Assembly: GCF_009914755.1 (NCBI RefSeq)
Contig: NC_060942.1
Length of the DNA stretch: 64,000 bases
Reading direction: 5' to 3' (one strand)
From: the human T2T-CHM13v2.0 reference genome, Homo sapiens
Part shown: one piece after another, positions 1 to 64,000 of the stretch
How positions within the stretch are numbered: the stretch's first letter is position 1
How the letters are laid out: each line of letters starts with the position of its first letter
The notes under the pieces: model-generated
Database searches by the model: none
What the model saw: only the letters and a program-made list of their open reading frames with translations
Told to the model about the DNA's origin: nothing
Made by a program: the position numbers and the translations under genes

Positions 1-476
1 GCATAAAACCTTCAAAAAAATTCAAGCGCATTGTTAAAGTGATAACAGTGTGCAAGTGGCAGCTAGGATTTTTAACTGGAATCTCTTAAACCCCAAGTCA
101 GTATTATTTGCACGGTGCTTTCCACTTGTCAGTGGTTCATCTCAGCCAGACAGAAAAACAGCTTTAGCCATCGAAATGGAATCAGGACCTTGCTCTCATG
201 CAGTGTTGACCAGAGTGCTCATATCTAGCAGGGTTAGGTCTCCAAAAGGGTTGCTGTCACAACTGGACAGTGGCTGTTGAGAAAAAAATAAGAATGAAGA
301 GGAAGTGGTAACAAAAAGTCCCAGAAGAGGAGAACAGGGCAGGAACGACAAGAGTGAGGAAGTTAGGAGGTGACCTGCCATCAACTGCATATTTTCTGTG
401 GTCCTTCCTAAACTCCTAGTCAGCCCCTTCATTGTTATCAGAGGGTCACAGGAAATGCTCTGTCCCATTCCCTATC

Positions 477-773
477 TTTTTTTTTTTTTTTCCTGAGACA
501 AAGTCTTGCTCTGTCACCCAGGCTGGAGTGCAGTGGCATGATCTTGGCTCACTGCAACCTCTGCCTTCGGATTCAAGCGATTCTCCTGCCTCAGCCTCCT
601 GAGTAGCTGGGACTACAGGTGTGTGCCACCATGCCCAGCTGATTTTTGTATTTTTAGTAGAGATGGGGTTTCACCATGTTGGCCAGGATGGTCTTGATCT
701 CTTGACCTTGTGATCAGCCCTCCTTGGCCTCCAAAAGTGCTTGGATTACAGGCGTGAGCTACCACGCCCAGCC
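477..773 (-). mobile_element. Alu SINE, AluSc-like
   Basis: Poly-T from 477, full dimer ending ...acgcccagcc. Diagnostic ggccaggatggtcttgatctcttgacc(t)tgtg. Degenerate TSD cccattccctat / ctcaatccctat. Confidence 0.95.
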
Positions 774-3600
774 CTCAATCCCTATGTTTTTTAAGGCACC
801 GCCTATTGTTACTTAATAGATATTCTATATTTTGCCCATGAAGAAAGAACAGAATCTAACAGCTATATTATTGACTCTATTTTCTGAGGCAAGTGCACAC
901 CCAGTCTCAGTTTTCTAATTCCCTGTCCCCGACCCCAGTAGCTTGAGCAACCCTTGGAACTGTGCAACTGATCTTGGCACAGAACACCAGAAGGTGAGCG
1001 CTTGGGGCCATGCACTGGAAGGTGAGGATATTAGTACTGTCTGCCCAGAAAGACAAAACAACCCACAAGTGGGCTTGTTTTATGTAAGACTAAAGCCTCA
1101 TTCATCTACTGGCCTGCTCAGACCCACCCATTCAGTTTCTCTGGTGGTTTGGAATGGAGTCTCTGTGGGTGCCCTATGGAATTTTGTTGGGGTGACGTGA
1201 GTGCTTCCAAAGAGCTGGTTTCTTGAAGCCAAAGTGCTGAAAATGAGGCTAAGAAGGAAATACAGAAGCCTATGGGGGGAGTGTGGGAACATGACCCTCT
1301 CTGCCTTGTTAATGCTGCCAATATTTGTGTTAGAGGAGTAACAGGAACAAGCATTTGATCAATAGTCCAGAAAAGCTTGGGGAGGAGAAAGAAAGAGAGG
1401 GCAGCTAATTCCCCAAGTCCAGCTGCTGAAAGGGTGTTTGCTTTACCTTAATCAGTGGTGCATCACCAAGGGATTATGAAAACTGCCCAGAGGTGCTTGC
1501 CACCACTGTCTATGTTGGATCCCCAGTAGCTACTCCAAAGAAACATGCAGAATAAATAACACACTGTGCTTGGTAAGCAAATATAGCTCTAAGTCAAGTC
1601 TCCAAACTCATTGTTCCAACCACATGGAACCCTGCTGTAAAGACATTCTGAGGTAGTCACTGGTGTGGACATAAAGGCTAGATTAAATCTAACATACAGA
1701 TTCAGTAAGTGGGTATCAATTTGTTTACAGATGTATATACATGCTGGTAAATTTATGCATAGATAGGCAAGGTACAACTCACAAATCTACATTCACATTT
1801 CCACTGTCATTCTATCCCTGCACAAAGTTCCCTAAGCTCTGTTGTTTCTCAAAACATAGTCACATTTAATTACCACAATATTTGAGATAAATAAACCATT
1901 TTAAATTGCACCAATTCTAAACAGTTCTTCACTTTGTCCTATTTTGGGTTGGGAGTTGAATTTAGAATTGCTGTAAAGTCAGCATTGTTTAAGGGATCTG
2001 CCTGGGAAGATGTTGGATGCCAGCAGAGAAGAAGCTGGCTGGGAATGAAGAGAGATTCTGGTTCATTCCCTGAGCATGATTATTGATTAAATTTCAAATA
2101 GGAAGGGCACCTTTTGTTATCAGCAGAAACAGAAATCTCTCCATAACAAATATGAGGTATTCTCTCCATAACTATACACAGATAATTTGAGGAGGCCCCT
2201 TTTATTCTGATTTGACATTAGGACCAGTCATCACTAGTGAAATTAACTACAAGACAAAGTTGGAAGCAATCTTGAATGTTAGGCAGATAAGTTTTAAACA
2301 CAAAACTCTGATGCTTTTTAATAAGAAAATGATTTTCAACAGTGTTTTTTAATGTTCTATTGCAAAAGAAAGAAAAAAAAGTATAAATCTTAGGGATGAT
2401 TTGGATGGGACATCTCAGCCTCCCAGCACTCTGTTCTGGAGGAAAAAGGTATGTACACCAGTAGACATGTGATAAAACTATCAGGCATGCTTGAAATAAG
2501 TTGATGTCCATAGTTCTATTGGGTAGAAGTGCAAGTATGACATTTTATAAAATAATTTTAATGTAAATTTACATAAAGTTGTTCCAGAGAAAATTAAAAA
2601 CCAAAGCCATTGAGAAAACTGCCACTCACAACCATGCTATAATAGTAATCTTACCATCTGGACAAGAAGTGCATTGTTTTGTGAGTTTGCAAAAGAGAAG
2701 GGAATACATTTACGATAAACATACTAATATGCAATTAAACCCATTATCTTGCTGACACGAGAAGTGCTTGTATATGTGAAAATGACGAATGGCTGTAACT
2801 CACAACCTTTGCGCACTTACCCTCGTTTCTGTCAACTGTTCACTGTAATCATGATCAGAATATTAACCACCAGTAGCTACAAATAGGATTTGCCTGAAAA
2901 TATGATTTTTCTTCTGGAAAAGTTGCTATTCAGTTGCTTTTAGAATACTTTTAAGTTGTATATGTAATTATTTAAAAGCATTTTATGTGTATTTTGTTTT
3001 GTCTTTGAGTATTTGCTCAAATAGGGTTCTGTTTCCCTTGAGGGTATTTTTAGTGCTAGAAATATCCTTGAAACTTTTTCTTTTTTGTGTGTGATTTGGT
3101 AAAAATTTCCTGTGCTAGCCTGTCACTGCTGTGACCTTTACTATAGTTTGTTGAAGTAAAAAAAAAAATAAAGATTTTATAGATACCAGATTTTTCACCA
3201 AGGTTTGAGTCACCAGGTGCCTACATGTCTGAGTATTAAATAACAGTTCAGATTTTGAGGAATCGAATTTGTTCATTATAACTTGTGTGCCCGTCATTAT
3301 TCTAGGGTTATTCAGGACCTCAGTGTTTGACTTCCAGGCATTTGTATTTATTAGATAGAGCCAAAATACATAAAATAATTAGAAAGCAGTTAAATTTAAC
3401 TATACCACACTGATTTTAATTTCCAAGAATAACCTAAAAAGAAAGAAAAGTATGGGTAGAAATTAGACTTTGTGGGGGAGAAGGGCCTATTTTCACTCTT
3501 GAACTCTGTTATTATTTATTTCTTAGTAACTACCAGGGAAGTTTTACATAAATCTATTTATACATATGCGTTATCCATCATTTGAGTAGGTCAATGATAC

Positions 3601-3720
3601 CACTGGACTGTGAGCTGCTTCAGGCAGAAATTCAGTCTTATTTCTATCCCAAGGTGCTGGTTCAGTGATGGTCACATAGTAAGAATATAATAAATATTTG
3701 ATGAAAAATGCATGAGTGAA
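3601..3720 (+). mobile_element. L2 LINE 3' end fragment
   Basis: ggactgtgagct...cacatagtaag...taaatatttgatgaaaaatg resembles the L2 3' terminus. Confidence 0.7.
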
Positions 3721-3750
3721 TATTAAATACATTGCTTTTTATTTTATATT

Positions 3751-4124
3751 TGCATTAGTCCATTCTCATGCTGCTAATAAAGGCACATTCAAAATTGGGT
3801 AATTTATATAGGAAAGAGGTTTAATTGACTCACAGTTCCACAGGGATAGGGAGGCCTCAGGAAACAATCATGGCAGAAGGGGAAGCAAATACATCCCTCT
3901 TCACATGGCAGCAGAAAGAAGAGGAATGAGAGCGCACTGGAGGGGGAAGCCACTTATAAAACCATCAAATCTTGTGACAACTCACTATCCTGGGAACAGC
4001 TTGAGCAGCATGAGGGTAACTGCCCCTGTGATTAAATTACCTCCATCTGGTCCCGCCCTTGACACATAGGAATTATTACAATTCAAGATGAGATTTTGGG
4101 TAGGGACACAGCCAAACCATATCA
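3751..4124 (-). mobile_element. THE1 (THE1D-like) solo LTR, ERVL-MaLR
   Basis: tgcattagtccattctcatgctgct...gccaaaccatatca. Perfect 5-bp TSD ATATT at 3746-3750 and 4125-4129. Confidence 0.93.
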
Positions 4125-4256
4125 ATATTCATAATTTTAAACTAAAGTAGTCCATTTATATAGTAAACAAGTCAATAATCACATGCTTCAAAGGAGTGAT
4201 CTGTGTAGAATAATGCAATTTAAGTTGTTTCTTTCAATTAAACTCTTTATCATAGT

Positions 4257-5383
4257 CATGGCAGACTATTTTCCAAAGATGTCCTCAACAAGAACTCCTG
4301 TCTCACATACTCTTCTCTAGTGTGACCTTGCCATGCCCCCAGCACATGGTTGAGTTTGCTTCTCCATTCCCTGGATCTGGGCAGGCCTTATGACAGCTTT
4401 CACCATGTACAGTGAATTGATACTATGACAATTCTGGAGTAACTCTTACCTGGCCTGGGAGCTTCTGCCTCCTGCCTCTTGGAAGCTTGCGGTTGTACCC
4501 ATAGTAAAACTATCCAGAGTAGTATCCAAAGTAGTATCCAGAGACTACTTCACTGTGAGATGTTTAAGCTGCATGAAGAAGCTCTAGAAAAGGAAGCATT
4601 AGATGGAGAGCCAGGCAAAGGGATACTGACACATTAGAGTATGAGTAAAGAATGTATTAGGGTTCTTTAGAGGGACAGGACAAATAGGATAGATGTATAT
4701 ATAAAAGGGAGTTTATTAAGGAATATTGACTCACAAGATCACAAGGTGAAGTCCCACAATAGGTTGTTTGCAAGCTGAGGAGCAAGGAAGTCAGTCCGAG
4801 TCCCAAAACCTCAAAAGTAGGGAAGCCAACAGGGCAGCATTCAGTCTGTGGCTGAAGGCCTGAGACTAACTGGCAAATCGGTGGTGTAAGTACAAGAGTC
4901 CAAAAGCTGAAGAACTTGGAGTCTGATGTTTGAGGGCAGGAAGCATCCAGCAAAGGAGAAAGATGAAGGCCAGAAGACTCAGCAAGCCTAGTCTTTCCAT
5001 GTTCTTCTGCCTGCTCTATTCTACCTGCACTGGCAGCTGATTAGATGGTTTCCACCCAGATTGAGGGTGGGTCTGCCTCTCTCAGTCCACTGACCCAAGT
5101 GTTAATATCCTTTGGCAACACCCTCACAGACACACCCAGGAACAATACTTTGCATCCTTCAATCCAATCAAGTTGACACTCAATATTAACCATCACGAAG
5201 AACCTGTTTTGGAAGTCTATCCTTCAGCCCCAGATGCTCTAGATGACACCACATGGATCCCAGACCAATTTCCTAGCTGAAATTTTCCTAAATCCCAACC
5301 CCTAAAATCACTAGTAAATTAAAATGGTTAAGACACTAAATCATACTATATAGTTTGGTACATGGCATTAGATAACAAGAACA
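4257..5383 (+). mobile_element. MLT1G/H-like MaLR LTR, split by MLT2A
   Basis: Starts ..tggcagactattttccaaagatg, ends ..gataacaagaaca. The sequence resumes after the nested MLT2A. Confidence 0.75.
4653..5197 (-). mobile_element. MLT2A2-like ERVL solo LTR nested in MLT1
   Basis: tgtattagggttctttagaggg...caatattaaccatcac, about 545 bp. Perfect TSD AAGAA at 4648-4652 and 5198-5202. Confidence 0.92.
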
Positions 5384-5519
5384 TTAGTGAAAATTTTATG
5401 AACGATGAAATTTAGAAAAAAGAGCAAACTCAAAACCTGGTCTTAGAATTCCAGATTGCATATTGCTTTAACTTTAGCACAATACTTTCTAATAATCCAA
5501 TCAGATTTGTGTTTTAGTC

Positions 5520-5700
5520 TTTACAAAGTATTTCCCACATGTTATTTCACTTACTACTCATGCATGCCTTCTCAGATAGCAATTTCCATGATAAAAAATG
5601 ACGTAACTAAAGTTAAGTGTTTTCCCAAAGGTTTGACAAAGAATAAAGACTAATGCTACTCTAAGTTAAGCCTTTTAACTCCAAAATTTATTTCCATTTC
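5520..5700 (-). mobile_element. Degraded MIR fragment
   Basis: agttaagtgttttcccaaagg resembles the reverse complement of the MIR core. Confidence 0.45.
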
Positions 5701-5734
5701 TGTTCATCACAGACATCTTTCTACACTAAGTAAA

Positions 5735-6000
5735 GAGTGGTGGTTACAATCTAGATTTTGACTCGATTGAGACCTTTCCAGACTGGGTTCAGATTCTGGA
5801 AACAATATGCTGGAAGGTCAGATAGTTTCCTACTTGTGTGACCTCGGGCAAGTTACTTATCTTCTTTGTGCCTTATTTTTCACATGTATCGAACACTTAC
5901 CTTGTGGAGTGATTATAAGGATTTACTGAGATAATACATGTAAAGCTCTGAAAATAATTTGGTACACAAAGAAATAACTTAATAAATATTAGCTATTATT
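5735..6000 (+). mobile_element. MIR SINE
   Basis: Core tgtgtgacctcgggcaagttactta, tail taatacatgtaaagc...aataaatattagctattatt. Confidence 0.85.
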
Positions 6001-6375
6001 GTTTGAAGACGATCTGACCTACATGGACAGATATGGTGAGGACACATCCATTTCACCAGGATTTGTGGTCACTGAATATGAAAGTCATCCCCAGTTGAGG
6101 AAGGCTGGGGCACTAGGAAATAACCATTGGGTCTCTGAGTTCCTCTCAAAGCCTTGCTGATCTTCATCTACAGACCAAACTTAGTAGACAAGATAAGCAC
6201 TGAGTTGGGAAGGTAGGCATGGAGTGAGGGCTGCTTAGGTGGAGGAGAGACAGTGGGAAGAGTTAGCAGGCAATTAGAAGGGAAGAAAACGGGCCAAGTG
6301 GCAGTGAAAAGAAGAGCCAGGAATTTAGGTAGTTTCTGGAGCAACCAAAGCACCATTTTGGCATAGACAGGAGTA

Positions 6376-7234
6376 TGCATTAGTCTGCTGGATCTGCCAT
6401 AACAAAATACCACAGGCTGGGTGGCTTAAACAATAGAAATTTATTCCTCAGAAGTGGAATAACCTCCTAAGTTCACATCTTTATTGTTCACAGTTCTGGA
6501 GCCTGGAGTCCAAATCAAGCTGTTGGTAGTTTGGTTTCTCGTGAGGATTCTCTCCTTGGCTTGCATATGGCTGTCTTCTCTCTGTGTCCTCACATTCCCT
6601 TTTCTCTGTGAGTGTGTACTCTGATACCTTCTTCTAAGTGCACCAATCCTATTGGAATAGGGCCCCATATTTATGACTTTATTTATCTTTAATTATCTCT
6701 TTAAAAGCCCTGCCTTTAGGTATTGGAGGTGATGGCTGTATTAGGGTTCTCTAGAGGGAAAAAACTTATCACACACACACATACACACACACACACACAC
6801 ACATATATAGGTGAGTTTATTAAGTATTAACTTACATGATCACAAAGTCCCACAACAGGCAGTCTGTAAGCTGAGGAGCAAGGAGAGCCAGCCAGAGTCC
6901 CAAAACTCAAGAACTTGGAGTCTGGTGTTCAAGGGGCAGGAAGCATCCAGCATTGGAGAAAGATGTAGGCTGGGAGGCTAGGCCAGTCTCGCTTTTTTAC
7001 ATTTTCCTGCCTGCTTTATATTTGCTGGAAGCTGATTAGGTTGTGCCCACCCAGATTAAGGGTGGGCTGCCTTTCTCAGCCCTGACTCAAATGTTAATCT
7101 CCTTTGCCAACATCCTCACAGACACACCTAGGATCAACACTTTGTATTCTTTGATCCAATCACGTTGACACTCAGTATTAACTATCACATGGCTTCAGTC
7201 TATAAATTTTGGGTGATACAATTTAGTCCATAAA
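6376..7234 (-). mobile_element. MLT1B-like MaLR LTR, split by MLT2A
   Basis: ctgccataacaaaataccacaggctgggtggcttaaacaatagaaattt; resumes after 7190 as ..aattttgggtgatacaatttagtccataa. Confidence 0.85.
6737..7189 (-). mobile_element. MLT2A1-like ERVL solo LTR nested in MLT1B
   Basis: tgtattagggttctctagaggg...gtattaactatcaca, about 450 bp, flanked by a (a)tggc duplication. Contains (CA)n at about 6770-6803. Confidence 0.92.
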
Positions 7235-8734
7235 GGATACAAAGAGTTCATGCACTGTCTGGTTGACTGGTGACTGTAGCTGTAACTCTCACTTCTCAGG
7301 AACATAATTTGGCAGCTTTCTTGTAGGACTCACTTTTTAATGCAGTTCTTGCTCTGATGTACCTCTGGAGCAGAAATTGGCGAAGGGGTGTTCAGATGGA
7401 AACAAGCATCTCAACATTTATTGCTACCACTCACCCCAACATGGACTCTATCTTTCTATTCTTGCCTTTTACAATCACTCACCTTAAACAAGAACTTAAT
7501 CAAGTAGTCATATAGAGTATGATCAGATCTTTGTATCAATAACTCTCCAGTTTCTGACTGACAGATTTCTACATCCTTAGGATCTCCATCACATAAAAGG
7601 AATGCCACATATGGGAAGGTAGATTTGACGTACCTAAAATGCATGTCTGCAAGACATAACCCTTAAGAAAGGCTAATAGTGTGAACTATCTGCAGGCTAT
7701 TTTTAGAGAGGCATGGGTAAATCTATTACTTTTAAATGGTAATACTGTGAAATCTCCTATTGTGAATTCTTATTCAGTTGAAAAATATATTAATGTACCA
7801 TCACCTACTAGAGCTTATTGAAATCCCTGTGCCTTGTGGATGAACCCAAATCCCACAAGCAGGTTAAATGCACGTCTTGCATTTGCCATTCTGTGTGCTT
7901 TCTGTCCTTGTACCAGCTCATATCAGAAATTGTGGGACTCAGCACTCTGGCTTCCTGCTCTTGACACATGTGCATTGTGTGGGATGCATGTTAAATATCG
8001 CCAACAACTTATGACCTAAGTATCTAGAGGTAGTCACGAAAAACACTCACCTCTGTTATTTTACATTTTCTAAAGCACATTGACTCTTAGAAGGAATGTC
8101 ATATTGTAACCAGATTGCTTTTCTCTATATATAATTTGTTGGAAAACTATGAGGGAAGGCTACTCTGCATTTGTTCCGAAATTTAAACAAAGGTGTGAAC
8201 CCAGGAGGTTATTCCCCTTCTGAGAAAGGTTAAGGTATCTTCTCCTAACACCAAACCCCTCTTCCCTACTCTGTGGTCGCTAAATTGGATGGCCATTGGA
8301 TAGTATCTTTTGCTTGGGCTCTCACTTCTACTCTTTATACACTGGCACTTACTCTACTCCCATGTTGAAAAAATGTCTCTAAATATAATTTTAACATGTC
8401 TACTGCATAAATACCTGAGCCCATCTTTTGAGAAATGCAAGTGCCTTTAAAATATGTGCAGGTAAATAAAAAAGATAGAGGAAATGAAGAAATATAACTA
8501 TAAAAGCTAAGGAGCAATTTGCAATCAGCAGCACAAAACAATTTTTATTCCAGCCACACTTCATATTTAGAGTACCTACCTTAAACATGCCACTGCATTC
8601 AAATCCAGTGCTTCCAATTTTCTATTTTGAGAGAGAACAAAAGTAAAAAAAAAAAGTGGGGATCCTTTTTTTTTAATCAAAATAACAACAACAATAAACC
8701 TCACAGTTAATTCAATTTATTTTAATATACTTCA

Positions 8735-8965
8735 ACTCACATTTATTGAGCACCTAATATCTTCTAGGTATTGCCCTGGTACAGGGAATATGAATATTGA
8801 CAAGACAGAACAAGGCACCTGACTGCTTGAAGCTTACATTGGTGTGGAAGAGAATACAGATGGAACAACCAATTCTGATATGATGCATGTTAAATTGCAG
8901 AGAGTGTTAGGAGCTATGAGAACACAGAAGAGAGGAATTTAACCTATATTCTAAGGGGTAAGGGA
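8735..8965 (-). mobile_element. L2 LINE 3' fragment
   Basis: catttattgagcacctaatat...aagcttacatt...gagctatgagaacacaga. Confidence 0.75.
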
Positions 8966-10294
8966 TACCATCATAGTTCTGGGAATGGATTCATTTGCTG
9001 TTGTGTTCATACACCAGGGGATGGAGCTTGGCTTCCCCGTGCTCTTAAGTAGTACATATTTGGCAATGTATTTACAGAAGAATACAAGTTTGTGGTTTGT
9101 TTCCATTCAGTTTTGAAACCAACTGAATCATATGAAGAATTCTTTCCTCTATCTGGAATGGTCCACCTTTAGCCTAAGATGATATGGGGTTAAGAATCCC
9201 CTCCTGTGTGCTTGAGTGGAATGATCTAGGACTTTTCACCCCGCTTCCATGTCTGAGAGACACTTCCTGGCCCAGGGGAGGGTATGTGAGTGAACTTCCC
9301 ATGGTGCTTTGTCCCATGAAGGATTTACTCCATGAAAGTGCTGATTGGCCAGAACTGGTCTCAAGGCCTCTATATGTTTTCTGAGGCTCTGCTGGTTCCT
9401 AGGAATAGCAGTGAATAGAATGGGCCTCTTTTTTTGGTGTCTGTCCTCTCCCTGTCTCTTAAACTCCATTTTGCCAAATTCTTTTCATAATTTTAATATG
9501 AAACACAGAGTGAGAAGGTATCTGATTGCCCTAGGTGATTTTCATCCTAGAGGATACTATTCCCGCCTATTAGCCATGGAACATCATCTTTGGATCTGAT
9601 GGCCATTCCTGACCCAATTACTGGCCATCCCTGAGTAAGGAAAAGCTTCATAATATATTTCCAAACAGGGTGGCTTAATTCCAAAGGGGAAAGCAGACAT
9701 GATGAATATTATCTTTGTTACAAGAGTGGAAGTACAGAGCTCTTCTCTTATTTCTGATGGCAAAAGACCAATGTTTGCAGGGCTCTGTCTGGTTTACAGC
9801 ACAGTGCATTGGTGCACCCAAAGAGAGGGACTTTTTAAAGTTTTCAATATATAGGAGTATATATTTTTAATATCTATGCTCTTTTGATGTGCTGTCAGTA
9901 TCAGGATTAATGTGTATAATGCAACCTTTCAAGAAACTAAGACCCAGTAGAAACATATCTTAACTTTAGCTCACTCACAGGTTATCTCAGAAAAATAACA
10001 TAAAATATATATGTTCTTTTCAGCCAGAACCACTCAAGCTACTGGTAAATTGTCTTATTATCACGTTATAGTAAAATGTCTAATTAACATAAAAGTATAG
10101 CAAATGGTATATGTGCATATTGTATATGGAAAAAGAAAATTTTAGATCATCCAAAGCTTTTATATTTCCTTTAACGTTGCCACTCTCTTGCTTATCACCT
10201 AATTATCAGTTCAGAAAAATAAATAACACAAAATTGGTGAACCTTATCCATAGAACCAGAAACAGGAAGTAGAAATTCTTAGGTTTGCTTCTAA

Positions 10295-11010
10295 CACTGA
10301 GGAGGGAAGCAGGGGCGAGGGTAAAAGTATTAGGTTGGTGCAAAATAATGGTAAAAGCCTCAATTACTTTTGCACCAAGCTAATACAAATGGAAATTCAA
10401 ATACTGTATGCATAAATATTCAGAAACTATAAATTAAGCTAACAAAATGTTCAATAAAATATTTTTCACTCTACATTGACAAGCAAACTATCACCATACG
10501 TTGAAGGAAGATTCAAATAGAAAATCCCTCAAGTATTTGAAGTTCTTTGCTGAAACACAGTAGTGAAGGAGGGTCAGCCTCTGGCCTCTGCTCCCCCCAG
10601 ATGGATGGTGCTGCCACCATCTCCTCCTGCCCTCAGCTCCTTTCTGAACCATTGATGTGCCTCAGGCTCTTATGTGTGGACACCCTAGCCTGCATGCCCA
10701 ATACCCATCCAAATGGCTACTATTTGTCAACATTTTTGATTAAACAAAAATATGACACATTCATAGACAACACAGCCCATTCTAAGAGGGAAGACTTGTC
10801 TATACCAGCCTTAGGGCTAAGCTGGGGCAGCTTGAGAAGAGAATTGTAGGGCCCACAGAGTTTGCAGCATGGTTATAAGTGGGATGGGTTCTGTGGACTC
10901 TTTGCCCACAGAGAGAGATAGGCGCAACAGGAGGGGAACCAGAGTAGGGCCCTTTGAAGGACCTGGGGCTTGTGTAGGGACACCTGTTGTCTGGGTCTAA
11001 GAGCAGTACC
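10295..11010 (+). mobile_element. MER115-like hAT-Tip100 DNA transposon, split by MADE1
   Basis: tacaaatgga...aaattaagctaacaaaatgttcaataaaatat, and terminus ..gggtctaagagcagtac, match my recollection of the consensus. Confidence 0.65.
10330..10383. mobile_element. MADE1 (Hsmar1 MITE), internally deleted
   Basis: ttaggttggtgcaaaa...caattacttttgcaccaagctaa with TA TSDs at 10328-10329 and 10384-10385. Confidence 0.92.
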
Positions 11011-11670
11011 CTTCTCCACAATCACTGTGTTCTGCAATAATATTAATAGCCACTTTACTCAGTTCCTAATACCCAATAGGTCACTGGATGGGCTCCATTC
11101 CTTCTAGTGCTATGTAGAGGCTTAATTTAGGTCTTTCCACTCAAGTAAGGAAACTGCGGCATACTCTGATTTCTGCTACCTAGTACCTTACCAGGTACTT
11201 GGAGAAAAGGAACACAAAGATGACACTAAGGGTTCAGTGAGGCCAGTTTTTCTATGTGGAGGAATATGACTGTCTGTCTACATATTGGTAGAAATTGATG
11301 TAGACTTAGATGTATTCATGCCTAGAAATATGTGAAAAGTGATTTTTTTTCAGAGGTTGTATCACAGACTCAAGTTTTAGAGTAAGAATTACTGTTTAAC
11401 AAAATTTCATGCAAAAGAGAATGAAGTCGGGTGAACATAAATGGAAGATGGGCAATTACCACCTTTCATTTCCCTGATTGGCCTTGCTAGAGCTACAGCT
11501 TAAGGTCCCCTAACAGAGAAATGAAGTATTAGATTTTCTTATATACATTAAATCGTGAGATAAGCTGATCATGGCAAAATGCTAAAACATTATGGAATCA
11601 TCTGTGGTGTTAACATTGAATTGTTGATAAGAACAATTTTTAAACAATTTTTAGACTGATGATAACCCCC

Positions 11671-12025
11671 TGTATTAGTCTGTCCTCATGCTGCTAATAA
11701 AGACATACCTGAGACTGGATAATTTATAAAGGAAAGAAGTTTAATTGACTCAGTTCCACATGGCTGGGGAGGTCTTACAATCATGGCGGAAGGTGAATGA
11801 GGAGCAAAGTCATGTCTTACATGGCGGCAGTCAAAAAAAAGCTTGTGCAGGGGAACTCATTTATAAAACCATCAGCTCTGGTGAGACTTATTCACTACCA
11901 TGAAAACAGTATGGGTGAAATCACCTTCATGATTCAATTATCTCCACCTGGCCCCACCCTTGACACGTGGGGATTATTATAATCCAAGAGGGGGATTTGG
12001 GTGGGGACACGGCCAAACCATATCA
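11671..12025 (-). mobile_element. THE1C-like solo LTR
   Basis: tgtattagtc...ggccaaaccatatca with ggagcaaagtcatgtcttacatggcggc. TSD ccccc/ctccc. Confidence 0.92.
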
Positions 12026-12479
12026 CTCCCTTTTAATGCAATCGTGGTATTTGGCTAAGAGGATTAAAATGTAATACGTCATCATTTTGTGGAGACTAAT
12101 ATTTTCTTTCGCAGTCTATCTATGTGACATGTACTTCTGTCTACTATGGAGGCTGATTTTCTTCACTGTTACCAGGTTAAAAGAACAACAAAAAAATAGT
12201 TTAACCGATGATTGAGTCCTGAGATCCTGGGCCACTTCGTGTGTTTGTGCTTATCTATAAGGTGGTCTTTCAGCCTAAAGCAAGATGTTTTATTGCAACA
12301 CTAACTGCTTGTGGATTCCTTTCTCACTGACTACTCTTTTTAGTATTATTTGCTGGCATCTTGTCTTTGAGTGCTTATCTAGCCCTATCTATTTATGTAT
12401 TATTTATTTTTCCTCCTAGCCAATTTTTTTTGTCCAATCTATTTAAATAGCATTCTACCCACTGCTGACTTTTGAATAG

Positions 12480-13750
<1,271 letters not shown>

Positions 13751-14622
13751 TGAACACTCAGGCTGTGTGTATTTTTTCTTCCAGTAAACAAAGATTCCAA
13801 ACTTTCCACTTAAGTTCTAATCCCTAAAATTTAAATTTTAATTTTAAGTCAGTTTGTTGATTTAATAGTAATTGGTTCTTTCCACAAAGTTTCACAGTAT
13901 TTAGATGTGTGGTTATTATCTGACATTTTAAAATGATAGCTATAGAGAGTGCTTTTCACCAGATGAAAGGAATTCAACTAATAACAGGTTCTAAGATACA
14001 ATAATTTCTTAGAAATGTTGCTCTATGAGTTTTGACTAAAGCCAGTGCATTCTCAGTGAACAGACTCCTAAGCTAGATTAAACTGCTCCTACACTGAAGG
14101 CATTTCTGAATCACTCTAAAGGGTGAAAATCGTCTTAAGGGCATTTCAAAGAGAAATACTTATTTTCTCACTTTCCTCATTATTTTTCTAACTTTCTCTA
14201 CTGGGAGAAATACTGTATACTTACAGTTAACAGGAATGTCAAACAATGTATTTAATTTCATTCTAAGCACGTGGTATATTTATTTACTTTATAGAAAAGA
14301 ATACATCTCTAAAATTTAAGTTACTCCTACTTGCAAATAATGAACTTAATTTCCCCTGCCCACCTCATCCCTTTTAAGGCAATAGCTTGTAAGCAATTTA
14401 CCTGTGAGAGGATGCCTGTCTAACTCCTCCCTCAGGTGCACTTAAGGAAGCTAAGGGTCCCAGATAACTCTACCTGGAGCCAAATATACAACTTTGCTAC
14501 AAAGTTACAAAACTTTTTCACAAAGACTGATTCTGTACATTCAAAGACTCTTCAGAATCACCTGGAGGTTTTGCTAAGGACAGATTGGCAGACCCCACCT
14601 GCAGAATTTTAAATTCTATAGG

Positions 14623-15343
<721 letters not shown>

Positions 15344-16304
15344 ATAGATCCAAGTCATGCCCTGTGTGCTCCTGGTTGATGGCCTTACTTTGAGAACCAC
15401 AGCCCTAGGCTACCCTGAAGGCCAAGTTTGCACTGTAACTTTTAGACTAGAAATTAATTTCCTTTTCATTTCCCTGTGAATTAGGATTCCTTAGAAAAAG
15501 CTCACAGGGCCCTTTCCCAATTCAGGATCTAGAATAGTGAGTAAAACCTGACCAAGAGAACAGTGTCCTTTCCTGTTCTGATAACCTTAACATTGATTCT
15601 GAAAGGTAAGCCTGCTCCCTTTGTGGGTAACCTACTACAAACTGAGGCAAGAAGTTTTCTCATATAAATGTTGACTATCCTGTACACTTAAAATAGTTTG
15701 TGGCCTAAAAACCCTAAAGAATGCCACTTTTCCCTACTGTGCCTATTTTATGAGGTGGGGAATAGTAGAAACATCAGGAATTTCAATAGCACAAAAGAGC
15801 TACTAATTACTTTTGATTGCTCTGGAAATGTGAGAAGTCACCCACCATAACATTCCTCTTGAGAGCGAGCAGGGTAGAAAGGGGATTTGGGGCCACTGTA
15901 TGATATAACAGATCTTTTCAGCTCACTAGGGTATGGTAATGCATCGAGTCATAAAGAAGTGGTTGAAAAGTGGAACAGATTTCCACCTCTCTAACTGGGA
16001 CGTTATCCCACTGTCTAACGCTTGTGAAGGAAGGTGTATCAGTGCGGACATTATCTGCCTCCTGTGTAAGTTCGTTCTGAGCCTACTGGGGAAGAAATTT
16101 AGGCCAGATCTACCTTGGGGGAAATCAAGATTCCATTAGAATATCCCTTATGCCAGGAATGGGAGTTAAAAGCATTCCTCTTATGAGGCTTGAGTGAAGT
16201 GGAGGTAGAGGGTGCAATCATGTCCAGTACAATTCTAAGTATAAAGGTATATTTTCTTTTTGTACAACAAATGTGCTTTTAAAAATTTGGAAAATGAAAT
16301 TTTT

Positions 16305-16750
16305 TCATTTTATTTTTAGTTGACCATAATTGTACATCTATATGGGACACAAAGTAATATTTCAATCATGTATACAATGCGTAATGATTGTATACAATGT
16401 ATTATGATTATAATGTGTAATGATTGTAATTAACATGTCTACCACTTTGAACATTTATCATTTCTTTGTGTTATGAACGTTCAAAATTCTCTCTTCTAGC
16501 TTTTTGAAAATATACATTGTTGTTAACTATATTTACATAACTAAATTATATTTATATAACTAAAATGCTACAGAACACTATAACTCATTCCTCCCATTTG
16601 GCTGTAACTTATTGTTAACCAATCTCTCCTTATCCTTCCCTCCTGTCTTTCCAGCTTCTCACAACCACAGTTCTACTCTCCATTTCTATGTGTTCAATTA
16701 TTTTCTAGCTCCGACATATGAGTGAGAATATATGATATTTATCTCTCTGT
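16305..16750 (-). mobile_element. L1MA-type 3' UTR fragment
   Basis: aacatttatcatttctttgtg, ttctagctttttgaaaatatac, ctccgacatatgagtgagaata. Confidence 0.8.
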
Positions 16751-19700
16751 AGAAGTATCCATTTTAATGTCAGTAAAAGACATAGAAATAGCACGTATTA
16801 TAAAATGTACAGCTGGAATGATGGCTAAGATAAGAACATTATTTTTGTTTAGGTAAGCTGTGTTCAAGCAAGTTAGACACTTCCATATTAAAATTTTCAG
16901 ACTTAGAGAACATCATTTAATTAAGTGAATAATTTCGTCAAGTGTGTATCCATCAGAAAACTAAATCATTCATGAGGGGAGTGATGTAGGGTAGAACACC
17001 TAAAATTAATGTGATTTTTAAACCTGCCTATCTATACTTTTTTTTGTGAAGTCAATAAATAGGAAAAATAAGTAAGTAAACACGTAAAGAAATGTGGTCA
17101 CCTAGCACTGTGGCAGAGACTCTAGACTTTATTTACTAATTGTAGCCCCTATCCCTGGTCACTTGCCACTATATAGACGTTGTACATGCCGGATTTATTT
17201 TGAGGCGAATGCAATCATTTTGAAATGCCTAGTTTTCAAAGTAAAAATGTGTTCACGTTACAAAACCACTGTAGCAAGACATTTCTATTAAAAATAGTCC
17301 TGGTGCTTCTCTTTAATGCTTTCTAGACTGCTGTGTAACTCAGAGGGGCTGTGCGAAGCACATGGAGGCATTAGAGTAATCATTAAAGATCAAGGGATTT
17401 CCAATTATCCAGTCACACTTAGTAGACAATAGACTGAGATAAATGAAGCATGACTTGGCAGTTTCATATTCTGAATCAAATATTTTCAAGAGAATAAGAA
17501 AAAAAATGCCTGCACCTTATAAAAGATACAGACAATTGTCAATACATTTGAGAAAGAGGCTTATCAAAACTCTCCAGTAATTCTTTATTTCCAATTCTTT
17601 AACAGTTAATAGAAGATATTATATAAAATCTCTCCCTGTGATAAAGAATCCAGGGGTATATTTGCAAGACCATTTTCCACATTCTGATTCCAAAGCTGCT
17701 ATCCCAAAATAAGGTACATTTTAACCCTATCATTGGGAATCCAATAAAGCCTCAATTAACTGAGATTGTGTTTCTTCTGTGCTTAATTTTAGTAGAGAAA
17801 ATTCCAATACAATTAGCTGTAAAAAAGGATTTTTTTTACAAAAGAATAACTTTTCAAGGTATGTCCTGGGGTCAAATAGAGACCAATCTTCTTTATTCTA
17901 TATATGTACAACTATAACAGTGTACCTCAATCCTGAAGATTCCAAATGATTCCTACAAGGCACAGCAAGATGTTCACTCATCATAGAAAGATTCAATTAT
18001 GTTTGCTGGACAGCATCTGCTAAGGCATAAAGGGGGAATAATGTGTTTTAGGAATATTTCCAACAGCATTAGAGAAAGAAAAGGTACATGGCTGGGTGGT
18101 CTCATTGTTGTAAAGTGGTGAGCACAGTTCATTGCAGAGAAATGCAAAGCTCTCAGGAAATGTTTTAGTTACGTCATATTTAAAATAAAACATCGGTTAG
18201 TGTGAGTTAATTGGGACACAGGTAATCTTGGGACACAAGATTGCTTCTAGCTCTGTCTTTTCATTCTATGTATTGTTACCTGATTTTGGAAGACTTCATC
18301 GCCTCAGTCTATGAATGAAAAGAGCTTGTTTCAGTTTCTGAAGCCATATTGAATTCTTATCTAGGTTTCTGGCTCACCCATCAACAAGTATCCAGACAGT
18401 GGCATTAAGAAAATTGTGCTTGCCAATTTATTCAGATCCAACCAAAATTTATTGCATTCCTACTGTGTGCATGAGCCAAGAACATTTATGTATATTACAT
18501 AATGTAATCATTCAAAAATCATCTGAAACTTAACATTTTTAAGTCAGAAAATGAATCTTTGAGAAGAAAATTACAAAATAAATGGCAAATTAAGAACATG
18601 AAAGTTTTTAAAAAATTGATTACAATTGTGGCATTTGTTTCTCTATACTACTTACTGAAATATGGCATAATGGAACTTAGGCCAAAGAGCCTCATCTCAA
18701 CCAGGTTTCCTTTCCTGTTTAGTGTCTTTGGCCATTTCTCAATTCTAAAGGCTGAGGACTTCTCTCTTACTCAGCTCAGATAGTACCTAGAATATCCTCC
18801 CTGTATTCAGAATCACATCCATAATACATTGAGGTTTTCTGTGGTTCTTACTTTTATGAGCACACCATGGCTGAAACAGCCTTGCTTTAGCCCTTCAGTG
18901 CCTGTCAAAGGACGTTTACTGTTGCAGCTCTGCTCATTCCTTTGGTGAGACCTTGGTGCTGATCCACTCTTTTAAAGTGCACCCTTGGGAAAGAAGTTTG
19001 AACTGCCTTAGGTAAGTAAATCCTTATGCTCCTCTGGTTCATTGTGCATTCTCATAAATGGAGTCACTATTGTTGAAAGCCTTTTATAAACAGGAATAGT
19101 TCTGGAAGTTGATTATGTGAGAATGGTTAAGACAGTATCTCTAACTTCTATGAATGCATATAGAGTGCAAAATAATAACCCATAACTGCAACCTCTTAAG
19201 TGCTTTACTAAAAGCACATACGGAACACTATAAGAGGCATGTTATGATATGATTAATTCTAGTTAATAGAATTTCAAGAAGGGCTTCAGAGAAAAAGTGG
19301 CAATTTATTTACTCTTTGAAGAAGTAGTTGCTTTGGCCAGGTAGAAAAGAAGGGACAGAGCTGTGTAAGAAGAAATAATGACAAATTCAGGAGGCCTAAT
19401 GGGATGATTAGAGGGTTGGCCCATGGATTGGTTTGCAGGATCCTTCATTTCCTTTGATTTGGATCACAATTCAAGTCACTACAGACTGGTTGAGAAAAAT
19501 CCAAAACCTCTCTTGGGGAATCCCTTGTACTTTGGGCTTGAAGTCACTTGTAGAAGTAGAGTCCTTGGGGCAGCTGGACTTTCTATATTTTTGTGTAGTC
19601 AACAGCCATGTCTGTCATTAACTATTTTATATGTACTCTCCACCCAATTCCTGTTACAGAATAGTGAAAAGTGAACATTTATTAAAATAATTAGTATGCA

Positions 19701-20093
19701 AATAAAGCTAAATTCCCAAATGACTTTGTGAAAAACTCCTATTTTCTTTTTCCATCATTTGTTGTATATTCCAGTTGGTCACAGTTAAATTCTTGTTGGT
19801 TTCTAATTCTACTGATCAATATACCCAAATTTTAAAACATTTTTGGATAGTTTGTGTGTGATATATCCTTTGTATTTCATATTGGAACTGACCATCCATA
19901 TATTCCAGTCTGTTAAAAGCACAACTTAATCCTACAATGTCTTCCCTTCTTTGCATCAGAGAGGTCCAGGATTATTTACAAAATGTGGTCATGTGGGAGG
20001 AATATATGTTGTTCCCTGTTCCAGAATTGCACTTCATTAGGAACAAATGATGACACGTTGCTTGTTGAAAGTAGTTGATTTGTAAATGCCCCG

Positions 20094-20463
20094 AGTCTTA
20101 GTCAGTTCAGACTGCTAAAATGAAGTAGCATAGACTGGATGGCTTATAAACAAAAGAAATTTATTTCTCACAGTTCTGCAGGCTAGAAATCCAAGATCAA
20201 GATGACAACATTGGTTTGTTTCTAGCGGGGTGCTCTCGCAGGCTGCAGACTGCCAACTTCTCATTGTGTCTTCCCATGGCAGAAAGAGGGCAAGAGAGTT
20301 CTTTGGAGTCCCTATTATAAGGGTCCTAATTTCATTCATGTGGGTGCTTCATGCATGACCTAATTACTTCCCAAAGATATCATTTCATAATATCATCACA
20401 TTGGGAGATAGGATTTCAACATAGGAATTTTGGGGGTTCACACCCATTCGGACTCTTATACCA
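20094..20463 (-). mobile_element. MLT1A-like MaLR solo LTR
   Basis: ggcttataaacaaaagaaatttatttctcacagttctg...atcacattgggagataggatttcaacataggaattttggggg. Confidence 0.85.
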
Positions 20464-20597
20464 TGGAAACTATTGTAATTAGAGTTCTTATAAATGGAAG
20501 TTTTTTAAAAAAATATGTCTCACTTCATTTAGCATTATTTTCCAGATAATTAACCAGAATAGTATTAATTATATCTAGAATATTCAGAGAAAGAACT

Positions 20598-22500
20598 TTT
20601 TTAAAAATTTCAAATTTTATTGTAGGTTCAGGGTCTACATGTGCAGGTTAGTTACATGTATAGATTTTGTGTTGCTGGGGTTTTAAGTACAAACTATTTG
20701 ACCACCAAGGGAGTGAGCATAGTACTCAATTGGTAGCTTTTTGACTCTCATCCTCCTCCCACCCCTCCCCCTCAAGTAAGCCTCAGTTATTGTGTCTGTC
20801 TTTGTGTTCACGTATACTCAATGTTTAGCTCCCACTTATAATTGAGTACATGTGGTATTTGGTTTTCTGTTTCTGCATTAATTAACTTTGGGATAATGGC
20901 CTCCAGCTGTAACCAGGTTGTTGCAAAAGGTAAGATTTCATTCTTTTTAATGGCTATGTAGTATTCTGTGGTATATATGTACAGCACTTTCTTCATCCAA
21001 TTCACTGCTAATGGACATCTAAGGACATCTAAGGTGTCCATGTTTTTGCTACTGTGTATAGTGTTACAATGAACAACCAAGGGCATGTGTGTTTCTTTGG
21101 TAGAATTATTTATATCCCTTTGGATATATACCCAGTGATGGGATTGCTGGATCAAATGGTGATTCTGTATAAGGTTCTTTTAGAAATTTCCAAACTTCTT
21201 TCCACAATGTCTACATTAATCTATCTTCTCACTCGCAGTGTATAGGCATTCTCTTTTCTCTGCAACCTCACCAACATCACTTATTTTTGGACTTTTTATA
21301 ATAGCCATTTTGATTGGTGTGAGATGGTATCTCATTGTGGTTTTGACTTGCATTTCTCTAATGAGTAGTGATACTGGATTTTTTTTTATGTGCTTGTTGG
21401 CTGCGTGTATTTTTTTTCTTCTGAGAAGTGTCTGTTAATGTCCTTTGCCCATTTTTTAATGGGGTTGTTTTTTGCTTGTTGATTTGTTTAGATTAATGAT
21501 AGATTCGGGATATTAGACCTTTGTCAGACACATAGTTGGCAAATATTCCCCCACTGTGTAGATTGTCTGTTTACTCTGTTGATAGTTTCTTTCGCTATGC
21601 AGAAGCTCTTTAATTAGGTCCCATGTGTCTGTTTTTGATGCAATTGCTTTTGAGGACTTTGTCATGAAATCATTGCCAAGGCCTGTGTTGAGAAGGGTAT
21701 TTCCTAGGTTTCTTCTAGGATTTTTGTAGTTTTATGTCCTACATTAAGTATTTAATCCATATTGAGTTGATTTTTGTATATTATATAAAGAAGGGTTCCT
21801 GTTTTAACCTTCTGCATAAGGCTAGCCAGTTATCCCAGCACCATTTATTTAATAGAGTGTCCCTTCTCCATTGTTTGTTATTGTCAGCTTTGTCAAAAAT
21901 CAGATGGCTATAGGTATGCAGCTTTATTCCTGGGCTTTCTAACCTATTCAGTTGGTGTAAATCTCAGTTTTTGTAGCAGTACTACGCTGTTTTGGTTACT
22001 GTAGCCTTGTAGTATAGTTTGAAGTCAAGTAATGTAATCTCTCTAGCTTTATTCTTTTTGCTTAGGATTATCTTGGCTATTTAGGCTCTTTTTTAAATAT
22101 GAATTTGAAAATAGTCTTTTCTAGTTCTGTGAAGAATATTATTGGTAGTTTGATAGGAATAGCATTGAATATTTAAATTGCTTTGGATAGTATAGCAATT
22201 ATAACAATATTGATTCTTCTAATCCATGAGCATGGAATATTTTACCATTTGTTTGTGTTTCCTCTGATGTTTTTCAGCAGTGTTTCATAATTCTCATTGT
22301 GGAGCTCTTTCATCTCCCTGATTAGCTGTATTCCTAGGTGATTTATTCTTTTTGTGGCTGTTGTAAATAGGATTGCACTCTTCATCTGTTTCTCAGCTTG
22401 GATGTCATTGGTGTATAGAAATGCTGCTGATTTTTGTACATTTATTATGCATTGTGGAACTTTACTGAAGTTGTTTATCAGTTCTAGGAGCCTTTGGGCA
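20598..22500 (-). mobile_element. L1PA15/16-like LINE-1, non-inverted 3' segment (3' UTR plus ORF2 C-terminal part)
   Basis: L1PA-type 3' UTR from 20598. ORF2 remnants in the ORF track ([14 protein letters not shown]...[13 protein letters not shown]; EYYIAIKKNEILPFATTW). Confidence 0.93.
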
Positions 22501-23305
22501 CACAATAATAGTGGAAGACATCAACACCCCACTGGCAGTGTTAGATAGATTATTGAGGCAGAAAACTAACAAAGATATTTGAGACGTAAACTTGGACGCT
22601 TGACAAAATGAACCTAACAGACATCTACAGAATACTCTAAACAACAAAATACACAATCCTTTCATATGCACATAGCACATCTAAAACTGACCACTTACTT
22701 GGCAAAATCTCAACAAATTTCAAAAAACCTGAAATTATACCAACCACACCCTCAGAATACAGGACTATAAAAATAGAAATCAACCTGAGAAGATCTATGA
22801 AAACAATGCAATTACATGGAAATTAACATGCTCCTGAATGACTTTTGGGTAAACAATGAAATTAAGGCAGAAATTTAAAAGAATTATGTGAAACTAATGA
22901 AAACAAAGAAACAGCATGCCAGAATCTTTGGAACACAACTAAAACAGTGTTAAGGGAAAAATTTATAGTGCCAAATTCCTACACCAAGAAGTTAGAATGA
23001 CTTCAAATTAACAACCTAACATCACACTTAGAGGAACTAGGAAAAAAACAGGAGAAAACCGACCCCAAAGATAGCAGAAGAAAAGAAATAACCAAAATCA
23101 GAGCTGAGCTGAAACAAATGGAGACCAAAAATCCATATAAAAGATCAATGAAACCAATAGTTGGTTATTTGAAAAAATAAATAAGATTGACAGACCACTA
23201 GCTAGATTAATATAGAAAAAAAGAAGATCCAGGTAAACACAATTTGAAATATCAAAGGTAACATATCCACCAACTCCAAAGAAATACAAGAAAGCCCTCA
23301 GACAT

Positions 23306-25597
23306 TGTATTAGTCCATTCTCAATCAGCTGTAAAGAACTGCCTGAGGCTGGGTAGTTTATAAAAAAAGATATTTAATTGACTCACAGTTGTGCAGGGCT
23401 GGGGAGGCTTAAGAAATTTAAAAATCATGGAGGAAGGGTAAGCAAACACATCTTTCTTCACATGGTGACGGGAAGGAAAAGTGCTGAACAAAGCGGAAAA
23501 AGCCTCATATAAAACCATCAGATCTTGTGAGAACTCACTATCATGAGAACAACATGAGGGTAACCAAACACCATGATTCAATTATCTCCCACCAGTCTTT
23601 CCCATGATGCATGGGGATTATGGAAACTACAATTCAAGATGAGATTTGGGTGGGGACACAGCCAAACTGTATCATTCCTCCATGGCACCTCCCAAATCTC
23701 AGGTCCTCACATTTCAAAACCAATTATACCTTTCCAACAGTCCTCCAAAGTCTTAGCTCATTCCAGCATTAACTCAAAAGTTCAAGTCCAAAGTCCCAAC
23801 TGAGATAAGGTAAGTCCTTTCTTCCTATGAGCCTGTAAAATCAAAAGCAAGTTACTTTTTAGATACAATGGGGGTACAGGCATTGGGTAAATACACCCAT
23901 TCTAAGTGGGAGAAATTGGCCAAAACAAAGGGGACACTGGTTCCAAGCAAGTCTGAAATCCAATAGGAAAGTCATTAAATCTTAAAGTTCCAAAATGATC
24001 TCCTTTGATTCCATGTCTCACATCCAGGTCACACTGATGCAAGAGGTGGGCACCCATGGCCTTGGGCAGCTCCACCCCTGTGGCTTTGCAGGGTACAGCT
24101 CCCCTCCTGACAGCTTTCACAGGCTGGTGTTGAGTGTCTCTGGCTTTCCAGGTGCACAGTGTAAGATATGCCTGTGCACAGTGTAAGCTGTACCATTCTG
24201 GAGCCTGCAAGACAGTGGCCCTCTTCTCACCACTCTACTAGGCATTGCCCCAGTGGGGACTCTGTGTGGGGGCTCTGACCCCACATTTCCCTTCCATGCT
24301 GCTCTAGCAGAGGTTCTCCATGAGGGCTCTACCCATGAATCAAACTTCTGCCTGGACATCCAGGTGTTTTCCATACATCCTCTGAAATCTAGACGGAGGT
24401 CCCCAAACCTCAATTCTTGACTTCTGTGCTGCCACAGGATCAACACCATGTGGAAGCTGCCAAGACTTTGGGCTTGCAACTTCTGGAGCAATGGCCTGAG
24501 CTGTACCTTGGCCCCTTTTAGCCACGACTGGAGCTGAAGCAGCTGGGTTGCAAGGCACCCTGTCCTGAGGCTGCATAGAGCAGGGGGCCCCAGATCCCAG
24601 CCCAGGAAACCATTTTTCTCTCCTAGGCCTCCAGGCCTGTGATGAAAGGGGCTGTCCCAAAAATCTCTGACATGCCCTGGAGACATTTTCCCCATTGTCT
24701 TGGTGATTAACATTTGGCTCCTCATTACTTATGCAAATTCCTGCAGCAGCAGCTTGAATTTATCCCCAGAAAATGTTTTTTTTTCCTTTTCTATTGGATC
24801 ATGAGGCTGCAAATTTTCCAAACTTTTATGATCTGCTTCTTCTTGAATGCTTTGCCAGTTAGATATTTCTTCTGCCAGATACCCCCAATCATCTCTCTCA
24901 AGTTCAAAGTTCCACAGATCTCTGAGGCAGGGAAAAATGCCACCAGTCTCTCTGCATAGCAAGAGTGACCTTTACTCCAGTTCTCAACAAGTTCCTCGTC
25001 TCCATCTGAGACCACCTCATCCTGGACTTTATTGTCCATATCACTATCAGCATTTTGGTCAAAGCCATTCAACAAGTCTCTAGGAAGTTCCAAACTTTCC
25101 CACATCTTCTTGTCTTCTTCTGAGCCCTCCAAACTGTTGCAACTTCTGCCTGTTACCCATTTCCAAAGTTGCTTTCACATTTTTAGGTATCTTTACAGCA
25201 GTGCCCCACTACCTCAGTATCAATTTACTGCATTAGTCCATTCCCACGCTGCTACGAAGAGCTGTCCAAGACTGTGTAATTTATAAAGAAAAGAGATTTA
25301 ATTGGCTCACAGTTCCACAGGGCTTGGGAAGCGTCAGGAAACTTACAATCATGGTGGAAGGGGAAGCAAACAGATCCTTCTTCACATGGTGGCAGGAAGG
25401 AGAAGTGCTGAGCAAAGAGGGAAAAAGCCCCTTATAAAACCATCAGATCTCATGAGATCTCACTATCACAAGAACAGCATGGGGATAACTACCCCCATGA
25501 TTCAATTACTTCCCACTGGGTCACTCCCATGATGTGGGGATTATGGGAACTACAATTCAAGATGAGATTTGGGTGGGGCCACAGCCAAACCATATCA
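23306..25597 (-). mobile_element. Full-length THE1D-like MaLR element (LTR-int-LTR)
   Basis: LTRs at 23306-23674 and 25229-25597, internal region 23675-25228 with the MaLR ORF remnant MEGSEEDKKMWESLELPRDLLNGFDQNADSDMD. TSD not clean. Confidence 0.95.
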
Positions 25598-26457
25598 GAG
25601 ACTATTATGCATACCTCTATGCATGCAAAATTGAATAATTAGGAGACTGGACAAAATCCAGGAAACATAAAACTTTCCAAGATTGACCCAGGAAGAAATT
25701 TAAATCCTGAAAAGACCAATAATTAGTTCCAAAATTGAATTAGTAAAAAACAAAACAAAATGAACAAAACAAACAAAACACCTACCAACTAAAAAAAGCC
25801 CTGGATCATACTGATTCACAGCTGAATTCTACCAGACATAGAAGAGCTAGTACCAATCCTACTGAAATTGTTCCAAAAATTGACGAGGGACTTCTCTCAA
25901 ATTCATTCTATTAGACCAGCATCATTCTGATACCAAAACTTGGTAAGGACACAAGAAAAAAAGAAAACTTCAGACCAATGTCCCTGATGAACATAGTTGC
26001 AAAAATCCTAAACAAAGTACTAGTAATTTGAATCCAGCATCACATCAAAAAACTAATCCACCATGGTCATGTAAGCTTTATTGCTGGGATGCAAATTTAG
26101 TTCAACATTCACAAATCAATAAATGGGGTTTATCATATAAACAGAACTAAAACCAAAAACTACACACCCATCTCAATAGATGCAGAAAAAGCTTTTGAGA
26201 AAATTCAACATCCCTTCATCTTAAAATTCTCAACAAATTAGGCAGCAAAGGAGCATAACTCAAAAAAATAAGAGCCATCTATGACAAACTCACAGACAAC
26301 ATACTAAATGAGCAAAAACTAGAAGAATTCACCTTGAGACCCAGAACAAGACAAGGATTCCCACTATCACAATTCCTATCCAACATAGTACTGGAAATCT
26401 TAGCTGAAACAATCAGGCAAGTGAAAGAATTAAAAGGTATCCAAATAGGAAGAGAGG

Positions 26458-26606
26458 GGCTGGGCGCAGTGGCTCATGCCTGTAATCCTAGCACTTTGGG
26501 AGTCCAAGGCAGGCAGATGGCTTGAGCTCAGGAGTTCAAGACTGGGTAACATGGTGAAGCCCTGTGTCTGTCTGTCTCTGTCTGTCTGTCTCTCTCTCTC
26601 TATGTA

Positions 26607-26644
<38 letters not shown>

Positions 26645-26712
26645 GTATTTTATATATAGTATTATGTTTATATATAGTATTATATATATATATATATTCA
26701 CACAAACACACA
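26458..26712 (+). mobile_element. Alu left monomer (FLAM_C/AluJ-like) with a microsatellite tail
   Basis: ggctgggcgcagtggctcatgcctgtaatcc...aacatggtgaagccc to about 26565. 16-bp TSD caaataggaagagagg at 26442-26457 and 26713-26728. Confidence 0.88.
26565..26712. repeat. Compound microsatellite (TCTG)n(TC)n(TG)n(TA)n...(CA)n
   Basis: Read directly from the sequence. Confidence 0.95.
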
Positions 26713-27098
26713 CAAATAGGAAGAGAGGAATGATGTAATCTAGAATAGGAACCATGGAAATAAATAAAATAGGTATCATGTCATCTACAAAGATGACATG
26801 ATTCCATACCTAGAAAATCAGAGAAAGAACTGTTGCACGTCAATGAAGTTTCCAGAAAGCCAAAGCATGTCTTATGAAAACTGAATGATTTTATTTTCAG
26901 CAATTCTATATTTAAAAAACAACAAAACAACTTTTCAAAAATATATCATATGATATGTTGCCTTTTTAGAGTTTGATCATAATTTTGCCTTTCCTTTGTG
27001 ACTCAGTATTATTGTTATTGATATAAATTATTGTGCAGTCCTCAAATATAGTCGTTGTCATCTATGAAGTTCTGTTTCCCCCCAGATTAAAAGTCTCT

Positions 27099-27415
<317 letters not shown>

Positions 27416-27664
27416 TTATCTCTTTTTGTGTTTACTTGTAATCTGCTAGTTTCTGTCAAGTAAATTTTAATTCATTTCAACTAAAGCCAAAACAACAGAC
27501 ATTTAATAATTACCCCATATATCCTAGTTGCTGGGTTAAAGGCTGAGATTGCTGGAAAAATAAGAAATCCTATATTTCACTATCCTCTGTAACCCTCAGC
27601 AAATTATGAGGCAAGATATATTATGTTGTAACTTAAAATCCCCTTTATGATGTTAAATTTGAAA

Positions 27665-28085
27665 AGCTAGACACAGAAGACAAATACCCAAATACTACAT
27701 GATTTCACTCACATGTGGAATTAAACAAGCAAACAAAAAACGAAAACAAGAGACCACAGAAGCAGCGAGTAGTGAGTAGGGAAGGAAGCGGATGATGGGG
27801 AGAGGTTGGTCAATGGGTCCAAAGTTACAATTAGAGAGGAAGAATAAGTTGTGGGGCTCCATTGTAAAGTAGGGTGAGTGTGGTTAACAGTAAGGCATTG
27901 TACATTACAGAATAGCCCAAGGGGAGGCCTTTGAATGTTCTCACCATCAAGAAATGATACATGCATGAAGTGATGAATATGCTAAGTACCCTGATTTGAT
28001 CATTATACAACATATATATGTATTAATATATTAAATTGTACTTTATAAATATGTAAAATTGTAATGTGCCAATAAAAAATTTTAA
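27665..28085 (+). mobile_element. L1MA-type 3' end
   Basis: ttgaatgttctcaccatcaagaaatgat...accctgatttgatcattatacaa...aataaaaaa. Confidence 0.85.
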
Positions 28086-30098
28086 AAATCCTCATCTGGG
28101 GTGAATTTCTGTTGATCTCGTGAGCAAATTTATAGGCTCCACTATAGCTCTTTTTTCATATGTAGATATTTTTTCTATTATATCTAGGTTCAAAATGTGA
28201 CTTTTAGGTTAAGTCAAGTCAACTGTTACTATTTTGGCCTGCCCCTAAATGGAGTTTTTTTTTTTTTTTTTTTTTTTTCCTGTTTGTGTGGGACTTAATG
28301 TTATGGTTCTTTCTACGTGAGTTCTCGCAGAGCAAAGGGTAGAAAGTGAACCCCAGTCCTTCCTCCTCTTGTGATACTAGGAAATGATGGCATCGTTAGT
28401 GAGTCTCTGAAACATCCTGACAACTACCATGCTGGGAAGGAAGTGGCTAGAATAATGAGTAATAACAACAATGATGACAGTAATAACAGCAGCATGTTAT
28501 ATATCATGATTTTACGTTAAACTCAGATATATTTTAATTCCTTTTATCTGTTATTCTTTTCCCATCATCTGGCAGCATGGCGAGCTCCTGCATGCTGTAC
28601 TCTATCAGACAGGGCAGAATAAATCTAAAAAAAAGTCAATTAGGTGATTTGAATGGGATTCTCTAGGAGGAGATAACTTTCTGAAAACTCTTTTCCATGC
28701 AGTCTGTGACAGCTGTAGTAGAACAGAAATGGCCTGGGCCATATGTAGGCAGAGAGGGCTTCAAACAGCCCACTCCCCATCATGAGTTTCTTGGTTTCTG
28801 CAAAAAGGGGAAGATGTACAAAATTGTCCTGTGCTCTCTGGATTCTTTGCCTTCCCATGCCATTCCAGATCCACGCACAACAACAGAAACAAAGAGTATG
28901 GATGAGAAAGTGGGTGATGGCATGTTGTTTTAGGGTGTCATTGTTGTGAGGGAGAAGGAACAAGGGAGCCCTGTGGCAGAGGTTGTAGACAGGAGAGCAC
29001 CTGTGTGGAACAAGTGGTAGTGCATAGATGGTTCTCAGAGGACTGGTACTACCAGGGAGAGCCAACAAGTCAGTGCGTATGGAGGTGGAGGTGGGGAGGG
29101 TAGAAGGACGACAGAGCAACAACAAATTGCTTGTGCTTAGACGGTAGACCACAAGATAGACAACTTGGAACATCCACAGTAGAGGCAGAGGCTGATACTC
29201 CAGATTAGGTGGGAAAAGTGACACCTCCATGAAGGCTGTGAGGACATAAGAATGGCGCTGAGACCAGAAACCCCACTCTGTCACAATGTCATAATACTCA
29301 GTAAGTACTCCTCTAATTCACCAGTATGGAAATTAGCACTGTGGGCAAGAAGAGATTGCAGGTAAAGCAAGAATGGTGGTACAATGGAGCTGAAATTCAC
29401 ACTTGACCACATTTAAGTTCAATAATGACAAAGTGAGATTGAATGAGTGGGCAATGTGGAGTTCTTGGTGCTGTTGCTTTTGACTTGCCAATATTGGAAT
29501 CCAGTCCGGTGTGCTAGGTTGCACTGATACAAGAAAATAAAGAAGCTCTGAGTTTGCATGCTTGTGTCCACAGGGACCTCTGGAACCTCCTGATCATCTT
29601 CTTATGTTAACAGGGATGGCTGGGCCTTTGTTCTTATTTTCCTCACACCCACATGTCCATAGTGTGGGGATTGCAGGCAGTTTTATGACAGTTGCCAAAA
29701 CCAATCCTGTGGCACTTTTAGGCGTCATCAATGGTATTCATTTTTAACAAAATTACATTGAGCAAAACTGTTTAATTGTGTAATTTATTACAGCGTGACA
29801 GTTAATGATCCATGAGCACTGTACAGATGGTGCCTCACCTGCTGAACAAGTGTGGATTATGATACATTTTCAAGAGGAATCAGGCCCAGTTATACTCTTC
29901 CACACATTAACAATTTTTCTTCTGAAATAACTAATGGATTCTTGCCAAATTTCCAGTAGCGTGATGTTCACAAATTTGTTGATTTTGATATTATCCTCTT
30001 ACCTATCCTTTACATTTATTAAGCAGAGTGTTTTAATTTTCTCTTTTGCTTTCGGTCTGCATCAACCACACTGTATCATGTTTGGTCTTACAGAATAA

Positions 30099-30488
<390 letters not shown>

Positions 30489-30689
30489 CTTTTATTTCTG
30501 TAATATAGTAGATTAGAAATTCATTTAATACACATGTAGTTTTTAAAATATTGCCTATAAATTATTTTAATAATGGCTTTATTAAGATACAATTCTCATG
30601 CCATAAAAAAGTGCACAATTCAGAGGCCTGTGTTCTCTCTACTCTCCGATGACAATCGTTCAATGAATTTATATGTCTTTCGGGATAAA

Positions 30690-30835
30690 GATAAAAAGCG
30701 ATAACATGTCCTACAAAGCCCTTAATGATATTGCTCCTGTCTTTCTCTATGACTTTACTATCTTCCCCTGCTAAGCAGAGTGCTTGACATATAATAGATG
30801 TACAATAAATATACTGAATGAATGAAGAAATAAAT
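30690..30835 (+). mobile_element. L2 fragment
   Basis: aacatgtcctacaaagccc...gcagagtgcttgacatata...aataaatatactgaatgaatgaa. Confidence 0.6.
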
Positions 30836-32075
30836 GTCTTCTACAAGACTTATTTTCAAAGCTGGAGCATACTTAAATAATGGGAGAGAAAAATAAGCCA
30901 CCCTGGAAAGATTTGCTATGGAAAAGAGAGCATTATTTTTCTACATTATTTTTAAATCATCCTCCTTCCACTTGGAGAACTGCTGATCATGAGAGCAGCA
31001 CAGTGACCTTGTCAGACTCCTGCCTAATTCTTGAACTTCTCTATGAAGCAAGTAAATGAAATCTGTTCCAAAAACTGCTGTTTCTTTTTCTTCTGATACT
31101 TGAAAATGTGAATTCACCTTTCTGAGTAGATTTTGATTTGGGGTAAGTTACAAAATGGGCCTTAGATAAAAGTAAGAAAAAGAAAAATGAGGTTCTGGAC
31201 AAAGCAGTACTAAAATTATTCTATAAATTAATGTAAAGGTACCGTCTTGTTTGGGTATGAAAAATATTTTGGTGTTAATTTGTTTTTTAATTGCGTGAGG
31301 CTTGGGAACTGGTATTCGGTGCCCTTGAAGTAGATGGGGATAGTGGAGATGAAGAAATTAGCTTTGCTGAGAGTGATTGCATATGGTAAAAAGGAGACAG
31401 GCTACAGAGCACAGAGGAAGGGGACAAAGGGACTTTGAAGTATGGATGAATGATGAGTTTGGAGACAGCGATGGTTGATGTTCTATCCTGATATCGAATT
31501 GAATTCTCTTTTGTGACTTCTTCCTTCCTCCCCACCACCTTCTCAGTCTCAGTCTTTAGTAAGGCTCTTTTAACCATTACAAACTAGAGCAAGCCCTGTC
31601 TTAACTCTGCCAAGAATAAAGACAGAAGGGACATGATCATAGTTTGAAGCAGAGTAGGACAAGAGAGAGTAGGAGGAGTTTGTGTGATAGACTGAGAAAT
31701 TACCGAGGAAAAACCTGGAGCAGGAGTTGAAGATTGACTGGGGATGATCAGATTATTTCTGTGATTATCCACTACTCCCAAACACCCAAATCCAAAGAAA
31801 AATCACAGAAAAGAATGTTTCTGAAAATAAATGTAGAATGGGTTTTGACATTATTTTATTTGGAAATTAAAGCTAAAACAGAACCCAAATCTCCTGACTT
31901 CCATTACAGTAGTTTGCCTGAGGTTGCAAAAGGGTCTAATAAGGAAGATCTGTACTACGCTTTTTGACAACACATTGAAGACACAGATCATAGCACTATG
32001 GCTCAAGATTATAATACCAAATATACGCAACAGAGACAGGTGCTACTCATCCTTACACTTCTCCTGCTCTTTCTT

Positions 32076-32691
32076 TTATTTATTTATTTTTTTAATATGA
32101 ACATGTGTCACAATTTCCTGCCACGAGAGAGGCAGCCCTCTTGACACTTTCCTCTGTGGCTCCATTAGCTGCTTCCATCTCACCACTAAGGATGTGGAAG
32201 GAGCCATGGAAACTCTCATCCTGGAGCCCACAGGTCCCTTCCTAGGCCTGGCTCACTGTAAAGTATGGGGGTACCATGATTACAAAAGGGGTGTGCTTCT
32301 GAGGCCAGGTAGATTTGGTGCCTTCTAGAACTCTATGTGCTCTCACACAGGTGATGAGATACCTGCTGCTTTTCAGAGAACTTGATTGCAATGGCTGGGT
32401 GGGAGAGGTATGAACAGAGATGGGTTCGCCCTGGGGGAGAGAATGGACAGAAGTGGGTTCACCCAAGGACCAAGATGGGCTGGCCCTGGAAGAGTGCAGA
32501 CAGATAAGAGAAGGGCTCCACATGGGGTTTTAGGCCCACAAGGTCTCATGACCTGCCAGGGCCTGGGGCCAGGGACCACTAGGGCTCATGTCCAACTGTG
32601 CAGCTGCTCCTGGGGGCCCTTGGCCACTGGCAACCCCTAAGCCACCTCCCCATGATGCGTGGCCTACCCCCCATCCTTTCTTTCTTTCTTT
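32076..32691 (-). other. GC-rich non-U1 segment plus A-tail, the putative 3' partner of a U1 chimeric retrocopy
   Basis: T-rich tail at 32076-32093. Flanking duplication tgctctttctt (32065-32075) / tgctcactctt (32815-32825), followed by AA, which gives an L1 endonuclease-type TCTT/AA site. GC is about 50-60% by eye, against AT-rich flanks. Confidence 0.6.
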
Positions 32692-32814
32692 TCTCCCACC
32701 ACCACAAATTTGCAGTGGAGCTTCCTATATTTGGGAAAATGGCGGGGGTCAGCACAATCAGAGGCTAATCCTCGTCCTGGGAAAACCATGGTATCTCCCC
32801 TGCCAGGAAAATAT
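32692..32814 (-). pseudogene. RNU1: U1 snRNA pseudogene, 3'-truncated (about nt 1-143 of 164) with two internal deletions
   Basis: The minus strand reads ATATTTTCCTGGCAGGGGAGATACCATG/GTTTTCCCAGGACGAGGATTAGCC/TCTGATTGTGCTGACCCCCGCCATTTTCCCAAATATAGGAAGCTCCACTGCAAATTTGTGGTGGTGGGAGA, colinear with human U1. The Sm site AATTTGTGG is retained and stem-loop IV is absent. Confidence 0.95.
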
Positions 32815-33840
32815 TGCTCACTCTTAACTGTCATGGTACACGCAGCAGCCAGGCAGCTGACATAAAGCCACTCTGGTGTCTGCGTCCTCTTGGGGTCTTA
32901 GGATTCTCACAGGAACTCACTCTAGCCAAAGTTTTAGCACAACATTTCAGAAGCGGCTATTTTCTGGCCTGGCAGATATGATCCGTGCAGTGTTTTTTTC
33001 TAACCATTTTAAGCTCATGGAATGTTTCAGGATGGCCCACTGTGATGATGACTGATGGCTAGTCACTTTTGTAATGGAAACTGGGTCCCCTGTGCACTGG
33101 CTTAGCCCCATTAACATTTCTCAACCCTCCGTTGGATAGATTACTGACTCTTTTCATAAGCTTTCTGACCTTGTCTTAAGCTTTACAATCCACGGTGATG
33201 AATTTATAGAGTGATTGTGACGATGTATGAGTAGTGTAACAGAGATAAATGGGCATTTGATGTTGACAAAGCGGAGAAAAAAATATTGTTCTCCACACCT
33301 TTTGTTAGCAAACACATGATTCACTAGAACTCTTTTTTAGTGATTTATCTATAAATCTTCTTTTCTCACTTAATAAAATGCCTCCCATTGCTCTTCCGAG
33401 GCTGACACCATGGCTTTGTAATATATTATTAAAGCCATGTCACGCTCAAGAGGCAGTGAGCTTGGCTTCACAGCAGTGTTATTTTACCTTCTGTTTCTAA
33501 AAATGATCAAACAGTTCCAAGGACGTATTAGCTGCTTCTGTATTATTCCCAACAACTTCCTTTGTAAGCAACCAGACCTACCTAATGCTTTGGAAGTGGG
33601 TATTTTTCTTTCATAAAGTTCTTATATATTTTCTATGAAGTTTGGGGAAAACTATGAAAAATGAACCACAGGAGTTGAGAAAATAGTTGTTTTTCTTAAA
33701 ATTATATTCAGAAGAATCATTTTATACAATGTTCTGGACCTAACAGGTTGAATATTATTACTATTATCCTGCGACTCTTTTGCTGGCACACTTGAAAAAG
33801 CCATATTCTCTTTTTTAGGGTCCAAAATTAAAGGTATGTT

Positions 33841-34137
33841 ATTTTAATTTCATTTTATTTATTTATTTTTACTTATTCATTTACTTACGTATTTTGAGAC
33901 AGGGTCTCCTGTTTCTCAGGCTGGAGTGCAGTGGCTCGATTACGGCTCACTGCAGCCTCAACCTCCCAGACTCAATTGATTCTCCCACATTAGCTTCCTG
34001 AGTAGCTGAGACTATGGGCGTGTGCCCCTATCCCCAGCTAATTTTGTATTTCTTGTGGAAAGAGAGTTTCACCATCTTGCCCAGGCTGGTCTCAAACTCC
34101 TGGGTTCAAGCCATCAGCCCACCTCAGCCTCCCAAAG
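33841..34137 (-). mobile_element. AluJ, missing about 35 nt at the 5' end
   Basis: gagacagggtctc...gctcactgcagcctcaacctccc...ctcctgggttcaagc...cctcccaaag. Confidence 0.92.
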
Positions 34138-34349
34138 GAATCAACACTTTTTTGAAGATCTTCAGGGGTTTCTTACATGCAGCTAAGTTGGACCCACTGA
34201 AAAAGGTTTTGAGAGATGCTTAGAGTTTGGGCTCTTGGAGATGTGGAGACATAGCCATCCAGGGAGGGTGGCAGCAACTCTGAGTTAGGTTTCACAAGAG
34301 ATTTGGTCAACTTGGGCTGTGTTGTGTGAGGATGATCAGTAAGTAGCAA

Positions 34350-34660
34350 ACAAGGCTAAAAAGAGAGTTTAAAGCCAGATGAGGTTAATATAAAGTCCCT
34401 ATTAACAATTTTGATGTTTTGTTTCATAAGCAGAAAATATATTCTACATTTTTACATTGGCTAGATGACATAATTAGAGCAGATCCTCAGGAAGATAAAT
34501 CTGGCAGTAATGAGTTGGATGGAACAGGGAGAAAATAGGTTGGAAATAGGGCCATCAGCTGGGAGACTGCAAAAGTTCATGCAAGTGGTAATGAGGACCT
34601 GACCTCAGAAAATAAGGGTTTCATTAGAAAGAAGGAGGCAGGGACATGAGACTTTCTGGT
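34350..34660 (-). mobile_element. L2 fragment
   Basis: Purine-rich L2 antisense motifs: ggaagataaatctggcag, gggagactgc, atgaggacctga. Confidence 0.6.
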
Positions 34661-35244
34661 AAACTGGATTGAATAATTCCAGGTAAATTCAAAAATGATA
34701 TGCAGAAAATAATGAAGAAATTTAAACCATTCTGTCATGCAATGTAAACATGTCATTCGCTCAAAGCCTGTTATCCTAATATTACATGACAGTGTCCTCT
34801 GGGTTATTTTCCATTACAAGAAGTTACAGTAGCTGATAAGCCTGTGACTAATTTAAAATATAATTGTTGTTCTGTCTTTCTGCAACACAGTTTGAGTTTC
34901 GATCCTTTAAGTAAACAATATAAACAATTATAGTCAAGTTCAATATTAGGAGCCTGATTCCTAGAAACAGAAAAAGGGCTTGAGAAATGTTTCTAGCTAT
35001 AAAGCAAATTTGATCTTCAAATTGTCATTTTCCATCTATGGTGGCGCAGTCATTGTGAGTGAAGACCTTGTCCCAGGTCCTAGAATGAGTGAGGTTTTCA
35101 GATACTGACACAAGTGGAGGATATAAATTAAACAATGAAGACATGTTGGGGACCACCAGGTTAATAGATCACTAGAAATTCATTTGGAGAAGAAATTTCA
35201 TAAATTTTAGACTGTTAGCCCTGGAAGAGGTTTAAAGATCACTT

Positions 35245-35480
35245 AGTTAAGTGTATGAGTTTTAGAGTCAAGCCGAAGTGGGTTTCAATTCACAGCTCCT
35301 TCTTGTACTAGATGTGTGGCCTTTATTTCACTAGTAGTCATTTTGGTGAGAAGTTTCTCCATGTTACAGATGGAGACACCCCCAGCTCACAGAATCATGG
35401 CAATAATTAAATAAATTAATGGTTGCGAGGTGCTTAGCCCAGTACGTAGCAAACACTCAGCATACAACAGCTGTTATTAG
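35245..35480 (+). mobile_element. MIR
   Basis: ttagagtcaag...tactagatgtgtggcctt...gtgcttagcccagtac...agctgttatt. Confidence 0.65.
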
Positions 35481-35585
35481 AAGTAAGATGAATGCTATGA
35501 TTCAGGTCTCCTGAACGCGGACTGAGTCCCCCTCCACAGAGTCATGCCCTCTCCTCTTATATTCCCACTTTAAAGTATTCAAGTA

Positions 35586-35630
35586 TTAAAAGTAATGGCA
35601 AAAACTGCAATTACATTTGCACCAACCTAA
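35586..35630. mobile_element. MADE1 half element
   Basis: ttaaaagtaatggcaaaaactgcaattacatttgcaccaacctaa followed by TA. Confidence 0.88.
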
Positions 35631-36244
35631 TACCTATTCCAGAAGACTTCCATCAATTTTGACATTTATGTTGACATCAGTCTGTGTATCAAATTGTTTC
35701 CATCACTGCTAAAACAGGCTATTAAAGTCAACGCTACATAATCAATCATTTAAACAAATATATTGAGTACCTACTCAATGAAAGGAATATGCTTTTTATG
35801 ATAAATGACGTGCCATCATTAAAAACTTAATTATTACCTATTTCTCCACAAAATATTAATCATCATTGTTATTTTTAACCAGAACTAAGAGGCACTGTTC
35901 TGTAATGAAGTGCTCTGGGATTTGAGGTGTGGGTAGAAGTCAGCCCCTCGGGCAAGGACACTATTTGCTGCTATCAGGATTCAGCTGTGGTTTCGATGGA
36001 ATCATTCAGGTTATTTAGAATAGGTCTTCAGAAACATGCAATTTATTTAAATATCTGAAATTAGTATCTGATTATACACAACTATCACTAATAAGTGATA
36101 GAAACAATACAATATCAAAGCAAACTAAGAACTGCATGGGAAGAGGAGGGGAAGAATGTCATGTCAGCAGAATGGCCAGTCGGGGCTGGACTTTGGAGAT
36201 CACTGCCTTTCATCCTTGTACAATGTGAGGGAGTGAGTGCTGAT

Positions 36245-36370
36245 ATTTTTATTGACATTTCTTCAAGGAGAAAACTAATACTCAGATGGAAACTTGCCAG
36301 TCTCACAGATAATAAGTGGTAGGTTGGGATTTGAATTCAGATTCATTTGACTCTAAAACATCTATTCTTT
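36245..36370 (-). mobile_element. MIR fragment
   Basis: aacttgccagtctcacag...aagtggtaggttgggatttgaattcag...tgactctaaa. Confidence 0.65.
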
Positions 36371-36379
36371 GTGTGTTGT

Positions 36380-39163
36380 ATAAACCTTATTATTACAAGA
36401 TAAAACACAGAGAAAATGATACATAAAGAATTCATCGCTGCTTAAAATTTTATAAGGTGAATACTTTTGCACCCACCACTCAGGTTAAGAAATAGAAGTT
36501 TGCCCTATGCTCTAGAAGACCTCCATCTTCAAAAGTAAGCACTATCCTGACATTGATAGTAATCACTCTTTGGATTTCCCTTCCTCCCTCCGTCCCTCCC
36601 TCCCTCCGTCCCTCCCTCCCTCCGTCCCTCCCTCCCTTCCTTTCTGCCTTTTTTTTCTTTTTATTCTGAGATAGAGTCTGTCTCTGTTACCCAGGCTGGA
36701 GTACAGTGGTACCATTCAATCTCGGCTCACTGCAAACTCTGCCTCCCTGGTTCAAGTGGTTCTCGTGCCTCAGCCTCCTGAGTAGATTTCTGTATGACCT
36801 AATTAGCCAAAAGAACATCCCTAAAGAATTGTCCAGTTTTTTTCTTTTAATTTTTGAGCTCCATGTCTTTAAGGTCTCATCTAATATACAGAATCCCTTT
36901 TCCTTTCTTTAGCATTTACCTGCTGATGCACCTAGGCTGTTAATCTGTCGTGTTTCCATCAGTCTGGATTTTCTTTTTGCATACTTATGGTGCTTTCAGA
37001 CTGCTGCTCTGACCTTTCTTTTCTGTCAGTTGGCCACTGAATCCAGAGGCTTGATCAGACTCGGATTGGATCCCTTGGGCAAGGCGTTAGGAGAGTGTAT
37101 TTTTTCATCAGGATGCTTGTAGTATCTGGGTATTACTTTTATTTCCACATCTATTGATGCTCAATGCCTATGTTATTAATTCACTGGAGGTTACACACAG
37201 TGATATTTTATCATTCTTTTTCACTTATTCCCCAAAATAATTTTAAAAGGAGACATCTGCTTTGTATGTGGTTATTCAGTATTATAGTTTATATAGAAAA
37301 GGAACAATGAATGCTTGACTTTTTCTTTCATTTATCTAGTTTTAAAATATATTTAATGTTTCAATCAATTGTAATTCTTGTTCCCATTGAAGCTCAAATT
37401 GCCTATTCTGCAATCTTGTTGTATCTGGTTTGACGAGATGTTACACACTCTTCCTGTGTGTTTCTCAATATCTGGAATCTGCAATTTCTCAAAGAAGTTC
37501 TATTTCTTTTAGTGGGACATGGTATTTCAAGACTGCAGCGTGGGTCTAGAGATGTGAATTACTGCTGGATAGATTATTGTTTCTAAGTGTTTTTAGTGTA
37601 CAGAAATTGGACATAGTTAAAATAACCTGTGATTCAATAATGATACATCTAATTCAAATGCACAGGGCTGGCGCTTAATTTCTTCTGTTTTACATCTCTA
37701 TTCCTTATTTTTCACACTGAAAATCTTAATTTTTCAGGTCATAAGAGGACAAAATTATAATGTGCTATGACTGCTTATTTACTCACATTATATACATACA
37801 AGTTTCAGAACAATACTATTATTACATTATCACTGATAATGACTACTCAAAATAGATTTATGTATTTTATATGCTATTTCATTATCCCCCAACCATATTT
37901 AATGGTTATACTATATCTACATCATAATATCATAGTTTCACTGTAATCTATAATCCTTCAGTTTTAACCTCATTCTGTATTGATTATATAAGTAATTATG
38001 TAGACCACCAGTCCTTGTGTTGGTGTTTTCTTTACAAGTGTGGTTGCCTAAAACTTGTTTTCTAGTAGATTTCTTAGAAACTGCTCATGAGGAAAAATAC
38101 TTTTGAATTACTACAAGTTGTATGTGCCACTTGAAATAAAGGGCAATGTCTTATGGATATAAAATAAGTGGTTCATGTTTTCCTTTCTTGAGTATCTGAA
38201 TTATTTTACCTCACTTTTCTCTGGAATAACATATTGTTGTAAAAAAGAAAAGGCTGATGAAGATATAATTATTTGTCACTTATAAATCACTGCTCTTTTT
38301 GTCTGGATTCCAAAAGAATTTTTAAATTTTATCTTTAATTTCAGACAGCTTTTCTATTTTTTTCCCAGAGACTTTTATTATCTGTAGGTTGGATCTTCTT
38401 TACCAGTCTTCAATATTTGCCACTCTATCTAGACTCTTTTTTTAAAAAATTTCCTTTGTCTTTATCTTCTCCTCTTAGCACATTTTCTGATATATTTATT
38501 TTAATTTTTGTGTTCCTCCTAGTCCTCACTTCTAAAATATATTTCGTGTTTCTAATTTTAGCCTTTCTAATATGTATTATTTCTAATTCTGATGTATATC
38601 GTTCTTCCATGTCATGTGTCATTTTATTAACTATTTTAATCTAATTTTTAATTATGCATTACAGTTTTGATTAGCTTTTGAGTAACTTTTCTTGGTTTGT
38701 TTTTATTGTTTATAAGGAGAATATTCTGCTCTTAGTTATCTTTTTCTAAGCAACTTCTTTCGGAGTTTTATCTAAATGTTTTTATTTAACTTTTTAATGT
38801 GAACTTAGTTTTTCTTAACTTTTTTTAGTGGGATGCTGACGTCAAAGTTCGAATAAGTTTTATAATTTCACTGATCTTTTTGTTTTTAAGATAGTGTTTA
38901 AAAATATGCAATTTTTTCTTCTCATGTTTCTAGACCCTGTCAAACTTTACTTCTGACATTTGTTTTTATTAACTTCTGTTTTCCTTATTCTGTTTCAATC
39001 TGAATTCACTTCCTACAGTTTCTCTTCACTGTGGATTCCTGTCCTGTCCTGGGAAACCCTGCCAGCATGTTTTCAAGAATATACTTGGTCTCTGCCCCTT
39101 AAGACTTTACTCTAGGACTCTTTCATTTACCTGTCCTTGGGAAAGGAAATCTCTCTCCCCCCA

Positions 39164-39198
<35 letters not shown>

Positions 39199-39500
39199 CT
39201 GTTCTCAGATTGGCCTGCTTTTGCTTCCCAGTGATATTTATCGGTCATTCAAGGATTCTCTTTTTCCATGGTCTATCTGGGATCCTGCTACTTCTCTGTT
39301 TTCCTTCACTGAGATCCTGCTAACATGCAGGGCTTTGATGGTTTATCCCTACCCACTTGCATTTTGGGGTTTCGGTGGATATCTTTGCTTTTAGTTTCAA
39401 TGAAAATGTTGGTCCTGGGTGTGACTTTGGTACCAGTCCCTCTTTCATTTTATATATAGGGTTTTAGGAGGAGCCAGAGTCTGCATTTTTACTGCTGCCT
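36380..39500 (-). mobile_element. Old L1M (L1MC/ME or HAL1-like) fragments
   Basis: T-rich antisense L1 composition with L1M 3' UTR motifs (accaccactcaggttaagaaatagaa, gtaagcactatcctgac, ccagaggcttgatcagac). Subfamily and boundaries are approximate. Confidence 0.6.
36580..36785 (-). mobile_element. 5'-truncated Alu right-arm fragment with a (CCCT/CCGT)n tail
   Basis: CT-rich tract at 36580-36660, then gagatagagtc...cagcctcctgagtag. Confidence 0.88.
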
Positions 39501-39731
39501 CCATATTCTTAGAATTCAATTTTCTAAAACTTGGGCTTTTACAATCAAAATGTTACCTTCTTATATAAACAAAATAAAAATAACAGCTCAGATATTTATT
39601 GTATGTGTAACTGAATTGGAATGTGAAAAATAAATTTAGGAAATGACATAACGAAGTAAGTTATAATCACCTGGATGCCCCTGATGATCCACACCCATTT
39701 TTGCTAGCTAAGGAAAGAACTTCTTCACTGG

Positions 39732-40205
<474 letters not shown>

Positions 40206-41109
40206 ACCTACACGTAGCACATTTTGAATAAATTTTTGTTTCTTTCCCCAAACCCTTTACTCTCCAACGCTATGTAAAGATTGAAGCTTTAGCAGATTGA
40301 ACATTTTGTTTTTAAAGAATTATTTGCTTTACTTTTTGTTTTTTAGTTGGGTTATTTTTCCTCTTTTTCCCTGGTATCAGTTTTGATTTGTCCCTACTTT
40401 CTCAATTTAGGAAAATATAAGAAAGGAAGAAAATTAATGCAAAATTTGAAAAGCTATTGCGTAAATTTAAGTGCGCTTCACAGAAGTGTCTCTTTGCACA
40501 GACCAGGGCAAACCCGGAAAATGGATTTTCTTTTTTTGTTTTCTCCTTATGCAGATCGCCATATAACGAATTACAAACAATTCAACTTCTGTGAACTGCC
40601 AGAACTGGGGGTTGGAGATGCTCAGAAGATAGGCAGCCATGATTAAAAAGATTTGTCAAACACTAACTTTGAACATGCTGTGGTTTGATTTTTTTTAATG
40701 CAACTATGAGCAGAAAATAGCATTTTCTCACTCAGTGAAGTCACACGTCTCTTTGTCAATGGAATAGTTGATAAATCAGTGAACACAAAATTAAATGTAA
40801 ATTGAGCTTTCCATCTGGCCACCGTGACACTCTAATTCAAGCCAAACAACTTGTCTTTAAGGAAGTCTTTCTCTGAAGTACACTAGATTAACAACATTTT
40901 TCAGAGTTCTTCCATAGTTCAAGAGAGTATTTTAGGACATTTGAGAAAAAAAAAAAATCTAGATAGGACAAAAGAAGAATCTGAAAAGGAAATATCTAGT
41001 AACCTTTACTCTGAGACATACAGTGTATTTGTGTTTAAAGAATATGAATAATTCTCCATTACCCATAATATTATTTTTTGCAGTGTTTTTATTTTCCTTA
41101 TATACAGGC

Positions 41110-41353
41110 TCTTTTCCCTCCCAGCTTTATTGAAGTAAAATTGACAGATTAAAACTGCTTATATTCAAGATGTACAAGGTGTTGATTTGCTATACACATA
41201 CATTGTGTAATGATTACCACAATCAAATTAATTAAAACTTCCTTTAGCACACAGCCACTACCTTGTGTGCGTGTGTGTTGTGAACACTTAAGATTTGCTC
41301 TGTTAGCAAATTTTAACTAAGAAATACAGTATTATTAACTAAGGTCACTACAT
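41110..41353 (-). mobile_element. L1MA8/9-like 3' end
   Basis: cagctttattgaagtaaaattgaca...gattaccacaatcaaattaatt...aacacttaagattt...aatacagtattattaact. Confidence 0.85.
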
Positions 41354-41519
41354 TAAGTATGGCTTGTAGGTTTCCAGAGAGAAGACTAAAATGCAACCTT
41401 TGTGAAGTAATAAGGAAGTTCTCAGACAATAATTATTTCCATGTACAGTTCTAGAGAAGAGATGGACCGATTTGCGTAAGATGTTCTTTTTTGAAACAGA
41501 AGAATGCAAAACCAGCACG

Positions 41520-41880
41520 AGTTAGAGTCTATAAAATCACACGTGAACGTAGAGTTAGGTTCCAAGATATTTACTAGGAATGAATACTTCTAACAGGAAA
41601 GGGAAGAAAAAGAATGGGAAAAGGAAGAATGTGAACTTCTATGCCAACCTGAAATTTCACATTTGTGTTATCAGAAATGTCCTGACCTTTTGTTTCATTC
41701 AGTTACCAAATACGGACTGCGACGGGAAAGTGTGACTTTGGGCAAGGTGGCTGTCTGCCGCTAAGGAAGATTCTGAAGGTGCCAAAGCTGCTGGCTGCCT
41801 TCTGACTGCACTCCTGTAGTGGGCAAGCAAGTCCTTCCTCAAAAGGGGATCTGTCTTTGCATTTCCATGTTTGCCACAAA
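41520..41880 (-). mobile_element. Old MLT1K/L-like MaLR LTR fragment
   Basis: gtgactttgggcaaggtggctgtctgc...agcaagtccttcctcaaaaggggatctg resembles my recollection of the consensus. Confidence 0.5.
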
Positions 41881-42437
41881 AATATCAAATAGTATCACTT
41901 GAAATTTGTGAATTGTAAATCCTGACCTAGTGGACATTGTTGAGCAGACCCCAGATTATTATTCTTGTAATAATTAGGGTTTTGTTATGGAAAGGATGGC
42001 CAGGACCCCAGAGGAAAACACAAAGAAATAAGGGAGACTCTGGGCTGAGGGACCAAGGTTATTACAGATAGGCTGGGGTTTTGTTTTTGGTAAAGGAGAA
42101 CTGTTTCTGGTTACACTTATTGGCACATAAAGTTTTTAAACACAATCAACTGTCAACTATTCTTTATACTATTGTTTTCCTGATTTTAATTTATGTCTCA
42201 TGTTTAAAATAAATGCATTTTAGCATCAACTTTTCCTAATATTGAAATATTTAGAAATATAATAATATAATTTTTATATTATAATAATCATATTTAGCAT
42301 TCATACTAAATAATCATATTTACTTTTCCTTTTCTATGCTAAACCTATTGTAATAGTGCAAATTCTGCCAGGCATTGTGTGACAAAGTGCAGTGACACTA
42401 TCGGTGTCATTGAATTACAGCATAATAAATGAAAGTA

Positions 42438-42858
42438 CAGTTGACCCTTGAACAATGCAGGGTTAGAGGCACTGACCCCTGAACAGTCAAATATCTGTAC
42501 ATAACTTTTGACTACCCCCAAACTTAACAACTAATAGCCTACTGTTGGCCAGAAGCTTTACCAAGAATAAAAATAGGGAATTAACACATATTTTATAGTT
42601 ACATATATTCTTACAATAAAGTAAACAAGAAAACAATGTTTTTGTGAAAGTCATAAGAGAAAATATGTTTACTACTCAATACATAGAAGTGGATCATTGT
42701 AATGGTCTTCATCTTCATGGTGGTCATGTTGAATAGACTGAGAAGGAGGAGGAAGAGGAGGTCTTGGTCTTTCTGTCTTAGGCGTAGCAGAGGCAGATGA
42801 AAATCTGCATATAAGTGGATCCATACAGTTCAAACCTATATTGTTCAAGTGTCAACCA
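42438..42858. mobile_element. Tigger2a (MER28) DNA transposon
   Basis: TIRs cagttgacccttgaacaa / ttgttcaagtgtcaacca with TA TSDs at 42436-42437 and 42859-42860. Confidence 0.92.
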
Positions 42859-44600
42859 TATATATTCCAACTTTGGAAGCAATAGCTCTGTATTTTATGA
42901 ATGAACTTAAGACCTTGGAGAACAATGGTAGTGGCCCATGACTGCATGTACAAGGACCTGGACCAGTGCCCTGCAGTGAATGAGTATCCAGGGGAGAGGA
43001 CAAGGCTTTAACATCAGTGTGGTTTGTCTGAGAATAGCAAAAACAGTAAAAGGTAACTCAGCCAACACTTCTCTTTCTGTTCCTAGAATTGGAAAGAGGG
43101 ATGGATCCTTTTGGACTGAGCAAACCCCTGAGATTTTCTGGGCAATTAAAGTGTGTGTGTGAAGAGGTCATCAGGGAAGGAAATATAACTTTTGCTACTA
43201 AGGGAAGTTGGTATTCAAACTATAAATTGGATAAATTAAAGAAGTGTATCCATATTTATACAATGAGACTGTGAAGTAGATCACAGCAATTACATATTTA
43301 AAGGAGGATGAAAAGTATAGTTAAAGGGTGATTCTTCATCTTCTTCAGAGAAGATACCGTGTTTCAGTTTCCATCTGATTACTTTATATTGGTATACCTT
43401 TGGGTAAGTCCCTTTATCTTTTCAGAACTGCAGTTTCTGTGCCAAAATAAAACCAAACCACAAAAAAACAGAAGTAGTTGAAGTAGAACTCCTGAATTCT
43501 TTTCAATGTTTTAATGTCTGTAGCTCTTTAAAAATTCTGCTAATAATATCCATATATGATTTTAGTCTCCTGTAGGGTGAGAAAATGGACATTTTTTTAT
43601 TTCTGTAAAAATTAGGAATAAACAAATAAATCTTCCCCAATTCTGCCTTCAATTCCCTGAAACACTGACATAAAATGTGTATAAAAAAGACCATCCTTTA
43701 AATCTGTTTTGTCAATTATTTTGCTGTCGTAGGACCAGAACTCTAACAACAGTTAAATGGCAAAGTTGAAATTCAAAACAACAACATACGACAAACAATA
43801 AAGCTCACAGGCCCTCATCCCAGAAATCAAACAGATCAGCTTTTTAATCTAGGCAACCGTCAGGTATTTTTAACTGAATGTTGAATAAAGGGAACCCCTC
43901 AAAATTCACAGTTACCATCTCTTGTTCACCAAATTTACCAAAGGGAGAATTTTAGGGCTCAGCATTGCATCACTTTTCCATTAAAATTCTAACAGCACCT
44001 GTAGTATCAAATCCCCTTTATTCTTCTCCGCCACGAGTGATTAGTGTTTTCCTGCATTCATCAAATTCCTTGTGACCTTTACCCCATATTTCAGTGTCAT
44101 TCCTCTCTCAAATGCAACTAGGATATTCTCTTCTAGCACATTTTGATGGACAAGGCAATCCATTCTGTTGTCTAACCTCTATATCAAAGTGACAAAAGAT
44201 TCAGTGGTTTAACAGCTGGAGAAATTTTCATTACATGAATGAGATTTAGATAACACTTCCATTAACAGTACTTAAGATCAATGTCCCTAAACTACCATTC
44301 CCAAATCAAGAGTTTATTGTGTGTTTTAACACTTTAGAGCCACAAAGTGTTTTCTTACTCAAACTGCCTGTAATACAATTTGGGATGAAAGTTATTTAAA
44401 TAATGTTGAGATCATATATTGTGAACCTCCAGCAAATAGCAGAAGATGCCCTCACCCTCCACTGAAATTATAAAATGAAATAAATACAGTAAAGGTCTTT
44501 AAAGGGTGCTCTACGCAAAGGGTGCTCTGTGCAGTTATGCAGCTACCCTAGCTCCCACCTGGTGTTTATGGAATCCACTGTTGGCTTAAAGAAGTGACTT

Positions 44601-45191
44601 TGATACAGGAGTTAAGAAGAAATTACTTAGGCAGATAGTGAGGGTATGGAAGTCCTTGGTAAGGTTTTCTTTTTAATGAAAAGCAGCCCCAAATTATTTT
44701 TCTGTCTAACAAAGGCAGCCTGTAAAATTGAGCTGCAGACATAGATGCTGGCAGTAGTACCAATCATGTTCAAGATGGAGGCTCCATCTTCCCTTCTCTT
44801 TGTCACCATGTGTACGGTAAGGCGCAGAAAAGATGGCCTGGCTAAGGGAAAGTTCATTTGCATAATAAGATTAGGGTGGGTTGACCAGCCTTCCCTGTGC
44901 ACTATGTAAATGTCACACCTGATGGAACCAATCTGTGAGCCCTACATAAATCAGACACCGCCTCCTCAAGCTGGACTATAAAATCCGGCGCGTTAGTCAC
45001 CAGCCAGTGTTTTCCTCTGGGAAGTCCCATCTCTCTCACTAGAGAGAAAGTTGTTTTCCTTTCTATTTCTTTCTCTTTTCTTTGCCTATTAAACCTCCAC
45101 TCCTAAACTCCTCCTGTGTGTCCTTGTCCTAAATTTTCCTGGTGAGAGACAACGAAACCCGGGTATTTACCCCAGACAACCAGCTGCTTCA
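44601..45191 (+). mobile_element. ERV1-class solo LTR (MER61/LTR27-like group; exact family uncertain)
   Basis: TG...CA ends, perfect 4-bp TSD ACTT at 44597-44600 and 45192-45195. CCAAT 44928-44932, TATAAAA 44977-44983, ATTAAA 45088-45093. Confidence 0.9.
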
Positions 45192-48100
45192 ACTTGTTCA
45201 GTTGAACCATTCTCAGACACTCAGTCTAATCCCTCTTCTCACTCACCACTCTTTCAAGTAAAAAAAAAACTAAGCCAGAATTATGACTTCATTTTAAAAT
45301 TTTGTCTTCTGACATAGCTCTTCAATAACTCCCATTCACCGAATAAAAATAATTCCTTTAATTTTGAAATTAATATTTCTGTGAATAGATTGTAAATGAG
45401 TAGTAGTCCTCAAATGAGTCTGGGACAGATTTTGGCATATAATGGACAATCCTTATTTACTTGTGAAATTGTTAGGATGAAATGCAACTGGTTTTGTGGT
45501 AAGTACAAGAAATTAGTGATAGGGTGATACTGGTTTTTGAATTAATTGTCTCAAAGTTTTGTTTTTATAGAATTTACGATATACCTTCATTTTTGCTTAA
45601 TTGCTTGAGTAATATGTATGCCAAGATAAATTTTGATTTCACTGATTCTCTTTATTTTAGCTGATATAAAACAAAGTAACTGACAGTAATTTTAAGTCAA
45701 ACTTCAAGGATTATTAAGACCAGTGGTTACTAATATTATAGAAAGACTACCTAGGAATATCCAACCTAAGACACTCCCATGAAATATATGGAATATTTTG
45801 ATGTCAAGAAAAAACATTTTCTAAGTTTCCAACATGTTCCCACCTTCAGCAGTAGGAACTCATTTATAGTAGCTGTGAGATATGGGCCTGGAGATCACTC
45901 CACTCACCAAATGGGTAAAGTAAGGCAATGGAATGAAGAGTAAAAATCCACTGACAAGTCTTAAAATATATTGAAAAAAATTAGGAATTTGCATAGTTGG
46001 AGCACCTGATGGATTCTAAAAAAAGAAGCAGAGGGAGGCATTAGAAAAACATGACTTTATATGCTAATAAAAGGAAGATTAGTTTCTGGGGATACTAGGA
46101 AAGAGGGTATATTTCCAATTTTTTTTGGATTGCTTTTACAAACAGTTGATGTAATCTTTATGGCATAAATGTAGACTGTAACTTCAGGTAAAGTTGCATG
46201 GAAAAAAAGAAAGGCAATTGTGTTTCTACTGTCTCCTACTACCTTATACCAAAACTTACCACTTAGTTGTAATATGTGTTTGGTCAAGGGTATGTCTCAT
46301 GTGTAGAGTTTGACATAGGGTGGAGAGAAATTTGTTGCTCCTTTGTCAGTTAATGAAGTAACTCTCTGGAATTTCCTACACAAATATATGGAGTTACTTC
46401 TTAACCCTACTACTTTCAGCACTCTGTGCACATTTGTTATGTTTTTCTAGATTGGATAATTAAACTTTTGTTGTTATTTGATGGAGATAGTAGTCCAATA
46501 AAATCAAACCAGAAGAAGCCAACAATTGAAATTTGCTTTAATTTCGTTATTTTTTAAAGTGAGACAATTTGCCAGATGATTTTGATCATAATTTATACTG
46601 GAGAACACATTTCCTGTTTTACATCCAGATATAAATATTGGATCATGTTGGCTATTTCAGTCTTTTTCCTTGTGCTGTACAGGCTGCATTTGGTATTCAT
46701 TTCAGATTCACCTGCTAGACAATCATTTCCCTTTCCCTTACCCTGCAAAATGAATCTTCAAACAGATGGTATGCATGGAAACGAATCTGATCCAATACTC
46801 TCAGCAATACCACTAAAAAATCACCTGAAAAATATTGTCTCATGTCTCTAGAGTTCCCATTTTAGCAATTATCTAAAATAGTAAACTCATACCAAATACT
46901 ATATTTTAATTATGACTAAAAGATTTGGAAGATTCTTAGTGAATGCGTATGTAAAGGAAGCTAACAAAGAAATTCACTTTTCCATGTTATATAAAATTTA
47001 TACCAAATAAATCCTCTGATTCTGCACATTCAGTTTTCTAACTGGCTGTAAGGTATCAGATTTTACCTCTTCCCTGCATCTCTTTACTAGAAGCTGAATA
47101 TTAGAAAAATAAGCTTAGGCCAATAACGACAATTATTTAGAAAGCTGATTTTTAATTCTGAAAACTATATTTTTTAAAAAGAATAAAATAAACTAGGAAG
47201 AAAACTATTTCTAATTTGTCTTAGAAGTGTGAATCATTGACTGATGTTTCTTCTCTAGCTATCCTTAGAAATGCCAAACTCTACATCACTATATCATTAC
47301 CTAGTGACCTAGATCTATGAGAAGACGTAAGACTAACATGAGCTAATTTCTCTACTTAAAGGGGAGAGGGTAAGCATATGTTTTTGCATTTTTGGCACAG
47401 AAAGGTGATGCTGGAAAGCTCTGGTTTTCAGACATTTTCCAAGCAACTTCTCTGCAGCTCCCAATCTGCATGTTTCTACTGTGTGTGTCTCCCTGGTGTG
47501 AAATTGATTAGGAGCAGCATGAATCTGTCACTGAGAGTTACAGTGACTGGGATTTAGGGGGACTTCAGCCTATTTTTGTTGATGCTCTACTGTGCCCACA
47601 CACCCCTTCAAATATGACCCGGGTCTGAAAATGATGTGGTTTGATGTGTCACGATCCTCATGGACAGATGTTTCTTTTTGAGGAAATATGAAGACAATTT
47701 TGACCCCCTTGTTATTCTCCAACAAAGAATGAACAGGTCAGAAGATTAACATGCTTCTCAATATGATAGTAAATATCTGCAGAACTATATCTGAAGGAAT
47801 AACAGAAAATGTAAGAAAACTACTCATCAACAACTTAAGTGGTCAGAGCCATGTCTTTTATTCGCACAACACTAATCCTTTTTAAAACACATCATACTTC
47901 AAATTCCTTGAATTTAGGAGCCTTTAAGTATTTCTTCTATCATGTATTATTGTTTATTTGTAAGAATATATGCCGGTGCTTCATGGTAAAGTGGTGAATT
48001 AGTTTATATTGCAGTGGCATTGACATCTATTATTGAAAAGCAGTAGATTGTACATTCTAATAGTATCTTCTTGCAACCAAACAAAAATACCCAAATATTC

Positions 48101-51100
48101 AAATTTAGTTTGATAGTAAATGCACATTAAATTCATATGATTTGGTTAAATAAAATTATTTAATGTCTTCTTAAACATAGGACATGGTAGTATGGTTAGT
48201 TTTAGCTAGGAGTTCAAGGAATAGAACAGATTCTTTTACTTTGGAGTAGCCAAAAATACTGAAATGCCATTCTGTATCTTGAGAAAAGGAACTGTTGCAT
48301 GTTATTTGAAAATAAAAAAGGAGAATAGCCATAATTCATACCTCTTATCCATTAGTGATTTTGTGCATATTAAACCCAATTCAATCAGAGTCTCTGGGTT
48401 GGGGTCTGAACATTAATATCCTCTGACAGCTAATCAACCAGGATTCAGAACCATTGATGTAGCTCAAATAACATTTTCTTCTTTTTGCCCCCACTTTTTT
48501 TGCTCACTCCTTCAGACTTCATGCTGACATAACTTAGCTTCCCCTCTGTGATAATCACATTTTGCAGACAAATCTTTTCTGTGGTATTTCTATGACACTG
48601 TATTAGAATTGTTTATGCACATGTCATCTTTCTCTTGCTGGACCATAAGGTCATTCAGGTCACAGATAGTCGTTGTTTGTATCTGACATGATATGTTTGC
48701 AAATACAATGATTTAGGCACACAAAGGAACAATTATGCATATTAAAATTTATGGAAATCTAATTACATGGTTTAAAAAACGATGGTTTTAGTTAATGGGA
48801 ATAGGTTTTTGATAATGAGAAGCTGGTAACTGTGAAAGGAAGACAGGACGTGGTGGAATTACTTTTGCTTACTCGTGATAGTTTTGTCTCAAAGGTTATG
48901 GCACTGAAAGTCAGGAAATACTCAGTGAGCTAGGCTAAACAGGGTGCCATTCGAATTTACAGATGTCCTATGCAAGAGTGTAAAACAAGAGCCTGCTGTC
49001 TAACTTACCTCTTACCTTCATAAAGAGTGGGTGTGGTATGCAGTCAAACGAAGGAGAGAAAAACAATGGGTAAGAGCAAAGACTGGGAAACAATAAAAAC
49101 GTGCTCAGAGGTCAGACTCTCCAAACACTCCAGTTACTTAGTACTCCATCTTGAAAACTCTGCTCTCCAAGCAAAACCCTCTAGTAACAAACACAAATAT
49201 AATTCCATCTTCTGTTGTCTGCAAGTTCAGAGAAAAGAGCAATGGTGGTGTGAATGTATGTGACTGCTTTCTGGTTCCAGGTGAGAGGAGGGAGATACCT
49301 CACCCTGGAAGTATGTTGGAAGTTGTTCTTCATCCTTAGAAGGATGACCAGTTCAGGCACAGCCAGGCCTCATGGGAAATGGAATGGGGGAGATGGTGAC
49401 ATGGGTGCAGATGTCAAGTCTTGTAAAATCAGTTCTGCACAGAAAATTTGCAACATGGGATTATTTCCTATACCGACATTTTCTCTCTTCATGGCACCCT
49501 CCAGGCGTTTCAAGTGCCTCTTTCCCTCATGCCCCAGATTCTAGTTTCTTATCCAGCTATGAAATTCTCTATTCCAGCAGAGAACAATACTGATCTTGCT
49601 GATATCACACAGACCTCTACATCATATGTAGAGGAGCACAGAACTCATAAAATTCTCATTTTCATTAGAAAAAAACAGAAACATGATATAGCACCATTTT
49701 TCCTTGCACTGGTTATATCCCATAGATTGCTGTTAATAATACTTTAATGTAGGAGCATTTGCAAGCATGAAGTTTTGTTTTTTTTCTTTTTTCCTCCTCA
49801 GCACCTGGTTGTCATTTACTATTTACGTGTAATCTTAGGGAGGTAGAGAGTGGTAATTCACATAAAAGAAATCCTTCAGAATAAGTTAAAATAACTTAAT
49901 GCTTCATCAGAACTCCAAAGGAAGAGCTTGGTACAGAAAGACCATAGAATACTGCCCCTGTTTTTATTAAGAAATATAGAAAAAGAGCATTAGCAGAAGT
50001 GATTTTATGGTATTTTTATGTTAGGCAAATTTTTCTCCAATTTACCATTTAGTCTACAAAGCAATATATTTTATTAAGGTGAACATTCTTTAAATATAAT
50101 TCTAAACTAAACTCTTTTATTCCTGTAGATGGTTAAAAAAAAAGAATTTATATATGTTAGGAGTAAAAAGTGGTTCTTAGAAGATAAACATGGAGGTTTT
50201 AATTAATTTAGGAGAAAAGCATATGGTTAATAATTTACTGTAATTATATGGTTTTTGGTTTCCTGAATCCTGTCTTCCACCATTTCAATAAAAAGCAGAA
50301 TTAATCATAAGGAAAAAATATAATGGTTTCTTGCATTTCCATAGCTAATCTCATCTGTTATCCAAAACCTAGCTTTCATGACCCAGAGCAATAATTTTTA
50401 TCTACTACAGAAGCTCTAACTATGGATTAACATTGATTTTTTTCCCTTTTTCTCAACTTCCATAGGCCCAGGAAAGTTTATAGCATCAGGAGTTCATGTT
50501 CCTTTACTGTACTCTTAAAGTTTCTGTATACTCTGATTATAAGACAGTTATTTACCATGAGCTACTGCCATTTCATATCAGGCAAATGTTCCATTTTTCA
50601 GAATATGAGTCTATAAATTTATTTCCACTTTCCCTCTTTAACAATAATTTGGAGCTTACATTCTAAATTGTAATATTTCTGTGGTTTCTTTATTCCTCCT
50701 CATCCTCTTGATTGTCTAAAAGTACAACTATGTCAAGAATATGCCAAAGTACATCGAATGCCTGGACTGTCTTTTCCTTTTTCTTTTCATTCAAAAGAAT
50801 TGAATTTCCTGGGTGCGTTCCTGATGGGGTGGCTGTGTGTTCCTTTTGCTCCATTACATTCTCTCATTCTCACTCGTATGTTCTCATTTTCCTTCTCTTT
50901 CTCCAGCATATTTAGTAGCCAGTTTTTCAGGTGAAAGATGTTCCATTAGCTTCAGAAAATATTGAAATCGGACCGTGGTCACTGCAGTCAGTATATTTCA
51001 TTTGCTTCCTTTCTCAACCCAGTTAGTTTTGCCTCCATGTCTTTTCTTCAGCTGTTAAATACTAAGTGGGATTGAATTAGAGGGATGGTGCTGAAGAACT

Positions 51101-51893
51101 CTCGCTAAAGAAACACAAAGATGTGTACCTTCTTTTATTTTTTTAAATAACATGTCCTTGCCACTTATTTACTTTGAATCCATTTTCTAAGTGACACGAG
51201 AAAAGAGCAAAGCATAAATCATGAGGTGTGTCTTTATGAAAGATTTGAGCTCTGGAGGGTACAACACCTGCCCTCTGAGGTCAAAGCAGCATCTCGTGCC
51301 CTTTGTGCTGTGCTCTCTCCTCTAGCCAGGCCCACGGGGAGGGCAGAGGAAGAGTCACTGCTGCTTTCTCCAGCGGCTGCTCACCTGCTACCGGAGAGAA
51401 AAGGTGACCTTGAAATAAGAGTGTGCTATACTTTGAAAGAAATCGTCTAAATAACAGCACAATAAATGAGGGCATTATTCCCATCATGACTGTCTTCAAG
51501 GTTTTGCTTTCTGCTTACCATTCTCCCTGACGGTTCTTTTTATTCCCTCCTACATCAAAATTCTCCTCCTTTGCTTCAAATAAGTTAAGGCGATACCTTC
51601 TTAGTACTCACGGCTCTGCTGTATTTATAGGAGTGTTGCTGATTTTCCATTTCTATTTTCTGACCACTTTTACCCTTCCTTAATGCCTTTGACCTCACTT
51701 TGTGAAATGTACGCCCATGTGAACACACATGTGGGTGTGCACACACACACTTTTATTTACAGTCTAGGAGTATAATCATGGATTTACTTTATTTAAATAA
51801 CTTTCCATTTCCCTCGTTCATTTGTTATTCACTGTGAAGCTTCCAGCTTTAAGGAATATATATTTCATTCTTTATTTAAAATGCAGAGTTTCA

Positions 51894-52205
<312 letters not shown>

Positions 52206-52574
52206 AAATTGCAGAATTTCAGATATTAAATTTAGAAAGTAAAGATTTTCAAAGCACACTAAATTGTGCCAAAAATGCAGAAATGCAAGTATGTAAATGG
52301 AGTACAGGGCCATGACTAATGTTCATGAACATTTCTCTTTAATGTCCAGTCACAAAAATATTTTTTTTTTGTTTCCTTTTCCTTACCCTTTCCTTTGCAC
52401 TTTGATTCTAGACTATTCCATGGACAGAGGTTCAGATCCCGACCTGTCTAAATTTTGGCATCTCTTCACCAAACTCTGGAGCCCTAGCGACACCCTGGCT
52501 CCGCTTTGATGTCACCGATTGGTTTCTGGTATCTTGTGTGCACTTTTCCAGCATTTGATCCTTGACATTTTCTT

Positions 52575-53242
52575 CCTTTCCTTTCCTTTCCTTTCCTTTC
52601 CTTTCCTTTCCTTTCCTTTCCTTTCCTTTCCTTTCCTTTCCTTTCCTTTCCTTTCCTTTCCTTTCCTTTCCTTTCCTTTCCTTTCCTTTCCTTTCCTTTC
52701 CTTTCCTTTCCTTTCCTTTCCTTTCCTTTCCTTTCCTTTCCTTTCCTTTCCTTTCCTTTCCTTTCCTTTCCTTTCCTTTCCTTTCCTTTCCTTTCCTTTC
52801 CTTTCCTTTCCTTTCCTTTCCTTTCCTTTCCTTTCCTTTCCTTTCCTTTCCTTTCCTTTCCTTTCCTTTCCTTTCCTTTCCTTTCCTTTCCTTTCCTTTC
52901 CTTTTTCCTTTCCTTTCCTTTCCTTTCCTTTCCTTTTCCTTTCCTTTCCTTTCCTTTTTTTTTTCCTTTTGAGACAGAGTCTCACTCTATTGGCCCAGGC
53001 TGGAGGTCTTGGCTCACTGCAACCTGCACCTTCTGGGTTCAAGCAATTCTCCTTCCTCAGCCTCCCAAGGTAGCTGAGATCACAGGCAAGCACCACCATG
53101 CCCAGCACATTTTTGTGTCTTTAGTAGAGATGGGGTTTCACTACGCTGGCCAGGCTGGTTTCGAACTCATGACCTCAAATGATCTGCTCACCTTGGCCTC
53201 CCAAAGTGCTGGAATTACAGGCATGAGCCACCACACCTGGTT
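52575..53242 (-). mobile_element. AluS element whose tail carries the AAAGG array
   Basis: Alu body at about 52966-53242. An 18-bp TSD gatccttg(a/g)cattttctt at 52557-52574 and 53243-53260 encloses the array. Confidence 0.95.
52576..52955. repeat. (CTTTC)n = (AAAGG)n pentanucleotide array
   Basis: 65 uninterrupted units at 52576-52900, then interrupted units merging into the Alu poly-T. Confidence 0.98.
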
Positions 53243-53289
53243 GATCCTTGGCATTTTCTTAGACTGGACTTTGGATTATTCATGAATAG

Positions 53290-53705
53290 CTTCAGTTGTC
53301 CAAAAAGAAAAAAATAACAAATAAACAAAAATAAACACTGAAGGGCTTATTTCTTATATGAAATCTGAGAATAAGAAATCTAGGGTTGGTATGGGAACCT
53401 TATGGAGTTTTCAGAGCTACTCATTTTAGTTTCTGCTCTGCCATCCTCAGCATGTCCACAGTGTTGCCACATATTCCAAGAGGGCTGCTTGAAGTTCAGT
53501 CATCTCATCAGCCATTCCAGGAAACAGGTACAAAGCAGTAGAGAGGCAAAAAGTACTCCTGGCAGCTGAGTTAATCTTTTTTCAGCAGCCTGCCTGAAGT
53601 TCTGTCACATCCACATACATTTCATCTAGAAAGCTGGGATGTCTTGTGGTTGTAGGTCTTCCCTAAGGACAGAAAGGGGAGATTAAATAATAGATGGCAA
53701 GAAGA
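53290..53705 (-). mobile_element. Old ERVL/MaLR LTR (LTR33-like)
   Basis: ttctgctctgccatcctcagcatg...ccaagagggctgct...ccattccagg motifs. Confidence 0.5.
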
Positions 53706-55074
53706 ATTCTCTAACCCATTTTCATTTCAGGGCTGACCGATTATGCCACAAGGAAGTAAAGGAATGGGGCTCAGTGAAGGACTGAAATGATTAAAATTTT
53801 TTTACTAACAAAGGAAATGAGAAGAGGAGCAGACCCAACTTGGGCTTGCACAGTGGAAATTGTCTTGCATCCACCCTCCGCTATCAATGTGAGAAACAGA
53901 CTACATGAATTTACTTCCCTCTTGAGACCAAAGTGAGTCTCACAAAGGCCTTTCTTCAGCAACTAAGCCCTTCTGAAATATTGTTTTGTTTCCTTCAAAA
54001 GTCTTTAGTTTATGTGGCAGACTTTTCGCTGTCCTCATTTTTCAAGACCAAATCCCTCAATTTTGTCTCATTTCATTTTAATAACTTCACAAAATAACTC
54101 ATAAGTATCTTATATTAACAGGGATAATATAATTTTAGACCAATCTGAGGGGTATGGACTCTACAGGTTTTAGGCCTATGTCCATCTGATCGTCAAGAAC
54201 TCCTCTGTTAAGTTCTTTTTTGTAAATGGAGCTGAGCAGTCTTCATTGAGTCATGCATGCATATGAAAGGCTCTGTTCACTGTTTCCTGCCTTGATTTGG
54301 AGACTGCTGTCCTGAAATTGGCAGGCTTGCAGATGACACATGTGCAACTTCTGAGCCTCATCCTCATCACTGCCCTCTTGCTTTTTTGGAATGCTCTGTA
54401 CTAAGTAACCCCTGGTCCTCAAACCAGTAAGAAGGACATCCAGAACACTTTTTTTCTCTGAGACAGGTTCTACTGCTGAAGATAAGCTGAGAGTATTCCA
54501 GGACCCCCTAGGTGTTAGTGGTTCTTCACTTTACCTGAATATTTGATTTGTGGGATAAATTCTAGAAATGCTGATTTAAACATCTTCTCTCCACAGTCTC
54601 TAGTCTATGTCCTCTTCAACCCCATGAGTTTACCAATAATACCTTGTGAACTTGACCACAGGAATCAAAGTCTGTAGAATGTGACATATGTTGGCAAATG
54701 CCAGATGTATCCACGGTAATGTACATGAACCCCTCCCTAGGTAATAAGGTACCTGCTTCTTCCTTTTAAGATACCTAGTCCTGCAAAAAAAAAAAATTCA
54801 ATCCTAGTCTTCCAGAACTGTGTTTTCAGTCTTAGAGTGCTAATGCCCATGCGGAAATGTACTTACGTTGAGACAACCTTTGCCTCCCTAGGTGTTTTCT
54901 TCTAGGAGGATGTGTTTAATTCAATACATGCTTTATGTCTCCTAGGTACACAGTGACACACACCAGTCATGGGGCACAGTTTATTATGAATGACATGTTA
55001 TAAATAACAGCAAAAATACCAAGGATTACATATATTTTTTTTTGAATAAAATCAATGAGATAAAACCAAATTTG

Positions 55075-58000
55075 TGTGACTCTTCCATTATGGTCAAGGT
55101 GGAATAAGAAAAAAACAGATTTACTCTATTATCTGAAACAACTAACAAGCAGGACAAAATGTGTGAAATGAAGGCTTTCAAGAAACTGGACATCAGGCAA
55201 AAAGGCACCATTATCCCTGAGAGAACAGGTGAGAGAGGCAAGAAAGGCAATTTCTGTACTGCCCCAGCTCACTGCCTGGGGAGTTTCTAGGCTGTGCCAT
55301 AGGGAGGGGCACCCAGGTTAGATCCGTTCTCAGCAGCCAGACCTGAAACCTCATAATTCATGGGACATTGGGTAAGGTACTCAGGAGTGTCATGCCTTTG
55401 TAAAGGGTAATTTAACCCCAGACCAAATTCCGCTTAGACCCCATCTAGCAAAACTTAAGAGCGAGACCTGAAAGGGTCAACATGTTTTTAAGTAACTTAA
55501 TCATGTCTCAAAAGAAAGCACAAGATTTTTAGTAATACAAAAATATGCAGAACCTCCCCAACAAGATAAAATTCACGAAGTCTGGTAAACAAGCACAAAT
55601 TGTTGGACATGCAAAGATGCAGAAAAACACTATTCATAATGAAGAGAAAAATCCATCAATCACAATGGGCCCAGAAATGACCCATGATAAAATTAGTAGA
55701 CAACAACATTTAAACAGTGATTATGAATGTATTCCATATGTTCTGGAAGCTAGAGGAAAGATTGAACATGTTAACTACAAATGTGGAATTTTAAGAAGAT
55801 CTAAATGCAGTTTTCAGAGATGAAAGCTGTAATGTCAAGGACAAAAAAATACATTGATAGCATTAACAGTGGATCAACATCAGAAGAAAAATAAATGAAA
55901 TTTAAGAAATAGCAGCAGATGCTTTTCAAAATGAAAACATAGCAAAAAAAAAAAAAAAGAAGACTAAAAATAACTACCAAAGCATCAATGAACAAAGAAA
56001 CAACTGAAGAAGCCAATATATGTGTAATTGGACTCTCCAAAGTGGGAGGGAAAGAAAAAAAAAACTAAATAAACAATGTCTGAAAATTTTCAATATATAA
56101 TTAAAACTAAACCCACAGATCAGTATCCGTTATAATGAAATTGCTTAAAACAGTGAAAGAGAGAAAATCTTTAGAGCAGCTGCAGGGCAGAGAGAGCACG
56201 TGAAATACCAAGCAGCAAAAATAAGAATGACAAGCAAATTTCTCATTGGGAACAATACAAGTGAGAAGAGAGTGTAGCAACATCCTTAAAGTAATGAAAG
56301 GAAAAAAAAAACTCCTCTTTTAATCTAGAATTTATTATTGAAACTCTATAATAAATCTTTGTGAAAATATCTTTGAAACACGAAGTGAAATAAAAACTTT
56401 TTTTTTCAGATATCCAAAATCTGAAAGAAGTTTTCACTGGTAAAGATTGTCTGCTTGGCCAAACTTTAGACAGACTTCTGAATCTTCTCCTAGGCACATC
56501 TGTGAACTTCCTTGTAAAATACAGTTTTAGCAAAGAACCTGTCTAATTAAGTTTGACAAGAACTCCCACCTTTGATATCTGATCACAGTCAATATCTGAT
56601 CAAGTTTCTGATCCTCCACCATCTCCCGAGGAATGTATAAAATAACCCTAGCCTGTCTTTAGCAAGAATCCTGTTAGGTCAATCCTGTTAGCCAGAATTC
56701 TCCTTACGCCTGATGTTTCCTCTCAGTAATTTGCTAGCCATTGGTCCTCACCCTGCTCCTTGACTGTAAATTGCTGCTTTCCCATGTTGTATTTGGAGAT
56801 GATCACAGTCTCTCTCTTCTTGCAAGACCTTGTTGCAGTGGTCTCTATACCCATCACAGTGGTCCCAAGTAAAGTCTTTCTTACTATGCTTTCACAAGTG
56901 TCACTGGAAAATATTTTCTTTAACATCACACTATATGAGTTTTTAAAGAAATTTCTTCCAACAAAAATAAAATGATACAGCATGCAAATCTAGATCTATA
57001 GAAAAGAATAAAGATTTTTTTATAGATCTAGGTCTATATTATCTATAACTATACTGATAAATATTAAAACTTAAAATTATTTAAACTCAATAAAAGACAA
57101 TGGTCTGTTTAAAGTAAAAATCATAACAATACATTTTGTGGTTTATGCCATATATAAAAGAAAAATGTATAACCACAATAGTACACAAGCCAAAAGATGA
57201 GAAAAGGAACTATACTACTATAAATTTCTTATACTATAAATAAAATAGTATAATATAATTTGGAGGTTAGCTGGGATCAATTAAGATGTATACTATAAGC
57301 CCAAAGGTAATGACTAAAATAATACAACAAAGAATTATGCTAAATGAACAAAAAAGATAAAATTATAAAGAAATATATGATTGAACCAAAGAAGGACAAA
57401 AAGTAAAAGGGAAAAAGGAACTATGGAACAAATTAAAAACAAATAAGATATTAGAGATAGTACATATAAGTTCAAATGGATCAATAATTACACCAAATGT
57501 AAATGATCTAAATATCCCAACTGAGTTGCAGAATTGGTCAGATTACATTAAAAAGTAAGACCCAACTATATACTGTTTTGAAGAAACCCGCTTTAAATAT
57601 AAAGACAGAAAAGTTTAAAAGTAAAACGATGAAAAATGAGAGACTACACACAAAATATACACTAAAGAGAAGAAAGTTGGAGTGGCTATTTTAATAGTAG
57701 ATAAAGTAGATTTCGGGGTGAAGGATATCTCAAAGGAAAAAGGGAATCATTAGTTATTGATAAGCAGGTCAGTTCCTCAAAATACGATAAAAATCATAAA
57801 ATGTATGTATTTAGTAAGAATGTCAAAAATTGTGAAGCAAAAACTGACAATTTTCAGGACAAATAGACATATCAACAATAAGAGTAGATTAAGCTGCTCT
57901 CTTTCAAAAAGTTCCAGGAAAAAAGACTTCAGCAATTATATAAAGGGCTTGAACAATACTATTTACCAACTTACCAAATCAATATTTATATACTACTCCA

Positions 58001-59080
58001 CCAACCACAATAAAACACATTTTTTTTTTCAAATGTGCACTGATAATTTACCAATGTAGGCCACATTCTTGAACACAGTCTCAAGTAATTTTTAAAAATT
58101 CAGTTCCTATAAGATATATTGTCTTATCACAATGTTATTAACTTCAAGATCAAATATAGAAAAATATTTGGATTATATCCATACATTTGAGAACTAAATA
58201 GGATACTTATCCATAACTTATGAGTCAATTAAGAACTCCAAGATAAATTAAAAAGTATTGTGAAATAAAGGAAAATGGATATTTAATATTTTAAAACTCA
58301 TTGAATGCAACTAAAGAAAAATGTATGACCACATGCTTCTGAAGCTTCAATTGCAACTAAAACATTATTTAGAGAAAAATGTCCAGTACTAAACACTTAT
58401 ACTAGGACAAAGATATGCCAGTCAATTCAGATTCTACCCTACAATATTAAATATGGAAGAGCAAATGACACCCAAAGTAAGCAAAAGAAAGGAAACAATA
58501 AACAACAACAACAAAAGTAGAAAATAGAGAAAAAATGGTGAAACCAAAGCCAGTTCTGTGAGAAAGTCAATAAAATTAATAAACCTCTAGCTAGGGTGAT
58601 CAGAAAAAAAAGATAAAAGACACAAACTACCAATATCAGGAGACACTGGTTATGTGATTTGGGCATTTTACTCTATGGCCTTTAGCTTAGAGAAATGAAC
58701 GTGCTAGGTACACACAAAGACTGTCCATGCATACTTACAGCAGGTTTATTTGAAATAACCACTGGAAATAAACCAAGTGTCCATCGACAGATTGGTGGAT
58801 AAACACATTATATCAATTCAAGAAAATAAAGCGAGATCAAAAAGAGTGCAGATTGTATAATTTCATCTATAAAATTCTAGTAGAATATACAGACTAATCA
58901 ATGGTTAGCAAATACGGGTAAAGGGATGCAAGGCAGTGTGCAGGGAGGGAGGACTCACAATGGTCCAAGAAGACATTTGTGGGGTGATGATGGATCTTAT
59001 TGCTATGATGGTTCTATGGGCGTAAATATATGTGGATTTTATTGTATGTATGCCAGTGACACCTCAATATACCTGATAAT
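55075..59080 (+). mobile_element. Old L1M (L1MC/MD-like): 5' UTR, ORF1, start of ORF2, large internal deletion, 3' UTR
   Basis: A-rich sense L1 composition. ORF1-like tatgtgtaattggactctcc, EN-like aagacccaactatatactg and ggagtggctattttaatagtagataaag. Jumps at about 58650-58690 to 3' motifs (aaaccaagtgtccatc, acctcaata). Confidence 0.8.
56438..56925 (+). mobile_element. MER31-like ERV1 solo LTR nested in L1M
   Basis: tggtaaagattgtctgcttggccaaactttag...ttttctttaaca. Perfect 4-bp TSD TCAC at 56434-56437 and 56926-56929. Confidence 0.88.
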
Positions 59081-59795
59081 ATGAAATATGTGACTTTTGA
59101 GTCCTAATTTTCTTTTCTAAGTTGGGAGAGAGGATTTAGTTGGATTTCAGAAAATGATGGGCAGTCCTGTATAGCTTTTGTTACCACATTCATTCTTTGT
59201 TATAGAATCTCCCTGGCAAAGAGTTGAACTTCTGCAGGCTCAGGTCCTGATCTCTTTAGGGTGGCTTTTATATTCACCCTTCACCTGAAAACTTCTTTTG
59301 CCCAAACTGTGAAAATGGTTTACTGATCAGATTAATTTCATTTCTTTTAAATTTGGCTGAAATATTTCTACCAGTTTGTTTTCTAGACAGTTGTTTTACC
59401 TTGTCCTACTACTTTGCCTTTTACTTATGGAGGAGAATTTATTGTTAGTTTCCACTGTTTTATTCTCTTCCTCCCTTGACCCCTTCTTTTCTTCTCTGTG
59501 CCCCTTTTCCTGCCTTAAATTTCTACTTCCTTTTTTCTATAGAATATACCTATATACCTTTTTATTTATTTCAATTTGGCTATAGCTTTTTATTTTTATT
59601 GTTAGCTCTTCAAAAAGCTTTTTTCAAAAATAATATTTGAAAACATCAATTTGTCATTAACCAGGTATGTCTTATGTGTGTATTTTTTTTTCATATCAGC
59701 ACTCTCTTCAGAATTGATGCCTAAAAATGGTCCCTTTTTAATTTTACCCCCTGCTGAAAAATATCATCTCTGTGGTTAAAAAATACTTTTGAGCA

Positions 59796-60141
59796 TGTTA
59801 TGGTTTGGCTGTGTCCCCACCCAAATCTCAACTTGACTTGTATCTCCCAGAATGCCCACATGTTGACCCAGGGGGAGGTAATTGAATCATGGGGACCAGT
59901 CTTTCACATGTTACTCTCGAGATAGTTAACAAGTCTCAAAAAATCTGTTGGTTTTATCAGGGGTTTCCACTTTTGCTTCTTTCTCATTTGCTCTTGCCAC
60001 TGTCATGTAAGAAATGCCTTTTGCCTCCTGCCATGATTCTGAGGCCTCCTCAGTCATGTGGAACTGTAAGTCCAACTAAACCTCTTTTTCTTCCCAGTCT
60101 CAGGTATTTATTTATCAGCAGCATGAAAACAGACTAACACA
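59796..60141 (+). mobile_element. THE1A solo LTR
   Basis: tgttatggtttggctgtgtccccacccaaatctcaacttg...agactaacaca. Perfect TSD GAGCA at 59791-59795 and 60142-60146. Confidence 0.95.
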
Positions 60142-61504
60142 GAGCACATATATGCTTCATATATACACTCTTGTGAAGTAGAGATAACTAAGCTACAAGT
60201 GGGTGCTTCTTCTTTTGTCAAATATGCTGGGATTTTGGTTGGACAGTTTATTTTAAAATTCCCCTGCCATAGTCACTTTATATTTCAATTATCCCATCAT
60301 ACCCAGCATTCTGTATCTTCTTTATTGACATATGGAATTGAAGGATGTCATTGTCCATTTCTAATTTCTTATTTCTGATATATATGCATTTTTTTCTTAT
60401 TTTGAGTTATTACTACAAGGTTAAATAGCAGCTTATGTCTTTCCCCAAATAGATTTTTTTAAAAGAAATAATAAACATTTATTCTTGTAGCTTGAGTCAT
60501 ATTATTTATCCTGTGTATACAGATCATTATAAAAATGCCTCCCCAAGTTCTCTCCACAAAATTTATCATTATAATTTTCACAAAATGAAGTCCAACATGT
60601 ATATTTGCTGCCTTAGCCTTTAAGTTGATCCTGGTAATACATCAGTTTTGACTGGTTTCATGGCTGTTTGCTATTTGTTTTCCCTCTGCTTTTTATTTTC
60701 ACTTAAAAATTAAAAGAATGAATGGGCCCAGTAATGCAAACCATAAATTCTGGAGACGTTCTTAAGCCATGAAGTCCTTTTTGAACAAGTTTTTTTGACA
60801 AATCCTTGGACACTTGTTTCTGTTCTTGAGACTAGGGATATTTTCCCTTATATTTAGGAATGGTAATATCTACTGATAGTATTTTTCCTGGAATTCAGAT
60901 AGAATGGTCACATGATGTTTCTTCAGAAATAAAAAAGTTAATATTCATCTTCACATAAGTAAACAAAAAAACACCTTACATTTACTATGTAAATCCCAAT
61001 GGTAACTGCAAGAATGTATATATTATTAAAATATCTGAAAGAAAACAGAATGAGAGGAAAATAGCTTCTTGCCAATACATATTAAAGAGATTGAAGAATT
61101 GGAGATCAATGAAAATTCTTGGTGTCTAAATGCATAAGCTATCACTGAGATTCATCAGACACTAATTAGGTTGGTTCAGTAGAAGATGGATGTGATGGTC
61201 CATTCTGTCACTGCAGGAATAGGAGACCCAAAGGTCCTCAGGGAAGAGTGGGGCTACGCTGATCAACAGCCGCAGGCTGTGGTATCATGTGGTCTCTGAT
61301 AACTAAGGAACATCACGCTGTTGAAGATTTGGAGAGGGGCAGTGTATGCTTAATTAGGACAGTAGAACATTTAATTTGCAGTCATCTTATTTAATATAGA
61401 AATCTCTAAACTGGGAGTGACAATGACATGTTGTGAAGTCCCCTCTGCTTCTTGCGTGAATCTAGGGAAGTCTGTTAACATCAGTTTCCCCCACTCATAA
61501 AATG

Positions 61505-61552
61505 GTGCGTGTGTGTGTGTGTGTGCACATGTATGTGTGTATGTGTGTATGT
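61505..61552. repeat. (TG)n/(TATGTG)n microsatellite
   Basis: Read directly from the sequence. Confidence 0.85.
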
Positions 61553-62805
61553 TTCAATCAGGTTACAGGAAACCACCATAGACAGAAACCTGTTTGAACT
61601 CATGGTAGAAATAGAAAAGTTCAAGGGCATACAGTAACCTAGCTTCACCTCTCTATGCTTTGAAACCCGTTTGTGAAGTCATCCATGTATTCAATAAATA
61701 CTGAGTGGCCCACAATGTGCCTGGCATGGTGGACATAGATGTGAACATCACTGCCTTTGTAGATTTCATATACTTTCTCTTTGTTTCCCTTGCTATGAAG
61801 GATATGGACTTGCAGACAGGAAGACCTGAAACTGTTGCACTCATTTCTGTCATCCTCTTTTTCTAGCACAGTACACAAAACACATGTGTGAAATGCATGA
61901 ACTTATAAATGAACAAAAGTGAGAGCAACAGAGCATTGTCCCACCTTCTCCACTTGTCCTGACTCCTGAAGACTTTGAATCAATATAGGTTTTTCTTTTC
62001 TCTTTACTGCTTCTGCTCTTCCAGTTCCAGTTATGCTCCCTGAACACAGCCATACATAAACATGTTGTAAGAGGGTCTGTTGCTTTAAAAAGTAGGGACA
62101 AATTTTTTTTTCCAGAGCTGTTGTGTAGTCCCTTAACTCTCAGTGACTCTTATTTCCCTAGCCACCAATAGTGATTTGGTCTTTCCATGGTTTTTAATAT
62201 ATTTTTCCATCTCCCTGGAGCACTATGAGAATTACCTTCTTTTATGTCTGATTCTGTAAAAGGCACCTTCAAGGTCCAAGGAGGAAAAGTGCTGTGCATA
62301 ATACTAGTAATCTCATCATGATGCATCATAGGAATATTGTAAGGAATAATTGAACACTATCTGTGAAATATGGGACTCTCCTCAGAGGACAGGTGCTCTG
62401 TAGTTTTCTTCTGTGTAACTAAGCTTTCTGACTCATAAACAAAAAGTGTCTCCTATCCTACAGTCTCCTATCCTATCCTACAGTCGTTTTTTAAAATTTG
62501 CACATGTTATGTCTCTGGGCCTTGAAAGATAACTGCAATAAGAACAAAAGTAGGAAAACTTTTATTTAAATGCTAGTCAAATGAATTTTAGTTTCAGTTA
62601 TGTAGCAGAAAGCACGCTGATGTGGAAATTAGGGCTTACAGGCTATAATCTCCTTTCTGTGCCTGGATTGTTGTATCCCTTTAGAAGAGTGGTAGAACTA
62701 TATGAACAGGAAGAACATCTGGTGTGAAGCCATGATAAGAAGTAGACCTCCCTTCCCTTTCCCACCCTAAACTTTTTTGACTCTGGTTCCCCCCAACCCT
62801 CCCAT

Positions 62806-62915
62806 CTGGAGTTTCTTGGGACAGAGATCATGCTTGTTTTACATTTTTTTTTTCCTAGTTATAAGCATGGTGTCAGGCAAATGGTAGGCCCTCAATAAAC
62901 ATTTGTGAATGAATG
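62806..62915 (+). mobile_element. L2 3' end
   Basis: gggacagagatcatgcttgtttt...gtaggccctcaataaacatttgtgaatgaatg. Confidence 0.75.
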
Positions 62916-63429
62916 TCTTACAAAATATAAGCCATAATCAAGAGTTGGGTAACAATATTTAGATGCAGCAATTCCAAAGCTTGACATCAGAGACAGCACT
63001 TACTGTTCAAAGACGACTGAGAAGTTGATATCCTTAAGAGATTCTCTTGGGAAAGGAACAAAAACTGTCAGACTATGTCATATGGGCCAACTCTGAACAG
63101 ATGCTGTGCTGAGGGATTTGGGAAAGAGCCCCATGAATTACATTCTAAAATTAAGTGTGCAAGATTGTATGTATTTTTGGCTGACGAGTGGAAATGGTTT
63201 GGTAGAGTTGATCCTGCTGCTGTGTTTGAGTGAACCCAACTAGAAGCTGTCTGAGTCCTTAGCACGCAGAAGGTTGAGGGCCAAGGGAGCTTGGTACCAC
63301 CCTGCTCATCAGCGGGTTAACTGGAGTGCCGTTTCAAGATCATCTATAAAAGATCACTGCAACTTGGAGCCTGAACATAGTGTCCAGCATTGTTTTGGGA
63401 TCCCTTAGAAAGCAAAATGTTGACGTTTA

Positions 63430-63509
63430 TTAGGTTGGTGCCAAAGTAATTGTGGTTTTTGTCATTGAAAGTAATAGTAAAAACCATAATTACTTTGGCA
63501 CCAACCTAA
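63430..63509. mobile_element. Full-length 80-bp MADE1 (Hsmar1 MITE), miR-548-type hairpin
   Basis: Two 37-nt inverted arms around a 6-nt loop gaaagt. TA on the left flank; the right flank reads GA. Confidence 0.96.
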
Positions 63510-64000
63510 GAGGTAACATTAGATTAGGAAATAACGTTTTAGTCTTCTGGATGCAAACTCTAAGTAAGATTAAACAAAATAACAGCAAGTAAGACAAAAC
63601 AACAAAATAGATTTCACAGATGAGAATCTATATGCTTTTATTTCCAATTATATTTCTTATTTCTAAATTTCCTTCCTGTTCTAAGGGAATTATCATTGAA
63701 ATATTGTGATTGAAAGAAAGATTTGTTTGGAGAACATTTTTAGAAAATCCAAAAAGATTTTGGATTTTAAGAAATCCAAAACTGAGTGTTCTAGGCATAG
63801 TGCAAAGCATTTATGACAATAAAATATCTGGAGTAGAAGAAAGAACAAAAATCTGCTTGACAAGCATGTTTCGAAAAAGGAGGGATAAGTTCAGATATGA
63901 CTAGAAAAAGATGGCTTTAGTGTGTTCTTAAAGATAGATGCCTGGACTCCATCTTGAAAAGTTCTGAATCAGAAAGTCTGTCTTTTGTCTGTTCTTCTTT

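What the first reader, a model, noticed from the sequence alone, without database searches (positions are those of the whole stretch)
32065..32825. U1 snRNA fused to ~580 nt of foreign GC-rich RNA and retroposed as one unit
Seen: on the minus strand the order is U1 nt 1 (32814), U1 to about nt 143, an A-rich linker (AAAAGAAAGAAAGAAAGG), ~580 nt of non-repeat GC-rich sequence, then an A-tail (32093-32076). No TSD brackets U1 alone. An 11-bp duplication (tgctctttctt / tgctcactctt, 9/11 identical) brackets the whole 740 bp, starts exactly at U1 +1, and is followed by AA, giving a TCTT/AA L1-endonuclease site. Established: the L1 machinery makes snRNA-first chimeric retrocopies, mostly with U6 as the 5' partner; U1-led ones are uncommon. 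Inference: either a template switch or ligation between a pre-mRNA/mRNA fragment and U1, or 3' transduction from a transcribed, A-tailed U1 pseudogene elsewhere. In the first case it could be a fossil record of an RNA that U1 snRNP was bound to.
Basis: partly seen in the sequence, partly recalled or inferred. Interest (0 to 1): 0.85.

Follow-up and report, generated by a model that had tools for sequence, protein, structure and literature searches.

The report
Old U1 pseudogene joined to RRP7A retrocopy
A decayed, shortened copy of U1 spliceosomal RNA sits head-to-tail with a reverse-transcribed piece of an oddly processed RRP7A transcript; it is an ordinary, dead relic of LINE-1 activity, and whether the two went in together or one after the other cannot be settled here.

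Summary
On the minus strand there is a U1 copy (nt 1-143, window 32814-32692), an (AAAG)4 linker, 577 nt of single-copy GC-rich sequence, an A tail, and a 9/11 direct repeat around the whole.

The "foreign" RNA is now identified as RRP7A (chr22). It starts about 22 nt into intron 1. It lacks exactly 1,264 nt between a GTGAGC donor and the canonical exon 2 acceptor, so it was spliced. It then reads through exon 2 into intron 2 and ends in an A tail.

U1 and RRP7A parts are about equally old (U1 13.8% diverged), so the event is ancient.

AAAAGAAAGA (10/10) brackets the RRP7A part alone and overlaps the outer 3' repeat. That is what a later insertion into the 3' end of an existing 3'-truncated U1 pseudogene would leave. 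I rate nested insertion about 0.5 and a one-step U1-led chimera about 0.38. Orthologous loci would decide, and no other mammalian genome was available.

The only near-identical copy (chr14, 99.3%) is a recent retrocopy of a 1.36 kb minus-strand transcript of this locus, a daughter rather than a donor. Transduction is not supported.

Verdict: a new member of a known kind, of modest interest.

The parts
32815..32825 (-). Outer direct repeat, 5' copy (AAGAGTGAGCA). It is preceded by TT, giving a TT/AAGA target (TCTT/AA on the other strand).
32692..32814 (-). U1 snRNA retropseudogene, U1 nt 1-143. Internal deletions of 12, 7 and 1 nt; 17/123 mismatches; truncated in the 5' arm of stem-loop 4.
32676..32691 (-). 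(AAAG)4 linker. Together with base 32692, its first 9 bases form the inner repeat copy AAAAGAAAGA (32692-32683).
32395..32675 (-). RRP7A-derived segment from the 5' part of intron 1, from about +22 after the exon 1 donor to an internal CCAG|GTGAGC donor. It behaves as an extended or alternative first exon.
32257..32394 (-). RRP7A exon 2 copy, frame broken. It is joined at 32395/32394 exactly where 1,264 nt of GT..AG intron are missing.
32094..32256 (-). RRP7A intron 2 copy (read-through of the exon 2 donor GTGAGC), about 160 nt up to the tail.
32076..32093 (-). A tail, decayed to A7(TAAA)n. Its end overlaps the inner repeat 3' copy AAAAGAAAGA (32077-32068).
32065..32075 (-). Outer direct repeat, 3' copy (AAGAAAGAGCA).
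31818..33208 (-). Host transcription unit inferred from the chr14 retrocopy: TATAAA at 33208-33203, 5' end at 33177-33173, AATAAA at 31860-31855, 3' end at 31821-31818.

Best explanation
Two successive LINE-1-type retropositions, both old.

1. A 3'-truncated U1 RNA (nt 1-143) was reverse transcribed at a TT/AAGA nick. This made an almost tailless U1 pseudogene flanked by AAGA..GAGCA.
2. Later, an RRP7A transcript was inserted in the same orientation into the purine run formed by the end of U1 and its 3' repeat (..A AAAGAAAGA GCA). This duplicated AAAAGAAAGA on both sides of the new insert.
3. The 5' copy of that duplication then grew by slippage to (AAAG)4.

The RRP7A RNA was not the normal mRNA. 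It began in or was truncated to the first part of intron 1. It was spliced from an internal GTGAGC donor to exon 2, kept intron 2, and ended about 160 nt into it at an A-rich spot.

The composite is inert. U1 lacks part of stem-loop 1 and most of stem-loop 4, and the RRP7A frame is broken.

Shown: the identity of both parts, the intron removal, both repeats, and the similar age. Inferred: the order and the number of events.
For: - Identity of the 3' part. The window copy matches chr22 in two blocks, 196/273 and 243/326. The translated chr22 exon is 47/47 identical to residues 26-72 of PDB 7mq8_NI, 'Ribosomal RNA-processing protein 7 homolog A'.
- Splicing. The missing 1,264 nt begin with GTGAGC and end with TTTCCTTTCCAG, exactly at the start of exon 2.
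- Inner repeat. AAAAGAAAGA is 10/10, directly after U1 nt 143 and directly after the A tail. Background is 3 of 138 A-tract regions.
- Its 3' copy overlaps the outer 3' repeat. Both inner copies read AA at the two positions where the outer 5' copy reads GT. This is expected if the linker is a duplicate of the U1 pseudogene's own 3' repeat.
- The A-rich linker itself. In the field's criteria, A residues between the parts argue for independent events (PMC4476161, section 6 read).
- Precedent for the U1 part. Of 33 characterised U1 copies, 10 were 3'-truncated and 18 were poly(A), and 0 were sense template-switch chimeras (PMC4476161, sections 5-8 read).
- Precedent for the target. The recent chr14 retrocopy of this same locus went into an A16 run in the same orientation. 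Sense insertion into purine runs does therefore happen.
Against: - The inferred nick for the second event (TTTT/CT on the primed strand) is not the LINE-1 consensus TTTT/AA.
- A perfect 10/10 repeat is better preserved than about 14% divergence per copy predicts. About 2-3 mismatches would be expected, as seen in the outer repeat, so slippage or chance may have shaped it.
- The linker has two more AAAG units than the 3' copy, which needs a later expansion.
- A processed-transcript insertion landing exactly in one of the few hundred U1 pseudogene tails is rare a priori. By my rough estimate from recalled copy numbers, it is rarer than a U1-led chimera.
- The ages of the two parts cannot be told apart.
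Confidence: 0.5

Rival explanations
1. One-step U1-led chimeric retrocopy. LINE-1 reverse transcriptase primed on the A tail of the RRP7A transcript at the TT/AAGA nick and copied it to its 5' end. It then jumped to a 3'-truncated, oligoadenylated U1 decay intermediate and copied it to nt 1. Alternatively the two RNAs were ligated beforehand. One repeat flanks the whole, and the linker is the decayed oligo(A) of the U1 fragment.
For: - A single 9/11 repeat ends exactly at U1 nt 1 and directly follows the A tail, with a consensus-like TT/AAGA site.
- The two parts have compatible ages. U1 has K2P 0.155 on one lineage. The RRP7A parts have 0.233-0.314 on two lineages.
- 3'-truncated, poly(A)-extended U1 pseudogenes exist, 2 cases (PMC4476161, section 7).
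- Both RNAs are nuclear species.
Against: - Described chimeras join the parts directly. Here 16 nt of (AAAG)4 lie between them.
- The 10/10 inner repeat must be coincidence (3 of 138).
Confidence: 0.38
2. 3' transduction or read-through. A transcribed U1 pseudogene lay upstream of RRP7A-like sequence at a donor locus, and the whole read-through RNA was retroposed here.
For: The chr14 copy shows that read-through RNAs containing a U1 pseudogene can be retrocopied.
Against: - At the donor, RRP7A exon 1 lies directly upstream of the copied intron 1 segment.
- None of 43 Rfam hits in L006 plus L008 is U1.
- No third locus with this sequence exists in the assembly (4 candidates, 4 scored).
- The one near-identical locus carries this locus's own flanks, so it is a daughter.
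Confidence: 0.03
3. DNA-level origin. A segmental copy of the RRP7A 5' region landed beside a U1 pseudogene, followed by a 1.26 kb deletion between two CCAG words.
For: CCAG occurs at both edges of the missing segment, so a microhomology deletion would give the same junction.
Against: - The missing segment starts with a consensus GTGAGC donor and ends exactly at the canonical exon 2 acceptor.
- The segment ends in an A tail where the donor has only a short A-rich stretch.
- The copied segment has no RRP7A exon 1 or promoter.
Confidence: 0.03

Closest known systems
snRNA-led chimeric retrocopies made by LINE-1: U6/L1, U6/mRNA, and the rarer U1, U3 and U5 ones (Buzdin 2003 and Garcia-Perez 2007 recalled, not seen; PMC4476161 sections 5-8 read; PMC6789731 passages; bioRxiv 10.1101/2025.02.02.635956 passages)
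   Same: - snRNA at the 5' end, in sense orientation, with an intact 5' end.
- The non-U6 snRNA is 3'-truncated.
- The 3' partner is a cellular RNA with an A tail.
- One repeat and an L1-like nick site lie around both parts.
   Different: - A 16-nt A-rich linker and an inner direct repeat separate the parts.
- The partner is a partly spliced RRP7A transcript polyadenylated within an intron, not L1 or a mature mRNA.
- At 13.8% divergence it is older than the sets surveyed (those used <10%).
3'-truncated and poly(A)-extended U1 retropseudogenes (Denison and Weiner classes II-IV, recalled; groups in PMC4476161)
   Same: - U1 from nt 1.
- Truncated in a purine-rich stretch (GGGGGA, nt 138-143).
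- A-rich sequence follows.
- A short direct repeat with an L1-type site.
   Different: The 3' repeat copy is 600 bp away unless the RRP7A segment is a later insert.
Semi-processed retrocopies (retrocopies of incompletely spliced or intronically polyadenylated transcripts)
   Same: One intron is removed precisely, another is retained, and there is an A tail.
   Different: It holds no 3' exons of the parent at all. It uses a donor inside intron 1 that I could not check against transcript annotation.
Nested insertions of retroelements into A tails of older retroelements
   Same: Same orientation, an A-rich inner repeat, and the older element's 3' repeat displaced downstream.
   Different: The incoming element is a unique cellular transcript rather than Alu or L1.

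Membership tests
U1 snRNA-derived sequence (Rfam RF00003) | Significant match to the U1 covariance model or sequence | tested here: met
   34.2 bits, E 8.2e-7, which is below the gathering score of 69.5. 106 of 123 aligned bases are identical to a true U1 of this genome.
Functional U1 or variant U1 gene | Full 164 nt with stem-loops 1-4 and the Sm site | tested here: not met
   12 nt of stem-loop 1 and 7 nt of stem-loop 2 are deleted, and nt 144-164 are absent. The promoter and 3' box were not looked for.
Retrocopy of RRP7A | Homology to parent exons with an intron removed at its exact splice sites | tested here: met
   The 1,264 nt from GTGAGC to CAG are missing, and exon 2 is identified through PDB 7mq8_NI at 47/47. 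Only one junction is present, and its donor is not the annotated exon 1 donor.
Retrocopy of RRP7A | 3' A tail not present in the parent | tested here: met
   The window has an A7(TAAA)3A tail where RRP7A intron 2 reads TTTAAAAGTATAATCC.
Single-event snRNA-led chimeric retrocopy | One target-site duplication around both parts, with an L1 endonuclease-like site | tested here: met
   9/11 repeat with a TT/AAGA site. Chance is 1.4-6% depending on the control.
Single-event snRNA-led chimeric retrocopy | Parts joined directly, with no A tract or repeat of their own between them | tested here: not met
   (AAAG)4 lies between the parts, and a 10/10 AAAAGAAAGA repeat surrounds the RRP7A part alone.
Single-event snRNA-led chimeric retrocopy | Both parts appear together in phylogeny (empty site against full site, no intermediate) | not testable with these tools
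Interspersed repeat family (LTR/LINE/SINE) | Many dispersed copies | tested here: not met
   The 583-nt query gave 4 candidates. Each flank gave 2 places only, chr18 and chr14.

The most novel reading that the evidence does not exclude
The composite was made in one step and records physical proximity. The RRP7A segment starts only about 22 nt downstream of the exon 1 5' splice site, the place where U1 snRNP sits. The RNA is also of the kind U1 normally polices: an unused canonical donor, a downstream donor used instead, and premature polyadenylation in the next intron. Reverse transcriptase running up this pre-mRNA would have stalled at the bound U1 particle and switched to its RNA, or the two RNAs were ligated after cleavage there. 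That would make the locus a fossil of a U1 to pre-mRNA contact. Against it, snRNP-bound U1 should be full length and not A-tailed.
Probability: 0.04. Interest if true: 0.7.

Novelty: new member of a known kind. Interest (0 to 1): 0.3.

Why it matters
The locus is a clean, dissectable case at the border between 'chimeric' and 'sequential' retrocopies. It shows that an outer repeat alone does not prove a single event.

It also preserves an RRP7A transcript form that is tens of millions of years old by my reading, with an internal donor in intron 1 and polyadenylation in intron 2.

Through its chr14 daughter it reveals an unannotated minus-strand transcription unit in a lncRNA desert on chr18.

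None of this suggests a present function. U1-led chimeras joined to cellular RNAs are already described as a rare class.

Tried and rejected
- Protein reading of the 577 nt. Stop-to-stop ORFs gave only short frames. Two of them carry RRP7A exon 2 residues in different frames, which shows a broken frame and not a gene.
- chr14 as donor. Rejected: it carries this locus's flanks and its own A24 tail.
- Paralogous empty site. Both flanks are single copy, so none exists.
- Recurrent U1 class ending at nt 143 plus A's. A 22-nt pattern with up to 2 mismatches gave 4 hits: this locus, its chr14 daughter, one U1-like site on chr13 whose match reads on in U1 sequence (not inspected further), and one chr8 site that is not U1 on inspection. 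This is a narrow test and older copies would be missed.
- Genome-wide list of truncated U1 copies. Only the best 42 of about 92,300 candidates and 40 of 166 are scored, nearly all of them full length, so no survey was possible.
- Age difference between the two halves. Not resolvable. Alignment A was started at 32700, so it includes about 30 columns of U1 end and linker against non-homologous RRP7A sequence. Its 24.9% is therefore slightly overstated.
- Garcia-Perez 2007 was not held under the id I tried, and Buzdin 2003 was not seen.
- Literature search for an RRP7A retrocopy or U1 fusion. None of the 10 listed papers holds 'RRP7A'. This is one search only, so it is weak evidence that the fusion is not in print.
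- Supplementary tables of the chimera catalogues were not opened. They list L1-containing chimeras and young snRNA copies, so this locus is unlikely to be in them, but I did not check.

Full report
**What is there**

Read on the minus strand, the region holds, in order:
- TT, then AAGAGTGAGCA (32825-32815);
- a U1 copy from its first base (32814);
- an A-rich linker;
- about 580 nt of GC-rich sequence;
- an A tail;
- AAGAAAGAGCA (32075-32065).

Rfam finds U1 at 34.2 bits. E is 4.6e-6 in a 5 kb scan and 8.2e-7 in 901 b. This is well below the gathering score of 69.5, as expected for a decayed copy.

Against a true U1 gene of the same assembly (L009, 175 bits), the copy covers nt 1-143. It has 17 mismatches in 123 aligned bases (13.8%, K2P 0.155) and deletions of 12, 7 and 1 nt. 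It ends at window 32692, in the 5' arm of stem-loop 4. The linker at 32691-32676 is exactly (AAAG)4.

**What the 'foreign' RNA is**

A search of the window's own assembly with 32094-32676 gave four places, all that the first look found:
- itself;
- chr14 at 99%;
- two places on chr22, 62 kb apart, at 76% and 74% over part of the query.

blastn against 10 kb around the first chr22 place shows two blocks, 196/273 and 243/326 identical, separated in chr22 by about 1.26 kb.

Reading the chr22 sequence shows what these blocks are. The upstream block begins shortly after ATGGTGGCGCGC...GCAG|GTGAGG, a first coding exon and its donor. The downstream block begins at a polypyrimidine tract plus CAG.

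The translated downstream exon is 47/47 identical to residues 26-72 of 'Ribosomal RNA-processing protein 7 homolog A' in PDB 7mq8. The donor gene is therefore RRP7A. The second chr22 place differs in this exon. From memory it is the neighbouring pseudogene RRP7BP.

The window copy does the following:
- It starts about 22-26 nt into RRP7A intron 1.
- It runs about 280 nt to ...CCAG, which in chr22 is followed by GTGAGC.
- It then continues exactly at the first base of exon 2. The 1,264 nt between are missing.
- It contains exon 2 with a 2-nt deletion that breaks the frame.
- It reads through the exon 2 donor into intron 2 for about 160 nt.
- It ends in an A tail at a spot where the gene has only TTTAAAAGTATAA.

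A missing segment bounded by a consensus donor and the canonical acceptor means the template was spliced RNA. A microhomology deletion between the two CCAG words would give the same junction, but it would have to hit both splice sites by chance.

The template was therefore an unusual RRP7A transcript. Either its first exon was extended or alternative, or it was 5'-truncated. It used an internal donor, retained intron 2, and was polyadenylated or primed inside that intron.

**Age**

Divergence from the parent:
- 24.9% for the intron 1 part (K2P 0.314, 31 of 72 mismatches in CpG context, slightly overstated because the alignment began in the linker);
- 19.9% for exon 2 (K2P 0.233);
- 20.4% for intron 2 (K2P 0.243).

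The parent's introns also drift while U1 does not. These values are therefore about what U1's one-lineage 0.155 predicts for the same age. The two halves cannot be told apart in age.

With recalled mammalian rates, 0.12-0.16 substitutions per site on the human lineage points to roughly the early primate to eutherian radiation, not to recent primates.

**One event or two**

The outer repeat is real. It is 9/11, abuts both ends, and has a TT/AAGA site. Chance is 1.4% to 6% depending on the control.

AAAAGAAAGA lies at 32692-32683, directly after U1, and at 32077-32068, directly after the A tail. It is 10/10. A shared word that long between the linker and an A-tract region occurs in 3 of 138 such regions of this window, its own tail included.

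The 3' copy of the inner repeat overlaps the 3' copy of the outer one. Both inner copies read AA where the outer 5' copy reads GT.

A nested history predicts this layout. A nearly tailless, 3'-truncated U1 pseudogene came first, flanked by AAGA..GAGCA. The RRP7A transcript was then inserted into the purine run at its 3' junction, duplicating it.

Points against the nested history:
- The nick site is non-consensus (TTTT/CT).
- The 10-mer is preserved too perfectly.
- The 5' copy has two extra AAAG units.
- Such a hit is rare a priori.

Points for a single event:
- There is one good outer repeat.
- The ages are compatible.
- Non-U6 small RNAs in chimeras are typically 3'-truncated and can be joined to cellular RNAs (PMC6789731, passage).

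Points against a single event:
- There is a linker, whereas described chimeras join the parts directly.
- None of 33 characterised U1 copies was a sense template-switch chimera (18 poly(A), 10 3'-truncated, 1 inverted U1/L1; PMC4476161, sections 5-8 read).

I put nested insertion at 0.5 and a single-event chimera at 0.38. A recent preprint makes this same distinction with multi-species alignments (10.1101/2025.02.02.635956, passages). That test is the decisive one, and I could not run it.

**Transduction**

Transduction is not supported. The donor has exon 1 directly upstream of the copied segment. None of 43 Rfam hits in 20 kb of the two chr22 loci is U1. No third locus exists.

**The chr14 copy**

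Window 31818-33177 (1,360 bp) is 99.3% identical to chr14:22,598,541-22,599,901. This block holds the whole composite plus 352 bp and 247 bp of flank.

On chr14 the block ends in a run of more than 20 A (about 24 T on the plus strand), absent from chr18, and begins after an A16 run. It is therefore a retrocopy of a minus-strand RNA from this locus.

The block's limits fit a transcription unit:
- Its 5' end lies 31-35 nt downstream of a TATAAA (33208-33203).
- Its 3' end lies 34-37 nt after an AATAAA (31860-31855).

This suggests a full-length copy of a TATA-started, polyadenylated, unspliced 1.36 kb transcript. The gene table supplied with the finding does not list such a transcript.

There are nine differences, all inside 32093-32808 and none in 599 bp of flank. 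Four of them are at ancestral CpGs. One dinucleotide reads CA here, TG on chr14 and CG in RRP7A.

**Verdict**

The 'fused and retroposed as one unit' reading is possible but not the better half of the odds. In either case it is a dead relic of a known kind.

Noticed in passing
window 31818-33177 (-) and G000:C14:22598541-22599901: A 1,360-bp block, the composite plus both flanks, is 99.3% identical on chr14. There it carries its own tail of more than 20 A and sits in an A16 run. It is a recent retrocopy of a minus-strand transcript of this locus, so the near-identical hit is a daughter and not a donor.
   Followed up: yes
window 33203-33208, 33173-33177, 31855-31860, 31818-31821 (-): The chr14 retrocopy starts 31-35 nt after a TATAAA and ends 34-37 nt after an AATAAA. 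This implies an unspliced 1.36 kb Pol II transcript on the strand opposite LINC01924 that is absent from the supplied gene table.
   Followed up: partly
window 32093-32808 against chr14: All 9 differences between the two copies lie inside the U1-RRP7A composite, and none in 599 bp of flank (0.544^9 is about 0.004 if uniform). Four are at ancestral CpGs, including 32488/32487, where chr18 has CA, chr14 has TG and RRP7A has CG. The rest is unexplained.
   Followed up: partly
L006 (G000:C22:42994000-43003999) 6395 and about 4835-4801: The fossil implies an old RRP7A transcript form that used a GTGAGC donor about 300 nt into intron 1 and ended about 160 nt into intron 2. In today's gene an Alu starts about 45 nt beyond the last aligned base, just after the short A-rich stretch where the copy's tail begins.
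   Followed up: partly
L006 against L008 (chr22, 62 kb apart): Both chr22 copies of the RRP7A 5' region match the fossil about equally (75%/72% against 72%/72%). This fits a chr22 duplication younger than the retrocopy. Only L006 has the exon 2 that is identical to the solved RRP7A protein.
   Followed up: partly
window 30205-30487 (-) and 33894-34038 (-): Sub-threshold SRP RNA matches (44, 39 and 23 bits), with mir-1268 and mir-3135 look-alikes. These are ordinary Alu elements flanking the region.
   Followed up: no
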